A stretch of 63,980 nt of DNA, counting the filler, from an uncultured bacterium (GTDB lineage: Bacteria; CAYJOG01), in the NCBI GenBank assembly GCA_964371695.1. It is 5 parts of 5 records of this genome, joined end to end, with 100 filler letters (N's around TTAATTAATTAA, not from the genome) between each part and the next. Parts side by side here need not be neighbours in the genome. Positions count along the whole stretch, not along the records: positions 41,905 to 55,500 come from CAYJOG010000028.1; 4 more parts are not named here. One strand, given 5' to 3'. Below the pieces are notes generated by a model. It saw nothing but the letters and a program-made list of their open reading frames with translations. It did no database searches and was not told the DNA's origin. Below, piece by piece: positions 1 to 63,980 of this stretch. Each line of letters starts with the position of its first letter. Within the stretch, counting starts at the first letter, position 1. Both the position numbers and the translations under genes were made by a program.

Positions 1-45
1 GCCCAGGTTTGGGCGATGTTTTGAGCATGTCGCGGCGGCGAACTG

Positions 46-315
46 TTAACCACGGGGCGTGAGCACCGATGGATACAGGGAAATGGCGGCGAGGACGACC
101 CTGTCCGCCTGTCGGATGGTGGGCTTGGCCTTTTGGCGTTGGTAAGCAGCCAACTGCTGGCGCAGGGCCAGGTTTTCCAGAACGAGATTGTTGCGGGAGG
201 TCAGCGCCGCGCCGAGGTTGCCCAGGAACTCGGTGACCTGGTCCACGGTGTCCACGATCTGCTCCACGGTTTTGGCGGCATCCACGAGGAAGTCGGAAAA
301 GGTCTTCGAGAACAT
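46..315 (-). pseudogene. N-terminal remnant of an rve/integrase-core (DDE) transposase
   Basis: Translation contains LVLENLALRQQLAAYQRQKAKPTIRQADRVVLAAIS, which resembles the N-terminus of a widespread rve-domain transposase family. The frame stops at 46 before any catalytic domain. A related remnant lies at 50714-51130. Confidence 0.65.
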
Positions 316-361
316 GAAAGCGATCCTACCCAAAAACGCAGAAAACCCGCGTGGCTATTGA

Positions 362-380
362 TCGGATGGATTTTTCGGTA
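362..380 (-). repeat. Transposon-end-like motif TACCGAAAAATCCATCCGA
   Basis: Exact 19-bp match (reverse strand) to 50623-50641 and 55117-55135. It sits just upstream of the transposase remnant. Confidence 0.75.
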
Positions 381-802
381 CCCTGAGAAACGGGGCGGGT
401 GCCGAGCGGCCAGGCCGAAACGCTTGTTAACCGCCAAAATGTTCTCACGAAATGTTCTATGCCCGTTAACCAATAGAACGATAGAACGGCGGGCTTACTC
501 CAAAAACCCCTGTAAAACGGCCTGGGCCGCCACCAAGCAGGACTCGAAAACAAACCCGTTCTCTGTTCTCAGCACCTTGAGAACGACCCGGTTTGCTTTC
601 TCGTAACGCTTGGGGAGCCAAAGAACAAACGAACCCTTTTTCAGTGGGTGGCCCGACCCGCACCCTGGGCCAGAACCATCGCCTACTGCGAATCTGACCC
701 GTATTGCCAAGCCGTTCTGTTTGAACGAATGGCCAAAGGAGACCTGGATATGGCCCCCATCTGGCCCGACGTGCGGACAGCATCCGATAAGCCGGAGTCA
801 GT

Positions 803-3800
803 TCACCAAACCACACTGCCTTCGAGCGACCATTGTTCTTCGGTTTGTGAGGCGGGGGTGGTGGTGCCGGAGGCTGTGCCGGACGCTGTGCCGGACGCGC
901 TGCCGCTGAGGCCCTGTGTGCGTTTGCGGTAGCCGCCTTTGAGCTGCCAGGTGTTGCTGAGGTTGCCTTTGAGCAGCACCTCCAGCGCGGTGCTGGGCAC
1001 GTTGCCTGATGACTGTTGCTGGGCGCTGTTTTCCCAGGTGAGTTCCAGGCGGCTTTCGCCCACAAAGGGGGTTTCCATGAGCAGGCGCAAGGTTTTTTGT
1101 CCGCTGCGCGACCTGCTGGCGCTGGTGGGGCTTGCGCCCGTGCCGCCATTTGCCCCGCCGGTGATCAGGCTGTTGGCGGAGGTGTTCTGGCGCGTGAGCC
1201 AGGTGACCGAGAGGGGAAAGTCCTTCCACAGGGGTTCCGCCTCCACTTTCCATTCCAGCGTGGTTCCGTCCTGATCGCTGGCCGCCTGCGAGCCGGTGAG
1301 CGCCGCGCCGCCCACCGCCACCTGGGCGCTGGTGGTCTGCCCCCCCAGCTTCACCTGGGCTTGCAGGTTGCGGATGAACTGCTGTTTGGGCGCTTTCACC
1401 GTGACGTTCCACTGCTGGCTGTCCACCGTCTGTCCGGGGCGGGTCTGCGCCACCAGCGTGCCCGTCCAGGCCAGGTCCCACCGATGCACCACGGCGCGGC
1501 TTTGCAGGCTGGTGATGCCGCTCTGGTCGCTGCCCTGGGGCGAGAGTTGCTCGCGGCTTTGCTGCATGGCGGTGAAGGTGAGGGACCGCCGGGGGCTGTA
1601 GTTCATCACCCACTGGCTGTTTTGCTGACCGTGGGTCTGGCCACCGGGCTGGCTCTGGTGTTGCTGGTCGCGTTTTATTTGCAGGATGAGGCCCTTGCGC
1701 ACCGTCCACTGGGCCGAAAAGTTCTGCTGGTTTTGCCGCGCCCCCAGCGGGGCGCTCTGGCTCAGGCCAGCGCCCAGAGCGGGGGACTGGCCATCCTTGC
1801 GGTCAAAGTCCAGCTTCAGTTTTCCGCCTTTGGCTTGCCAGCCCGCCTTGATCTCGCGGGTGTTGCCGGTGGCGGGGTTCTGGCCCTGCTGGGCGTGCAG
1901 GGTGAGGCCCTGTCGGGGCGTGGCGTCTGCGGTGAAGGTGTAGTGACTGCCGCCCTTGGTGGTGTTGCCGCTGGCGGTTTCTTCGGTCTGGTCATCCTGG
2001 CCAAAGGTGAGGGTTGTTTTGAGGCGGGGCGAGAGCGTGGCCTGGCCATTCGCCACCCATTTGCGCGAGCGCTGGCCGCGCCCGCCGCTCTTGGAATCGG
2101 CCTCTTTCCAGTCCAGCCCCATCCGCCACTTCTCACCGCCCTCAAGCGCGCCGGTGAAGGACCGCTCGTTCTGATGCCCCGGCTGGCTGCCGCCGGTGGT
2201 GTTCTGTTTGTCGGCAAAGGCCAGGGAATAGCGGCTGCGTTTGAGTGACCAGTCCAGATTGCGGGTGGTGCTGGTCTGGTGCAACCCTTTGGTTTCATCC
2301 ACCAGTTTGCTGCTTTCGCTTTCTTCCAGTTTCAGGAGGTGATCCTTGCCCAGGGAAAGTTCCGCGCCGCGTTTCTGGCTGTGGGCCTCGCCGCCACCAC
2401 CGCCGCCAAAGGTGAAGAAAAGCGCGTCACTCTGGTCTTTCTCAACGTGATACCGCAGGCGGCCCACCTCGCCCCTCAGTCCCAACCGGCTGGCTTGGCC
2501 AGTGCTGGTGCGGGTTTGTGTCACCGCCACGTCGGGCTGATAGCGGTATCGCACCTCCACTTTTTCGGTGCCGGTGAAGTGGATGATGTTCTTTTGAAAG
2601 GTGAGATAACCCTGGTCGTTGTCCAGCGTGTATTGAGAAGAAGACACGAGAAAACCATCCACAAACACCTGGGCGCTGCCCGCCACCACCGGCAGGGCGC
2701 TGGTTGAAAGTTGATACGGCCCATCGGCGCTGTCGTCCAGCGCCAGGGTGTCGGAAAGGTTAAAGGCGGCGGTGGCCAGCACGCCGGTGGCGCGTTTGCG
2801 GTCGCCCTGGCTGGTGGCCACGTCCAGGGTCAGTTCGTGTTTGCCGAACTGAAAGGCGCCGTCTGCGCCCATCACTTTTTGCTGCGCGGGGCGGCGCAAC
2901 ACCTGACCATCGGGCGTGCGCTCAAACCCCACCACCTCTTGTGTGAGATGCGAAAACCCCAGCGCCTCACCCAGCACGGGGCCGGAGACCCTGAGGCCCG
3001 TGAAATGCCCCGGCTCGTCCTGCTGGCTGGCCAGCACGCTGTATTCCACACTCACGCGGTCCTGCGTGGTCAGCGCGGTGTCAAAACGGATTTCACCTTT
3101 GGTGTGGTCCAGATCAAAAGAGCCGGGGGGCAGTTCACTGCCGTTGACATAAACCTTTTCGCTGCCGGGGAAGAGCGCTCCCACCCCAAGGGCATAGGGG
3201 CCGTTGCTGTTGTTGCCAAAAAAGGACTTGGTTTTGCGGGGCGTTTCGTGGCCAAAGTCCAGAACCTCCAAAGCCAGACCCCCGGCGCGGGTGTTCAGGC
3301 GCAGGCCCTCCAGACGGTAACTGCCCGCCCAGGCGGGGGCGGTGCCGCCGCCCGTCAGCCCGGTGTCGCCACCGCCGGTGAGGCCCCCCGCAAAACCACT
3401 GCTGGCCCCGGCGGGCAGCAACGACTGCGGGCGCTGGTTCAAACGGTCAGACCCTGCGAAGGCGGCGTCTCGCTCGCCGCTGGCCGGGCGGCTTGCGGCC
3501 CCTGTTTTGACCGGCGTGGCGGCGGGGGTGTTGCTGTCTTTGCCAAACAGCAGCATCAGCCCCAGATCCCCCATGCTGCCGGAAAGGTCCAGGCCAAACC
3601 GGCTCAGGCTGTATTTCGTGAACTGACCGCCGGTGAGGCCCGCCTCCAGACTGCCCAGCTTGGGCTGGAAGGTTTTGCAGGGCTTGGGTGTGGCGCTGGC
3701 GGGTGAGGTCTGGTCCGTCCCACCCACACCCGCGCTGTTATTCGCCCAAGCGCCAGAGCCCGTCGAACCACTGAGTCCGCCGTATTGTGATTGAGTCGCG

Positions 3801-4330
3801 CCGCCGGTTTGGGATGCACCCGCCCGGCCCGTGTCCCAACCCTGTTCCTTTGAACCAGCGCTTGCGCCACCATTTGCACTACGCATGGCCGAAGCCGAAC
3901 CGGTGGGTGATGCCCCCCCCGCCAGGGCGTTGTGGGCTGCCGGACAACCCCCCGCGCCGCCCGCTCCCGCCGCCTGCGCTGAATCATCGTCCGAGGTTTC
4001 TTTAATCTTTCCGTTTTTCAGGTCCTCAAAAATATCCGCCAACGTGAACGACGCCGAAAGCCCCCCCTGACCCAGCGCGCGCAATGTGCCGCCCTGCTTC
4101 CATGGGGGCGCACCCACCCCCGCCGTGGCCAGCGACACCTTCTGCTGCATCGCCGCCAGCTTTTGATCCAGCAGGGTGGGCTGCGGCGGGGTTTGACTGA
4201 ACCACGCGGTGTTATCCATCGGCAGGGCATAAACAGGAGTGAAGGGCAGGCTTGTCAAGGCAAAAACCCAGCATGCCAGCTGCCGCAATAGCGAAAATTT
4301 CATAAAACGCTTAGGTTTTTTCACCGGCAT
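803..4330 (-). CDS. Large secreted, predicted outer-membrane beta-barrel protein (SprA/DUF2460-like internal repeats)
   Basis: 1175-aa ORF with a signal peptide (…LPFTPVYA-LP) and Gly/Ser/Ala-rich linkers. Two similar modules: GPY…GSEKVYVNG…DLDHTKGEIRF and GPY…GSAQVFVDG…YTLDNDQGYLTF. The C-terminal half has alternating beta-strand patterns and ends in an aromatic residue (QWSLEGSVVW). Confidence 0.7.
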   Translation of the reverse strand: MPVKKPKRFMKFSLLRQLACWVFALTSLPFTPVYALPMDNTAWFSQTPPQPTLLDQKLAAMQQKVSLATAGVGAPPWKQGGTLRALGQGGLSASFTLADIFEDLKNGKIKETSDDDSAQAAGAGGAGGCPAAHNALAGGASPTGSASAMRSANGGASAGSKEQGWDTGRAGASQTGGATQSQYGGLSGSTGSGAWANNSAGVGGTDQTSPASATPKPCKTFQPKLGSLEAGLTGGQFTKYSLSRFGLDLSGSMGDLGLMLLFGKDSNTPAATPVKTGAASRPASGERDAAFAGSDRLNQRPQSLLPAGASSGFAGGLTGGGDTGLTGGGTAPAWAGSYRLEGLRLNTRAGGLALEVLDFGHETPRKTKSFFGNNSNGPYALGVGALFPGSEKVYVNGSELPPGSFDLDHTKGEIRFDTALTTQDRVSVEYSVLASQQDEPGHFTGLRVSGPVLGEALGFSHLTQEVVGFERTPDGQVLRRPAQQKVMGADGAFQFGKHELTLDVATSQGDRKRATGVLATAAFNLSDTLALDDSADGPYQLSTSALPVVAGSAQVFVDGFLVSSSQYTLDNDQGYLTFQKNIIHFTGTEKVEVRYRYQPDVAVTQTRTSTGQASRLGLRGEVGRLRYHVEKDQSDALFFTFGGGGGGEAHSQKRGAELSLGKDHLLKLEESESSKLVDETKGLHQTSTTRNLDWSLKRSRYSLAFADKQNTTGGSQPGHQNERSFTGALEGGEKWRMGLDWKEADSKSGGRGQRSRKWVANGQATLSPRLKTTLTFGQDDQTEETASGNTTKGGSHYTFTADATPRQGLTLHAQQGQNPATGNTREIKAGWQAKGGKLKLDFDRKDGQSPALGAGLSQSAPLGARQNQQNFSAQWTVRKGLILQIKRDQQHQSQPGGQTHGQQNSQWVMNYSPRRSLTFTAMQQSREQLSPQGSDQSGITSLQSRAVVHRWDLAWTGTLVAQTRPGQTVDSQQWNVTVKAPKQQFIRNLQAQVKLGGQTTSAQVAVGGAALTGSQAASDQDGTTLEWKVEAEPLWKDFPLSVTWLTRQNTSANSLITGGANGGTGASPTSASRSRSGQKTLRLLMETPFVGESRLELTWENSAQQQSSGNVPSTALEVLLKGNLSNTWQLKGGYRKRTQGLSGSASGTASGTASGTTTPASQTEEQWSLEGSVVW

Positions 4331-4381
4331 ACCCGTTATCTGTCCATTGGCCTCATTTTTTTCACAACCGTGGTCACGGCT

Positions 4382-4801
4382 TCATTTCAAAGTCATCCGT
4401 ATGTCCAGGGGGTCCGCCGAAATGCAGGTCAACGACGCCTCGGTGGTGGATCCCACGTTCAATGTGACTGTGAAGCCAATGCAGTTATTGACAGATGGCG
4501 CCGTTTTGGTGGTCTCGCAAGCGTTGAGGACTCCCGACGAGTAAACCTTTCCCAAGTCAAGGGTTCCCTCTGGGGGAAGGGCGCCAAAGTTCTGGGTTTG
4601 GTAAAGGATCTGCAAGGGAGGACACCGTGTATCGGATCGAACCCGAAGGTATCCCTGGCCCTTGGCATAGGCACCCAGAACACCGCCGCCGCCGCAGCCG
4701 CTGGAAAACAGCAATGGAATCCCCGAAAGGCATGCCATGCCCCAGATTTGCCATGACTTGGGCAGCTTGCGAACGAATGGCCACTGTTGGCGTGACGTCA
4801 T
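4382..4801 (-). CDS. Hypothetical lipoprotein
   Basis: Hydrophobic N-terminus followed by a lipobox-like FSSG-C and GGGG. Co-oriented and 51 bp upstream of the barrel gene. Confidence 0.6.
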   Translation of the reverse strand: MTSRQQWPFVRKLPKSWQIWGMACLSGIPLLFSSGCGGGGVLGAYAKGQGYLRVRSDTRCPPLQILYQTQNFGALPPEGTLDLGKVYSSGVLNACETTKTAPSVNNCIGFTVTLNVGSTTEASLTCISADPLDIRMTLK

Positions 4802-5058
4802 GGCTTTACTCCCCAAACCGGCAATGAACGAGGTTAGCGACGGTGTAAATCTTGAAGTCGTTTCTTGAAATCACGGAGAACTCTCACCATACCGGTTTGG
4901 CTGGTTTGGTGTAAAGGGAATGTCGGATTTTCAGGCTTCAACAGTGAACGAAAATTAACAGCTTAGTCACACTTCTATTTTAGAGCCATTTTGTCACAAA
5001 AGTTCTTGACGTTAGACCTCGGTCTTTGCCACCATAGGCGACTCCTACCTTACATATT

Positions 5059-8000
5059 ATGGGTTTACCACTTCGTCAAGCGGCTGCAATACGCTGTTTC
5101 TCCTCAGGGAAAACAGGCCTTTTGAGCGTTGCGCGTCGAAAAAAGAACGCTGCAAGGCCGGTTACTCCGTGTTCTGGCGCGAAAGGGTTTTTTACAGGGC
5201 GAAGCCTGCTGTGTTTAACCGTATTGGGGCTGCTTGTTACGGTTCCGAAAGCCAGAGGCGCGACGCCTCTGGAGGTGGAAGTGAAAGCCATTCTCAACGA
5301 GTCAAAGGACACCAGTGTTCTGCAGGCGCCGTATGCGGTGCGGGAACGGGCGGGTGGGGATTTGTTTGTGGTGGACACGGCCAACAACCGGCTGATCAAG
5401 TATCAGGGCGGTGACTTTTCTAAACCAATCTATTACCCCGATCCCAGCCGCACCAACCAGGGCGCTGCCGCTGAGGGAAATGTGACGGTGGCGGTGGATG
5501 GCCAGGGGACGGCGGACCCCAAGATGCTGGCGTATGCCCGCACTGCGTCGGACCTGCGGTTGCTCAAGCCAATGGGGGTGGGGTTCTATCAAAACTATGT
5601 GTATATCGCCGACACGGGGCATGGTCGGGTGCTGGTGCTGGAGGATTTGGGAGACCGGTTCGCGGTGGCGCGTGTTTTTGGCCATTTTGCGGACAAGGGG
5701 CTTATCCGGGACATTGCGTTTGGCCCAGGGAGTTCGTTTTACCTGTTGGATGGACGGGCAGGAAAAGTCACCAAATACAGTTTCACCGGGGAAGCGCAGA
5801 ACTTCAGCGGGGATGTAAAAGAAATATCCGGGTCTTTCGTGCCATATGGCCTGACAGTGGATGAAGCGGGAAATATTTACGTGGCGGACACCAGCCACCA
5901 CCAAGTCATTCAGTATGGCCCCGACGGGAGCAAGAAACTGACCATTGGCGGACGCGGAAAAGCAGAGGGCAAGTTGTTGTATCCCCAGGGGGTGGTGGTG
6001 GACCGGGAAGGCAGCATTTATATCGCCGACACCGAGAACCAGCGCATCCAGAAGTTCCGGGCCAATGGTGAACTGGCGGGTGTGTTTGGGGAGTGGGGCC
6101 AGGAAAAGGGTCAGTTTTTCCATGCCAGGAGAATTTCTCTGGGAACCCGAAGCGGCGTGCCAGTGGTGTATGTGCCGGATACGACCCTGAACCGGGTGCA
6201 GGTGATTGAGGTGAATCCTTTCATCAAGATCGTGCATGAGCCGATCAGCGTGGTGACGGCCAAGCCGCTAGCCATCACCGCCCAGGTGACCAGCAAACTT
6301 TCCGGTGAGGTGCGGGCCTGGTTCAACTACAGGATTGGCGAGACGGGGGTGTGGCAAAGCCGGATATTGGCGGCGCAGGGAGATGGCCAGTTTTCCGGGA
6401 ACCTTGATCTGGCGGATCTGCAGACCAACCACGTGGTGACGTACAACATCTCCGCGATGGCGATGGAGCACGGCATTTCCAACACCACGGAGAATTTCCA
6501 GTTCAAAACGGACCTGACACCCCCCAGCCTGGAGCAGTTCAAGCCCGCGCAGGACGTTTTTCTCACCGGTGGCGAGTTGGAGGTCAGTGGATTGATTTCC
6601 GACGTGGGGTTTGGCCTGACGGAGGAGGGCCTGCGGCTCACCGTTGGGGGCCAGCAGGTGAGTCATGATCAGATTACATTTGGTCAAAACAGCTTCCTTT
6701 ATAAAAGAAGCTTGGCGGGGTTGGCGGATGGTTCCCTGGAGGTTAGTGGGCGGTTGGAGGACAAGGCGGGGCACGTCACCACGCGCATAGCAACGGTGTA
6801 TGTGGACACCACAACGCCCCTGGTGAACTGGGGTGAGCCTACGCTGATGGATTTTCAGGGACCGTTAAAGCGCCGACCGGGAACCAACAGGATTATCGCC
6901 GCCGGGCGATTGGATTTGCTGGGAACCATTGCAGACGCGAACATTGCCAGTTACCGCGTGGAGGCGGGGGCGGGGGAGTACCCCACTGCCTGGACCAAAC
7001 TCACGGAGGGCAATTTGCAGGAGGGGCTCAACAATGCTTCTCTGACAATTTGGGATAGCAAAAAATATCAAGACGGTGTGGTGACCTTGCGGCTAACCGC
7101 CAGGGACAAGGCGGGAAACGAAAGCAGCCCCGTCCTGTTAACGGTGGAAGTGGACAACACCGCCCCGCGCGCCACCATCACCAAACCCTTTTTTGGACAG
7201 GTGTTTACGGTGCAGACGCTAAATCTCACCGGCGGTAACACCGAAGTGATCGGTTTGGTGAGTGACGCCAATCTGAAGTCCTTCAGTGTCGAGGCGGGGG
7301 AAAGACACAGCGTGGCGGATTGCCCCACTGCCCCAGCCGGGGAGTTTCAATTATTAAAATCTGAATCCCTCACGGATTACACGGATACACAGTCTTCGCC
7401 TCGAAGTGTTGCGGCGAACTGGTCGCCCCAAGGGCTGGAGCCTGATTCAACCCGGTTGTTCGCCATTCGGGTGACGGCGGAGGATGCCTATCACCGGGAG
7501 GCCTTTTGCAGTTTGTTCAACGTGGGGTTGGCTGGCATTGTTATTACGCCTTTACCTGATGAGAACATGGCCACCAATAACATCCGTTATGACCTTTCGG
7601 ATCAAGGCAAAATCACGGTGCAGGTTTATCAGGCGTTGCAGCCAGACAAGCTGACTTCAGCGGCGGCGTTTACAAACCCAAACTTCGCCACGTTGGTGAA
7701 AACCATTGTTCAGAACCAGGAGCAGCCCGCTGGAGAAAACGCCGTGCAGTGGGATGGTCTGAATCAATCGGGTCAGGAAGTGCCTGATTCAAGCTCCAAT
7801 TATTATTACCTCATCACCGCCGTGAACGACGTGCAGTTTTCATCTTTTGCCCTGGGGCGGATCAACAAACAACAGGTGCCGCGCATTTTGGCTTTGAGCC
7901 TGAACACCAGCACCTATGAAATCTGCTACACCATCAACAAGCCGTTGGCTTCTGCTTTGCTGGAGGTGCGAAACCCGCAGGGAGCATCCATTGTCCGGTT

Positions 8001-11000
8001 TCAAATGGGGATGCTGGGCGCGGCGGGACAGTATTGCAGCAGTTGGGATGGCAAAAACCCCTATGGCCAGCCAGTGCTCAGCGGGATTTATTCCGTTTAT
8101 TTTCAGGGCACGGATGAAGTGGGGAATCAAGCCGAGAAGACGGTTGATGTCGCGTTAACCGGCAGCACACCGCAGATTGTGGCGCAAACACCGTCGGGGC
8201 GGAGGGTGGTGCCAACATGGCAGTTGGACCTTTCATCGCCCCCGCCATCATCGCAATTTTTTACGGATGACATTATCCAAGGGAATTCGTGGCAATTTAA
8301 TCAATTTCGGGAGTTGGCGCAGGGGGAGAAAAGTGCGCTGGAGGCCATGGTGTTGGGCAATGGGGCATCGGTGGTTTTGGCGTTGACTGGTCAGAAACAT
8401 ATCGAACGGGCCAGACGAAATGACGATTTGCCTAGGTTTTATCAATGGGATGGGCGAAGCCGTGAGGGGGGAAACCCGGCAGGAGCGTTAAAAGTATTCG
8501 ATCTCGGAAATCAATACGCTCAGTGTCTAATACAGGCGGGTGGGGATGCTGGTCAGTGCGTAAAAGTGAATTTGGTGCCGGACACGGAAGTGAAGGATGT
8601 GTCTTTTTCGGAAGCGAACGCTGGGGACGCTATTGCGGTTTCTTTGAGCTTGCAGCGCTCCGATGCGGAAAAAGAACTGTTGCGCCACTACCTGCTGAAT
8701 GTTTTTGATCTGGACGGCAATCTGGTGGATCAGGTGGCGAAACTCAACCGGGAAGACGTGTGGAGCCTGGAAGAGGGGAATTTAACGCGCACTTGGTCCC
8801 CGCACTTCGAGTTTCAGAACTTCACTTGGTCTTCCGCCGGAAAATCTTTGCGCACTCCTGGTTTGAGGTTTGATTTTCAGGCGGAGGACTTGGCGGGCAA
8901 CGTGCGCCACTATGACCCCTTCATCATTCGAAAAGCCATCACGCTCAGTGACGAACTGGAAGCCGTGATTGTGAGTGATGACCAGTTGGCCATGCTGCGC
9001 ATTCCACCGGGGGCCATCGCCAGTGGTGCGACAGTGGGCCAATTGCAGATCGAGGTGCCACCACCTTTTACAGAACCCCGCACCACGCCGCCCCCCTCCG
9101 GCTTTGCTTTCTTGAATCAGATTTACAACTTCATGCCCTCAGGGGTTACGTTTAAGCCAGAGAAACCGGCGATCCTGAGGTTGTATTTTGAAACCGATGG
9201 CCAGGGAAACGTTTTACTCAACGGCTTGCCGGTTGGGGCGAAAGAAGATGAGCTGGCCATTGTTTATTTCGACGAAACCAATCACGCGTGGCAGCGTTTT
9301 GGTGGTGTGGTGGGGGTGGAAAATTATGGCACCGCCGCCGAGCGGCATTACATCTGGTTCAAGCTGAAACACCTTTCGGTTTATGCCTTGGTGAAAAAGG
9401 AAGATCAGTCTCTGCCGGTGGCGCAAATTACTTCCCCTGTCGCAGGCTCCCTGGCCGCAAGTGTCTTATCCATTACTGGCACCGCGCAGGATGACAACCT
9501 GAGCCGTTATTTGTTGCAGTACGGCAAAGGCCAGAACCCCGATAGTTGGGTCACGTTGACCGAGGGTTTCCAAAACGTGAGTGGCGCGGCGTTGGGAGTG
9601 TGGAACGCGGAATTGTTCACCGGCGTTTATTCCCTTCGCCTGACGGTGGCGGACAGAGCGGGCAACAGTCAGGTGGCTTTTGTGGCGGTGACCTTTCCTG
9701 GAACGGGTGGGGGCGCGCCACCGCCGCCGGGTGAAGAGGAGGTGGACCGCCAGCCGCCTCAATTGACGGGATTAAGCTTGAACAGTCTGGCGGTTTCTCC
9801 CGTGAGCAGTCCCGTCACTTTTACTTTCACGCTCACCGAAAACGCTTTGGTGAATCTGACGGCGGTGCGTTCGACGGGTGAAACGTTAAAGGAGATTTTT
9901 AGCGATCAATATCTTCCGGCGGGAACCCACGCCATTACGTATGCGGGTGACACAAGTGCGGGAGGTTTTGGTCTGGACGGGCTCGCGTTATTTAAGGTGA
10001 CTGCGGTTGACGCGGCAGGCAACCGGGCCGAAGCCGCCAGTGGCCAGTTCAAGCTGGACGCCACCCCTCCCCAGTTTTCTCAACAAACACCGACACAGGG
10101 CAGCGCTCCCCCTCAAGCCCGGCCCCCGGTGTCCGTGTTCCTCACGGACGGCCAAGGCGCTGGGTTAAACCCAGCCACGCTTGCTGTCTCGTATAACGGC
10201 CAACCGGTGACCCAATACACCCTTGAGTTGGGGATTTTGTCGTTCACGCCTCCGGTGGATGTGGTGGGGGGGGACAATACGGTGGCGGTTCAGGTGCAGG
10301 ATCTGGTGGGGAACCAAGGCCAGTCCTCCTGGACTTTTGTGGGGGACCGCACACCGCCGACAGTTCTTTCTCTCACCACTTCGGAATCCCCCTGTTCACC
10401 AGTGACGAGTTTTGAGGTGCGGGACGCTTGTCTTGTGGCGGCGAAAGTTCAGGAGACCGGTGGCTTTACGTGGTCCTTGGCATTTTTGAACAGTGGCGGC
10501 CAGACGCTGGAAACATTCCAAGGCACCGTCCCCCCCAATAGTAGTGGCGGGCCCTTTGAGCTTGACGGCGCCTGGAGAGGCCATCGCCCGTTTGAGGTGG
10601 AGGACGATGGGCAACCGTTGGAGCCCGGTGATTCCAACATGAACATTGACATGGTTGATGATGGAACGTATTCCTTTTTGCTGACGGCAACTGACACGGC
10701 AGGCAACGTTGCCACCCGCACGGGCCAGGTTGTGCTGGACAACACCCTGCCAGTCGTTGGTGTGTTGAATCAGACCACCAAGTTTTTGACGCCGAAGGTC
10801 ACGCCGGGAGTCATGGATTCGGTGACAGTGACCGGTCAGGTGACGGAGGCGTTGCCTCAAAAACTTCTTTGGTTGTTGCAGGACGCCAACGGCAATGAGA
10901 TTCAGCGGCAGGAAACAGCTTTGAGTCAGGCGCTGAACGGGTATCAGACCTCCTACACCTGGAACGGGAAACTGCCTGACCAGAGTTTTGCTCCGGATGG

Positions 11001-13988
11001 GTTTTATGCGTTGATCCTGCAGGTGAGTGATGCGGCGGGCAACGTAGGGCAGCAGACCGCCACGTTGGTGGTGGACAACACCCCGCCCGTTTGCACGCCG
11101 GTGGCGGACGTGCATGCCAATGAAAACAAAGAGGTGAACCTGAAGGTGCATGGATGCACGGATGCCGTTTCGGGTGTGGCCAGTTATGCCTGGGACGCCA
11201 ATGGCGACGGCAGCTTCGAGACCAGCGGGGAGACGTTGACGGTGCAACGGCCCGATGACGCCGAGGTGGCGCTGGCGTTCAAGGTATCCGATCATGCGGG
11301 CAACACTGCGGCTTCCTCCCTTCGCGTGACGTTTCACAACGTGCCTCCGGTGGCGGACATGGGCGAAGACCGGGAAATTCAGTACAGCGACCCCCTCCTC
11401 TTCGCGGGAACCCACACCGAAACAAGTCCTGTGGACACCCACGTTTATGAATGGAATTTTGGTGACGCCACCTCCTTGGTGACTGGCCCTTGGCCGCAGA
11501 CCAAGGATCAAACGCACCGTTATCTGGTGAAGCCCGATAAATACGTAGTTCGTTTGAAAGTGACTGATGACGACGGCGGGTTCACCACTCACGGGGCTTT
11601 TGTGACGGTACTCAAGGAGGATTCAACGCTAGCGTATCAAGGCCCGGTGCGAGGGCAATATTCCGATCCTGTTCTCATGCGCACGCAATTGTCGGAACCG
11701 GACGCCAACTTGGGGGATTTAGCGGGCAAGCAGGTGACCTGGACCCTCGGCACACAGACGGCGAGTGCGCTCACCGATGAAAATGGTGTGGCGCAGGCGG
11801 TTTTGGTGTTGTCTCAGGTGCCTGGGAGCTACACGGTAAAAACCGTTTTTGAAGGGGATGTGTATTACCACCCCTCCCAGGATGAAGACACTTTTGTGAT
11901 TGAGAAGGAAGACGCCGTGCTCATCAACACGGGAGACTTGACGGAGCAGTATTCGGACATCACGGACCTCGGCGCACGCTTGAGGGATGCGGATGATCAA
12001 CTGATTCCCGGTGACGAAAACGTTGGCATTGATGGCCGTCTGATTCATTGGACGCTGGGGAGCCAGACTGCGCAGGGGCAAACGGATATTCAGGGAGCAG
12101 TGGTTTCCACGATTCACCTCACTCAAATACCCGATGCCCACCCTCTGATGACGGTGTTTGACGGGGATGATTATTACCATCCCGTCCAAATCTCACCGGT
12201 TTTCACCATCGCCAAGGAAGACACGGTGTTGATCAACACAGGGGATTTGACGGAGCAGTATTCGGACATCACCGATGTGGCGGTGAGGCTGCGGGATTTG
12301 GATGACGTGCAGGTGCCGGGGGATGGGAACCCTGGCATTGGCGAGCAGCCCATTCTGTGGACGCTTGGGGAGCAGGGGGCGCAGTCCCTCACCCAGGAGA
12401 CCGGCGACGCCCACAGCACCATTCATCTCATTCAAAAACCCGCCGATTATCCGCTGCTCACCGTATTCCAGGGCAACGACTATTACTTGCCCACGCAAAT
12501 TGATCCGATTTTCACCATCGCCAAAGAAGACACGGTGTTGGTGTATGAGGGTGATTTGTCGGAGCAATACTCTGACGTCACCGACGTCAGCGGAATGATT
12601 CGGGACGCCGATGATATGCAGGTGCCCGGGGACGGGGACGTGGGCGTGGATGGGTTGACCCTGCGGTTTAACCTCACGCACGATGGGTCTTTGCGCGACA
12701 CGGCCACGGCGGTGACAGCCCCGGACGGTAAAACCGCTACGCGCATTCCCGTGACCCAGAATCCGGTGTGGGACAACAAAATGATCACGTCGTTTGGGGG
12801 GGATGATTATTACCTGCCCTCTTCGGACACCGATGTGTTCACGGTGCTGAAGGAAGACACCGTGTTGGTGTATCAAGGCGACGCGTTTGAGCGCTACAAC
12901 CAACCCGCCACGATGATGGCGTATGTGCGGGATCTGGATGAATTGCAGGTGCCGGGGGATCCTCACGTGGGTGTGAAGGGCCTGGACGTGCATTGGAGCA
13001 TTGGCACGCAGACCGTGACCGGCCCCACGTCGGAAGAGGGCGTTGCGAAACGATTCTTGGTGGTGAGGCAACAGCCGGGTGAATACCATGTGGTGAGCGA
13101 GTTCCGGGGCACGGATTATTACCTGCCTTCCGGCGATGAAGACGGCTTTTTGCTCGTGGAGGATTTGCTGGCGGCCAGGCAGGACAAAGGGGAGCTGCAA
13201 ATCTACCGCCGCCAGGAATACAAACCCGCCGAGGCCCCAGTTTTTACCTTGGCCACACCGGTGATAGAACTCAAGGACGGCTCCACGGCGGTGCAAACGG
13301 GGGATTTCACCGGGGATGGGCTGCAGGATGTGTTGAGCGTGGAAGACGACCATGTCCTGTTGTTCACCAATCAGGGTTGGACTGGTGACGGGCAGTTGAC
13401 GTTTGAAAAGCAGGTGGTGGGGGAAATGAAAACCACCACGCTGGGCAAGATGTGCGCCGCCGACTTTAACGGCGACAAACGGTTGGATGCCCTCATCGCG
13501 GGCAAGAAAGAGATGTTGTTGCTGATCAACCAAGGGGAGGGCGCGGCGGCGCTGTTCACCGCGCAATTGTTAAAAGCTTCTTGGATGAAACACCTCAATG
13601 GCATGGACTGCCGCGATCTGGACCGGGATGGCCACCCCGAAGTGGTGGTGGGGGTGGAGGAAGGCGGGTTGATGCTGCTCAAGGGAGACGCCTCCGCCAT
13701 TTATTTGCAGTTGGAAATCCCCATGCGGCTACCGCAGGAAAAATGGCCCGGCAAGCGGGAGCTTCATGCCACGGTTTTGCTGGAGGACGTGACGGGGGAT
13801 CACGTGGCGGACCTGCTGGTAGGGGCCGAGGGTACGCTGCATTTGCTGCCTGGTGTGAGCGGAGGCGGGTTTGAAACAAGTTACCGCCCCGCCGTGACGG
13901 TGAGCGATGAGGCATGGTTCGGGGCCGATTTGTACGACGTGGACATGGACGGAAAACTGGACCTGCATTTCGCTGCTCACGGTGGTGT
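5059..13988 (+). CDS. Giant secreted multidomain surface protein (NHL propeller, Ig/FlgD-Ig, ZU5/GPS-like, PKD, Ig-like repeats, FG-GAP); 3' end truncated by contig end
   Basis: Open frame of about 2976 codons up to the spacer; exact start uncertain. Signal peptide …LLVTVPKARG-A; NHL repeats (IYIADTENQRIQKF); FlgD-Ig-type WDG motifs; many D-x-AGN Ig modules; PKD (YEWNFGD); FG-GAP Ca-binding motifs (DFTGDG, DFNGDK, DLDRDG, DVTGDH, DVDMDG). Confidence 0.85.
11614..13150 (+). repeat. Five tandem ~100-aa Ig-like repeats inside the giant protein
   Basis: Units start with KED at 11614, 11905, 12214, 12523 and 12850 (spacing 291, 309, 309, 327 bp). Shared QYSD and F-x-G-x-x-YY-x-P motifs. Confidence 0.85.
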
Positions 13989-14088
13989 NNNNNNNNNNNN
14001 NNNNNNNNNNNNNNNNNNNNNNNNNNNNNNNNTTAATTAATTAANNNNNNNNNNNNNNNNNNNNNNNNNNNNNNNNNNNNNNNNNNNN
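13989..14088. other. Artificial contig spacer
   Basis: N44-TTAATTAATTAA-N44, giving stops in all six frames. Confidence 0.98.
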
Positions 14089-14114
14089 ATCATGGCAAAA
14101 CTTGAAAAACTTTG

Positions 14115-14142
14115 CTCAGTTATTTATGGGACAGGACACTAG
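14115..14142 (-). mobile_element. Possible IS/MITE terminus (CTAGTGTCCTGTCCCATAAATA)
   Basis: Lies at the contig edge and ends in CTAG. Resembles small IS/MITE ends from memory only; no transposase is visible. Confidence 0.3.
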
Positions 14143-14267
14143 AGTTCATTCTCATCGTCATCTCATTTGCCTCTCCCCTTGAGGACATAGCCGTTAACCT
14201 TACGGGAGTAGCGGAGGTGGGGACACCGCCGTTACTGCTATAAAGTTAAAAACATGGGTCGTGACGC

Positions 14268-15284
14268 TTACGCAAAAAAACCTTTTTTCATCCACCCGGC
14301 CAGTTCCACGGCGTAATAGGTGAGCAGAATATCCGCCCCCGCCCGCACCACCGCAAGATGGGTTTCGTGGACCACCCGTGGTTCATCCAGCCAGCCCTTC
14401 AGGGCGGCGGCCTTGATCATGCTGTATTCCCCGCTCACAAAATAAGCTGCGATGGGCAGGTTGCTTTGCTGGCGCAGGCGATGAATCACATCCAGATAAC
14501 TCAGGGCCGGTTTCACCATCAGCATGTCCGCCCCCTGGGTTTCGTCCAGGGCGGCCTCGCGCAGGGCCTCGCGGGCGTTGGCCGGGTCCATCTGCTGGGC
14601 GCGGCGGTCGCCGTGAGAGGGGGTGCTCTCGGCGGCGTCGCGGAACGGCCCGTAGAGCGCCGAGGCATATTTCACGGCGTAACTCAAAATGCCCGTGTCC
14701 GTCAAACCTTCTGTGTCCAGCGCGGTGCGCATCACCCCCACCATGCCGTCAATCATGCCGCTGGGGGCGACAAAATCGGCCCCCGCACGGGCCTGGGCCA
14801 CGGCGATTTTCCCTAGCAGACCCAGCGTGGCGTCGTTGTCCACCACGGCGCCGTTTTTGGACAACACACCACAGTGACCGTGGCTGGTGTATTGGCACAG
14901 GCAGGTGTCGGCCATCAGCAGCACCTCTGCGCCAAAGTTTTTTCGCAGGGCGCTGAGCGATTTTTGCACCACGCTCGCCGGTGAATATGCCTCTTTGCCC
15001 AGGGGGTCTTTTTTGGACGGCACGCCAAACAACATCACCCGTCGCACACCGGCCCCAAGGGCTTTTTCCACGTCGCGGCAAAGCTCCGCCACGTCGGTCT
15101 GGTACACCCCCGGCATCGAGACCACCGGCTCACGCCCCTTCACCTGGGCGCTCACAAAAAGGGGCAACACCAACTGACTGGCGTGCAGGTGGTGCTCGCG
15201 CACCATGTCCCGCACCAGGGCGCTGTGGCGCAGTCGGCGGGGGCGCTGGGGCAGCGAAAAAGTTGTCTCAACCGGCTTGGACAT
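14268..15284 (-). CDS. hemB: Porphobilinogen synthase (delta-aminolevulinic acid dehydratase)
   Basis: RPRRLR N-terminus, Zn-binding CLCQYTSHGHCG, YAVKYASALYGPFRDA, MVKP catalytic Lys, VSGEYSMIKAA. Confidence 0.97.
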   Translation of the reverse strand: MSKPVETTFSLPQRPRRLRHSALVRDMVREHHLHASQLVLPLFVSAQVKGREPVVSMPGVYQTDVAELCRDVEKALGAGVRRVMLFGVPSKKDPLGKEAYSPASVVQKSLSALRKNFGAEVLLMADTCLCQYTSHGHCGVLSKNGAVVDNDATLGLLGKIAVAQARAGADFVAPSGMIDGMVGVMRTALDTEGLTDTGILSYAVKYASALYGPFRDAAESTPSHGDRRAQQMDPANAREALREAALDETQGADMLMVKPALSYLDVIHRLRQQSNLPIAAYFVSGEYSMIKAAALKGWLDEPRVVHETHLAVVRAGADILLTYYAVELAGWMKKGFFA

Positions 15285-15334
15285 GGAGGCAATTTAGCCG
15301 AAGCGCTGCGTTTGAGAAAGCCGGGCCTGTTCAC

Positions 15335-15390
15335 CAGGGTGTTGAGAAAATCCATCCGTGGATTTTTCAGGGTGTTTATCAATACCCTGT
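15335..15390. repeat. Palindromic MITE-like element (CAGGGTGTT…ACCCTG)
   Basis: CAGGGTGTTTATCAATACCCTG recurs at 19940-19961 as CAGGGTGTTTATCAACACCCTG. Internal hairpin AAAATCCA…TGGATTTT. Confidence 0.55.
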
Positions 15391-17367
15391 TCAGTTGACC
15401 CTGAACCGTCCCACCAGTTCGGCCAGGGTGCTGCTCTGGTTCAGCAAATCGGCGCTGTTCTTCACGATGTTCTCCAGGGCATGCACCTGATGGTCCAGGG
15501 TCTGGTCCATCTGGCCGGTGGAGGTCATGGCCATGGCGGCGCTCTGTTCCACCTCACGCATGGCGCTCAGCACACTCTGGCTGGCCTGCTCCATGTTCAC
15601 CGAAGCCCGGTTGATCATTTCCGCCTGTTCCACAATGCCTTCCACCACTTGGCGAATCTGGTCAAAAGCCACCTCGGACTGATCCACCGCGTCGGCGGTT
15701 TCGCTCACCAGACGGGCCTGCTGGTGGGTCACCTCGTCGGCGTGGCGGCAGCCCTCTTCGATCACCCGCAGCATGGCGGCAATCTGTCGCACCGCCAGAG
15801 AGCTTTGCCCCGCCAGCTTGCGCACCTCCTCGGCCACCACAGCAAAACCCTTGCCCTCTTCGCCGGCGCGGGCCGCCTCAATGGCGGCGTTCAGGGCCAG
15901 CAGGTTGATCTGCTCGGCCACCTGGGTGATGGCGCTCAGGCTCTGGCCGATGTTGGCGGCCTGCGCCCCCAGGCGCTCCACCACACCCAGCGCCTCGCGG
16001 GCGTGTTGCTGCAACTGGTCCATCTTGGCGGTGGCCTGTTTCACCTGTCCCCGGCCAGAGGCGATGGACGCCGCCGCACTCTGGCTGGCCTCCAGCACCT
16101 GGGCGCTGCCAAAAGCCACCGCTGTCACCGCCAGACCGTTTTTCTGGATGGCTTCATCCACCACTCTCACCGCCGACATCTGGGCCTGCGTGCCCTGCTT
16201 GAGGTCACCAAACGTGGCGGTGGTCTGGCCCGCGTGGGAGGCGGTTTCGCCCGCGCTCTGGGCGGTGGCCTCGGCCCGTTCGCGCACGGTGTGGGCACTG
16301 GTCATCACCTCGCGCACCAACCCCCGCAGGTTGCCGGTGAGGCGGTTGAAGGCCTGGGCCAGCTTGCCGATTTCGTCGTGGCTTTTCACGGGCAGTTCGC
16401 GGGTCAGGTCCGCCCCGCCGGTGGCGATGCTCTGCAACAGCTCGCTGGCCATCACCACCGGCGTCACAATGCCCCGTTGCAGCATGATCAATAGCAGCAG
16501 CATCACCAGCGCCAAACCCGTGACAATGAACACCAGCAGCGTGACCACGCTTTTGCGCCCCTGCATGGAAATGGCGCGTTTCTCTTTCAGTTCCATCACA
16601 CCGGCCCCGTGGCCGTCAATGGTTTTCAGTGAAACGCGGGAGACCATCTCTTCACGGCTGAGGGCTGAAATGAGAGGCTTGGGTTCTTCGCCCAGCGTCA
16701 CCGGCGTCCCGGCGATCCCCCGCTGCCTGCTCCCCGGCCATTCATAACGGGGCGTCAAACCCAGCTTCTTGCCCAGCTCCGTGATTTCGCCTTTGTCCAG
16801 ACGCCGGGCCAGCACCATCACGCCGCCCATGGGTCCGCTGCGGTCGTTCTTGAGCATGTAGCGGCTGGCCACCAGCCAGGTCTGGCCGTCCGCCACCAAA
16901 AGGCCATTCACCGTGGCCTGCAAATTGTCTTCGCCGCCTTTGGGCCACAGCAGGCCGCCGGGCCGCACACTCTTCACCAGTTCCCGCGAGGGTTTCATGG
17001 GCGACAGGCTGCGATGATCCAGCACCTTGTTCCACACCAGTTCACCCTGGGGATTCGCGATGATGAAATAGTCCACCCCCATGGTCTTGTGGTTTTCGTC
17101 AATCAGGTTTTCATCAGAAAAACCACTGTCGCCGGAAAGGGCGAACTCATAGGCGTCGGTCCAATAGGCCCATTCCTGCAGGCGTTCATCCAGGGAGGTG
17201 GTCTGGGCGCGCAGCTCGGTGTGCATGCGCCCGGCGTTGGCGCGCATGAAGTCCCGCTCCAGTTGCAGAAAACTGTCCATCACCACCCATTCGGTGAGCA
17301 CATAAAACCCCAGGGTGAGCAGGAGCGTCACCGTGCCCACAATGGCAAGGGTTTTTTTCTGCAACAT
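15391..17367 (-). CDS. Methyl-accepting chemotaxis protein with CHASE4 sensor and HAMP domain
   Basis: Two TM helices flank a CHASE4-like domain ([10 protein letters not shown]). HAMP motif [11 protein letters not shown]. Signalling hairpin [34 protein letters not shown]. Confidence 0.95.
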
Positions 17368-17413
17368 GGCCCGAAGGGAACGGGGGTTATTTTAGCAGGG
17401 AATCCAGCTTGGC

Positions 17414-18790
17414 TCAGGCTTGCTCTTCCGCCTCTTTGACCTGTTGCAGCAAACGGGCCAAAAGGTCTTCTTCAGAACGCACCTGAGCTTGGTTCAGGTC
17501 CAGAGACAGCAACAGGCGGATGGCCACACCCGCCAGTGTCTGGGCGCTGATGCGCTTGCGCAGGCGGGCGGAGCGGTGGCGCATGATGTAACGGGCGGCG
17601 GTCTCCAGCGCGTCGGTGGTGTTCCAGTCCAGGGGCAGAGAGAGCATGTCCACGATGTCCGGCAGGTCCTCTGACAGCGGCGCATCGGCAAAAGCCTCTT
17701 CCAGGGTTTCCGCGCCCACGCCCGACAGGGCATTCACGCGGGTCACGGCCACCCCAAGCCCGGCGGTTTCGTCTTCTGCCGGGGCGGCCACCGGCGCCGC
17801 CCATGATGGGTACGCCCCGAAAAACCCCGCGCGCAGATGATGCAAACCNNNNNNNNNNGGTTCCTCCAGAAACTCCGCCTCTGCCTCTTCTTCAATCACC
17901 ACCAGCAGCACTTCCTCAACTTCTTCCGCAGAAGCCCCGATTTCTTCTTCAGGTTCTTCTTCGGCCAGACTCAACAGTTCAGCGCCGGTTTCTTCGGGCA
18001 CGTCAAAATCAAGCGTGAAAAAAGCCCCTTCGGTTTCTTCGTCATCGTCCTCTTCAGTGACAATAATTTCCGTGGTGACCTGCACCGACAGGCCCGGCAT
18101 GGGGGGCAACAGATCAAAGGGGTGATGGGGGGTTTTGTTCTGAAGGTCAAAATTGCTCGCACCAGTGAATGAGGGCATGCCGCCGGTGTCACCTTCGGGA
18201 GCTGGAAAACCGGGTTCGGCGAGGGCTGTGGGGGCTTGAAATGAAGTTGGGGCGGCCAGCACCACAGGCGCCACAGCGGGCGCGGACGCAGCCTGGGGCG
18301 CAGAGGGTTCTTCTTCCTGAAAAGTCCCCTTGCGGCGGCGCACCTCTTTGAGGGCGCGACGGATGAGGTCGTCATCCACAGCGGCGAAAGGGGTTTCGGC
18401 GGCGGGGGCAACTGGCGTCACCCCAACCACTTCACTCATCCGCACCGGCGCTGGTTCCGCAGCAAAAGAAGGGGCCTCCGCCAGCTCTGGCTCCACGGCG
18501 GGTTCTGGCACAGGCGGCGGCGGGGCGCTGGGGGCCTCGGCCACGGGCGCGTTGTCTTCTGTCAAATTCGCAGTCGCGGGGGCAGCTTCCAGCGCCACAC
18601 CTGCCAGCAGTGTGGTGTCAAACACCTGTGTGGGCTGTTCCTCAAACGAGAACGTGTCCATCTCCAGGCCCGGCGCATCAAACTCCAGCGTCACCGACAC
18701 CTCTTCTTCGGTGGTCTGCGCCGCCACCGCACCAGGGGCAAGCGCCTCCACCCCCTGCAGGTCGCCGAACAGGCTGTCCATGGGGTCCAC
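17414..18790 (-). CDS. Acidic, Pro/Ala/Glu-rich, largely disordered hypothetical protein with small folded C-terminal domain
   Basis: GTG start 10 nt after the parA stop, with GAGGG upstream. Contains E/D tracts and a basic helical C-terminus. Spans a 10-N gap at 17849-17858. Confidence 0.7.
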   Translation of the reverse strand: MDPMDSLFGDLQGVEALAPGAVAAQTTEEEVSVTLEFDAPGLEMDTFSFEEQPTQVFDTTLLAGVALEAAPATANLTEDNAPVAEAPSAPPPPVPEPAVEPELAEAPSFAAEPAPVRMSEVVGVTPVAPAAETPFAAVDDDLIRRALKEVRRRKGTFQEEEPSAPQAASAPAVAPVVLAAPTSFQAPTALAEPGFPAPEGDTGGMPSFTGASNFDLQNKTPHHPFDLLPPMPGLSVQVTTEIIVTEEDDDEETEGAFFTLDFDVPEETGAELLSLAEEEPEEEIGASAEEVEEVLLVVIEEEAEAEFLEEXXXXGLHHLRAGFFGAYPSWAAPVAAPAEDETAGLGVAVTRVNALSGVGAETLEEAFADAPLSEDLPDIVDMLSLPLDWNTTDALETAARYIMRHRSARLRKRISAQTLAGVAIRLLLSLDLNQAQVRSEEDLLARLLQQVKEAEEQA

Positions 18791-18800
18791 GGGATTTCCC

Positions 18801-19537
18801 TCAGGCGGGTTGTGTCTGGGCACGGCTGCGCACCTCCTGGGCCAGGGCTTCATAGTTTTTCGCCGCCGGACTGTTGCGGGCATAGTCAAAAATGCTCTGC
18901 TTGAACTGCTGCGATTCGTTGAGCTTCACGCTCTGGCGGATGTGGGTTTCATACACCAGATCCCCAAAATACTTCTTCACTGTTTCCATCACCCGTGGGG
19001 TCATGCCGTGGCGGAAATCCACAAACGTGAACAGGATGCCGTTGACTTTGAGTTCCGGGTTCACCTTTTGCACACTGCGCACCGTGTCCCATATCTGCCT
19101 GAGACCCATGAGCGCCAGATAACTCATGCTCACCGGAATGATGATGCCCTGACTCACCATCAGCGCGTTGGCGGTGAGCACGTCAATGGCGGGGGGGCAG
19201 TCGATCACCACATAGTCGAACTTTTCTGTGCTGGCCTTGAGCGCATTGGAAAGGAGCGCGCTGCGGTCGGGCCGGGGCGCGAGCATTTGCCGGGCCGAGG
19301 AAAGCTGGGTGATGGACGGCAGCAGCATCAGGTTTTCTTCAATGGGGTGCAGGCATTGTTCCAGGGGCACACCGCCCATGAGCAGGCCATAGACCGNNNN
19401 NNNNNNGTGTTGGCCTGGGGGTCCAGGTCGATCATCAACACGCGGTTGCCCTCACGGGCCAGGGCATAGGCCAGGTTGATGGTGGTGGTGGTTTTGCCCA
19501 CCCCCCCCTTTTGGTTCATGACGCTGAGAACCTGCAC
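18801..19537 (-). CDS. parA: ParA/Soj-family ATPase (split in ORF track by N gap 19397-19406)
   Basis: Deviant Walker [19 protein letters not shown], Walker B YVVIDCPP. Confidence 0.9.
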
Positions 19538-19622
19538 CTGGGGATTGTAGCAGGGTGCGATGCGGGCGGGGCTTCTAAGCGCCACCAAAAGCCGTTATCC
19601 TGTCCTCCGTCCGGGAGGAAGC

Positions 19623-19928
19623 ATGTCCACTGAACAACCCTTGATCACCTCGCTCAAAAGCCTGAAGAACACCGTGGGCTTTGGCCCCACCAACGACACC
19701 CGATCGGCCAACGCGCCTTATATCGACAAAGGCCTGGAACGGGAGCAGGACCGGCAGGACCGGTGGGTTTACACCACCAGCATGGGCCTTGGCCCCCACG
19801 GCACACCGGCCACCAGCGACCCCACCGACCCCCGCCGCCACCGGCGCGGGGCCATGCTGGCCTCGTTGCCCGCCCAGAGCGAACCCTCGCCCCTGCCCGA
19901 AGGCCCGCTGGAAAATTATTTGCCCTGA
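19623..19928 (+). CDS. Small hypothetical protein
   Basis: Strong GGAGG RBS before the ATG; 101 aa; divergent from parA. Confidence 0.6.
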   Translation: MSTEQPLITSLKSLKNTVGFGPTNDTRSANAPYIDKGLEREQDRQDRWVYTTSMGLGPHGTPATSDPTDPRRHRRGAMLASLPAQSEPSPLPEGPLENYLP

Positions 19929-20018
19929 AAAACTGCCAACAGGGTGTTTATCAACACCCTGCTAAATCCAGCCTGGCTTTCCATCGAAAAAGAAGGAATC
20001 CAGTTGTTCGCTTCACCT

Positions 20019-20247
20019 GAGTAGCGGCGGGCTACCGCCTTCTCGCGGCTGGGTGCCCCAATCGACACCCAGAAAGACTCCGCTCGAACGCCCACCGCCG
20101 AAAAAAATGCCTCTCAATTTTGCGCGATGAGGACACCGCGCCTACTCCTGCAAGAGAAATGTTTTTCCCACGGAGTCGCGGCGGTGTCTCCACCGCCGAT
20201 AAAAAAAATGCCTTCAATTTTGCGCGATGAGGCACCGCGCCTACTCA
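20019..20247. repeat. Cluster of GTAG-type REP-like palindromes downstream of mutS
   Basis: Two ~47-bp near-copies of AAAAAAATGCC…CAATTTTGCGCGATGAGG(A)CACCGCGCCTACTC at ~20101 and ~20201. Related units at 14208-14236 and 59329-59353. Confidence 0.75.
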
Positions 20248-20259
20248 AAAAAAGGGGTC

Positions 20260-22851
20260 TCAATCCAGCTTGGCTTTCCAGCGAAAAAGCAGGTCCAGCG
20301 CCTCGCGGGGGGTGAGTGCGTCCAGGTCCAGGGCCGAGAGGTGCGCCTGCAGCCAGTGGGGCGCGGCGGGAGAAAAAAGCTCCATCTGGGGTTTTTCTTC
20401 GGCCTGGGTCTGCGGCGCGGTGTGAGAGGCGGCCTCGTCCTGCACCAGCAGTTCCAGCGCCCGCACAATCACCGGGTGCGGCAGCCCCGCCAGCCGCGCC
20501 ACCTGAATGCCGAAACTGCGGCTGGTGGCCCCCTTCAGCAACACCCGTTTGAAAATCATCTTCTGGTCTTTTTCTTCGGCGCTCACGTGAAAGTTGCGCA
20601 CCACCGAATACTGCTCGGCGATGTCGCCCAGGCTGTGAAAGTGTGTGGCGAACAGCGTGCGCGCCCGCACCCGCGTGGCCAGGTCCTCTGCCACGGCGCG
20701 GGCGATGGCCATGCCGTCTGCCGTGCTGGTACCCCGGCCCACTTCGTCCAGCAACACCAGACTGCGGTCGGTGGCCGTGGCCAAAATGTGTGAGGTCTCC
20801 ACCATTTCCACCATGAAGGTGCTCAGGCCCTGGCCCACGTCGTCTGACGCGCCGATGCGGGTGTGGATGGCGTCGGCCAGCCCCACGATGGCTTCTTTGG
20901 CCGCCACAAACGACCCCATCTGCGCCATGAGCTGGCACAGCGCCACCTGACGCATGTAGGTGCTTTTCCCCCCCATGTTGGGGCCGGTGATGATGTGCAG
21001 GCTGCCGTCTTCGCTGCCCAGATGGGTGTCGTTGGGAATATACAAACCCTGGGGCAGGCTGGCCTTGACGACGGGGTGAAAGGCCCCCTTCAGGTGCATG
21101 GCGGCGTCTTGCGTCAGCCTCGGACGCACCAGCCCCAGCTCTTTGGCGCACAGCGCCAGCGACAGCAGCACATCCAGCCGCGCCGTGACTGTGGCCGCCT
21201 GCGTCAGCGCCCGCTGGTGAACCCGCAACTGCTCCAGCAGTTCCTGATAACAGCCCTGCTCCAGGGGCAGTAGGCTTTCCTGGGCCTGCAACAGCTTCAT
21301 TTCCATTTCTTTCAGTTCGGGCGTCACAAACCGCTCGGCCCCCGCCAGGGTCTGCTTGCGCTGATATTCCGGCGGGGCCTGCGCCAGATTGGCCTTGGTG
21401 ATTTCGAGGTAATAACCAAAAACCTTGTTGTACCCCACCTTGAGCGAGCGGATGCCGGTGCGGCGGCGTTCTTCTTCTTCCATGCGGCTGATCCACGCCC
21501 TGCCCTCGGTGGCCAGTGCGCGCAGTTCGTCAATTTCGGGGTGAAAACCCGTGCGGATGAAACCGCCGTCGCGGGTGTGGCTGGGGGGGTCTGGCTCAAT
21601 GGCCCGTTCGATGAGCGCGGCGGCGTCTTCCAGCCCCTGGGGCGCCTTCAGCAAAAGGGCCAGTTCTTCACCCACAAACTTGAGCGCGTCGTCGCGCAAA
21701 AGCAGAAACTGCCGCAGGCTCTGGGCCAGGCTGATGAGTTCCTTGGGCCCCGCCAGCGACATGCCCACGCGGCCCCCCAGGCGGCTTAAGTCCCGAATGG
21801 ATTTCAGCCGCTCCCGCAGACCCGCCGCAGCCACGCCTTTTTTCAGAAACAGCTCGATTTCGTCCTGACGCCTTGACAGGCGCGGAATGTCCATCAGCGG
21901 CGTGAGCAGCCACGAGCGCATCAGCCGCGCCCCCATGGGGGTGATGGTGAAATCCAGCGTGTGCAGCAGCGAGCCTTCCTGCCGCCGGTCGCTCAGGCGC
22001 TCCACCAGTTCCAGATTGGCCACGGTGCGGGGTTCCAGCCGCAGGGTCTGGCTGGGGGCAATCACCTGCACCACGTGGGCGTGCCCCAGCGACGTGATGC
22101 GGTTCAGTTCCAGATATTCCAGCAAGAGCGCCAGGGCGCGTTCCTGGGGGCTGTGCCGGGGAATGCCCCAGGCCTCCAGCGCCTCGGCAGAAAAACGCAT
22201 CAGCAGCATTTCTCTGGCTTCGCGCCCCGGCGTGAGGCCCAGGGGCTTGATGGTGCAATCCTCTTTGAACTCGCGGGCCAGCGTGTGATAAACCGGCGTG
22301 TGGGCGGCGTCCTGGTCCAGCACCAGTTCGCGGGGCGTCTGGCGGTGCAGTTCCGAATAAAAACGGTGCGGGTCGGCCCCTTCGCCCAGCACCAGTTTCA
22401 GACCGCCACCCAGCAGGTCCAGCAGCGCGGCGGCGGCCACGCCCCCCACCACCGCCACGGCGGCCAGGTGGTTTTCCACGCGGGCGTCCAGGCGGTCGGC
22501 GTCGGTGAAGGTGCCCGGCGTGATCACGCTGGTGATGGTGCGGCTCACGAGTTTGCCGGGCCGGGCGGTTTCGGTCTGGTCGCACAGCGCCACGCTGTAT
22601 CCCGCCCCCACCAGCTTGGCGATGTAGTGATCCACTGCGTGATGCGGCACGCCGCACATGGCCATGCGGTTGCCCTTGCCCGCCTCGCGGCTGGTGAGGG
22701 TAATCTCCAGCACCGGCGCGGCCAGCTCGGCGTCGGGGCCGAACATCTCATAAAAATCTCCCAGGCGGAACATGAGCACCGCGCCGGGGGCCTCGCGCTT
22801 GGCGGCCTGATATTGCACCATCATGGGGGTGAGGCCCTCTTGCTGGTTCAA
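20260..22851 (-). CDS. mutS: DNA mismatch repair protein MutS
   Basis: TPMMVQY, FRLGDFYEMF, Walker A TGPNMGGKST, STFMVEM, DEVGRGT, FATH. Probable TTG start overlaps the miaB stop. Confidence 0.97.
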   Translation of the reverse strand: MNQQEGLTPMMVQYQAAKREAPGAVLMFRLGDFYEMFGPDAELAAPVLEITLTSREAGKGNRMAMCGVPHHAVDHYIAKLVGAGYSVALCDQTETARPGKLVSRTITSVITPGTFTDADRLDARVENHLAAVAVVGGVAAAALLDLLGGGLKLVLGEGADPHRFYSELHRQTPRELVLDQDAAHTPVYHTLAREFKEDCTIKPLGLTPGREAREMLLMRFSAEALEAWGIPRHSPQERALALLLEYLELNRITSLGHAHVVQVIAPSQTLRLEPRTVANLELVERLSDRRQEGSLLHTLDFTITPMGARLMRSWLLTPLMDIPRLSRRQDEIELFLKKGVAAAGLRERLKSIRDLSRLGGRVGMSLAGPKELISLAQSLRQFLLLRDDALKFVGEELALLLKAPQGLEDAAALIERAIEPDPPSHTRDGGFIRTGFHPEIDELRALATEGRAWISRMEEEERRRTGIRSLKVGYNKVFGYYLEITKANLAQAPPEYQRKQTLAGAERFVTPELKEMEMKLLQAQESLLPLEQGCYQELLEQLRVHQRALTQAATVTARLDVLLSLALCAKELGLVRPRLTQDAAMHLKGAFHPVVKASLPQGLYIPNDTHLGSEDGSLHIITGPNMGGKSTYMRQVALCQLMAQMGSFVAAKEAIVGLADAIHTRIGASDDVGQGLSTFMVEMVETSHILATATDRSLVLLDEVGRGTSTADGMAIARAVAEDLATRVRARTLFATHFHSLGDIAEQYSVVRNFHVSAEEKDQKMIFKRVLLKGATSRSFGIQVARLAGLPHPVIVRALELLVQDEAASHTAPQTQAEEKPQMELFSPAAPHWLQAHLSALDLDALTPREALDLLFRWKAKLD

Positions 22852-24128
22852 GGCAGGTCCTCGGCTTCGCCTAAAAACCCCCAAGGTTTTTGGGTTTTCA
22901 GTGTGACGGTGAGGGTTTGCCCTGGCTGGGCGGTGGGGTGGGCCAGCAGCACCTTGCGGTAATCCCGCGTGTGCCCCACCAGGCGTCCGTCTTTTTCTTT
23001 CCGCGACAAAAACACCTCGCCCCGCTGCCCCAGCAGGCCCTGCCATTTTTGTGCGGCGATCTCCTGCTGGGCCGCCAGCAAATCCTGCACGCGGGATTTG
23101 GCCACATCCACCGGCACTTCCTCGGCGGGGGGGCGTTTGGCGGCGGGTGTGCCCTGGCGGGGGCTGTAGGCAAATACAAAGGCGCTGTCCCAGGCGATGT
23201 CGCGCATGAGCGTGAGCGTGGCCTGATGGTCTTCTTCGGTCTCGCCGGGAAAACCGGCGATGAGGTCGGTGCTGATGCTGGCAGTGGGGCAATAACGGCG
23301 CACCATGGCCACCTTCTCACGATATTCCGCCGCTGTGCCCCGGCGGTTCATGCGGGTGAGCATGGTCTCGCTGCCCGACTGGATGGGCAGGTGAAACGAC
23401 GTGTAACACCTGGGGTTTTCAGCCACATAAGCCACCAATTCTTCGGTGAGGTCGTTGGGGTGACTGGTGAGAAACCGCACCCGTTCCACACCTTCTTCCT
23501 CACACACCGCCTTGAGCAAATCCAGAAAAGTCACGCCTTCAAGGTCACGGCCATACCACAACACGTTCTGCCCCAGCAGGGTGAACTCCCGCGCCCCGTG
23601 GCCTGCCGCCCGGCGCACCTGTTGCAAAATCTCTTCCATGGGCACGCTGTCTTCGTGGCCCCGCACAAAAGGCACAATGCAGAAAGTGCAGTAATAGCTG
23701 CACCCCCGCACCACCGTCAGACCCATGGAAACATCCGCCGCCGTCTTGGCCGCCGGGGCCGTGGCCGGGTCCACCCCCAGGGCCTCCAGCAGACGCTGGC
23801 GGGGGTTGCGCTCTTTCGCGCCAATCAGAAAATCCACAAAAGGGAACTTGCCGAACTGGTGGGTTTTCATTTCAGGCACCCACCCCATCACACCCACCTT
23901 GATGTTGGGGCGGGCGGCCTTGATTTTGGCCAGACGCCCCACCTCGCTATAGGCCTTGTGCTCGGCCTTGTCGCGCACGCTGCACGTGTTCACCAGCAGC
24001 ACGTCGGCCTCCTGCGGGTCAAAGGTGCGGTGATAACCCAGGCTTTCCAGCACGTCGGCGGCGGTTTCGCTGTCCACCTCGTTCATCTGGCAGCCGAAGG
24101 TGCGTATGTGATAACGGCCTTCAAACAT
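22848..24128 (-). CDS. miaB: tRNA (i6A37) methylthiotransferase MiaB
   Basis: TFGCQMN…DS, NTCSVRDKAE, radical SAM CSYYCTFC, HLPIQSGS, YSPRQGTPA, C-terminal TRAM domain. Confidence 0.9.
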   Translation of the reverse strand: MFEGRYHIRTFGCQMNEVDSETAADVLESLGYHRTFDPQEADVLLVNTCSVRDKAEHKAYSEVGRLAKIKAARPNIKVGVMGWVPEMKTHQFGKFPFVDFLIGAKERNPRQRLLEALGVDPATAPAAKTAADVSMGLTVVRGCSYYCTFCIVPFVRGHEDSVPMEEILQQVRRAAGHGAREFTLLGQNVLWYGRDLEGVTFLDLLKAVCEEEGVERVRFLTSHPNDLTEELVAYVAENPRCYTSFHLPIQSGSETMLTRMNRRGTAAEYREKVAMVRRYCPTASISTDLIAGFPGETEEDHQATLTLMRDIAWDSAFVFAYSPRQGTPAAKRPPAEEVPVDVAKSRVQDLLAAQQEIAAQKWQGLLGQRGEVFLSRKEKDGRLVGHTRDYRKVLLAHPTAQPGQTLTVTLKTQKPWGFLGEAEDLP

Positions 24129-24178
24129 GTCTCTGCAACCCTAGGAAGCTGTTGCAAGGCTTGCAAGCAAAGCGCGCA

Positions 24179-25354
24179 TCAGGCCCCTTGCGACAAGCTG
24201 ACCTTCGCCGCCACGGCCTGGGCCTTTTGCACCAGTCCGTGGGCGTCCGTGGACAAATCCCCCCACGCCAGAGCCACACCCATGCGCCGGTGTACCCGGC
24301 AGGATGGTTTACCAAACAGACGCAGGTCGGTGCGAGGCTCTGACAGTGCTGTCTCCAGGCCCTCAAACACCGGCGGATGGGGCGATTCAAAACCCGACAG
24401 AATCACGGCGCTCGCGCCAGCCCGCTCCAGCGTGATTTCGGGGATCGGCAACCCCAGCACGGCGCGGCAGTGCAGCTCAAACTCGCTGAAGTTCTGCGTG
24501 CCCGCCAGTGTGACCATGCCGGTGTCGTGGGGGCGGGGCGAAAGCTCCGAGAAATACACACCGTCTTTGGCCAGGAAAAACTCCACGCCCCAGATGCCCG
24601 CGCCCGTGAGCGCCGCCGTCACCTGGGCCGCCATGGTCTGGGCCTCTTGCAGCAGGGCGGCGTCCATGGCCATGGGCTGCCAGCTTTCCTGATAATCCCC
24701 CCGCTCCTGACGATGGCCGATGGGGGCGCAAAACAGCGTGGGGCCGTTTTGTTGCGTCACGGTGAGCAGCGTGATTTCGGCAAAGAAATCCACAAAGGCT
24801 TCCACAATCACCTCCACCTGATCGCCCCTTCCCCCTTTCACCGCATAGTCCCAGGCTTTGCCGATGTCCGCTTCGGTTCGGATCACCGACTGCCCCTTGC
24901 CAGAGGACGACATGATGGGCTTCACCACACAAGGCAGGCCGATTTCCCCCACCGCCCGGCGCAGTTCATCTTCAGACACGGCGTAGGCGTAGCGGGCGGT
25001 TTTCAGCCCCAGTTCCTTGGCGGCCAGATCGCGGATGGCCTTGCGGTTCATGGTGAAATTGGCAGCGCGGGCGCTGGGCACCACCTGAATGCCCTGCTTT
25101 TCATAATCATAAAACCGCTCGGTGCGGATGGCCTCTATCTCCGGCACGATGAGATCCGGTTTGTGTTTCGCCACCACGGCGTCCAGCGCCGCGCCGTCGA
25201 GCATGTTGATGACCTCAAAGCCGTGGGCCACCTGCATGGCGGGCGCGCCGGGATAACTGTCCACCGCCACCACACGCTGACCCAGACGCTGGGCGGCAAT
25301 GACAAACTCCTTGCCCAGTTCGCCGCTGCCGAGTAAAAGGATGATTTTCTGCAT
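24179..25354 (-). CDS. purT: Formate-dependent phosphoribosylglycinamide formyltransferase
   Basis: [51 protein letters not shown]. Strong AAGGAGG RBS. Confidence 0.97.
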
Positions 25355-25495
25355 GTCTGACCTCCTTCAGGTTCTTTTGGTGGGGCAGGATGCCGACCCC
25401 GCCAGTGACTTGAAATTTGACGGAGCTGGATTTTACCAGCCATCGACGAATTCCCATTAACATGATTCAGACGCAACCGTCTTTTTGCCACCGAC

Positions 25496-26734
25496 ATGGA
25501 ACTTCAGGATCAATTTTTACGACTCGGTGTGGCCCTGGGCCTGGGGCTGCTGGTGGGCATGCAACGCGAACGCTCCGGCGCGGTGCTGGCGGGGTTCCGC
25601 ACTTTTCCATTGGTGACGGTGACGGGTTTTTTCTGCGCACTGCTCAACAGTCAGGCCGGGGGCTGGCTGATTGGGGCGGGCCTGCTGGCCCTGGTGGGTC
25701 TGGAGCTCATCGCCGGTCAGGCCAACCGGCCCAAACTGGCCGAGCCGCCGGGCCTCACCACGCTGGCGGCCCTGCTGCTGATGTTTCTGGTGGGGGCCTG
25801 GCTGGTAAAAGGCGACATCAGTCTGGCGCTGGTGGTGTCGGCAGGCGTGGCGGTGCTGTTGCAGATGAAAGGTTCGCTGCATTCCTTTGTGAACCGCCTC
25901 ACCGATGATGAATATCAGGCCATCACCCGTTTTGTGCTGCTGGCGCTGGTGGTGCTGCCGGTTTTACCCGACAAGGCCTATGGCCCATTCGGCGTGCTGA
26001 ACCCCCATGAAATCTGGCTGATGGTGGTGCTGATCGTGGGCATCAGCCTGGGGGGCTATGTGGCCTTCAAACTGTTTGGCAACCGGGGCGGCACAGTGGT
26101 GGCGGGGTTGCTGGGAGGCGTCATCTCCAGCACCGCCACCACGCTCAGCTACGCCCGCCGCGTCAAACAGACCCCCGCCCTGGCCAATCTGGCGGTGGTG
26201 GTGGTGACCCTCGCAAGCGCCATGGTGTTCCTGCGCCTGTCGCTGGAAATCGCCGTGGTGGCCCCGGACTTTTTGCCCACCGCTGCGCCCCCCATGGGCA
26301 TGATGGCCGGCCTGATGACCCTGCTGTGCCTCATCGCCTGGGCAATCGGCAAACCCGGCGCTACCCCCCTGCCCCAAGAGGGCGACCTGGCTCAGATGAA
26401 CGCCGCTTTGGCCTTTGGCCTGCTCTATGCCGTGATCGTGTTTTCGGTGGCCGCCACCAAGGAACACTTTGGCAACGAGGGGTTGTATGTGGTGGCGGTG
26501 CTCTCAGGCCTCACCGACGTGGACGCCATCACGCTGTCCACCTCCAACCTGGTGCGTTCGGGCAAACTCTCTGCCACCACCGGCTGGAAGCTGATCTTGG
26601 TGGCGGCGCTGTCCAACCTGGGCTTCAAGGGTCTGCTGGCGGTGCTGGTGGGCAGCCGTGTGCTGGCCTTGCGCCTGCTGCCCCTGTTTGGCGCGGCCAT
26701 TGCGGGGGGCCTGGGAATTCTGTTTTTCTGGTGA
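25496..26734 (+). CDS. MgtC/SapB + DUF4010 family membrane protein
   Basis: LGLLVGMQRE, AGFRTFPL, GLTT, GGVISSTATT, SGLTDVDAITLS. Confidence 0.9.
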   Translation: MELQDQFLRLGVALGLGLLVGMQRERSGAVLAGFRTFPLVTVTGFFCALLNSQAGGWLIGAGLLALVGLELIAGQANRPKLAEPPGLTTLAALLLMFLVGAWLVKGDISLALVVSAGVAVLLQMKGSLHSFVNRLTDDEYQAITRFVLLALVVLPVLPDKAYGPFGVLNPHEIWLMVVLIVGISLGGYVAFKLFGNRGGTVVAGLLGGVISSTATTLSYARRVKQTPALANLAVVVVTLASAMVFLRLSLEIAVVAPDFLPTAAPPMGMMAGLMTLLCLIAWAIGKPGATPLPQEGDLAQMNAALAFGLLYAVIVFSVAATKEHFGNEGLYVVAVLSGLTDVDAITLSTSNLVRSGKLSATTGWKLILVAALSNLGFKGLLAVLVGSRVLALRLLPLFGAAIAGGLGILFFW

Positions 26735-26735
26735 A

Positions 26736-27713
26736 TTACTTCTTGTGTTCCGACGACAGCCGCTCGCGCCAATAGGCCAGTGTGTCCGTCAGGGTTTTTT
26801 CCAGCGGGATTTCCGGCTTCCAGCCCGTGGCGGCGTGAAACTTGCTGAAGTCCCCCAGCAAAATCTCCACGTCGCTGGGCCTCATGCGGGCCGGGTCCGT
26901 TTCCACCGTCACCTTGGCGGTGGACATGGCGAGCTGGCGGTCCAGCAGTTCCTGCATGGTGATGCACTGGCCGCTGGCAAGGTTATAGACCTCGCCGGGC
27001 ACACCTTTTTCCAGCGCCAGCCAGTAACCCCGCACCATGTCGCGCACGTCGGTGAAATCTCGCTTGGCCGTCAGGTTGCCCACCTTGATCACCGGCAGCT
27101 GCAAACCCAGTTCCACCGCCGCCACCTGCTTGGCAAAGGCGCTGGTGACAAACACCTCGCCCCGGCGCGGGCCTTCGTGGTTAAAACCTCGCGTGCGCAC
27201 CGTAAACAGGCCATAGCTGGCGTGATATTGATAACCCAGCATGTCCTGGGCCACCTTGCTCACGCCATAGGGGCTGAGGGGCCGCAGGGGGTTGGTCTCC
27301 CTGATGGGGGTTTCTTCGGGCAGCACCATGCCATATTCCTCGCTGGAACAGGCGATCTGCATGCGGCAGTCGTTCAGCCCCAGTTGGCGCATGGCCTCCA
27401 GCAGGTTCACCGTGCTGTCGATGTTGGTGTGCATGGTGGCCACCGGGCTGTTCCAACTGGTGGGCACAAAACTCTGGGCCGCCAGGTGAAAAATGCGGTC
27501 AGGGCGAATTTTCTCCAGAGCGGAATGTACGCTGGGAAAATCCAGCAGGTCACATTCCACCAGTTCAATGCTGTCTGCGAGGTGTTCGATGTTCTCCATG
27601 CGGCTGCGCACACGAATGAGGCCGGAAATCTGCACACCGGGCTGGTGCGCCTGCAGATACTCCACCAGATGGCTGCCCGCAAAACCCGAAACGCCGGTGA
27701 TCAGAACACGCAT
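26736..27713 (-). CDS. GDP-mannose 4,6-dehydratase-family NAD(P)-dependent enzyme
   Basis: ITGVSGFAGSHL, HLAAQSFV, SSEEYG, YGVSK, FNHEGPRRG, GNL…RDFTDVRD. GGAGG RBS. Confidence 0.9.
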   Translation of the reverse strand: MRVLITGVSGFAGSHLVEYLQAHQPGVQISGLIRVRSRMENIEHLADSIELVECDLLDFPSVHSALEKIRPDRIFHLAAQSFVPTSWNSPVATMHTNIDSTVNLLEAMRQLGLNDCRMQIACSSEEYGMVLPEETPIRETNPLRPLSPYGVSKVAQDMLGYQYHASYGLFTVRTRGFNHEGPRRGEVFVTSAFAKQVAAVELGLQLPVIKVGNLTAKRDFTDVRDMVRGYWLALEKGVPGEVYNLASGQCITMQELLDRQLAMSTAKVTVETDPARMRPSDVEILLGDFSKFHAATGWKPEIPLEKTLTDTLAYWRERLSSEHKK

Positions 27714-27855
27714 GAAGCCTCCAGAACAAGGTGATGACCGGGGCATTTAACCATGGCCCGGCGTGCTTTGCACTGTTGGGGTTTATCGGCAAAGAAACTC
27801 GGCGGATTAACAGAGGGGTGAAAAACGCGGGCACCCCAGCCGGGTGGCTACATTA

Positions 27856-27904
27856 CCCTCTCCCCTTTACGGGGAGAGGGTGGCGCGGAGCGCCGGGTGA
27901 GGGG
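27856..27904. repeat. CCCTCTCCCC…GGGGAGAGGG double-hairpin palindromic repeat
   Basis: Essentially identical copy at 28009-28056. Variants at 57561-57607, 63524-63572 and 63715-63740. Confidence 0.85.
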
Positions 27905-27908
27905 TTTA

Positions 27909-28008
27909 NNNNNNNNNNNNNNNNNNNNNNNNNNNNNNNNNNNNNNNNNNNNTTAATTAATTAANNNNNNNNNNNNNNNNNNNNNNNNNNNNNNNNNNNN
28001 NNNNNNNN
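27909..28008. other. Artificial contig spacer
   Basis: N44-TTAATTAATTAA-N44. Confidence 0.98.
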
Positions 28009-28244
28009 CCTCTCCCCTTTACGGGGAGAGGGTGGCGCGGAGCGCCGGGTGAGGGGTAGGCAAAAAGCCGGGGCCGCAGGCCCCCACCTTGAACCCCCCT
28101 TTGGGGGGTTTGGGGGGAGGTCGGATGGTCCGCCGCGCTGGTTTCGGCAACAGTCGGCCAGACAGAATGGAGAACGGATGGCGGGGGCGCGGCAGCGCCG
28201 GGCATAAAAAAAGATCAAAAACCTTATTTGGTTTTTCTTCATCG

Positions 28245-28296
28245 CCCGGCGCTGTCGCGCCGCTGGGCGCGCCCGGCAGCATCAATATGCTGCCGC
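28245..28296. repeat. 52-bp dispersed palindromic repeat
   Basis: Identical to 63628-63679; contains the GGCAGCAT-CAAT-ATGCTGCC hairpin. Confidence 0.85.
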
Positions 28297-28432
28297 AATC
28301 CCAAAAGACCGCCCACGCCCATTACCCGCCTGGGGCTTCGCCTTCGCTCCGCCCCAGTCTGCCCTCTCCCATGCAAGGCACGGGAGAGGGGAAAGGGCGG
28401 GCCTTTTCTTTCCAGCTTCCAACTTCCTGCTC

Positions 28433-29257
28433 TTACCCCACCGTCCAGAACACGTCCTCACCCAGGGCCATGGACTGGGCCGTGTGGCCCAGGTGGGCCT
28501 GAAGGGCGGCGGTGTCCAGCACACGGGTCCACAGCAGGGAAGCGGTTTCGCCGTTTTCAAAAATCACCTCACGCGCCAGCGGATGATGGGGATGCCGCTG
28601 CCAGTCGTCCATCACCAGACCCAGGGGCCGGGGCGCGCCCCCCAACTGATACACCACCCAGGGCGCGGGGGCGGGGCCAGATGCGGGAAAAAGCAGCCCC
28701 TTCACACTGTGCAATAAATGGGCCGAAGCGGCCACACACACCGGGGTTTCGGCGGGGGGCAACCGCAGCGGCCCCTCACCCGCTGCCAAGGCACGAAAGC
28801 CGCTGAAGGCCGGGGCCGCTTCACCAGCGACTTCACCCACCCGCAGCACCGCCCCCGCCACTGAGCCAACATTCAGCGCCGCCAGCAGCGGGGCTTCGGC
28901 CATCAAGGCCCGCGCCCCCAGCGGCGTGTCTGGCGTCAGGGGGTCCGCCACCAGCACCGGCTGGCGCACCGCCTGACCATAAACCTCGGCACTGGAAAGC
29001 AGCACCACGCGCCAGGGCGCGGCCTGTTCCGCCGCCGTGGCCAGCAGGTTTTCCCACCAGCGCAGAAAACCAAAAAAGATTTCGGCGGTTTCCATCAGCG
29101 GCGGCTCAACAAACCACAACGCCGGTTGTTCGCCGGTGAGGGGCGGCGGCTGGGCGGCGTCAAACCACAACACCGGCCCCGCGCCTGCGGGCTGGTTTTC
29201 AAAACACGCTCTGGCCGCGCCCACGGCGGGCCCCAGCAGCGCCAGGGGTGTGTTCAT
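28433..29257 (-). CDS. Degenerate NAD-dependent epimerase/dehydratase-like protein
   Basis: VVLLSSAEVYG and LDTAALQAHLG resemble the extended SDR fold. Start overlaps the trpA stop (ATGA). Confidence 0.6.
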   Translation of the reverse strand: MNTPLALLGPAVGAARACFENQPAGAGPVLWFDAAQPPPLTGEQPALWFVEPPLMETAEIFFGFLRWWENLLATAAEQAAPWRVVLLSSAEVYGQAVRQPVLVADPLTPDTPLGARALMAEAPLLAALNVGSVAGAVLRVGEVAGEAAPAFSGFRALAAGEGPLRLPPAETPVCVAASAHLLHSVKGLLFPASGPAPAPWVVYQLGGAPRPLGLVMDDWQRHPHHPLAREVIFENGETASLLWTRVLDTAALQAHLGHTAQSMALGEDVFWTVG

Positions 29258-30039
29258 TTTCCGTCCAGGCCCTGGCGCAGGCCCCTGAGCAGGGTGCGCT
29301 GGTCTTTTTCGCTCTCACGCAAATTGATGAGCGCGCTGGCGACAATCACGCCGTCGGCATGGGGCCGCAGCAGACTGGCGTGGGCCTTGCTGCTGATGCC
29401 AAACCCCACCAGCACGGGGGTTTTGGTGAGGGACTTGAGGCTTTTCAGGAAGGGCAACAGGCGGGGGTCCAGATTTTTGCGTGCGCCGGTGATGCCGGTG
29501 GTGGAGACGGCGTAGACAAAGCCGTCGCTGTGGCGGGCCACCAGGGCCTGACGGCTTTTGTCGGTGTTGGGCGTGGTGAGAAAAATTGTGCCCATGTCCA
29601 GCTTTTGGGCGATGCGGCGATAGTCGCGGCTTTGCTCCACCGGCAGGTCGCTCACAATGGTGGCGGCGATGCCCGACTGCTTCAGCTCCTTCAGGAACTT
29701 TTCCTCACCCCGGCGATAAAGCGGGCTGACATAGGTCATGGCCACCAGGGGCACGGGGGTTTCGCGGCTCAGGGTGTGAATGAGCTTCAGCCCCCTGGCC
29801 AGGGTGAAACCGGCGTCAAAGGCGCGGGCCGCCGAGGCCTGGATGGTGGGGCCGTCGGCCACCGGGTCGGAATAGGGAATGCCCACCTCAATGGCGTCGG
29901 CCCCTTGCTCGGTCATGAGCTGAATCTGACGGCGCGTGGCATCGGGTCCGCCGTCGTACAACATGGCAAAGGGCACCAGCAGGCGGCGGCCCTGGTTTTT
30001 CAGCTCCATCAGGTGTTGTCCAAAACTTGAGCGCGACAC
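29254..30039 (-). CDS. trpA: Tryptophan synthase alpha subunit
   Basis: IEVGIPYSDPVADGPTIQ, DLPVE, FVYAVSTTGITGAR, VGFGIS, ADGVIVASA. Confidence 0.93.
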   Translation of the reverse strand: MSRSSFGQHLMELKNQGRRLLVPFAMLYDGGPDATRRQIQLMTEQGADAIEVGIPYSDPVADGPTIQASAARAFDAGFTLARGLKLIHTLSRETPVPLVAMTYVSPLYRRGEEKFLKELKQSGIAATIVSDLPVEQSRDYRRIAQKLDMGTIFLTTPNTDKSRQALVARHSDGFVYAVSTTGITGARKNLDPRLLPFLKSLKSLTKTPVLVGFGISSKAHASLLRPHADGVIVASALINLRESEKDQRTLLRGLRQGLDGK

Positions 30040-30151
30040 CGGCGCATTGTAAGGAAAAACAAAGCAGGTGGCTTGGAGTGTTCACTGGTTTGGTCAGGGC
30101 GGCATTGCTTCGGGTTACTTGAAGGGTGGCGTCATTCCCGTGAAGGCGGCA

Positions 30152-30324
30152 GTAGCCCCGGCGTCCCGCCGGGAGCATCAACCGCGCCAAAGGCGCGCAC
30201 CATTCAGATTGCTCTTCATACTTCCCTGAAAAAACCCTGTTTGGTGACGCCTTCGGCGTTTTTTTTCTCCCGGCGGGACGCCGGGGCTACCAATAAACCT
30301 GACAGCAATGGACACCGCCGCTAC
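30152..30324. repeat. REPIN-like doublet of GTAG-family REP (GTAGCCCCGGCGTCCCGCCGGGAG)
   Basis: 24-bp perfect inverted repeat at 30152-30175 and 30267-30290. Near-identical partial copy at 39965-40060 and a full variant at 59121-59255. Confidence 0.85.
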
Positions 30325-30378
30325 GCCTGTTGAAGGGGCTCTGGTCACCCCCTGCTTGCCATCCCGCCTCAAATCCGT

Positions 30379-30400
30379 AAAATGACTTGCGAGTCATTTT
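30379..30400. promoter_or_regulatory. Palindromic operator candidate AAAATGACT-TGCG-AGTCATTTT
   Basis: Perfect 9-bp inverted repeat immediately before the GGAGG RBS of the hydrolase gene. Confidence 0.55.
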
Positions 30401-30413
30401 TGGAGGTCCATCC

Positions 30414-31295
30414 ATGCCCCTTACGGTTACCCATCATCCAGACCTGTTGCACCGAGACATCCACCGCCAGTGCTGGCGCATTGGCGGCCAGACGGTGTGG
30501 GGCGTGCAGGGCGGCGAAAACAGCCCCGGCCAGCACCTGCCCCCCGTGCTGGTGCTCCACGGCCTGGGCAGCGACATAGACGAATACCAGCCCCTGTTCA
30601 GCACACTGGGACAACACCGGCGTTTTCTGGCCTATGACCACCCCGGTTTTGGCCCCCACGCCCACGACGTGCAGGCCGTGAGTGTGGAAGCAATGGCCGA
30701 CGTGGCCGCCGGTGTGATTGAGCAGATCGCCGGTGAGCCGGTGGACCTGATGGGGGCCAGCATGGGGGGTCTGGTGAGCCTGTGCCTGATGGCCCGTTAT
30801 CCGCATCTGGTGCAGCGGGGTGTGCTGATGGCCCCCGCCGGAGCCAGCACCCACCGCCCGGCGCAGTCGCGGGCGCTGGCTTTCATGGCCCGGCAGATGC
30901 ACACCCCCTGGGCACAGGCGGCCTGGCTGCTCACCATGCTCAAGCTCTCGCAGGACAACATCCCCGAACCCTTCACCCGCTGGCAGTGGCTGCGGCGTTT
31001 TTCGCGGCGGCGCTGCCGCACCGAATTTGGCGCGCAGGGGGCGAACTTTTTGAGCGCCGCCTCGGCGGTGCTGGCCTCTGGCAACGGGGCGGACTGGGCC
31101 AGGCAGGTGCAACAGCCCGTGCTGATTCTGCAGGGCACAGCCGACACCATTGTGCCGGTGTCCAGCTCCGAGCAATATCTGCGGCTGCTGCCGGGCGCGC
31201 AAATGGAGATTCTTGAGGGCGGGTTTCATTCCATGCCCATCCTGCATCCCCAGTGGGTGCTGGAAACCGCCCTGCCCTGGCTGGCGGGTGAATAG
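30414..31295 (+). CDS. Alpha/beta fold hydrolase
   Basis: VLHGLG oxyanion motif, YDHPGFG, nucleophile elbow GASMGG, GTADTIVP, catalytic His (GFHS). Confidence 0.9.
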   Translation: MPLTVTHHPDLLHRDIHRQCWRIGGQTVWGVQGGENSPGQHLPPVLVLHGLGSDIDEYQPLFSTLGQHRRFLAYDHPGFGPHAHDVQAVSVEAMADVAAGVIEQIAGEPVDLMGASMGGLVSLCLMARYPHLVQRGVLMAPAGASTHRPAQSRALAFMARQMHTPWAQAAWLLTMLKLSQDNIPEPFTRWQWLRRFSRRRCRTEFGAQGANFLSAASAVLASGNGADWARQVQQPVLILQGTADTIVPVSSSEQYLRLLPGAQMEILEGGFHSMPILHPQWVLETALPWLAGE

Positions 31296-31689
31296 AGCAA
31301 ATTCATAGTAAATGAAGACAAGAAAGGGCACTTGGCTGCGGGGCAAAAATAGCCAGCCCTGCTTATATTTTCTGGTTCGCCGGTTTCATCCGTGAAACCT
31401 TGCAAACAACGCCGCACGGCTCAGCCCGACCCAAAAAAGGTTGCATTGATCAAATATTTATGTTGGGACAAGCCTTTCTTCAAGCCCCCACCGTGCTTCA
31501 CCGGCGGCGGAATCGGCCATCCATGGCCTCTGGCCACGGGTGTCGCCACCATTGGCGGGTGGTCTACATCTACTTCGATAATGCTCTAGATCGCCCAACA
31601 TGACCCACGTCATATTTTTTGAATAAACTCGCCCCACCCGCCGCGCCCACCATCGCAAAATGAAAGGTTCACCCCCCTGGGGCACCGGC

Positions 31690-33219
31690 ATGAACGTGGT
31701 TCTCCTTCATCCTCCGCTTCGCACTCACCGGCGCAACATCGCCAGCGGCATTGTGTCGCCACCCCTGTGGGCCGCGCTGCTGGCCCCGCTGGTGCAGCAG
31801 CAGGGCCACACCGTGAGCGTGGTGGACACCGTGGGCGAAGCGCCGGACCACCTCTGGCCCCACGGCGGCGGCTGGTTCCGGGGCCTGGACTTTGCCGCCA
31901 CCGCCCGGCGCATTCACCCTGAAACCAACGTGGTGCTGGTGTCGTGCATGTACTCGTCGTCGTGGCCCATGGTGCGGGATCTGCTGGCGCACCTGATGCC
32001 GCTGTTGCCGCAGGCGGTTTTTGTGGTGGGGGGCGAGCACACCTCGGCGCTGCCCGAAACCGTCTTCGCCCAGTCCGCCGCCCAGGTGATTGTGCTGGGC
32101 GAAGGCGAAGAAACCCTCACCGAACTGCTGGCCCGGCTTGAGACACAAAACATCCGCCACCTAAACCTGCATGGTGTGCGGGGAACGTGGTGGCGCGACG
32201 CCGCTGGCGTGGTCCATGCAGAAAACCCGCGCCCCCGCCTGCGCCAACTGGACGACCTGCCCCAGGCCGACTGGTCGCTGCTGCCCATGGACAGTTATTT
32301 TTCGCTTCGGGCCGGCCACGGCAGCGACCAGGGGTTTTACCTGCCCATGCTGGCGAGCCGGGGGTGCCCCTATCGCTGCACCTTCTGCGCCAGCCCCGCC
32401 AGTTGGGGCGCGCCCTGGGTGGCCCGCAGCCCGGCGCGGGTGGTGCAGGAAATGCTTCAGCACCACGCCCGCTACGGCGTGTCAGACTTCCACTTCACCG
32501 ACCTCACCATGTTGGGGTCCAGGGAGTGGATGCACGATTTCTGCCACGCGCTCATTGAAAAACAGGCGAGTCTCACGTGGCAGATTCCCACCGGCACCCG
32601 CAGCGAACACATGAGCGCTGAACTGGCGGCGCTCATGAAACAGGCGGGATGCACGCATCTTTCTTTCGCCATCGAGTCGGGCGACCCCGACATGCTGGGG
32701 CGCGTGGGCAAACAGCTCAACCTGCAAAAACAGCGCCAGAGCGCCCGTGCGGTGCTGCGGTCGGGCCTCCACCTGTTCGGATTTTTCATCATTGGGTTTC
32801 CGCAGGAGACCTGGGCAAGCCTGTGGCGCACCTGGGGGCAGGTGATGCGCTACGCCGCCATGGGCATGCACGAAATCCACGTGAGCGCCTTTGCCCCCGT
32901 GCCCGGCTGCACCGAGTTCCGCATGATGCAGCAGAGCGGGCGCATCACGGTGGACGACGATTTTCTCACCCGCATTTTCAACTGGGCCACGCTGGGACAT
33001 CAGGAAACTTTCTGCCCGGCGTTTTCCACACGCGCCCTGCGGGCGCTGGTGTTTTTTTTCTTCACCAGTTTTTTTGTGGTGAGTTGGGCGCTGCGCCCAT
33101 GGCGGCCCCTGGGCGAGTTGTGGAGCCTGCTGGTGCATCGCAGGCCCAGCGGCAAACTGGTGCGGGTGCTGCGCAGTTTTTGGGGCATAAGGCGGTTACA
33201 GGCCAAATCGGGGCCGTGA
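31690..33219 (+). CDS. Cobalamin-binding radical SAM protein
   Basis: N-terminal B12-binding domain (VVGGEH, GEGEET), SRGCPYRCTFC, AIESG, FIIGFPQET. Confidence 0.92.
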   Translation: MNVVLLHPPLRTHRRNIASGIVSPPLWAALLAPLVQQQGHTVSVVDTVGEAPDHLWPHGGGWFRGLDFAATARRIHPETNVVLVSCMYSSSWPMVRDLLAHLMPLLPQAVFVVGGEHTSALPETVFAQSAAQVIVLGEGEETLTELLARLETQNIRHLNLHGVRGTWWRDAAGVVHAENPRPRLRQLDDLPQADWSLLPMDSYFSLRAGHGSDQGFYLPMLASRGCPYRCTFCASPASWGAPWVARSPARVVQEMLQHHARYGVSDFHFTDLTMLGSREWMHDFCHALIEKQASLTWQIPTGTRSEHMSAELAALMKQAGCTHLSFAIESGDPDMLGRVGKQLNLQKQRQSARAVLRSGLHLFGFFIIGFPQETWASLWRTWGQVMRYAAMGMHEIHVSAFAPVPGCTEFRMMQQSGRITVDDDFLTRIFNWATLGHQETFCPAFSTRALRALVFFFFTSFFVVSWALRPWRPLGELWSLLVHRRPSGKLVRVLRSFWGIRRLQAKSGP

Positions 33220-33918
33220 TCACTCCTCGCCAATCGCGCCAATCGCCAGGCGCTTGAGCAACCCCGCCCGCCACAGTCCCGCCAGTGCCGGGCAGGCCGC
33301 CAGCGAGAGGGTCTCGGCGGCGTTGTCCCGTGGGTGGTGTTTGATGAACGTGGCGCGGGACACGGTGAAATGCGCAAAGGGCCTTTCGGTGAGTTTCAAC
33401 GTGTCGCCCGCCTGCACTTCGCCCTCTTGCATCACACGAAAATACCAGCCCGACCGCCCCGTGCGGATGACCTCTTTAATCAAGCCCTTGTCACCCCAGC
33501 GCCCCGCCAGTTTCCAGCAGGGGTCGCGGGGCTGGGACACCTGCACCACCGCGCCCCCCAGTTCAAACACGTCGCCGATGCACACCCCCGTTTCGTCCAG
33601 GCCCGACAGCGTGAAGTTTTCACCAAATCCCCCCGCCCTGATTTCCTTCATCGCAGGCCGTTTTCGCCACTCGGCGTAATGATCCCCGCAATAAGCCAGG
33701 GCGGCTTTCTCCGGCCCACCATGCACCAGGGGCGTGGCCTGTTCATCCTGCGCCAGACCGGTGCGGGAAAGAAAAACAGGCCCCGCCACCGGCTCTTTGA
33801 AAATGGCGCTGCGGAACGGTTTTGGTTTTGGGCCGGGCAGGTCCGCTGCCCCCAACTGGCGCACACGGCCCACCTGCAACGACAACAGTTTTGCCTCAGA
33901 TTCTGTTTTGGTGGACAT
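33220..33918 (-). CDS. MOSC domain protein (YiiM-like)
   Basis: SAIFKEPV, HGGPEKA, GGFGENFT, QVSQPRDPCWKL, GRSGWYFRV. Confidence 0.92.
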   Translation of the reverse strand: MSTKTESEAKLLSLQVGRVRQLGAADLPGPKPKPFRSAIFKEPVAGPVFLSRTGLAQDEQATPLVHGGPEKAALAYCGDHYAEWRKRPAMKEIRAGGFGENFTLSGLDETGVCIGDVFELGGAVVQVSQPRDPCWKLAGRWGDKGLIKEVIRTGRSGWYFRVMQEGEVQAGDTLKLTERPFAHFTVSRATFIKHHPRDNAAETLSLAACPALAGLWRAGLLKRLAIGAIGEE

Positions 33919-33922
33919 GGCT

Positions 33923-35221
33923 TTAGCCCCGCGCCACCGAGAGTTTCAAAAAGTGCGCCGCGCAGGAGATGCAGGGATCGTAATTGCGGATGAAGCCCTC
34001 GGCCAGCGCGCCCAGTTGTTCATCGGGCAGGTGCAGGTTTCGCGTCACCAGCAACCGCAGGTCCGCCTCGATCTGGCCCTGGTTCTGACTGGTGGGCGGT
34101 GTGATGACGGCGTTCTCAATCAGGCCCTTTTCATCCACGGCGTAGCGGTGAACCAAAATGCCCCGCGGGGCCTCGGTGGTGGCCGCCCCCTCGCCCGCTC
34201 TGACCGTGACGGCCACGTGGGGCACGGACACGTCCAACCCCTCCTGCACCAGCCCCAGGGCGTCTTCAAAAACCTGCGTCATTTCGATGCAGCGGGCGAT
34301 GATGCTGCGGTAGGGGTTGCGCTCTGTGGCGGGGTCATAACCGGCGTCCGTCATGGCCGTTTGGGCGGCGGGCAAAAGCTGCTGGTGGTTGTGAAAAAGC
34401 CGCGCCATGGGGCCTACCAGATAACTTCCCCCGCCCTTGCGCCGGGCGTGCAGCGCCGTGCTGTGGGGCAACTGGAACTCTTCAAAGTGGGTGTCAAAAT
34501 CGCCGTTGCCAAGACGCAGGCCGCTGCTGCTCACCATGTCGCCGTGGTTGAAGGGATACTCCCCCTCACCCTTGAGCGAGACAAACTCGTAGTCGCTTTC
34601 AAAGGTCGAGTATTTGAGTGTCGCCGCCCAGGCGGTGGCCTGTGCCGCCGCCGTGACACCCCAGGACAGGTCGTCTTCCAGGGCGTGTAGTTCCTCGGTC
34701 GGCGGCAGGCCATGAAAACCTCCCACGCAGGGCGAAATGGGATGCACCGCCCGGCCCCCCAGCACCTCCAGCAGGCGGTTGCCGATTTTTTTCAGGCGCA
34801 GGCCCAGGCGCACGATGTCCGGGTGCTGGCGCGCCATGGCAATGCCGCTTTCAAAACCGAGAAAGTCCGGCCCGTGCAGCAGAAACTCGTGCAGCGGGTG
34901 AATTTAATTCCACTCGCCGAAATAAAAAAGACGCCGCAGGCGGCGCAGGGGCGCGGGCAGTTCCACCCCCAGGGCGTTCTCCAGGGCATGCACCGCGCTC
35001 ATCTGATAAGCCACGGGGCAGATGCCGCAGATGCGCGCCACCATGTCTGGCACTTCCGAAAAATGCCGCCCCCGCAGAAACGCCTCAAAAAACCGGGGGG
35101 GTTCATAAATGCGCAGGTTGAGGGTTTCTACCTCACCGCCCCGCACCACCACGTCCAGCGCACCCTCGCCCTCGACGCGTGTAAGGGTGTGAATGTGCAG
35201 TTCGCGGTTCTGCTCAGTCAT
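33923..35221 (-). pseudogene. hydA: Group 3b [NiFe]-hydrogenase large (alpha) subunit, interrupted by an in-frame TAA at 34904-34906
   Basis: [19 protein letters not shown]1 motif RICGICP and L2 motif YDPCISCAAH lie in one 433-codon frame with a single internal stop. Could be a sequencing error. Confidence 0.8.
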
Positions 35222-35996
35222 GACGGGTTACCATTTTCGCCGTTTTTTCATTCACCGGCGCGGCGGGGTGAATGAGCGCAAAGGCGCGGGCGAGCGCCGA
35301 CGTGTCGTGCCCCTGCTGCCCAAGCCAGTGCAGAAAGCTGCTGGTGTTGGCGGGCTGGCTGGGGCCAAAACAGCCGTAACACCCCCGGCCATAAGCGGGG
35401 CAGATGGCCCCGCAGCCGCCGTGTGTCACCGGCCCCAGGCACAGGGTGTTGCGGGTCACCATCAGGCAGGCCACGCCCCGCTGCTTGCATTCCAGGCACA
35501 CCGACTGGGGCGTGGTGAGGGGTGCGCGCTCTGCCGCAAAAGCCAGAATCACCTCTTTGAGTTGCTCCTTGTTCACGGGGCAGCCCTGCAACTCAAAATC
35601 CACTGGGATGTGCGCCGAAATGGGCGTGCTGTGGGCCAGGGTTTGCAGCATTTCGGGCTGTGGATAAACACAGGCGAGAAAGTCTTTCACGTCGGCAAAA
35701 TTACGCAACGCCTGAATGCCCCCCGTGGTGGCGCAGGCTCCGATGGCCACCACACGCCGCGACACCCGCCGCACCCACCGGATGCGTTCTTCGTCATGGG
35801 GCGTGGTGATGGAGCCTTCCACCAGACTCACGTCAAAGGGGCCGTCGCTCAGGCCGCTCTTTGCTTCGGCAAAGTGCTGGATGTCCACCTTTTGCGTGAG
35901 GGTGAGCAGTTCGTCTTCCAGCGCCAGAATGCTGAGCTGGCAGCCGTCGCAACTGGCGAACTTGTGCACCGCGAGTGTGGGGAGGCTCTCAGAAAT
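35214..35996 (-). CDS. hydD: Group 3b hydrogenase small (delta) subunit
   Basis: [37 protein letters not shown]…GCGAICP…GCYGCFG. The RBS GGAGGTG precedes ATT at 35996; the first canonical start is GTG at 35969. Confidence 0.9.
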
Positions 35997-36843
35997 GCGC
36001 CACCTCCATCAGCGGGCGCAACGTTTCCCACGCATAAATGGGGCCATCCAGGCACGTGAAATGAGGCCCCAACTGGCAGCGGCCACACAGCCCCACGGCG
36101 CAGTTCATGGTGCGCTCGGTGCTGAGAAAAACCTGGGGCGGCGGCACACCCAGCGCCAGCGCGCCCGCCGCCACGGCGGTCATCATGGGTTCGGGGCCGC
36201 AGGTGAACACCACGGTTTCGCGGGGCGCGCCCACAAGCGGCTCCAGATAACCCGTGGCCAGACCCGCGCCGTGGGGCCAGCCGGGGGGGGCGCAATCCAG
36301 CACACGGCGCACGGTCACGCCCTGGGCAATCAGCGTGTCATAAAGCGGTTGATACACCAGACGGCCAATGGTTTTCGCCGCCGCCACCAGTGTCACGCTG
36401 GCAAATCGCCCCGGCTGATTCAAAGCCGCATGCACCACACCCATGAGGGGTGGAATGCCCACGCCGCCCCCCACCAGCAGCAGGTGTTTGCCCACCGCCT
36501 GCGCCAGGGGCCACCCGCCGCCATAAGGCCCCCGCGCCCAGGCGGTGTCGCCGGGTCTTAGACCCGCGAGCCAACCCGTCACGCGCCCCACGCGGGCGAT
36601 GGTGTGTTGCACCGCCGTGGGCAGGGCCGGGTCGCTGGCGATGGAAATGGCCGCCTCGCCCACACCCGGCGCATAAAGCATGTTGAACTGGCCGGGCTGA
36701 AAGCTGTAATCCGGCGCGCCTGCGGTCATGTCCAGCGTGAGGGTGAACAGGCCGTCGCCTTCTTCTTCAAACCCCAGCACGGGCACGGCGCGGGGCGCGA
36801 GCAGCGTGAGCGGCGAAGGCGGGTGGTTGTTGGCGAAGTTCAC
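35989..36843 (-). CDS. hydG: Group 3b hydrogenase gamma subunit (FAD/NAD-binding, 2Fe-2S)
   Basis: FQPGQFNML, GEAAISI, RGPYG, GGGVGIPP, CGPEPMM, MNCAVGLCGRCQLG…CLDGPI. Confidence 0.92.
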   Translation of the reverse strand: MNFANNHPPSPLTLLAPRAVPVLGFEEEGDGLFTLTLDMTAGAPDYSFQPGQFNMLYAPGVGEAAISIASDPALPTAVQHTIARVGRVTGWLAGLRPGDTAWARGPYGGGWPLAQAVGKHLLLVGGGVGIPPLMGVVHAALNQPGRFASVTLVAAAKTIGRLVYQPLYDTLIAQGVTVRRVLDCAPPGWPHGAGLATGYLEPLVGAPRETVVFTCGPEPMMTAVAAGALALGVPPPQVFLSTERTMNCAVGLCGRCQLGPHFTCLDGPIYAWETLRPLMEVAHF

Positions 36844-37943
36844 GGCGCACCGTCTTTTGTGTTACGAATGGCGGCGACTTCTTCGGTCAGGTCAATGCCC
36901 ACGGGGCACCAGGTGACACACCGCCCGCAACCCACGCAGCCGCTCGCGCCAAACTGCTCGTGCCAACTGTCCAGCTTGTGGGTGAGCCACTGGCGGTAAC
37001 GATGGGCCGTGTGGGGCCGTTGCTGGCCGCCGTGCATCTGGCCAAAACCCTCGGCAAAACAACTGTCCCATCGGCGGGTGCGCACGGCTTCGTCCATCAG
37101 CAGATCGGTGGTGTCTTCCACCGCCGAGCAAAAACAGGTGGGGCAGGCCATGGTGCAGTTGGTGCAGCTCAGGCACCGATCCCCCACCACCTGCCAGCGG
37201 GGGTGATTGAGGTTGTCCAGCAACAGGCCGGGCAGGTCGCGGGTGTCCAGCACGCGCCCCATGCTGGCGGCGGACTGCTGCACCAGCTCGCGCTCGGCGT
37301 GTAACTGATCCGCCGTGGTGTGGCTCAGGGTCAGGCTGTCCATCACGCCGCGCCCGGCGTCGGAGCCAGGCAAAAGCACGAAGCCCTCGTCCAGTTCCGT
37401 GAGGGTGAGGTCCGCCCAGGGGGGCGCGGCGGGGCCGGTGTCCATGCTGGCGCAGAAACACATCTCGCCGGGCCGGGCGCACTGCACCGCCACAAAAAAA
37501 GCCTCCTCCCGCCGGGCGGCATAGTGGGGGTCGTGTTGTCCCATCACGCGGTCCTGCACCGCCACGGCGGCCAGCTCGCAGGGGCGAATGCCGAAAAACG
37601 CCAGGGGGGCCTGGGGCGGGTCCAACGTCATTTTTGCCTGCGCGCCGGGCGAGGGGGCAAGGGGCAACCGCATGATTTCCTGACGGGGTGAAAAGAAAAA
37701 CCGCTTGGGGCTGTCCGGCCCCACCACGAAGTCAAAATACCGTCCGGAGTTTTCCTGATGCAGCACATATCGCCCGCCGTGCTGTTCGTCACGCACGCCC
37801 ACCGGGTGATGGCTGAGGTCGTGAATGGGCCGGTAGACCACCGCGCCATTTTCCACCACCGGGCCAATCACCCGGTAACCCGCCCCCACCAGCGCCTGCA
37901 CCAGATCCTCCAGTTTTTCTTTGGGCAACCAGCGCGATGACAC
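36840..37943 (-). CDS. hydB: Group 3b hydrogenase beta subunit (4Fe-4S dicluster)
   Basis: GIRPCELAA, CFCASM, CLSCTNCTMACPTCFC, RYRQWLTHK, CVGCGRCVTWCPVGID. Confidence 0.93.
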   Translation of the reverse strand: MSSRWLPKEKLEDLVQALVGAGYRVIGPVVENGAVVYRPIHDLSHHPVGVRDEQHGGRYVLHQENSGRYFDFVVGPDSPKRFFFSPRQEIMRLPLAPSPGAQAKMTLDPPQAPLAFFGIRPCELAAVAVQDRVMGQHDPHYAARREEAFFVAVQCARPGEMCFCASMDTGPAAPPWADLTLTELDEGFVLLPGSDAGRGVMDSLTLSHTTADQLHAERELVQQSAASMGRVLDTRDLPGLLLDNLNHPRWQVVGDRCLSCTNCTMACPTCFCSAVEDTTDLLMDEAVRTRRWDSCFAEGFGQMHGGQQRPHTAHRYRQWLTHKLDSWHEQFGASGCVGCGRCVTWCPVGIDLTEEVAAIRNTKDGAP

Positions 37944-38028
37944 GACGGCATCTTATTTCATGAAATTCCCCAATCCTTTTTTCCCTCTCCTTTTGTTTCA
38001 GGCGGTTGACTATGCTGTTCGGGTTTCC

Positions 38029-39918
38029 ATGCTCCGCCCCCTGGCCATCACGCCGTTTCTGAAACTCCAGGGCATACGTCTGTGGCGACGGCCGGGCACG
38101 CTGTTGCTGGTGCTGGTGGCCACCACAACCCCCGCCGCGCCGTTCTGGTTTCTCATGCCCTTCTGGTTTGCCCGCTGGGGGCCGGGGGCGGCGGCCATGA
38201 ACAGCGCACTGGCGGTGGGGGCCAGCGGAGCCTTTGTGTTTTGTCTGGTGCTGGGGTTGCTCACCGCCAGCACGCTTAACCTCAGCACCGGCGCACGGCA
38301 AGAGGCCCTGCTGCTCACCGGGCTGAAACCGGGGGCTGCCCTGCTGGGCAATACGCTGGCCTTTGGCGGCCTGGCGCTGATGGTGGTGCTGGGCCTGTTG
38401 CCGGTGGGGATGATGGTGTCGGCGGCGGGAGGCCTGGGCATGAACGCCATCACGGGCTGGATGCTGCTGATTTTTGCCTGGGCCATGGTGGCGTTTTGTC
38501 TGTGCCAGTTTTTCGCCACAGGGGCCAGCAACCGCGCCACCGCCGCGCCGGTGTTCGCCGCCGCGCTGCTGGGCCTGCTGCTGATGTTGTGGTGCGTGGC
38601 CGACCTGGGCCGCCTGGGCCTGGGCGCGCCCAGCACACCGCCGCCCATGTGGCAGGCCATGGCCTGCGGGCCGCTGGCTCAGTTGCGTTTTCATCTGGGC
38701 GGGAACACCTGCCCCGCCCTGCCCCAGGCGGCGGCTTGGCCGTTGATGCTGTTCTGGTTTGGCGCGGGGCCGGTTTTGCTGGCGGGGGTTTTTCTGCTGC
38801 TGGCGGTGTGGCGTGTCAACGCCCAACTCAGCGAAACCAGTCGCACCACCGGGGGCATGGCCCACCAGTCGCGCCCCTCGCGGTTTTTTTCAGACACGGG
38901 CAACCTGGTGCTGGCGCTGGAATGGCGCGTGAAGAGCCTCATCAGCCAGCGCGTGCTGTGGGGCCTGAGCGCCACGGTGGCCCTGGTGTGGGTGATGGTG
39001 GGGCTGTCGCTGAAAAACCTGCTGCCGGGCACGGCCTGGCTCAATCCCCTGGCGGGGCCGCTGGCGGCAGGTTATCTGGGTCTGCTGCTGCTGGGCGGCG
39101 CGGTGCTGGTGAGCCTGTCGTTTGCCCAGGACGCCCGGCAGAACCACCTGAGCCTGCTGCGCATTACGCTGGTGCGCGCCGAAGAAGCCGTGGACGGCAA
39201 AACCCGCGTGCTGGTGCGCCGCCTGTTGTTGTCCCACCTGTTGGCCACGCTGGCGCTGCTGCCCACCCTGGGGGTGGGCCACGCCCTGGCCTTTGGCCTG
39301 ATTGGCTGGGGTTATCTGTGGCTGGGCGTGGGGCTGGGGCTGTCGGTGTCGCGGCCCGACCAACCCCCCGCCCAGGCCATGCTGGCCTGCGCCGTGGCGG
39401 TGCTGGCGGCCTGGGTGGTGAGCGTTTCGGTAGAAGCCCCGGTGAACCTCGTCATCATGCTGCTGCAAAACAGCAGCTACGCCCAGTGGCCGCCGGTGGC
39501 CTCGCTGGTGTTTTCGCTCAGGCTGCTCACGCGGTTTTCCTTCAGCAACGCCATGGGGGCTATTGAGCCGCTGTTTGCTGCGTTGCCCGTGGGGCCGGGG
39601 CTGGGGGCCGCCATGATGCACGGCGTGATCGCCGCAGTGGCGGGGCGACTTTTGAGCGCCAGCGCACGGCGGAACTTCATGTCGTATTGGCGCACCGGCC
39701 AGTGGGGAAAGGGGGTGACCCTCACCGGCGTGGCGGGCGAAAAAAACTGGTCACTGATGGGCGAGCGACAGGTGGCGGTGCCCATTGGCCGGGGACAGGA
39801 CCTGGTGGACCCGGAGCGGGGCGTGACCCTGTCGGAACTGAATGTGGTGCTCAACCCCCACACACAGGGCGGCGCCCTGCCCCCCTATGCCCAGGGGGGA
39901 CAAAAGCGGGAGACGTAG
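38029..39918 (+). CDS. Polytopic membrane protein, duplicated ABC-2 permease-like
   Basis: Many TM segments. Two permease-like motifs: ARQEALLLTGLKPGAALLGN and DARQNHLSLLRITLVRAEEAVDGK. Confidence 0.65.
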   Translation: MLRPLAITPFLKLQGIRLWRRPGTLLLVLVATTTPAAPFWFLMPFWFARWGPGAAAMNSALAVGASGAFVFCLVLGLLTASTLNLSTGARQEALLLTGLKPGAALLGNTLAFGGLALMVVLGLLPVGMMVSAAGGLGMNAITGWMLLIFAWAMVAFCLCQFFATGASNRATAAPVFAAALLGLLLMLWCVADLGRLGLGAPSTPPPMWQAMACGPLAQLRFHLGGNTCPALPQAAAWPLMLFWFGAGPVLLAGVFLLLAVWRVNAQLSETSRTTGGMAHQSRPSRFFSDTGNLVLALEWRVKSLISQRVLWGLSATVALVWVMVGLSLKNLLPGTAWLNPLAGPLAAGYLGLLLLGGAVLVSLSFAQDARQNHLSLLRITLVRAEEAVDGKTRVLVRRLLLSHLLATLALLPTLGVGHALAFGLIGWGYLWLGVGLGLSVSRPDQPPAQAMLACAVAVLAAWVVSVSVEAPVNLVIMLLQNSSYAQWPPVASLVFSLRLLTRFSFSNAMGAIEPLFAALPVGPGLGAAMMHGVIAAVAGRLLSASARRNFMSYWRTGQWGKGVTLTGVAGEKNWSLMGERQVAVPIGRGQDLVDPERGVTLSELNVVLNPHTQGGALPPYAQGGQKRET

Positions 39919-39964
39919 CCGGATGATTCAGTTCATTCGACTCATATCAGATTCCTTTTCGGGA

Positions 39965-40060
39965 TCCCTGAAAAAACCCTGTTGGGTGACGCCTTCGGCG
40001 TTTTTTTGCTCCCGGCGGGACGCCGGGGCTACCCATAAACCTGACAGCAATGGACACCGC
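39965..40060. repeat. GTAG-family REP copy
   Basis: Near-identical to 30223-30319; lies between convergent genes. Confidence 0.85.
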
Positions 40061-40091
40061 ACCGACTCTACATTTTTAAACAAATGAAACA

Positions 40092-41804
40092 CTAGCTGCG
40101 AGGAATCCCCCGCCTGTCCCACCAGTGGCGTAGGCCTTTTTCCAGGGCGATGAGCCAGAACGCCGCCACACCGCAGGCCGCTGTCAGGCCCACTTCGCGG
40201 GGTGTGAGGGGTGCCGCGCCAAACAAACCGGCCAAGGGTTTCCACCAGATGAACAGGGCGCTTAAGCCCGCCATGCACAGCGCCCCCAGGGGCACAAAAG
40301 GAGTGCTGAAAAAGTTCACCTTCCAAAAAGGCCGGTGGTGGCTGCGGCACAAAAAAAGATAGGCCGTCTGCACCGCCACCATCACCGTCACCGCCGCCGT
40401 GCGGGCTGCCTCGGGCGGGCGGCCCTGCTCCAGCAGGTGGTGAAACAGGCCAAAGGCGCTCAGCACCAGCAGCAGGCCCACCAGCACCGTGCGCCACAAC
40501 AGCTCTCCCGAAAAAAGCGGTGTGTCCCCCGCCCTTGGCGGGTGCGCCATGATGCCCGGCTCTTTGGGTTCAAACGCCAGCGCCAGCCCCAAGGCCCCCG
40601 CCGTGGTCAGGTTCAGCCACAGGGCCTGCAACGGCAGCAGCGGCAGCGGCCCCCCCAGCACCACCGCCACCAGCAGCACCAGACCAATGCCCAGATTGTT
40701 GGGCAACGCCCAGATGAGAAACCGCGTGAGGTTGGCGTAAACCGCCCGGCCTTCCTCCACGGCAGCGGCGATGGTGGCGAAGTTGTCGTCGCTCAGCACC
40801 ATGTCGGCGGCCTCCCGCGCCAGCTCGGTGCCGCCTTTGCCCATGGCCACGCCAATGTCGGCCTGCCGCAGGGCCGGGGCGTCGTTCACGCCGTCGCCGG
40901 TCACGGCCACCACGTCGTCGCCCTGTTGCAGCGCCCGCACCAGCATCAGTTTCTGTTCGGGACTCAGGCGGGCGAACACGGTGGTGTTTTGCGCCGCCTG
41001 GGGGATTTGTTCCGGCGGCAGGGCCGCCAGTTGTGCGCCGGTGAGGGCGGTGGGCGCTGCGCCGCCGGGGCCGGTCAGCCCCACCTTGCGGGCAATGGCC
41101 TGAGCGGTGAGCAGGTGATCGCCCGTGAGCATTTTTACCTCAATGCCCGCCGCATGACACAGGGCCACGGCGTGGGCGGCCTCGGCGCGGGGTGGGTCGG
41201 CCATGGCCTGAAGCCCCAACAGCGTGAGGCCCCGCAGGTTTTCATCCTGCAATGAGTCGCCCGGCGCGGCACAAAACGCCAGCACCCGCAGACCGTCCGC
41301 CGCCATGGTGTGGGCGGCGGCCTCCACGGCGGCTGTGTCCAGGGCGGTTTGCTGATGGGCGGCGTTCATCATGCGGGTGCAGCGCGGCAACAGGGCTTCC
41401 ACCGCGCCCTTCAGCACCATCCGCTGGCCGCCGGCGAGAGTGGTGTCCTGATGCAGCGTGGCCATGAAAGCGTGGGCGGCGTCAAACGGCAACACCCCCT
41501 GCCTGGGATGGGCGGAGCGCAGGGTGGCTGGGTCCAGACCCGCCCGCCGGGCCGCCACCAGCAGGGCGGCCTCGGTGGGGTCACCCACAAACTGGGTGGG
41601 GTCGTCGTGGTGGTTCAGGTGGCTGTCGTTGCACCACACACCGGCGCTGAAAAGATCCCGGAATGTTTCGGTCACGGGCGAGGCCAGCGCCGCGCCATCG
41701 TCAGGAAAATCCAGCCATGCCCCACCGGCCCAGGCGCGCCGCACGGTCATGCGGTTTTGTGTGAGGGTGCCGGTTTTGTCGGTGCAGATCACCGTGGCGC
41801 AGCC
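40092..41804 (-). CDS. Cation-transporting P-type ATPase (C-terminal part; 5' end lost at contig edge)
   Basis: Phosphorylation motif DKTGTLT, GDPTE, KGAVE, DPPR, MLTGDH, TGDGVNDAPAL. Confidence 0.95.
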   Translation of the reverse strand, partial: GCATVICTDKTGTLTQNRMTVRRAWAGGAWLDFPDDGAALASPVTETFRDLFSAGVWCNDSHLNHHDDPTQFVGDPTEAALLVAARRAGLDPATLRSAHPRQGVLPFDAAHAFMATLHQDTTLAGGQRMVLKGAVEALLPRCTRMMNAAHQQTALDTAAVEAAAHTMAADGLRVLAFCAAPGDSLQDENLRGLTLLGLQAMADPPRAEAAHAVALCHAAGIEVKMLTGDHLLTAQAIARKVGLTGPGGAAPTALTGAQLAALPPEQIPQAAQNTTVFARLSPEQKLMLVRALQQGDDVVAVTGDGVNDAPALRQADIGVAMGKGGTELAREAADMVLSDDNFATIAAAVEEGRAVYANLTRFLIWALPNNLGIGLVLLVAVVLGGPLPLLPLQALWLNLTTAGALGLALAFEPKEPGIMAHPPRAGDTPLFSGELLWRTVLVGLLLVLSAFGLFHHLLEQGRPPEAARTAAVTVMVAVQTAYLFLCRSHHRPFWKVNFFSTPFVPLGALCMAGLSALFIWWKPLAGLFGAAPLTPREVGLTAACGVAAFWLIALEKGLRHWWDRRGIPRS

Positions 41805-41904
41805 NNNNNNNNNNNNNNNNNNNNNNNNNNNNNNNNNNNNNNNNNNNNTTAATTAATTAANNNNNNNNNNNNNNNNNNNNNNNNNNNNNNNNNNNNNNNN
41901 NNNN
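41805..41904. other. Artificial contig spacer
   Basis: N44-TTAATTAATTAA-N44. Confidence 0.98.
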
Positions 41905-41961
41905 GTCCTGCTTCGCACGAAGGGTGACACCCCGCCGGGGGCGCTGCGTATGATTCCCTGG

Positions 41962-42711
41962 GTGTGCGGGCGATACAGCATTCAGCCGGACGAGAAGTGG
42001 CGTCAGGAGTTGGGGTTGGTGTTGCCGCCGGAGGCGTTGAAGGACTGGTGGCCGGAACCATCGTGGAATGTTTCGCCTACGCAGGAGGTGCCGGTGGTTT
42101 TTCTGGATGGTGAGAGCCACGCTTGTTTTGGCCACATGCGGTGGGGGCTTGTGCCCCATTGGGTGAAACCCGACGTGGGGCTGAAATACGCCAGCAAGTT
42201 CTCCACCATCAACGCCCGTAGCGAGACGGTGGCCGAGAAGCCTTCCTTCAGGGAGCCTTTCAAGCGCCGCCGGTGTCTGCTGCCCGCCAGCGGGTATTAC
42301 GAATGGTTTCGGGAGGGGGGCGCAAAACGCCCCTTTTTGCACCACAAACCCGATGGCTCGCCTCTGGTGATGGCGGGGGTGTGGGATGAGTGGCGTGACC
42401 CGCAGGGGGTGGCTTGGCGCACCTGCGCCCTGCTCACCACCGGGGCGGGTGGCGAGGCGGCGAAGATTCACGACCGGATGCCGGTGATCCTGCACCGGGA
42501 GCACTACAACCTTTGGCTGGCACCTGACACACCGGCGCAAACCCTGGGGCAACTTCTGCTGCCGTTTGACGGCGAGTTGGAGGTGTACGAGGTAGACCGG
42601 CGGGTGAACAGCACTCGAAATAACGACCCTTCACTGGTGCAGCGGTTGCCAACGATCCCTGGGTCCTGCTGGGGGTTCCTGGGGGCATTTCTGATTGGCG
42701 GCTTGGTTTAG
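41962..42711 (+). CDS. SOS response-associated peptidase (SRAP/YedK family, abasic-site protection)
   Basis: GTG start gives M-C-G-R-Y with catalytic Cys2. Also WNVSPTQ, MRWGLVP, INARSET, RRCLLPASGYYEW, IHDRMPVIL. Confidence 0.93.
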   Translation: MCGRYSIQPDEKWRQELGLVLPPEALKDWWPEPSWNVSPTQEVPVVFLDGESHACFGHMRWGLVPHWVKPDVGLKYASKFSTINARSETVAEKPSFREPFKRRRCLLPASGYYEWFREGGAKRPFLHHKPDGSPLVMAGVWDEWRDPQGVAWRTCALLTTGAGGEAAKIHDRMPVILHREHYNLWLAPDTPAQTLGQLLLPFDGELEVYEVDRRVNSTRNNDPSLVQRLPTIPGSCWGFLGAFLIGGLV

Positions 42712-42769
42712 CTGTGTTTGTACGGCATACTAACAAGGCGTCTATTTGGCGCACAAAAGGAATCCCCTC

Positions 42770-43063
42770 ATGGCCACAAATGCCCCTTCAACCATCACAC
42801 GATCCGCCCGCCTTGGCCTAAGGGCCACGCCTGAACAGGAAGCGGTCCTGCGCCGAGCCGCCCAGGTGTCCCACAAATCGCTCACCGATTTTGTCCTGGA
42901 GGCGGCCTGTCTTGCCGCCGAGCAAACTCTGCTGGATCAGCGGCTGTTCATGGTTTCTGAGAATCAATACCAAGCTCTTCTGCAGTTGCTCGAACAACCC
43001 GAAACCGACAACCCCGGGCTGGCCGATCTTTTCTCACGCAAAGCACCGTGGGCCGGAGCGTGA
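42770..43063 (+). CDS. DUF1778 (RHH) antitoxin
   Basis: RSARLGLRATPEQEAVLRRAA…SLTDFVLEAA; GTGA overlap with the toxin gene. Confidence 0.92.
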   Translation: MATNAPSTITRSARLGLRATPEQEAVLRRAAQVSHKSLTDFVLEAACLAAEQTLLDQRLFMVSENQYQALLQLLEQPETDNPGLADLFSRKAPWAGA

Positions 43064-43554
43064 AGCTGACGGCCTGTGTGCCGTTGGCGTCAGGTCATTC
43101 CCTTGAAGGCTTCGACTGTGGGAAAACGGCGCTGAACGACTGGCTGAGCCGCCATGCACGTCAGGCTCAAGGCAGCGGTTCCGCCAAAACCTTTGTGGTT
43201 TGTGAGGAGGTGCGCGTGGTGGGTTACTTCAGCCTCACGGTGGGACAGGTGGACACGTTTGAAGCCCCGGAGCGCATCCGCAAAGGCATGGGTCAATATC
43301 CGATTCCCGTCGTCATTCTCGCCCGGCTGGCGGTGGACCTGGCCTTTCAGGGGCGGGGCATCGGCACGGGAATGCTGCAGGACGCCATTCGGCGCACCCA
43401 TCTCGTCGCCGATCAGGCGGGCATTCGCGCCCTGCTCACGCATCCCATCGACAAAGAGGCGGAGGTCTTTTACCGCCGTTTCGGCTTTGTGTCCTCACCT
43501 CTGCGGGAGGGGCAACTGCTGTTGTTGCTCAAGGATTCCCGGCGCTTTTTGTGA
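43060..43554 (+). CDS. GNAT acetyltransferase toxin (AtaT/TacT-like)
   Basis: FDCG…LNDWL, VVGYFSL, IPVVILARLAVD, QGRGIG acetyl-CoA motif, FYRRFGF. Confidence 0.93.
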   Translation: MKLTACVPLASGHSLEGFDCGKTALNDWLSRHARQAQGSGSAKTFVVCEEVRVVGYFSLTVGQVDTFEAPERIRKGMGQYPIPVVILARLAVDLAFQGRGIGTGMLQDAIRRTHLVADQAGIRALLTHPIDKEAEVFYRRFGFVSSPLREGQLLLLLKDSRRFL

Positions 43555-43582
43555 CGTCCCTTGCCGATCAGAAACATGTTTT

Positions 43583-43626
43583 GGGTAAACAGCCCCCGAA
43601 ATAACAACCCTTCTTTGGTGCAGCGG
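43583..43626 (+). repeat. Direct repeat of the SRAP 3' region
   Basis: 38/44 identical to 42602-42645; the two copies bracket the TA module. Confidence 0.8.
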
Positions 43627-43685
43627 CTCCATATTTAGGGCTTTTTGGGTTACGCGACGCCTTTGATGGGCTTGCCATTTTTGTG

Positions 43686-43699
43686 CGAACAAACATTCA
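43686..43699. promoter_or_regulatory. Putative LexA box of GAAC-N4-GTTC type (CGAAC-AAAC-ATTCA)
   Basis: One mismatch to the core GAAC-N4-GTTC; about 55 bp upstream of imuB. Confidence 0.5.
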
Positions 43700-43752
43700 T
43701 ATATTCCCTTACACTGACTTGTCCAAACACTCCGCCGTTTTTTCTGTGAGGG

Positions 43753-44928
43753 ATGGACATGCCGCAAGCCAGAACCGTATTACACCTTCGTGTTCCCCAA
43801 TTTGCCTGCGCCGTGGCACAGGCCAGCGACAGCCGCCTACAGGGCCGCCCGTTCGCCATCGTCAGCGCCGCTCACCCCAGGGGGTTGGTGCTGGAAACCT
43901 CCCATCCCGCCCGGATGATGGGGGTGCATGGGGGCATGACGGTGGGGGAGTTGCGGCGTTGGCCGGATGTGTGGGTGTTGCCGCCAGATCAGGACGCCAT
44001 GCGGTTCGCCCAATCGGCGCTGGTGAAGCTGGGGGGGCGGTATTCGCCGTTGGTGGAGGACGTGACGCTGGGCAGTATGGCGCTGGACCTCACCGGCACC
44101 ACCCGGCTTTGGGGGCCACCGCAGGACGCCGCCCAACTGGTGGCGCGGGCGGTGCAGGGGGAGACGGGGTTTTTGTGTCTGGCGGGGGTGGCGGGGGGCA
44201 AGTTCGCCAGCAACGCCGCCAGCCGGGTGGCGGTGCCCCGCGAACCCCTGCTGGTGCCCCAAGGGGGGGAGCAGGCGTTTCTGGCTCCCCTGCTGGTGCG
44301 GTTGCTGCCGGGTGTGGGGCAGGTGATGGGGCAGCAGTTGACGGGGTTGGGGGTGGAGCGGGTGGCGCAGTATCAGGCCCTGCCCCGCGACGTGGTGCAG
44401 TTGTGTTTTGGTGCGTCGGGCATCCGTCTGTTGGAACGCGCTTTGGGTCACGACAACGACCCGGTGAGGTCCGCAGACGCGCCCGCTGGTGTGGTGCAGG
44501 AAAGCCACGCCCCAAACCCGGACACCAACAGCGATGAGGCTTTGCGGGGGTGCGTGGCGCTGATTTGTGAGCGGCTGGCGCTGCGGTTGATGTTGCTCTC
44601 GCGGGTGGCGGGGAGCATGACGCTGGGGGTGGTCTACGCCGATGGACAAAGCGCCCAGCGGCAAAAACGCCTGCCAATCCCCGCCGCCCATGAAGCCCTG
44701 TTGTATCCCCAGGCGGTGGGGTTGCTGGAGGGGGCGGTGAAACGGCGGGTGCGGGTGAGGCGGCTCACGGTGACGCTGGAGCGACTGGGCCAGGACTATT
44801 GGCAGGAGTCGTTGTTTCCCCACACGCAGGACCGCCACCATCAATTGGGAGACGCCCTGCAACGGTTAAGACGCCGGTTTGGGGATCAATCGGTGCGCTT
44901 GGGGGCAGCGTGGGCGGCGGAGCAGTAA
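43753..44928 (+). CDS. imuB: Y-family polymerase-like protein, predicted catalytically inactive (ImuB-like)
   Basis: IMS fold motifs LQGRPFAIV, GVHGGMT, YSPLVE, LPGVG. Catalytic acidic residues are replaced (HLRVPQF, VTLGSMALD). Has a QESLF clamp-binding-like motif and lies directly upstream of dnaE2. Confidence 0.82.
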   Translation: MDMPQARTVLHLRVPQFACAVAQASDSRLQGRPFAIVSAAHPRGLVLETSHPARMMGVHGGMTVGELRRWPDVWVLPPDQDAMRFAQSALVKLGGRYSPLVEDVTLGSMALDLTGTTRLWGPPQDAAQLVARAVQGETGFLCLAGVAGGKFASNAASRVAVPREPLLVPQGGEQAFLAPLLVRLLPGVGQVMGQQLTGLGVERVAQYQALPRDVVQLCFGASGIRLLERALGHDNDPVRSADAPAGVVQESHAPNPDTNSDEALRGCVALICERLALRLMLLSRVAGSMTLGVVYADGQSAQRQKRLPIPAAHEALLYPQAVGLLEGAVKRRVRVRRLTVTLERLGQDYWQESLFPHTQDRHHQLGDALQRLRRRFGDQSVRLGAAWAAEQ

Positions 44929-44933
44929 GACCC

Positions 44934-47900
44934 ATGAACGCAGCGCTGGATTTGTTGTCGTGGTATTCGTTTGGCTGGGGGGTGCATCCGCCGGGGGAAC
45001 TGGTGCGCCAGGCGGCGGCGTTGGGATATGGGACGGTGGGGTTGATGGACACGGGAAACCTGTGTGGCCTGGGGCGTTTTCTGGAAGCTTGTGGTGAGGA
45101 GGGGGTGACGCCAGTGGTGGGGGCGCGTGTGGGGCTAGAGGACGGCACGCTTTACGCCGTCGTTGCGGATGATGCGGGGTATTCGGCGTTGTGTGGGTTG
45201 TTGAGCTGCCTGCACTTGCCGGATGAACCCTCGCCCACGGTGGCGGATTGGCTGGATACGCCACCGGGGTTTTTCATCCTCACCGACAGTCCATCACTGC
45301 TCAGCGCCTGCCGGGAGAGGGGCCGGGAGGTTTGGGCGGCGTGGCTGGGGCGTCCCACGCCGGTGCGCCGGTTGGCGGTGAGGCTGGGGGTGCCGCTGGT
45401 GCCGCTCACCGGCATGAACTACCTGAGTGCTCAGGACGAACCCTTTCACCGCCTGCTGCGGGCCATGTCGCTGCTCAAGGGCAAGGACAATGTGTTGGCG
45501 GGGGAGATGGCCCCGCCAAAAGCCACCCTGCCCTCGCCCCAGGCCCTGCGCGCCGGTCTGGGCGAGGATGCGCCGGGAGCCTGGCGCAATCTGGAGGGGT
45601 TGCTGGAGAGGGTGACGTATCGCGGTCCTGGGCGTGAGCCGGTGTTCCCCGTCTGGGTGGGAGGGGGAGAGGAGAAAGGCCTGTCGCCGGAGGTGGCGCT
45701 TTACCGGCGGGTGGAGGTGGGTGCGCGGTGGCGATATGGGGAGGTGGGGGGGGGGTGCGCCAGCGGCTGGACAAGGAACTGAGCCTCATCATCCGCAAGG
45801 GCTTTGCCTCTTACTTCCTCATCGTGCAGGACATTGTGCGAGGGGCGGCGAGGGTGTGTGGGCGGGGCAGCGGTGCGGCGAGTCTGGTGGCGTTTTGCCT
45901 GGGCATCACCAACGTGGACCCGGTGAAACACGGGTTGTGGTTTGAGCGGTTTTTGAACGAGGCCAGGGAAGACCCGCCGGATATTGACGTGGACTTTCCC
46001 TGGGATGAGCGCGACGGGGTGCTGGCGCGGGTGTTTGACACCTATGGCAGGGCGCACACCGCCATGATCGGCACCCACCTCACCATGCAGCCCAAGGCAG
46101 CGTTGCACGAGGTGGCGCGGGCGTTTGGCCTGCCGGAGACGGAGATCAACCGCGTGACGAAGCACTACGGGGCCACGGACTTCTGGAGAAAGGCCACGGA
46201 AGTGACGGCACCGGGCACGGTGGACCTGCCGGACCCCTGGCCTGAGATTCTGGTGGCGGCGAACCGGCTCTTGGGGATTCCCCGCCACATGGGGCTGCAC
46301 CCTGGGGGTGTGGTCATCACCCCCAGGCCGGTGCGGGCCCATGTGCCGGTGCAGCCCTCCAGAAAAGGGCCGCTGGTGATTCAGTGGGAGAAGGATTTCG
46401 CCGAGGAAGCGGGGTTGGTGAAGATTGATTTGCTGGGGAACAGGTCACTGGCGGTGGTGCGGGACGCACTGGGCATGTTGCGGGAGAGTGGGGAGGCGTT
46501 GCCCGATGAGGGAACCTGGCACCCGGAGGATGATTCAGCCACCCAGGCGCTCATGGCCAGCGGGCGCACGATGGGGGTGTTTTATGTGGAATCCCCAGCC
46601 ATGCGCCAGTTGCAGGTGAAGACGGGCAAGGGAGATTTTGAGCATCTGGTGATCCACAGCAGCATCATCCGCCCCGCCGCCATGCGGTGGATCAACGAGT
46701 ATGTGCTGCGGTTGCGAGGCAAGTCCTACACCCTCGGCCACCCGGCGCTGGAAAACCTGCTGAGCGAGAGTTACGGCATTTTGTGTTATCAGGAGGACGT
46801 GACCCGCGTGGCGATGGACATGGCGGGGTTTAGCCAGCGGGAGGCAGACAAGTTGCGCAAGGCCCTGGGCAAACCCGACGCCGAAAGGGTGGTGGGGAAG
46901 TTCAGGGAGCCGTTTGTGGCGGGGTGTGAAGCGAAGGGGGTGCCCCGCGAGGTGATTGAGGAGACGTGGTTGATGGTGGAGTCGTTCACGGGTTACAGCT
47001 TTTGCAAGCCCCACAGCGCCAGCTACGCCATGGTGAGCTTTCAGAGCGCGTGGCTCAAGGCCCGCCACCCGGCCCCGTTCATGGCGGCGGTGCTCAAGAA
47101 TGGCGGTGGTTATTACGGCCCTCTGGCTTATGTGAGCGAGTGTCGCCGTTTGGGGCTGCGGGTGTTGGGGCCGTGTGTGAATCACAGCCGGGAAAGCTGG
47201 TGGGGGGTGGGTCAAACGGTGCGGGTGGGGCTGGACGCCATCAAGGGGTTGTCCGCCAGGGCCATCGCCGCTTTGCTGTTAGAAAGGGAACGCAACGGCA
47301 CCTATGAAAACCTGCGGGATTTGCTGAACCGCACCCGTTTGGCGCAAGACGACCAGCAGGCCCTGACAGAGGCGGGGGCGCTGGACAATCTGAAACCGGA
47401 AACCGTCACCCGCGCCCATCTTCAGTGGGAGGCATTGGTGCATCGGCATCACCGCCAAGCCTGGGCACCCCGGCATAACGGACGGGCCATGCAGTTCGAG
47501 GGGCTGGCGCAGGCCAACCAACCTGATGATCTGTTGGCCCGTTTGCCGCCTTTGGAGTTGGAGAAGGTGAAAAGGAACAGTTGGTTGCAGTTTGGGCGGT
47601 TGGGGTTTTTGCCACAGGTGCATCCCCTCACCTGCTTCTATGGAAAGGCGCTGAAAGGGTTGGCGCGGGTGCCCGCCGTGGAGTTGGGGAAGAAGGTGGG
47701 GGAGGAAGTGACTCTGGCGGGCTGGCCCATTGCCATGAAGCCTGTCAGAACCATTCACGGCCAGTCCATGAGCTTTTTCTCGTTCGAGGACGAACACGAC
47801 ACTTTTGACGCGGTGTTCTTCCCCGATACCTACCGTCGTTACGCCGTCACCCTGCTGCGAGGGGTGCCCGTGGCGGTGCGGGGCACGATCCAGGATGATT

Positions 47901-47980
47901 TGGGAGCGGTGAGTTTGCATGTCAGCAGCCTCAGGCCGTTGCCGGTGGCGAAAAACGCCCAACGAACCAGCTATGATTAG
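44934..47980 (+). CDS. dnaE2: Error-prone DNA polymerase III alpha (DnaE2/ImuC), frameshifted at G10 tract 45746-45755
   Basis: PHP-like N-terminus (SWYSF…G…DTGNL) in one frame. GRGSGA, FERFL, PPDIDVDF, KIDLLG, YQED, YSFCKPHS and a C-terminal OB fold are in the -1 frame after the G run. Confidence 0.85.
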
Positions 47981-48034
47981 CAAGTCGTTTCGTAACTACT
48001 ATTGTTCCGTCCAGCAAAGGCCGACAAAAACTCA

Positions 48035-50674
48035 ATGATTGACGACTTCGACATTTTCAAACTGATCGACGAATTCGGCATTTCAGAAAAGCCCGCCAAA
48101 CTGCTACTTAGGGCGATCAATGAAATCATGACGCATGAATTGACGGCGGAAGGTTTTATTCATGTTAAAGACCGCACCTTTGTCAGGCCCATTGAAAACA
48201 AGTTTTTCCACATCATACATTTCTATCCAGTCAGGCATGAGGGGCGAATATTGTCTTGGGGATTGGGTCTTCCTTTCATGCCCGAAGTAAAGGACGAGAA
48301 AGTCAAATGGCTTCTGAAACCTGAAACCACGAAAATAACCATGGCACTGTCTGGAAAAATACCAAGCCAAGATATGATTTTTTTTGGTGACCCCGTGATA
48401 AAAGTTTCATTACTGGCCGGGGGTGACTCTATTCGTCTCCAGTTGGAATCACAGTGGAAAAATAATAAAAAAATTATCCTAGACAGCCTATCTCAGTTCT
48501 ATTCTTTTCAGGCGCTAATTCACCATATACAAGATTGTTACTTGAAATCAATCCTGATTTCCAGGGCTTATTTGGATGAGGCCATTGCCTATGCATGTCT
48601 CCTAGCCAGCATGGGAAAGCTGGAGGAGGCCGAGCTGGTTATAGAGGAATGGAGCAAGGAAAACAAGAAATCTGCTGGGCGGAAGGAGATCATCCGAAAC
48701 ATCCTGAAATTAGTTTTCGAAAAACTGGGTGTTTCTACATTGAAAGTCAAGGATTCGGCGCTTGCTGGGTGGACTCCGCCGATCAAACGCGCCCGGGACT
48801 TTGTACCCGAGTCCGTCGAAACTCAAATTAAAACCAAAGACTTGAGTGCAGTCAAACGCTTCTTGAAAGACGAAGCCCATCTTGGGCTGATTGATCGCGA
48901 TGGGAAAAGCCTCCTTTCCATCGCATGTGAGGCAGGGTTTTCAGAACTTGCTAAATTCCTGATTAAAAAAGGATTATCTGTCCACCACCAAGATGACCTG
49001 GGAAGAACACCGCTTCATTTCGCATTTTTATCGGACAATCTGGATATTGCATCCATGTTATTAAAAAACAGCGCAGACCCCGCAGTGAAGGACAAAGAAG
49101 GCATTAGCTGCATTGCCTGCTCCTTGCGCCAAAAGGATGGTAGCGGTCTCATTCTTCTTTTAAAATTCGGTTATCCACCCTCCGAAGATCATTTCAAAAT
49201 GGATGCTGGTGGCAATACAGCCCTTCACAGGTTGTCCGAAAAGGGGAGCGAGTTTCTCATTATTGGCCTAGTTTCGACAGGACACGACATCAATAAAAAA
49301 AACATAATGGGCCGAACGCCTCTGCACCTCGCCATCCTGTCTGAAAATTTCTCAAACGCCAAATTACTCGTCAGATTAGGGGCTAATCCTATTTTAGAAG
49401 ATCACTATCGCTCAACATCCTTAGACCTTCTTTTTCACCTCCAATGCAAGCAAGAAAAGCAATTGCTTGAGATGATTGACCTGTTAATGGGGTTCGGCGT
49501 TCCTATTGTTCACCCCTATCAAAAGGTCAATCCATTGTGTTGGCCCGCTGAATTCGGATTTTACCACGTAGTCAAAAAAATACTGGATCTTGGCGTTTCG
49601 CCCAATTACGTGCCGTCGGGTAATATTCAAGACCCAGCAGTTGCCAACGCGGTGCTCAATGGACATTTTGATATTGTCAAAATGTTGGTATATGGAGGAG
49701 CCGACCTCACCTTCAAAAAGCGAAATGGAGAGCCTTTGGTGAATCAAGCCCTGTCACATCCAGAGATACTGGCCTTTCTCATACAAAAAGGCGCCCCTGT
49801 GGATCAACTAAATTCCCGAGGTGAAACGAGTCTGGATGTTGCCATTGCGAGGCAATGCCGCGAGGCCATCCACCTACTGCAATCAGTGGGCGTGAATGAA
49901 ACGGAACATGAGACCCGCCTGACGGATTTTCCTCCCTTCGCCAAAGCTGTTTCTCTCTTTCTAGGCCGCCAGGCAAAAAAGGACACCGCTGGTTCCAAAA
50001 CTCGATTTGTCCTAAAGTTCAGAAAAAAGCCGCCCGTCAAAGACCTTACCGATCTCGAAAAATCACTTTCCGCCGTCAGAGACCGCGATTTGTGGTTCGC
50101 CGTTCCCGGCAACATGATGGAAACCCTGAGGACTAATGTTCTATTTTCGGAATGCGCCCCCTCGAAGCTTGGAGAAGGCCTCCAAAAAGTAAGAAATGGA
50201 AAAGGCCTTCTGGCCTTCTATTCCAATACAACGGATTGGACCTGTTTATTCGCTCCCTGCCTGTTTGAGCGTCCTGATGTCGCCGCCTCAATTCTGATGG
50301 ACTTAAGTGTCAGTGCCGAGGAGGCGCTGATGTTCGGGGCGCTAAACAAGGCAAATTGGAGGTTTTGGTTTCGTGTCAGGCACCAAGAAATCAAACGGAT
50401 GTTTGAATACCACGGCGAATCTGGACTCATCCGATTCCTTGGCCCCCACACCTCCGCCGAGGAAAAAATTCTTCCCTACTATTACGACCAAACAGAGGAG
50501 GAATGGCGTCCCTCTCTTGAGGACGTTGTCCAGATCGCTTCAGCTTGGAGCTTCAATCCTGCTTGGCTGGCCTTCCTGGAGAAGGATTGGGCGAAAGGAC
50601 AGGGCTACTTGATGGCTGTCCATACCGAAAAATCCATCCGAGGCAAAAATCAGAACCCGGAACCCCAAAAATGA
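48035..50674 (+). CDS. Ankyrin-repeat multidomain protein
   Basis: Multiple ANK motifs (GRTPLHFA, GNTALH, GRTPLHLA, GETSLDVA). Markedly more AT-rich than flanking genes. Confidence 0.85.
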   Translation: MIDDFDIFKLIDEFGISEKPAKLLLRAINEIMTHELTAEGFIHVKDRTFVRPIENKFFHIIHFYPVRHEGRILSWGLGLPFMPEVKDEKVKWLLKPETTKITMALSGKIPSQDMIFFGDPVIKVSLLAGGDSIRLQLESQWKNNKKIILDSLSQFYSFQALIHHIQDCYLKSILISRAYLDEAIAYACLLASMGKLEEAELVIEEWSKENKKSAGRKEIIRNILKLVFEKLGVSTLKVKDSALAGWTPPIKRARDFVPESVETQIKTKDLSAVKRFLKDEAHLGLIDRDGKSLLSIACEAGFSELAKFLIKKGLSVHHQDDLGRTPLHFAFLSDNLDIASMLLKNSADPAVKDKEGISCIACSLRQKDGSGLILLLKFGYPPSEDHFKMDAGGNTALHRLSEKGSEFLIIGLVSTGHDINKKNIMGRTPLHLAILSENFSNAKLLVRLGANPILEDHYRSTSLDLLFHLQCKQEKQLLEMIDLLMGFGVPIVHPYQKVNPLCWPAEFGFYHVVKKILDLGVSPNYVPSGNIQDPAVANAVLNGHFDIVKMLVYGGADLTFKKRNGEPLVNQALSHPEILAFLIQKGAPVDQLNSRGETSLDVAIARQCREAIHLLQSVGVNETEHETRLTDFPPFAKAVSLFLGRQAKKDTAGSKTRFVLKFRKKPPVKDLTDLEKSLSAVRDRDLWFAVPGNMMETLRTNVLFSECAPSKLGEGLQKVRNGKGLLAFYSNTTDWTCLFAPCLFERPDVAASILMDLSVSAEEALMFGALNKANWRFWFRVRHQEIKRMFEYHGESGLIRFLGPHTSAEEKILPYYYDQTEEEWRPSLEDVVQIASAWSFNPAWLAFLEKDWAKGQGYLMAVHTEKSIRGKNQNPEPQK

Positions 50675-50686
50675 AAGCCAAGCAGT
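50617..50686 (+). repeat. Transposon-end-like unit TGTCCATACCGAAAAATCCATCCG…CCCAAAAATGAAAGCCAA
   Basis: Homologous units at 54910, 54942, 55111 and 55228, and at 362-380 on the reverse strand. Confidence 0.75.
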
Positions 50687-50713
50687 GTTGTGCTTGTTGT
50701 GCTACTGAAGTGC

Positions 50714-51130
50714 TCAAAAAACATATTCAACCAAGGTTTGTTCGAGTCCGCCCAGTATCATTCCCAGGAGCCAAGCAGCGTGAAGCCGCGTGAAGGAGAA
50801 AACCGGAAAGCCAAAGCCAACCCAAGGGTATGGCTGCTTCTGGCCGATCCAGATTTCCTCGACGGCAGGCAGAGTTTGGTGAAGCTGTCGTATGGCTGGG
50901 TGGCTCAGCCGGGTATGGCGGCAAAGGTGTTCTTGGCGGCGATCGATGGGTCGGGAGGCATGCCTTTTGCTGCCCAACCTTTTCAATTTGTCTTCGAGCA
51001 TTTGAATCTGGGCACGAAGGGCGGCGTTCTCCAGGCGCAGGTCGGTAGAGGACTTGAGACTGGACTTGAGGACTGCGGCCAGTCCGGGCAAGCCGCAGAT
51101 CAGGTCCCCAAGGGTGTTGAAGGTCATCAT
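50714..51130 (-). pseudogene. Internally deleted rve transposase remnant
   Basis: DLRLENAALRAQIQML parallels the 46-315 remnant. GGGAGG RBS present; ILGGL near the end; no DDE core. Confidence 0.55.
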
Positions 51131-51611
51131 GAAACCTCCCAGGGTGCAGAAAAAACTTGTGTGACGATTTTACACGGATTGGTAGATACGCGGGTCCAAA
51201 AGCGACCAAGTTGTCCTCTGGAGCTGAACAAAATGGGTGGCCGGGCGCGTCAAAATGGTGGGTTGAGTGGCAGCCGCCCGGCAAGGGTGAATTTCAAAAA
51301 CCCCCTGCAAAACAGACTTGGATATATTTATTGTGGGGCTTGGCAGAGCACCCGAACGGCCAAAACCGGGGGGCCACCCCCGGATGTCCCGGCCAGACTC
51401 AGCCAGACCCAACGAAAAGCGGCGTAGTCGCTAAATGGCGAGGCCAAAATGACCTTTTTTCGCCCGCCAGTCTCAGAGACCGTTTTGTAACTATATTTGT
51501 TGCCTCCAGGCGAAAATAAATTGTTACCCTCCAAGCAATGTCGAAAAATGTCCAAATGGGTTTGAACATCTAACTCGTCTATGCTCCAAGGCAGTTTTCA
51601 CCGACTTTTCT

Positions 51612-52568
51612 TTGGCCAACTTTTTAATGGATGTAAAGTCACCTCCAGGGAATATCATGAAAATCGATATCCGTTTTGGAGACAGTAAAAAATATCGATG
51701 CCGTGGAAACAATAATGGTGGAAAGTGTTCAATCAAATTAGAGTCTACTCAAGAAGCCGGGGCAGGCCGGGCAAAAAAACTAGCGCGGTCTAGCCTGGGT
51801 GCGGTCACAAATATTACCCAACCAGGTGGGACAGTAGGGTTTATCCAAATTCATGACGGTGATACCCAAATTCTGAGTTCCATCCTTCAGGCGGGTAAAG
51901 TCATTAACAACTTCACAGTAGCCCGTCCAGGCAGTACTCTTAACTTGGCCAATGGTCTTCTCCTCCAATATGGAGACGATGCCTTTCAGTCCATCGTCAG
52001 CCGCACTGTCAATGGCCCCAATGAGAATTGCTTGGTCAGCATTCCTTCTGGGCAAGAAATCGGTCAAGTTGACCATATCATTCCAGCTTATCAAAAGGGT
52101 GTCAGTCTCTCTGCAGCCCCCAGGAGTTATCTGGAGGTGCGAATTGATCCAAATTGCCAAGCGGATTCTCTTACTTTCAATGTTGAGATACTCGCTCAAC
52201 GAAAAAGTGATGGCCGTTGGTTTTCTTTTAATGATACTCAGACCATTCCTGTTTCTTCCCGTGTGGGTATCACCTCCTGGCAGGTTACTGATCCTCTTTA
52301 CATTGCGGGCGCCACCCAAAGGTTTGTTTTAAATCTGGATGGCCCCTTGGGTAGTGATCTGGTTGAGATCACCATTTTTGAAGATGGTGCGAGCACCCCT
52401 TTGCATACATTTAACCAATCCCAGTTAGTTCCCATTGCCGGTTTGATTAACACCTATAAACTGGACCAAGTGTTCCAACTGCCCCCTGGCAATTACAAAG
52501 CTCATGTTGTGGTGGGGCAAACTACATCACCAGCCACCGCCGAAACAGCTTTTAAGGTGGTGTACTGA
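51612..52568 (+). CDS. Hypothetical beta-rich extracellular-type protein, probably 5'-truncated
   Basis: The frame is open back to 51453 with no canonical start before 51612 and no signal peptide. The stop overlaps the next ATG. Confidence 0.6.
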   Translation: MANFLMDVKSPPGNIMKIDIRFGDSKKYRCRGNNNGGKCSIKLESTQEAGAGRAKKLARSSLGAVTNITQPGGTVGFIQIHDGDTQILSSILQAGKVINNFTVARPGSTLNLANGLLLQYGDDAFQSIVSRTVNGPNENCLVSIPSGQEIGQVDHIIPAYQKGVSLSAAPRSYLEVRIDPNCQADSLTFNVEILAQRKSDGRWFSFNDTQTIPVSSRVGITSWQVTDPLYIAGATQRFVLNLDGPLGSDLVEITIFEDGASTPLHTFNQSQLVPIAGLINTYKLDQVFQLPPGNYKAHVVVGQTTSPATAETAFKVVY

Positions 52569-53713
52569 TGGTTGGCAGTGAATTTTTTCTTTCAAAGCTC
52601 TTTTGGGGTGTCGCTTTTTGGGCTTTGGCCACCTTTTGGTGGACTATTCCCGCTGCCAAAGCCGCCCCACTCTGGAGTGTTGAAATTGAGGCTGTCAGCA
52701 ACACCACAGCCAGCGAGCTTCAAGTGATTCCCTTTGAAAATGAAAACATCCTGAATCCTTTTTTGCTGCCCGTCCCAAGTCCCTCCCCATCGTTTCAGCC
52801 TGACCCGACAAGCCTTGTCTTCAAAGGTCAGCCAGATGCTACCGGGGTGGATAACCTGAATGCCCATGTCACTCTTTTGAGGATCGAAAGCACCGTAGGT
52901 GGCTCCCTGGCCCCTCAAGACACGATTACGGTGACGTTGAAGTGCACGGATAATGCCAATGTGGTTCATATTTCTTTGATGGAACTGAGCGGTGACCAAG
53001 AGCGGATTGGGTGCGAGATTGACCCGGTCACTCAACAGCCCAAAAGCATGCAGGTGAACCTTGGCGCCACCCTTGTGCCTGGCCAGGGGCATCTGCTACT
53101 CTATGTTTTAGAGAAGTCAGAGGTCAGATCGGGGGCTGTGGTGTATGTCGCAAAAAACGAGGTGGGCGGAGGCTATCAGGAAGAGTATTTTGGCCTCCTG
53201 TTTGATGGCGTTGATGTGAAAGATAGTTGGAGCTTTGGTGATTTTGAGGGGGTGCAGGCAGCCTTGAAAACCAACACCACACCAGAAACCACTTTTACCA
53301 CAGTCCCAATAAACCAGGAAACCGGTAATTTTCAATATTTTTCTACGAGTCTGATCAATCCCGATGAGTTTGAAGTGGGACGCATCGCCTTCGCCGTAAA
53401 CTCAAATCAGCAAAGAACAAAGAAGTACTGCTTTAGCGTCCTGCTTTCGCAGGTTGCGGGCTTTACCACCCACACGTTTGGTATAGGTGTTAACCCGGAT
53501 GCAACAGGAGATGGCAAGGTGGATCTTAAGGATTTGGGTTACATAAAGAAAGTTTTTGGCAAAGCTTTATCCGATATACTTGATGATCCAGAGTTGATTG
53601 ATAAGTTCCAGAATTCAGACTTCAATCTTGATGTCAAAGTGGACTTGAAAGACCTTGGGGTGTTAAAACAAAGATATAACAAGGATTTTGCGATCGGGGG
53701 TGAGTGTGAATAA
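52568..53713 (+). CDS. Secreted protein with C-terminal dockerin-like domain
   Basis: Signal peptide …IPAAKA-AP; paired Ca loops DATGDGKVDLKDL and DFNLDVKVDLKDL. Confidence 0.8.
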   Translation: MVGSEFFLSKLFWGVAFWALATFWWTIPAAKAAPLWSVEIEAVSNTTASELQVIPFENENILNPFLLPVPSPSPSFQPDPTSLVFKGQPDATGVDNLNAHVTLLRIESTVGGSLAPQDTITVTLKCTDNANVVHISLMELSGDQERIGCEIDPVTQQPKSMQVNLGATLVPGQGHLLLYVLEKSEVRSGAVVYVAKNEVGGGYQEEYFGLLFDGVDVKDSWSFGDFEGVQAALKTNTTPETTFTTVPINQETGNFQYFSTSLINPDEFEVGRIAFAVNSNQQRTKKYCFSVLLSQVAGFTTHTFGIGVNPDATGDGKVDLKDLGYIKKVFGKALSDILDDPELIDKFQNSDFNLDVKVDLKDLGVLKQRYNKDFAIGGECE

Positions 53714-54905
53714 TTTATCCACCAGTTATAACAAAAAGACTGTTTTTAAGACAGCTATTGTTTTTTTGGTTTATTTCTTCTTGATGCCCCACGCAATGTC
53801 TTACTCTCCTTCTGATGGCCGGGTTTGTTTTAGGTCGATCGAAGAAAAAAATACTTGTCCAAAAAGTGGATTTACTGAAATTCGGGTTGGCCATGAAAAG
53901 CCGTTTGAGATTAAAGTGGTGTTCGAGGCATCAGGACAAGAATATGGATTTTTTGGGATTACTTCTCACTTTCGCCTTCCCAGGGAATTCGGCGCAGGAA
54001 GATGTCGCCTTGCTAACCCCTCTAGTATAGACCTTTTTTCCTTCGATGGAGACTGGGATAGAGACAAGAAAATTGACTCCGACCTTGAAATCCCACAATA
54101 CAATAATAAAATTGTGGCGACCTTTTTTGACTTTAAACCAGCCAGGGAAAGCGGGATAATACTAATATGCCGAATGAATGGTGGATCGCAAGGTGCGCTT
54201 ATTGAGTGGTGCACCGAAGAATATGACGTGCTTAATAAAGACTGTAAATTGGGGGACCTTTTTGGGTATGCTCCTTCCATAGCTGGTTTGGACAAATTGG
54301 TAGATGATGAACAAAATGGGCATTCAGTTGTTTACGAAGCGACTTTTTTACCAGCGAAGATTATTGTTGATGATGAGCAAAAACAAAAAGATGTCGACTG
54401 TGACAGCACCTGCCTAAAAGTGACCGCAGCGCCAAGGAGTAATGAAGGGCAGGCAAGGACTGGCGCACTGACCATGCCCCTTGCCTACTCCATTGTCCAG
54501 GCGGAAACGGAACATCTAGGCTGTGTTCAAACTGCCCCGGGCAAGGACGGCGGCTCCCTTCTCATCACAGTGGATGAAAAACGGTGCTCCACGGATGAAA
54601 AAGTAAACCTGATTGTTAACGACGTGCCCCAGGGCTTCGCCCGCACCAGCGAAGACACCTTTGTTTGTCGGAGGAATGTATCGGTTCAATCCCTTCTGGC
54701 TGAAAAGGAAATTGTTTGCGAGTTGGGCCTCCCCGACAATTCTGGTGATGCCAATAAAGATGGAAAAATTGACATGAAAGACCTTGGCGCAATCAAAAAA
54801 GAGTTCAACCAAAAACCGGAAACGGCAGACTTTAACGCTGATGGCAAGGTTGACATGAAGGACCTTGGCATTCTTAAACAGTATTTTGGACTGTCTTTTC
54901 AATAA
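53706..54905 (+). CDS. Secreted protein with putative cohesin-like domain and C-terminal dockerin
   Basis: N-terminal hydrophobic signal, then a beta-sandwich-like region (FEIKVVFE…SGIILICRM). Dockerin GDANKDGKIDMKDL…ADFNADGKVDMKDL. The cohesin call is tentative. Confidence 0.75.
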   Translation: MNNLSTSYNKKTVFKTAIVFLVYFFLMPHAMSYSPSDGRVCFRSIEEKNTCPKSGFTEIRVGHEKPFEIKVVFEASGQEYGFFGITSHFRLPREFGAGRCRLANPSSIDLFSFDGDWDRDKKIDSDLEIPQYNNKIVATFFDFKPARESGIILICRMNGGSQGALIEWCTEEYDVLNKDCKLGDLFGYAPSIAGLDKLVDDEQNGHSVVYEATFLPAKIIVDDEQKQKDVDCDSTCLKVTAAPRSNEGQARTGALTMPLAYSIVQAETEHLGCVQTAPGKDGGSLLITVDEKRCSTDEKVNLIVNDVPQGFARTSEDTFVCRRNVSVQSLLAEKEIVCELGLPDNSGDANKDGKIDMKDLGAIKKEFNQKPETADFNADGKVDMKDLGILKQYFGLSFQ

Positions 54906-54909
54906 GAAA

Positions 54910-55310
54910 TGTCCATACCGAAAAATCGTAACTGTCCAACCTGTGGGTCCCGAAAAAGCGGTCGCTTAAATTAAATCAACCAATGAACTCAAAAATGGAG
55001 CAAAAACCGAAAGAACTAGTCCAAGGTAAGGAGTCCGCCAAAGTGGATTGGACCATTGTGGGGCCAAAAAATGGGATGATCCGATTTGAAACTGGCTATT
55101 TACTCACGGGTGTTGATACCGAAAAATCCATCCGAGCACCCAAACCGAAAGCCGCACCCGAAAAATGAACGCCAATCTGACTGAAAAAGTTGAAGCATGG
55201 GCTCCCCAATGGTTGGGAGGATCGTGGTGTCCCTACCGAAAAAGCCGTCGCTTAAATTCAAAGCCATCAAAAACCCCAAAAATGAACGCCAAGCAGCCTG
55301 AAAAAGTGGG
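54910..55310 (+). repeat. Tandem array of four transposon-end-like units
   Basis: TGTCCATACCGAAAAAT (54910), TGTGGGTCCCGAAAAAGCGGTCGCTTAAATT (54942), TGTTGATACCGAAAAATCCATCCG (55111), TGTCCCTACCGAAAAAGCCGTCGCTTAAATT (55228). Confidence 0.75.
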
Positions 55311-55500
55311 AGAACTGGAACCCAAAGGACGGGAAGCCTCGTGCTTTGCGGTTTCAGTCAGCGAGAATCAGTGCGAAAGGCGATCGTTACCCACGAAGTC
55401 CCCAATCGGTTTGAACCTCAAGGTGGATTTTGAAAGAAAGGAAGACCGACGCCGGAAATCAGGCAGCCCAGCGGAGTTCGTGGACCAAACCATTCATGTG

Positions 55501-55600
55501 NNNNNNNNNNNNNNNNNNNNNNNNNNNNNNNNNNNNNNNNNNNNTTAATTAATTAANNNNNNNNNNNNNNNNNNNNNNNNNNNNNNNNNNNNNNNNNNNN
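55501..55600. other. Artificial contig spacer
   Basis: N44-TTAATTAATTAA-N44. Confidence 0.98.
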
Positions 55601-55657
55601 GCGGGGACGCCTGTGGCTACTCGCGCCACCAGAACTGGTTTTTGCTTTTTGTCCTTA

Positions 55658-55684
55658 CTGGATTCCCGCCTTCGCGGGAATGAC
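55658..55684. repeat. ATTCCCGC-CTTC-GCGGGAAT palindromic repeat
   Basis: Perfect 8-bp stem; a related half-copy GTCATTCCCGTGAAGGCGG lies at ~30131. Confidence 0.6.
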
Positions 55685-55787
55685 GCCAACTTGTAGGGGG
55701 ACGCCAGTGCTACCATTGCCGAAAATGCCCTAAGCCCTGGCTGGGTAACAGGTTTTCCCCGCCACCTGCTACACTTGATCTTCCAGC

Positions 55788-56354
55788 ATGAAAACCATCT
55801 TGCAGTTGCTGCTCTGTCCCTGGGTAGTGTTGTGGCTGTGGCTGAAAAAGGGCCAGACGCTTTCACAGACCCTTGAAGGCGTGACACCCCTGCCCCTCAG
55901 CCAGCAGGTGTTTCCTCAACTCCTGGGTTGCTGCCTGCTGGCGGGGGCCATGGGCTGGCGCATTTTTTCTTCACCCCACATGGCGACGTCTCTGGCGGGA
56001 GCGACATGGGCGGTGGTGCTGGGTGTGGGCCTCCTCGGTGGGATTTTGTGGTGGCTGCTGATGCGCCTGAGCGGCTGGTTTCTCAACAGGCAATTCCAGA
56101 CCTCTCCCGATTCCCAGAACCTCACGCCGCTGCTTTACGCCGGGCCGTGGTTCTTCTGGTGGCTGGCCCTGGGGCCGTGGGGCGCGCCCGCCCTGGTGCT
56201 GGGCTGGTGGCACCGGCGCATCGCCCTTGAAAAACAGGCGGGCCTGGACCCCCAGCAAGCCATGTCCGCCCTGGCGGTGTTGTGGTGCGCCCCCATGGCG
56301 CTGGCGGCGTTGCTGTTATGGGGGTTTCGTTTCTGGGTGGTGGTGACCAGTTGA
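55788..56354 (+). CDS. Small membrane protein (Yip1-like topology)
   Basis: 188 aa with 4-5 hydrophobic segments; the stop overlaps the TTG of the next gene. Confidence 0.6.
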   Translation: MKTILQLLLCPWVVLWLWLKKGQTLSQTLEGVTPLPLSQQVFPQLLGCCLLAGAMGWRIFSSPHMATSLAGATWAVVLGVGLLGGILWWLLMRLSGWFLNRQFQTSPDSQNLTPLLYAGPWFFWWLALGPWGAPALVLGWWHRRIALEKQAGLDPQQAMSALAVLWCAPMALAALLLWGFRFWVVVTS

Positions 56355-59048
56355 ACACGCCGGGTGTGCCCCTCACCGATCACACGCCCCGTGGCTGGAT
56401 GCTCTGGCTCACACTGGGCCTGTTCGTCATTCCCCTGATTCTTTTTGTCCAGCCCCTGGCCCAGAACCTGCTGATTTTTGGCTGGGACACGGTGGGGGAG
56501 TTCGCCCACTGGCGGCCCTGGATGTTTGGCTGGCTCAAAAAAGGCATTTTCCCGTTTTATAACCCTTATCTGCTGTCGGGTTATCCATTGGGCCTGGACC
56601 CCCAGCAGGCCCCGTTTTATGCCCCCAACTGGCTCTATGCCTGGATGCCCTTTGCCCAGGCCCTGGCGCTGAGCGCCCTGCTGCACACCTGGTGGGCGGG
56701 GCTGGGGGCTTACCGGCTGAGCCGGGCGCTGGGGTCTCACCGCTGGCTGGCCCTGGCGGCGGCGTTGTGCTGGCAGGGGTGCAGCCTGTTTCAGGGACAA
56801 CTGGTGCTGGGGGGCATTCCCCAGCACTGCACGCTGGCCTGGGGGGCGTGGGTGTTGTTGTGTGTGGAGCGCCTGCTGGTGAAACCCTCGCCCCGCCGCG
56901 CCTCGCTGCTGGCTCTGGTGAGCGGCCTGAGCTTTTACGCCGGTCACACGCAATACGCGCTTTATTTCGCCTATGCCGGGGGCGTTTATGCACTGGTGCG
57001 GCTGTGGCAAGACAAAACCCTGGCCGAGAAACCCGCCCTGCGCGCCCTGGGTCTGTCGGCCCTGCTGCTGGGGGGCCTGCTGGCGGTGCAACTGGTGATG
57101 GTGGGCCACCTGGGGGGCATGAGCGTGCGCAAGGGGGGCATGAACCCCTTTGAAGACAACACCACGCTGGTTGTGCTGAACCTGCTGAGTTTTTTCATGC
57201 CCACGGCCATGGGGCTGGAGACAAAAGGTTATTACTGGGGCCTGGGGGTGATGAACCTGTGGATGCCCTTTGTGGGCATTTTGTGGCCCTGGCTGTGGCT
57301 GAGCCAGTGGCGCAGGGCCTTTGTCACGCCCCGCGTGGCCGCCAGCGCCGCCGCCATGCTGTTTTGCCTGGGCATGGGGGTGGGCTTGCCCAACCTCATT
57401 GCCATGGCGGGGTTTGAGAGCCTGCCGGGACTGAACCTGATGCGCGCCCCCATGCGCTGGTGGGCCGTGGCCTGTCTGCTCATGGCCACCGGCGGCGCGG
57501 CGCTGATGTCGCGGCTGATTGAAGAGGGCAAAAACGGGGGCAAAGACTTGGCGCACGATTCCCTCTCCCCTCTGGGGAGAGGGTGGTCCGCAGGACCGGG
57601 CGAGGGGCAAGGCATAAACCTGAATCCGTTGTCTCAAAAGTGGCTGCTGTTCCCCGCCAGCATCATGGGACTGGGCCTGATGGCAAAAATATTTCCTTCG
57701 TTGGTTGAGCGTTTTTTGCAGGGCTGGTTCTTGGACGGGTTGATTCCCACCATCGCCAATATTTCCCCAATGGGCGACAAGGGATACATCTCCCCAATCA
57801 ACGGAATTGCTGAACAAATACCCAATGACCTGTTGATGGCGGGCGGTCTCTCGCTGATTTGGATGTTGCTGGCCCTGGTTGTTTTTAAATTCGCAAAATC
57901 AGACCGGAACTGGAAAATACAGATGGGCGTGTTGTGGGCTGCGCTGCCCGGTGTGCTGTTGTCCCTCCAACAAATCATTCTGGTTCCGCCCGAATCTCCC
58001 TATCTGCCGCCCCAGGTCATTTCGCTTCTCAAAAAACATGCCGGAAACGGCCGCTGGGCCAGCCACATCACCACCCTCAGCACACCGCTGCCCCACTGGA
58101 TTCGTGAGAACTACTTTCATCACCAGCTTTTTTCACAACAGCACCAACACGGGGGCATCCTGCACGGCCTGTCCAATATCGCGGGTTACGTCAGCCTGCC
58201 GCCAAAAGATTATCTGCATCTGGCCAATGGTTATGCAGGCCCTGATTTGAGGAAAGCCGCTAAAACGGATGGAAAGGGTTTTTATGCCAGTTTTTCCTTT
58301 GACCAGGAATTTCCGTTTGACACAAAAGTCCTGAATATTTTGTCCACACAAGCCATTCTGCTTAGCCCCTTTTTTGATTTTCCTGCCGACAGGGTGTTTG
58401 AAACCTTGGAAATGTGGGATAGCCAGAAAAAACCGAAAGGTTATTGCGCCCCCAGCAAACGGTGGTTCATGGCCGCCCAGTGGAAGGACTGGAAAATCTA
58501 TAAAAACCCCTGCGCCATGCCCCTGGCCTGGCCCGCCACGCAGTGGTCATTTTCACCCAAAACCGGCCCGCCGCGTCCGGGTTTGTCTTTGCCGCCGCCG
58601 CCGGTGCGGGCCACACAATTAAATTCCTGGGGTAAAAATCCACGTCTCGTCCACACCGACACGCCCCTCCCCATCGCCAAAAACACCGGCCCGCTGCTGG
58701 ACACAGAAAAAGTCATCTGGACACAGGGGGCGACGCCCAATCTGCTGCAACTCAAAAGCACCCTTGCCAAAAAACGTCTGGTGCTGGTGAGCCTGCCCTT
58801 TGACACCGCCTGGAAAGCCCAGGTGGATGGTCAGCCGGTGAAACTTTACAAGGTGAACTTCGCCCTCACGGGGCTGGTGTTGCCCGGCGGCGACCACCTT
58901 GTGCAGTTGCGTTATGAGCCGCCCTGGTTTTCGCTGGCCGCCGCCANNNNNNNNNNCCATAAGCCTGCTGTTCGCGGTGTTTGCCTTGCTGTTGCAGGCG
59001 GTCGCCCGCCCCCTTGGCGCACCCGCCCCGCCGCCCCATGATGGATAA
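56351..59048 (+). CDS. YfhO-like polytopic membrane protein (putative GT-C glycosyltransferase)
   Basis: FPFYNPYLLSGYP…FYAPN, AGHTQY, MRAPMRW, C-terminal WKAQVDG…LTGLVLPGGDHLVQLRYEP. A gap at 58947-58956 shifts the last TM helix (ISLLFAVFALL…HDG*). Confidence 0.8.
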
Positions 59049-59052
59049 AACC

Positions 59053-59353
59053 GAGTAGCGGCGGTGTCCATTGCTGTCAGGTTCATGAAAAAAGTTGAGG
59101 AATTACGGGGATATTTAAACGTAGCCCCGGCGTCTCGCCGGGAGTATCAACCGCGCCAGAGGCGCGCGCCTTGTGGTTTTTTTCATCTCCCTGAAAAGCA
59201 TCTGTTTTGTGCCGCCTTCGGCGGTTTTTTTCTCCCGGCGAGACGCCGGGGCTACAGGTAAATCTGACAGCAATAGCGGCGGTGTCCCCACCGCCGTAAA
59301 TAAACGGGTTCTCTGATTTTTGTTGATGCGCGGTGAGGACACCGCGCCTACTC
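59053..59353. repeat. Nested GTAG-family REP cluster
   Basis: GTAGCCCCGGCGTCTCGCCGGGAG inverted pair (59121-59144 and 59232-59255), flanked by GTAGCGGCGGTGTCC-type units. Confidence 0.85.
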
Positions 59354-59381
59354 TGTAAATGCTCCATCACCACCCAGCGGC

Positions 59382-61892
59382 ATGACCACAGCCCCGACAC
59401 AAGCCCACCGGCACCAATCCCCCCTCGCCCCCGGCCCCCTGGCCGTGGTGGCGCTGGCGGCGGTGGCCATGATGCTGCCCAACCTGCTGGGGGGCCGGGC
59501 CATCACGGGGTTTGACGCCGAGGGCGGCATCCGGGCCATGTTCAAACTCACGGCGGGGCTGGGGCCCTCGCAGGTGTTGTTGCCCCACCTCATGGCCGGT
59601 TATCCCTATGCGCTGGACAATGCCGTGTCGCCCAGCCCCCTGTTGTGGTGGTGGGCGCGGGTGGGTTATGACCAGGGTTTTGCGCCGGTCGTCATGCTGC
59701 ACCTGTTTGTCACCGGCTGGGGCGCGTTGCGCTGGCTGGGGGCGCTGGGCGTGGGGCGCACCGTGGCCACACCGGCGGCCTTGTGCTGGATGTTCAGCAC
59801 ACAAATGACCGGCCACTTGGTGATAGACGGTTTCTCCGCGTTCTTTGCCCAGGCGCTGCTGCCCCATCTGTTTTGTCAGGCCCTGGGGGTGGTGCGGCGG
59901 CCCGGCTGGCACAGCGCCCTGGGGCTGGCGGCCTGGGTGGCCGTGGCGCTGATTGACGCGCACCCCGCCATTGTCACCGCCACCATTCTGGGGGCCTGCC
60001 TGTGCGCCCTGGCGGTGGCCTTTGCCGAGGACATCCTTCGCCCGCGCCAGTTCCTGTGGCTGGCGGCGGCGGGGCTGATGGCGATTCCCCTGTGTCTGCC
60101 GGTGTTTGTGGGTTTGGTGGTGCTGGCCCAGCAGGGGCCAAGGCAGGGGGGCGTGGGGCCGCTGGCCACGCTGGGGGGCCTGCCGGTGGAATCCCTGCTC
60201 ACCCTGTGGCTGCCCGGCGTGTTTGGCCGCGACGTGTTGTCCGGCGGCCACCTGGGCCGGGGGTTCAGCAGCATGAACACGCTGTTTGTGGGGGCGCTGT
60301 GGCCGGTGCTGCTGTTTTCGCAAAAACGCGGTTTTTTGAAGGGCACGGCACTGGGCCTGTCGCTGGTGGCGGTGTTGTTCGCCTTCATGGCCATTGGCGC
60401 GCCCAGCCCCGTGGCGGTGGTGATGCAGCAATCAGCTTTTCCGCTGTCGCTGTTGCGCCTGCCGGTGCGCTGGGCCGGGCCGGTGGTGTTTCTCATGCTC
60501 ACCCTGGGGGCCATGGTGTTGCAGGCCCATCTGGCCCAGGGGGCGGCGGGTTTGCGTCTGCCCCGCTGGGTGCTCTGGTTTTTTGCCGCCACGGTGGCCG
60601 TGGGCGCGGGGCTGGGCCTCACGATTTACACCCTGCCCGCGCCCGTGCTGCTCCGGGCCGCCCTGTGGCTCAAACGCAACCCCCACCGCCTGAGCGGCCT
60701 GGAGCACCTGAGCGCCTACGACTGGGAACTCACCGGCCTGTGGCTGATGGGCGAAACCCTGGTGATGGGGGGCCTTGCGCTGCTCACGCTGTGGCTGATG
60801 GGCCGGGGCCGGTGGCCCGCCGCCCTGTGGCTCAGCGCCGCCGCCGTTTTGCTGGCCGCCGTGCCGGACCTGTGGCTCACCACTGGCTACAAACTGCCCG
60901 CCCTGCCGGTGCCCCGCACCGTGCAACATCAGGACCGCCTGCTGAGCCTGGTCACCCACACCCCCATCGGCGGCAAATACCTCACCCTTTATGAAGTGCT
61001 GAGCCAGGGCGCGGTGGGCAAGCTGCTGGAGCAGGGTTACAGCCCCATTCAGGCCAGCATGCCGTTGCCCCACGGCGGCTGGCAGGGGCTGCTGAGCGGC
61101 AGCCGCAAAGACACGGTGGAAACCGGCGTGCGCCTCAGCCCCACCCTGTTGCGTCTGCTGGCGGTGAAATGGGTGGTGACCCGCGACACGCCCCATTCCC
61201 GTTGCAGCGGCAGACTCTCTGACCGCGAGCGCACCTTCGCCATCGTGCGGGGCGACAAGGCCGCCCTGAAACCCGGCGGCGCTCGGCCCAAAGGTCTGGC
61301 CTGGGACTTTCTGTGTCTGGAAACAGACCTGCTGCGCACCTATGGCTGGGAGCCGGTGGCGGCCCGCACGCCGGGTTTTCGCTGGTGGCGCAACACCCGT
61401 GTGCTGAGCGGGGCCTATTTCGTGACGCAGTGGCAAGAGACGGCCGATCCCTATGGCGATCTGCTGCGCGCACCCCTGCAACTGCTGGCGTCTCCCCCGG
61501 TGCAAAAGCGCCTGCTGCGCCAACCCGCCCCCGCGCCAGCCGGTCAGATCACCCGCAGCGACCCCACCGTGCTGGTGCGCTGGGGCATTCAGCCCCCCGA
61601 TCGTTTTATCGCCCATCTGAAAACGCCCCGGCCGGGCCTGCTGGTGCTCACCGTGCCCTATTACAAGCAATACCGCGCCCACGCCGCGAATGGCCGTGAA
61701 CTGAAAATCACGCCGGTGGGCGACGCCCTCATCGGCATACGCCTGCCCAGGGGAGAACACCAACTGACGCTCACCTTTCATTACCCCCTGTGGGTGCTGC
61801 GGGGCTATGCGCTGGCCGCCTGGGTGTTGGCAATGGGGTTGTTGTGGTGGTTCCGAATCAGGCCCGAAGCCAATCCGCCGGGGCCGTTGTGA
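59382..61892 (+). CDS. YfhO-like polytopic membrane protein, paralog
   Basis: PHLMAGYP, LRLPVRW, C-terminal LLVLTVPYY…LIGIRLPRGEHQLTLTF plus a final TM helix. Confidence 0.78.
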   Translation: MTTAPTQAHRHQSPLAPGPLAVVALAAVAMMLPNLLGGRAITGFDAEGGIRAMFKLTAGLGPSQVLLPHLMAGYPYALDNAVSPSPLLWWWARVGYDQGFAPVVMLHLFVTGWGALRWLGALGVGRTVATPAALCWMFSTQMTGHLVIDGFSAFFAQALLPHLFCQALGVVRRPGWHSALGLAAWVAVALIDAHPAIVTATILGACLCALAVAFAEDILRPRQFLWLAAAGLMAIPLCLPVFVGLVVLAQQGPRQGGVGPLATLGGLPVESLLTLWLPGVFGRDVLSGGHLGRGFSSMNTLFVGALWPVLLFSQKRGFLKGTALGLSLVAVLFAFMAIGAPSPVAVVMQQSAFPLSLLRLPVRWAGPVVFLMLTLGAMVLQAHLAQGAAGLRLPRWVLWFFAATVAVGAGLGLTIYTLPAPVLLRAALWLKRNPHRLSGLEHLSAYDWELTGLWLMGETLVMGGLALLTLWLMGRGRWPAALWLSAAAVLLAAVPDLWLTTGYKLPALPVPRTVQHQDRLLSLVTHTPIGGKYLTLYEVLSQGAVGKLLEQGYSPIQASMPLPHGGWQGLLSGSRKDTVETGVRLSPTLLRLLAVKWVVTRDTPHSRCSGRLSDRERTFAIVRGDKAALKPGGARPKGLAWDFLCLETDLLRTYGWEPVAARTPGFRWWRNTRVLSGAYFVTQWQETADPYGDLLRAPLQLLASPPVQKRLLRQPAPAPAGQITRSDPTVLVRWGIQPPDRFIAHLKTPRPGLLVLTVPYYKQYRAHAANGRELKITPVGDALIGIRLPRGEHQLTLTFHYPLWVLRGYALAAWVLAMGLLWWFRIRPEANPPGPL

Positions 61893-63353
61893 AAACAGCC
61901 CCCTCGCTGAAAACCCGCCTCGGTGTCATGGCCCTGTGGTGGAGTGGGCTTTTCATGTGGGCCTTGTTTGCCTATTCGCTGCGCCCCTGGCTGCTGTTGA
62001 TTCACCTGCCCTGGCTGTGGGTGATGACCGGCGAAAAACTCGCCGCCCCCTGGCTCTGCCGGGCCTATGTGTTGCTGCTGGGTCTGAACCTGCTGGGGCT
62101 GTGCAGCATGTTGCTGGCCCTAAGTCCGATTACCCTGCTGGGGCCCCTGCTGCTGGTCGCCGGACTGATGCTGTGGCTGAAACCCAGCGCCCCGCCATGG
62201 CCGCTGGCGCTGGTGGTGCTGGGGGGATTGCTCAACACGCTGGCCCGGCCTCTGAACCTGTTTGTGCTGGATTCTGCTGTGCTGGTGCTCCTGGCCTGGG
62301 TGTTCTGGCCCCGTGTTTTGGCACGGATTCCAAAAGCCGCACCCGCCGGTTTTTCGCTGGGTGTGGGGTTGCTGGCGCTGTCGCGTCTGTGGGTGTTTTA
62401 TCAAGGCGTGATGCCGTTTACCGCGCCCAGGGTCAACGCCCAGCCGGGTGTGACGGTGATGCTTCCCATGGCCAGCCATCCGGGACTGGGACAGAACCCC
62501 CGTTTTGTGCTGGAAAGCTGCGATCGCCGCCACTGGTGGGTGGGCACGGCGTTTTCGCCCCTGCTCACGCGCTATGACAAAAAGTTCCAGCAGGCCAAAA
62601 GCGTGCTGCGGGGCAAGGCCACCGACCTGGCTTTTGAAGACTGTCAGCGGGGACTGATGCTGGTGGGCGACAACCAGCACCACCGGCTTTATGTGCTGGA
62701 CAACCACACCCTGGCCACGTTGTATCAAAGCCCCGACCTGAAGGCCCAGGTGAGTTACATGGCCGCCGACCCCGCCCGCCAACGTGTGTTTTTTGGCGAG
62801 GACGTAGGCTTCAAAACATGGCGGCTGGACTACGCCAATCCCCGCCGCCCCCGTCTGGACACCTTCAACATTCCCAGCTACGACCTGCTTTATCACCAGG
62901 GCGTGCTGTTTGTGGCCAGCAAGGGCGCACTGCTGCGTCTGGACCCGGAGGACATGACGGTGTTGAACCGACGGCCCCTCACCGTGCCGCTGCAACCCCA
63001 GCNNNNNNNNNNAGGCCACCACCGGCACGCTTTATGTCACGGATATTCTGGGGGGGCGTGTGTTGGTTTATGACGCCGAAACCCTCGCGCCCCGCGACAT
63101 CTATTGGACCGGCCCCGGCGTGCGCTACGCCTGGGTGGACGCAGTGGCGGGCAAACTCATCACCCTCAATTATTTCAGTGGTTATCTGGATGTGCGCAGC
63201 CTGAGCACCCACCGGCTGGAACAGCGCCTGTTTGTAGGCGGCAAGGGCCGGGCCATCACCACCACCCGCGACGGGCGTTTTCTGCTGATGGTGACCAACG
63301 TGGGGCTGATTTCCGTGGAGCCTTTTTATAAACGAATGAAGGTTCGTTTATAA
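61889..63353 (+). CDS. Membrane protein with C-terminal YVTN/YncE-like beta-propeller (spans N gap 63003-63012)
   Basis: About six TM helices, then propeller motifs (RLYVLDNHTL, DPARQRVFF, GTLYVTD…GRVLVYDAETL). GTGA overlap with the upstream gene. Confidence 0.7.
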
Positions 63354-63490
63354 AAAGGCTCTTGCAGCCAAGGATGGCTGCATCCGAAAACCGAAGCTTT
63401 GAAAATGCGCAGGTTTTCGCCCCGCCGAGGAGGCTTTGCCTCCGCTGGCGGTGAGTTTAAAAAGTCCAGGACGGACTTTTTAAACAACAC
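63318..63490. repeat. Cluster of palindromes, including a perfect 19-bp inverted repeat
   Basis: GAGCCTTTTTATAAACGAA-N6-TTCGTTTATAAAAAGGCTC (63318-63361), followed by three further hairpins including GTTTAAAAAGTCC…GGACTTTTTAAAC. Confidence 0.7.
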
Positions 63491-63766
63491 ATAGACCATC
63501 AATTGTGGCGGCGCTTCCCTTCCCCCTCTCCCCTTTATGGGGAGAGGATGCCCCGAAGGGGCAGGTGAGGGGTTTTATAAAAGGCAAAAAACCAAACAGT
63601 GTTTTTGCTTTTTGTTTTTGAATAAACCCCGGCGCTGTCGCGCCGCTGGGCGCGCCCGGCAGCATCAATATGCTGCCGCTTTCCCAAAAGCCCCACCCGC
63701 ACCCATTACCCCAACCCTCTCCCCATAAAGGGGAGAGGGGGTTGGGCCTCCTATACTTGAAAGCAA

Positions 63767-63980
63767 ATGCGGGTGTGCCTGATTCATCTGCCACTGAGGG
63801 TGGACCCCCGCAACATCGCCAGCGGCATTGCCACGCCGCCCCTGTGGGCCGCCCTGTTGCAGGGCGCGCTGGGGGCCAGTGGCCACGGCGTAACGGTGAT
63901 TGACGGTGCGGGGCTGGGGCTGGCGCAGCAGTTCGCCTGCGGCGGTGGTTTTTACCGGGGGCTGACACCTCGTGAAATCC
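63767..63980 (+). CDS. Cobalamin-binding radical SAM protein, 5' part (runs off window; absent from ORF track)
   Basis: MRVCLIHLPLRVDPRNIASGIATPPLWAALL…GGGFYRGL aligns with the N-terminus of 31690-33219 (RNIASGIVSPPLWAALL…GGGWFRGL). Confidence 0.8.
   Translation, partial: MRVCLIHLPLRVDPRNIASGIATPPLWAALLQGALGASGHGVTVIDGAGLGLAQQFACGGGFYRGLTPREI

Follow-up and report, generated by a model that had tools for sequence, protein, structure and literature searches.

The locus at the end of contig C28 is in all likelihood a nesting ground of insertion sequence (IS) ends that belong to one broad rve_3 DDE family common in Planctomycetota. The window (the whole stretch of DNA analyzed, 63,980 nucleotides with filler) consists of contigs from a 3.43-Mb MAG (672 contigs, roughly 5x) joined end to end, and C28 ends at position 55500. 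All junctions named at the locus were bridged by Logan contigs (four runs from a single study). At 48001 GC content dropped from 0.59 to 0.42, and from there up to the end of C28 it ranged from 0.39 to 0.55. Two motifs were followed, TGT-N5-CCGAAAAA (R) and CGTTT[CT]GTAACTA (L), and the features below were delimited.

47984..48011, minus strand: solo L-type IS terminus of 28 nt, outer end (48011) facing the ankyrin block
48002..50674, plus strand: low-GC block 1, an 890-aa ankyrin-repeat ORF (Ank_2, E 2.3e-36)
50617..50686, plus strand: R-a, IS terminal repeat TGTCCATACCGAAAAATCCATCCGAG with a subterminal box ending ATGAAAGCCAAGCAG, element interior to the right
50712..51508, minus strand: mini-IS "IS-A", internally deleted and non-autonomous, about 797 bp (right boundary exact, left approximate)
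50714..51130, minus strand: remnant transposase ORF with homology to P0001
51481..51508, minus strand: second L motif, the terminal repeat at the transposase-proximal end of IS-A
51612..54905, plus strand: low-GC block 2, three co-oriented ORFs (318, 381 and 405 aa)
54910..54927, plus strand: R-b, R-type terminus broken off after its initial 18 nt (repeat D4)
54928..54941, minus strand: GTAACTGTCCAACC, a 14-nt repeat forming a solo, L-like end (third type)
54942..55010, plus strand: R-c, second-subtype R terminus (…CCCGAAAAAGCGGTCGCTTAAATT…)
55111..55227, plus strand: R-d, left 117 nt of an R-type end, up to its interruption by R-e (repeats D1, D3)
55228..55500, plus strand: R-e, R-type terminus, with IS interior continuing until C28 ends
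362-380 within 46..380 on contig C25 (in the window), minus strand: 19-nt R core, 47 nt upstream of ATG 315

The R repeat at the locus and in other genomes

Scanning the window with TGTNNNNNCCGAAAAA returned five exact copies (50617, 54910, 54942, 55111 and 55228), all on the plus strand, which confirmed the positions and orientation given in the initial annotation. With one mismatch or fewer allowed, eight matches were obtained against a shuffle mean of 1.31, and 0 of 100 shuffles reached eight. Across the whole MAG, TGT.{5}CCGAAAAA matched 12 times; five of these matches were this locus, and the remaining seven had nothing further in common. If insertions were independent, the arrangement of all five copies on one strand would have a chance of 1 in 16. 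A box some 45-50 bp downstream had been described for most copies. It held for three of the five (50617, 55111 and 55228), where AAAAATGAA(A/C)GCCAA started exactly 50 nt past the TGT, but the copy at 54942 had the box in loose form only and the copy at 54910 was cut off after 18 nt. The pattern AAAAATGAA[ACG]GCCAA matched three times in the MAG, always at this locus. Similarity among several R units ended at about the same point, just past an ATG box, and this shared loss point is not easily explained by independent truncations.

Both gene-end coincidences in the initial annotation were reproduced. R-a supplied the last 18 codons (VHTEKSIRGKNQNPEPQK) and the stop of the ankyrin ORF, for which a homologue of residues 600-890 was searched and not found, and R-b began 4 nt past the TAA of the dockerin ORF at 53688..54905. 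A second copy of R-a was present in the reads with different flanks on both sides (loose ends at 50624 and 50685). The 18 nt of R-b repeated the start of R-a without a mismatch (direct repeat D4), so that the two bracket the mini-IS and block 2; elsewhere in the reads, 15 different letters separated these 18 nt from an R-e-like (second-subtype) end. R-c was 79% identical to C1:12987-13059 over 73 nt. R-d was supported by nhmmer (E 2.9e-19) and had further copies in the reads with differing flanks (loose ends at 55111, 55120, 55169 and 55175).

R-e matched the IRL and subterminal region of an element in the Planctomycetota genome G323, agreeing in register with its left end across the TIR and into the subterminal region. 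On the minus strand, 55462-55500 held 13 codons and a stop resembling the C-terminus of family transposases; this frame ended 234 nt from the terminus, and the comparable distance in G409, also Planctomycetota, was about 196 nt. Three diverged public "proteins" spanned the R-e stretch, and conservation turned high exactly from the minus-strand stop onward. From these 13 codons and the conservation pattern, R-e is most likely the start of a complete copy, with a predicted transposase gene on the minus strand past the contig end. Read depth over 55229-55500 was about single-copy, and this copy is therefore not highly repeated.

R units with unrelated flanks were located on C1 and C71 and in at least five further contexts in the reads, and a MITE of about 125 nt (C1:12989-13113) had an R end at each side. 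On C25, ATG 315 lay inside a TTG-started ORF (46..333, minus strand) that is a transposase N-terminal fragment and shares 39% identity (E 1e-9) with the N-terminus of the transposase intact in G409. The G409 element measured about 1.36 kb and was bounded by TGTCCTTACCGAAAACTCCGTC on one side and the inverted sequence on the other; between these ends lay a 339-aa ORF that scored 53 bits for rve_3 (cut-off 26.5). Intact elements likewise had the R repeat at both termini in G323 (L134 and L135, the inverted repeat of L135 spanning 42 nt at 90%), G046 (L108) and G124 (L112), and the repeat bounded a 1093-bp element on the Bradyrhizobium plasmid NZ_CP082165. Intact relatives were 1.1-1.4 kb long with one repeat per end. 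The 16-nt R core had 43 copies in G323 (reversed control, 0), co-oriented end stacks with a spacing of 50-330 nt also occurred in G323 and G409, and 30 of the 401 Planctomycetota genomes sampled contained P0001-like transposases (E ≤ 1e-30). Judged by sequence, an rve_3 DDE insertion-sequence family has R as its terminal inverted repeat, which agrees with the earlier view of these sites as DDE element ends. Absence of the motif from the termini of intact transposase elements had been named as a refutation of that view, and the elements in other genomes show the opposite.

A complete R-type element was not assembled in this MAG, in which the search for the rve family returned nothing. The initial annotation had also called for target-site duplications, and none was recognized at any end examined (this MAG, G323, G409 and the Bradyrhizobium plasmid). 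Counted against the preferred reading were the absence of an assembled R element and of a target duplication, the single-copy depth of R-e, the single strand, the shared loss point and the direct repeats of R-a and R-b.

The L motif, the mini-IS and the low-GC blocks

The L pattern matched twice in the MAG, at 47986 and 51481 of the window, and a slightly different third copy was present on C6. These two positions had been taken as the left edges of both AT-rich blocks; the positions stood, but the motif is a mini-IS terminus and not a left border of cargo. The solo L end began 3 nt past the dnaE2 stop. Over about 31 nt it was in register with both the mini-IS right terminus and the copy on C6; no further similarity was found leftward of it.

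The core-less transposase reported between the blocks was recovered as the ORF at 50714..51130 (minus strand). Its residues 2-64 were 86% identical to residues 1-63 of P0001, a 406-aa HTH_32 and rve_3 protein used as the reference, and the remainder was unrelated, so that IS-A keeps both ends and only 63 transposase codons. We read L as an IS terminus, of a related element, because its boundary was shared by three MAG copies (IS-A, C6 at 78-83% identity and a partial copy on C321, all with the same deletion), read depth was 2-3x that of the flanks, at least four different sequences followed 51508, and a full-length form occurred in the same samples, where a read contig branched at 50938 in the left part of IS-A into a full-length transposase (judged against P0001). 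These three copies and the C1 MITE bear out the proposed non-autonomous derivatives.

In block 2, ORFs 2 and 3 contained dockerin-type repeats (repeats D2 and D7; Dockerin_1 E 2.8e-10 for the third ORF). The outer termini of L and R both abutted AT-rich blocks as related ends in opposite orientation. Because both termini face the blocks, the blocks are placed outside the elements and between them.

Alternative explanations

Block 2, like a 2.3-kb low-GC island on C1, might be a non-autonomous cargo transposon or mobile insertion cassette with family-type ends, which an IS-A-like transposase would mobilize in trans; the mini-IS would have destroyed the left end of block 2. The 14-nt repeat had three exact and three one-mismatch copies in the MAG. 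Two copies flanked the C1 island (GC 0.44), which carried FG-GAP/dockerin ORFs between GGGTTGGATAGTTAC and its inverse (1 mismatch), the C1 left end resembled the IS-A terminus in its inner part, and the same 14-mer ended block 2 directly after the dockerin gene. We nevertheless consider it unlikely. An inverted partner of the repeat was found neither on C28 nor, even with 3 mismatches, in the window, the C1 inverted repeat stopped at 15 nt with a local alignment score (25) within shuffle reach (maximum 27 in 500), a target duplication was not found, and other copies of the 14-mer were the outer ends of small MITE-like repeats after ordinary genes.

According to the initial annotation, a single family was building an integron-like stack, with cargo added serially beside a co-oriented end site and mobilized in trans. 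Five co-oriented ends, the direct repeats (18 nt, identical) that start at 50617 and 54910 around the mini-IS and block 2, and the position of ends where genes stop and where GC falls at 48001 all fit such an element, and the 18 nt joined to a second-subtype end at another locus hint at end-targeted insertion. Repeated co-oriented sites between co-oriented genes also recall integron cassette arrays, which together with arrays of translocatable units are the known analogues of such a model, but the sites here are transposon termini. The idea was not upheld and is very improbable: L is separate, a mini-IS terminus that on C6 also lies between two ordinary large genes without an R unit nearby; the blocks lie outside the elements and have no common border structure apart from IS ends; an inverted partner end was not found; R units formed no hairpin on either strand (z −0.10 to 1.72); and C28 had no tyrosine recombinase or other integrase, the only tyrosine recombinase in the MAG being on C289.

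It is still harder to regard the sites from 54910 to 55243 as multiple transposase-binding sites in one end of a large Tn7- or Mu-like transposon past the contig end. Four co-oriented sites, each beginning with TGT, did fall within 334 bp, and families whose termini are TGT/ACA and which have a further transposase-binding site inside are described (PMC10132070). R shares with such ends, of the IS1202 family and Tn7-type, the TGT terminus and a conserved box about 50 nt inside, the first part of which resembles the inner terminal repeat, and this inner box is a putative transposase-binding site. However, no unit shared a TGT terminus or a subterminal box with another, since each had both, single units were found alone with unrelated flanks, and intact relatives had one repeat per end over 1.1-1.4 kb; IS1202 transposases are 441-457 aa and target dif sites, whereas those here are 339-406 aa.

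Scarcely credible is a host regulatory or coding module that is not mobile (a shared promoter and leader with a start codon for small genes, or a conserved C-terminal peptide, …TEKSIR…): an ATG at a fixed distance is followed by M-N/K-A/S-K in most copies and the TEKSIR frame is open in several, but intact transposons from other phyla have this very sequence as their inverted terminal repeat, the frame is lost in C71, C1 and the second subtype, the downstream "ORF" is best read as an antisense shadow of a transposase 3′ end, and no protein family matched.

Related systems and the probable nesting of IS ends

Like members of the IS3/IS481 superfamily, which have a single DDE (rve) transposase and short inverted repeats beginning with TG or TGT, the intact elements were 1.1-1.4 kb long and multicopy, with one ORF of 339-406 aa (HTH and rve_3) and inverted terminal repeats starting with TGT, and contigs broke at them. 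IS481 ends begin with TGT, and both families transpose by copy-out and paste-in. The elements differed in that target duplications were not seen and in that the transposases scored below the NCBI cut-offs (G409, 102.1 against 160 for IS3 and 91 against 224 for IS481; P0001, 62.5 for IS3 and 67.1 for IS481), and therefore no IS family was assigned. IS-A, with both ends and 63 codons kept, one deletion in all MAG copies and more flanks in the reads, and the C1 element with an R end at each side resemble known mini-IS and MITEs, which are non-autonomous, internally deleted derivatives mobilized in trans, but many R units here (R-a, R-c and R-d) had only one recognizable end. IS30, IS911 and IS26 target their own ends and form arrays by insertion beside a resident copy. 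Similarly, ends of one orientation are stacked at spacings of 30-330 nt at this locus as well as in G323 and G409, except that only ends and stumps were present here, with full copies absent between cargo segments.

In the preferred reading, R would be the site of transposase binding and cutting, with TGT as the outermost triplet and, 50 nt inside, the box as a conserved subterminal stretch of that end. The five R copies would then be five element ends, every interior to the right, of which R-a would truncate the ankyrin gene, R-b would be an 18-nt stump, and R-c and R-d short end fragments. The 797-bp mini-IS, which has lost its catalytic core, would be copied in trans, the other L copy would be a stump after dnaE2, and the low-GC blocks would be DNA situated between insertions. 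The direct repeats of R-a and R-b would also be expected from site-specific or homologous integration. The claim of a hotspot was retained, since elements landed repeatedly at the locus, close to or inside each other's ends. We infer that new copies tend to land in or beside resident ends in the same orientation, and that recombination or deletion among the nested copies may collapse them into stacks of one end type. Because the motif is the terminal repeat of an ordinary IS family, broken copies of which have piled up beside the two low-GC blocks, the locus is interpreted as transposon debris rather than as a new gene-collecting system.

Setting and architecture of the locus

At the end of contig C28, next to low-GC genes, a common insertion-sequence family has left stacked ends, stumps and a mini-IS. 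Contigs in the window are joined by N-ttaattaattaa-N spacers; the C28 coordinate plus 41904 gives the window coordinate, and C28 ends at 55500, 273 nt past the last R site. The metagenome-assembled genome (MAG) comprises 672 contigs (3.43 Mb, GC 0.61, completeness 83%). Reads from four sediment runs of one study (~5x) were used as Logan contigs, which span all junctions of the locus. No close relative was found among the 40 "relatives" returned, all labelled "same domain". The nearest DnaE2 relatives were Planctomycetota MAGs at 57-60% amino-acid identity and are too distant for empty-site or synteny comparison.

Features of the locus in order along the window (R and L, repeated motifs; mini-IS, deleted insertion sequence)
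to 47980: dnaE2
47986: L stump, terminus facing right
48002..50674: ankyrin gene (block 1), cut by R-a (50617, +)
then: ~25 nt
~50712-51508 (-): mini-IS, L terminus facing right
51612..54905: ORFs of 318, 381 and 405 aa (block 2)
54910 (+): R-b, 18 nt
54928-54941: 14-mer GTAACTGTCCAACC, after the 18-nt stump R-b
54942 (+): R-c
55111 (+): R-d, 117 nt
55228 (+): R-e and IS interior
55500: contig end

At the left of the locus, dnaE2 is split over two overlapping frames, 44799..45782 (PHP-like N-terminal part) and 45728..47980 (750 aa, pol III alpha domains), through either a frameshift or an assembly error at ~5x coverage; imuB (43753..44928) lies upstream. GC falls from 0.59 to 0.42 at 48001. 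By a sliding-window filter (GC < 0.50, genome GC 0.61), 59 low-GC islands of at least 1 kb were called in the MAG (~102 kb in total, island means 0.43-0.56), several of them bearing dockerin or FG-GAP genes, so that low-GC blocks are a general feature and not peculiar to the C28 locus. Dockerin repeats are present in the 381- and 405-aa ORFs of block 2. Neither the small ORFs nor the ORFs of 318 and 381 aa had a match in Pfam or NCBIfam, and a homologue search with ankyrin protein residues 600-890 was empty.

The five copies of TGT-N5-CCGAAAAA (R-a to R-e) described in the initial annotation were recovered at 50617, 54910, 54942, 55111 and 55228, all on the plus strand. With at most one mismatch the motif gave 8 matches against a shuffle mean of 1.31, and 0 of 100 shuffles reached 8. 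The 890-aa ankyrin ORF takes its final 18 codons and its stop from R-a, and R-b starts 4 nt past the stop that closes the dockerin block's third ORF, in line with the first description. The downstream box said to follow most copies, AAAAATGAA(A/C)GCCAA, was located 50 nt from the TGT in three of the five and nowhere else in the MAG. Spacings are 32 nt from R-b to R-c, 169 nt from R-c to R-d and 117 nt from R-d to R-e.

Interiors lie to the right of every R and to the left of every L, which places both blocks outside the elements that border them. The proposal that the cargo blocks are bounded by their own ends was thus not borne out: termini of R and L abut the blocks, with no outward-pointing inverted pair. 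Inverted partner ends were found for none of the R, L or 14-mer ends; the inverse R copy is absent from the window, and a partner for the 14-mer was not found there.

Terminal repeats of an rve_3 insertion-sequence family

A DNA search of 401 Planctomycetota genomes returned hits in 11 (23-40 nt, E 4e-4 to 9e-3 per genome), a set which as a whole is at chance level. Two of these hits, in genome G323, adjoin genes for transposases of the P0001 type (P0001, a 406-aa HTH_32 + rve_3 protein) and lie just outside them, which led to complete elements. One G323 element (L134) has the left end TGTCCCTACCGAAAATTCCGTC… and the right end …GACGGCATTTTCGGTAACGACA with an rve-type transposase between. A ~1.36-kb element in G409 (L121) has the same ends and an intact 339-aa ORF (rve_3, 53 bits against a cut-off of 26.5). 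The ends of L121 and L134 were read by eye; the automatic repeat finder missed both. A second G323 copy (L135) carries a 42-nt inverted repeat at 90%, the elements in G046 (L108) and G124 (L112) have close variants of these ends, and a 1093-bp element on a Bradyrhizobium plasmid (L136) has TGTGTGTACCGAAAAC at both ends. PGAP labels the plasmid homologues only as "integrase core domain-containing protein".

The R motif therefore stands at the termini of intact transposase elements in G409, G323, G046, G124 and the Bradyrhizobium plasmid, as the initial annotation had anticipated. The R copies of the window are in register with these ends base for base, and in R-e the agreement with the G323 left end continues through the repeat into the subterminal region. 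G323 contains 43 occurrences of the 16-nt R core, and a reversed control gave 0. From the intact-element ends, the in-register fit and the G323 core count, the R motif is, as judged from sequence comparison, the terminal inverted repeat of an rve_3 DDE insertion-sequence family. P0001-type transposases were present in 30 of the 401 sampled Planctomycetota genomes (E ≤ 1e-30). A search with P0001 for related loci gave none in genome contigs or metagenome contigs.

The G409 transposase and P0001 fall below the NCBIfam cut-offs for IS3 and IS481 (G409 protein: IS3 102.1 vs 160, IS481 91 vs 224; P0001: IS481 67.1 vs 224, IS3 62.5 vs 160) and so are filed at superfamily level only, with no family assigned.

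The second motif (L) was confirmed at 47986 and 51481, and its proposed role as the left edge of cargo was not. The 51481 copy closes a ~797-bp repeat (window ~50712-51508) as its final 28 nt; C6 has a further copy of this repeat (78-83% identity) and C321 a partial one. The core-less transposase remnant reported between the blocks is indeed there, as ORF 50714..51130 (-), 86% identical to P0001 residues 1-63 and then unrelated. All three copies of the repeat share their boundaries and keep transposase codons 1-63 only, from which it follows that the mini-IS spread after deletion. This agrees with the known mini-IS/MITE class: retained termini on both sides, a lost transposase and one deletion common to copies at several sites were all found here. 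Reads cover it 2-3x as deeply as the flanks and show at least four different continuations past 51508, and one read contig at 50938 runs on with the codons after residue 63 of P0001, which places a full-length parent in the same samples. The C6 copy lies between two large ordinary genes without an R unit or a co-oriented block.

The 47986 copy is a solo stump of ~28-31 nt, the same kind of end, 3 nt past the dnaE2 stop. Taken from its outer side inwards, the L end holds …GTTACAAAACGGTC…, which is a form of the R core TACCGAAAA..C.GTC; L and R are thus related ends in opposite orientation. Inspection by eye of the mini-IS, the C1 MITE and the elements in G323, G409 and Bradyrhizobium, whose termini are uncertain by a few bases, showed no target-site duplication.

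Other copies and small repeats in the genome

Further R units with unrelated flanks occur on C1, C71 and C25. R-type ends stand on both sides of C1:12989-13113, which looks like a ~125-nt MITE. In the reads from the four runs, at least five more contexts contain an R unit and differ on one or both sides, loose ends fall at 50624, 50685, 54909, 55111, 55120, 55169 and 55175, and the 18-nt R-b stump is joined to a second-subtype end at another locus. An exact 19-mer scan of metagenome contigs gave 7 loci, none R-like outside the 19-mer, and these were taken as chance. Among the 40 "relatives" genomes no real match to the R array or mini-IS was found outside the MAG; the one outside hit, in G036, was 34 nt long and was likewise taken as chance.

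On C25 a 19-nt R core (window 362-380, -) lies 47 nt upstream of the ATG at 315, within ORF 46..333 (-), a transposase N-terminal fragment (39% identity, E 1e-9, to the G409 transposase N-terminus). The contig starts inside the IS (window 1-380) and this ORF stops after 95 aa, so either this copy too is broken or the contig has a chimeric end. A search for the rve family was empty across the MAG (0 matches), and tblastn with the G409 transposase found the C25 fragment alone.

After R-e, a minus-strand frame stops at 55462, 234 nt from the terminus (~196 nt in G409). The 13 codons ahead of this stop, which with it are all that lies before the contig end at 55500, resemble the family C-terminus. 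Three diverged database entries (P0002-P0004, public "proteins" of 143-232 aa) were matched when the plus-strand "ORF" behind R-e was used in a search without a profile. All cross an R unit or the ATG box, and high conservation begins exactly opposite the stop at 55462, a jump that would fit R-e as part of a complete element. On this short stretch they appear to be antisense shadows of the IS right end and the transposase 3' end, and the entries probably arose by translating through an IS end and the reverse strand of a transposase 3' end.

In the MAG the 14-mer was counted 3 times exactly and 3 times with one mismatch. One inverted pair encloses a 2.3-kb low-GC island on C1 that carries FG-GAP/dockerin ORFs, and other copies stand at the start of small MITE-like repeats behind ordinary genes. 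Since the C1 inverted repeat does not extend significantly beyond 15 nt (score 25 vs shuffle maximum 27), the island is only tentatively read as a cargo transposon.

A separate small dispersed repeat family has a central hairpin (…GTCATTCCCGCGAAAGCGGGAATCC…), with many members near low-GC islands and contig ends (window 55601-55720; C1:10190-10600, C44:11559-11646, C286:2949-3135, C445); some begin with the 14-mer GTAACTGTCCAAYC. Just upstream of the R copy on C71, a promoter-like site and a strong terminator hairpin (…CCTGACCGCCCGGTCAGG, then a T run) bracket ~200 nt without an obvious ORF (C71:3000-3290, L101), which may be a small RNA gene. Complete IS copies in G323 lie directly against solo ends and a ~135-nt MITE belonging to their own family at L135 (C80:1380-1650) and L126 (C76), with 6 nt separating one right end from a solo left end in inverted orientation.

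Mechanism, competing readings and meaning

The motifs are multicopy termini of a DDE element family, one member of which is a mini-IS that depends on transposase in trans. The elements work like insertion sequences of the IS3/IS481 superfamily. IS3/IS481-type elements move by copy-out and paste-in, and some insertion sequences target their own ends. Binding by the transposase would be at the terminal repeat and perhaps at the conserved box 50 nt further in, which begins with a stretch like the inner repeat, and cleavage would be at the TGT. New copies would land in or beside resident ends in one orientation, and recombination or deletion between nested, co-oriented copies could then leave a stack of one end kind before one complete copy. 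Co-oriented end stacks, 50-330 nt apart, also occur in G323 and G409, and nesting at ends seems to be a trait of the family.

Several observations sit poorly with the stacked-end reading. A complete R-type element was not assembled in the MAG, read depth beyond R-e is about single-copy, several R units finish at a similar position, an 18-nt direct repeat, identical in R-a and R-b, brackets the mini-IS and block 2, and all five copies share one strand. For these reasons other readings stay alive at low probability.

It is unlikely that the family prefers to insert, in one orientation, into or beside resident ends and, with trans-mobilised derivatives (the mini-IS, the MITE and the C1 island with its 15-nt inverted repeat), gathers and moves low-GC surface-protein genes (ankyrin, FG-GAP and dockerin cargo). 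If true, the locus would be an early, transposase-driven analogue of a cassette array. Block 2 as a cargo transposon is improbable too.

An end-targeted, cassette-like assembly, in keeping with the single strand of the copies, has a smaller chance still. The integron-like character first proposed was not upheld, as R units do not fold into hairpins, unlike the imperfect palindromes of cassette sites (z -0.10 to 1.72 in six folds, four R units + and two -). The MAG (83% complete, with the contig ending at 55500) has one tyrosine recombinase (PF00589), on C289, and none on C28. No read joint deleting an L/R-bounded block or unit was found in the Logan contigs of the four runs, which cannot show absence; two joints alone appeared, one contig leaving out 85 nt of the mini-IS and a second joint skipping 89 nt, with a 24-nt side.

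One large Tn7/Mu-like end is very improbable. The IS1202 family and Tn7 have a TGT end and a possible inner site, as here, and transposases larger than those here (PMC10132070). Least probable is a host regulatory or coding role of the repeat. An Rfam search of 47500-55500 at E ≤ 0.1 gave no match, the R units included. A diversity-generating retroelement repeat, an orphan module of a polymorphic toxin, a sigma-factor promoter and IS200/IS605-type ends were rejected for want of supporting features: reverse transcriptase, hairpins and a conserved frame are all lacking.

The stacked-end reading is mostly corrective: what looked like a cassette-collecting system is an ordinary insertion-sequence family seen through its terminal repeat, its broken copies crowded at a contig end. 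The pattern is real and its cause is ordinary. TGT(N5)CCGAAAA can be used as a marker for ends, MITEs and mini-IS of the rve_3 family in Planctomycetota-like MAGs, and the R repeat helps explain why contigs of such MAGs break at these places. Short ORFs and protein tails at these sites, such as the last 18 codons of the ankyrin gene and probably P0002-P0004, are by-products of insertion.
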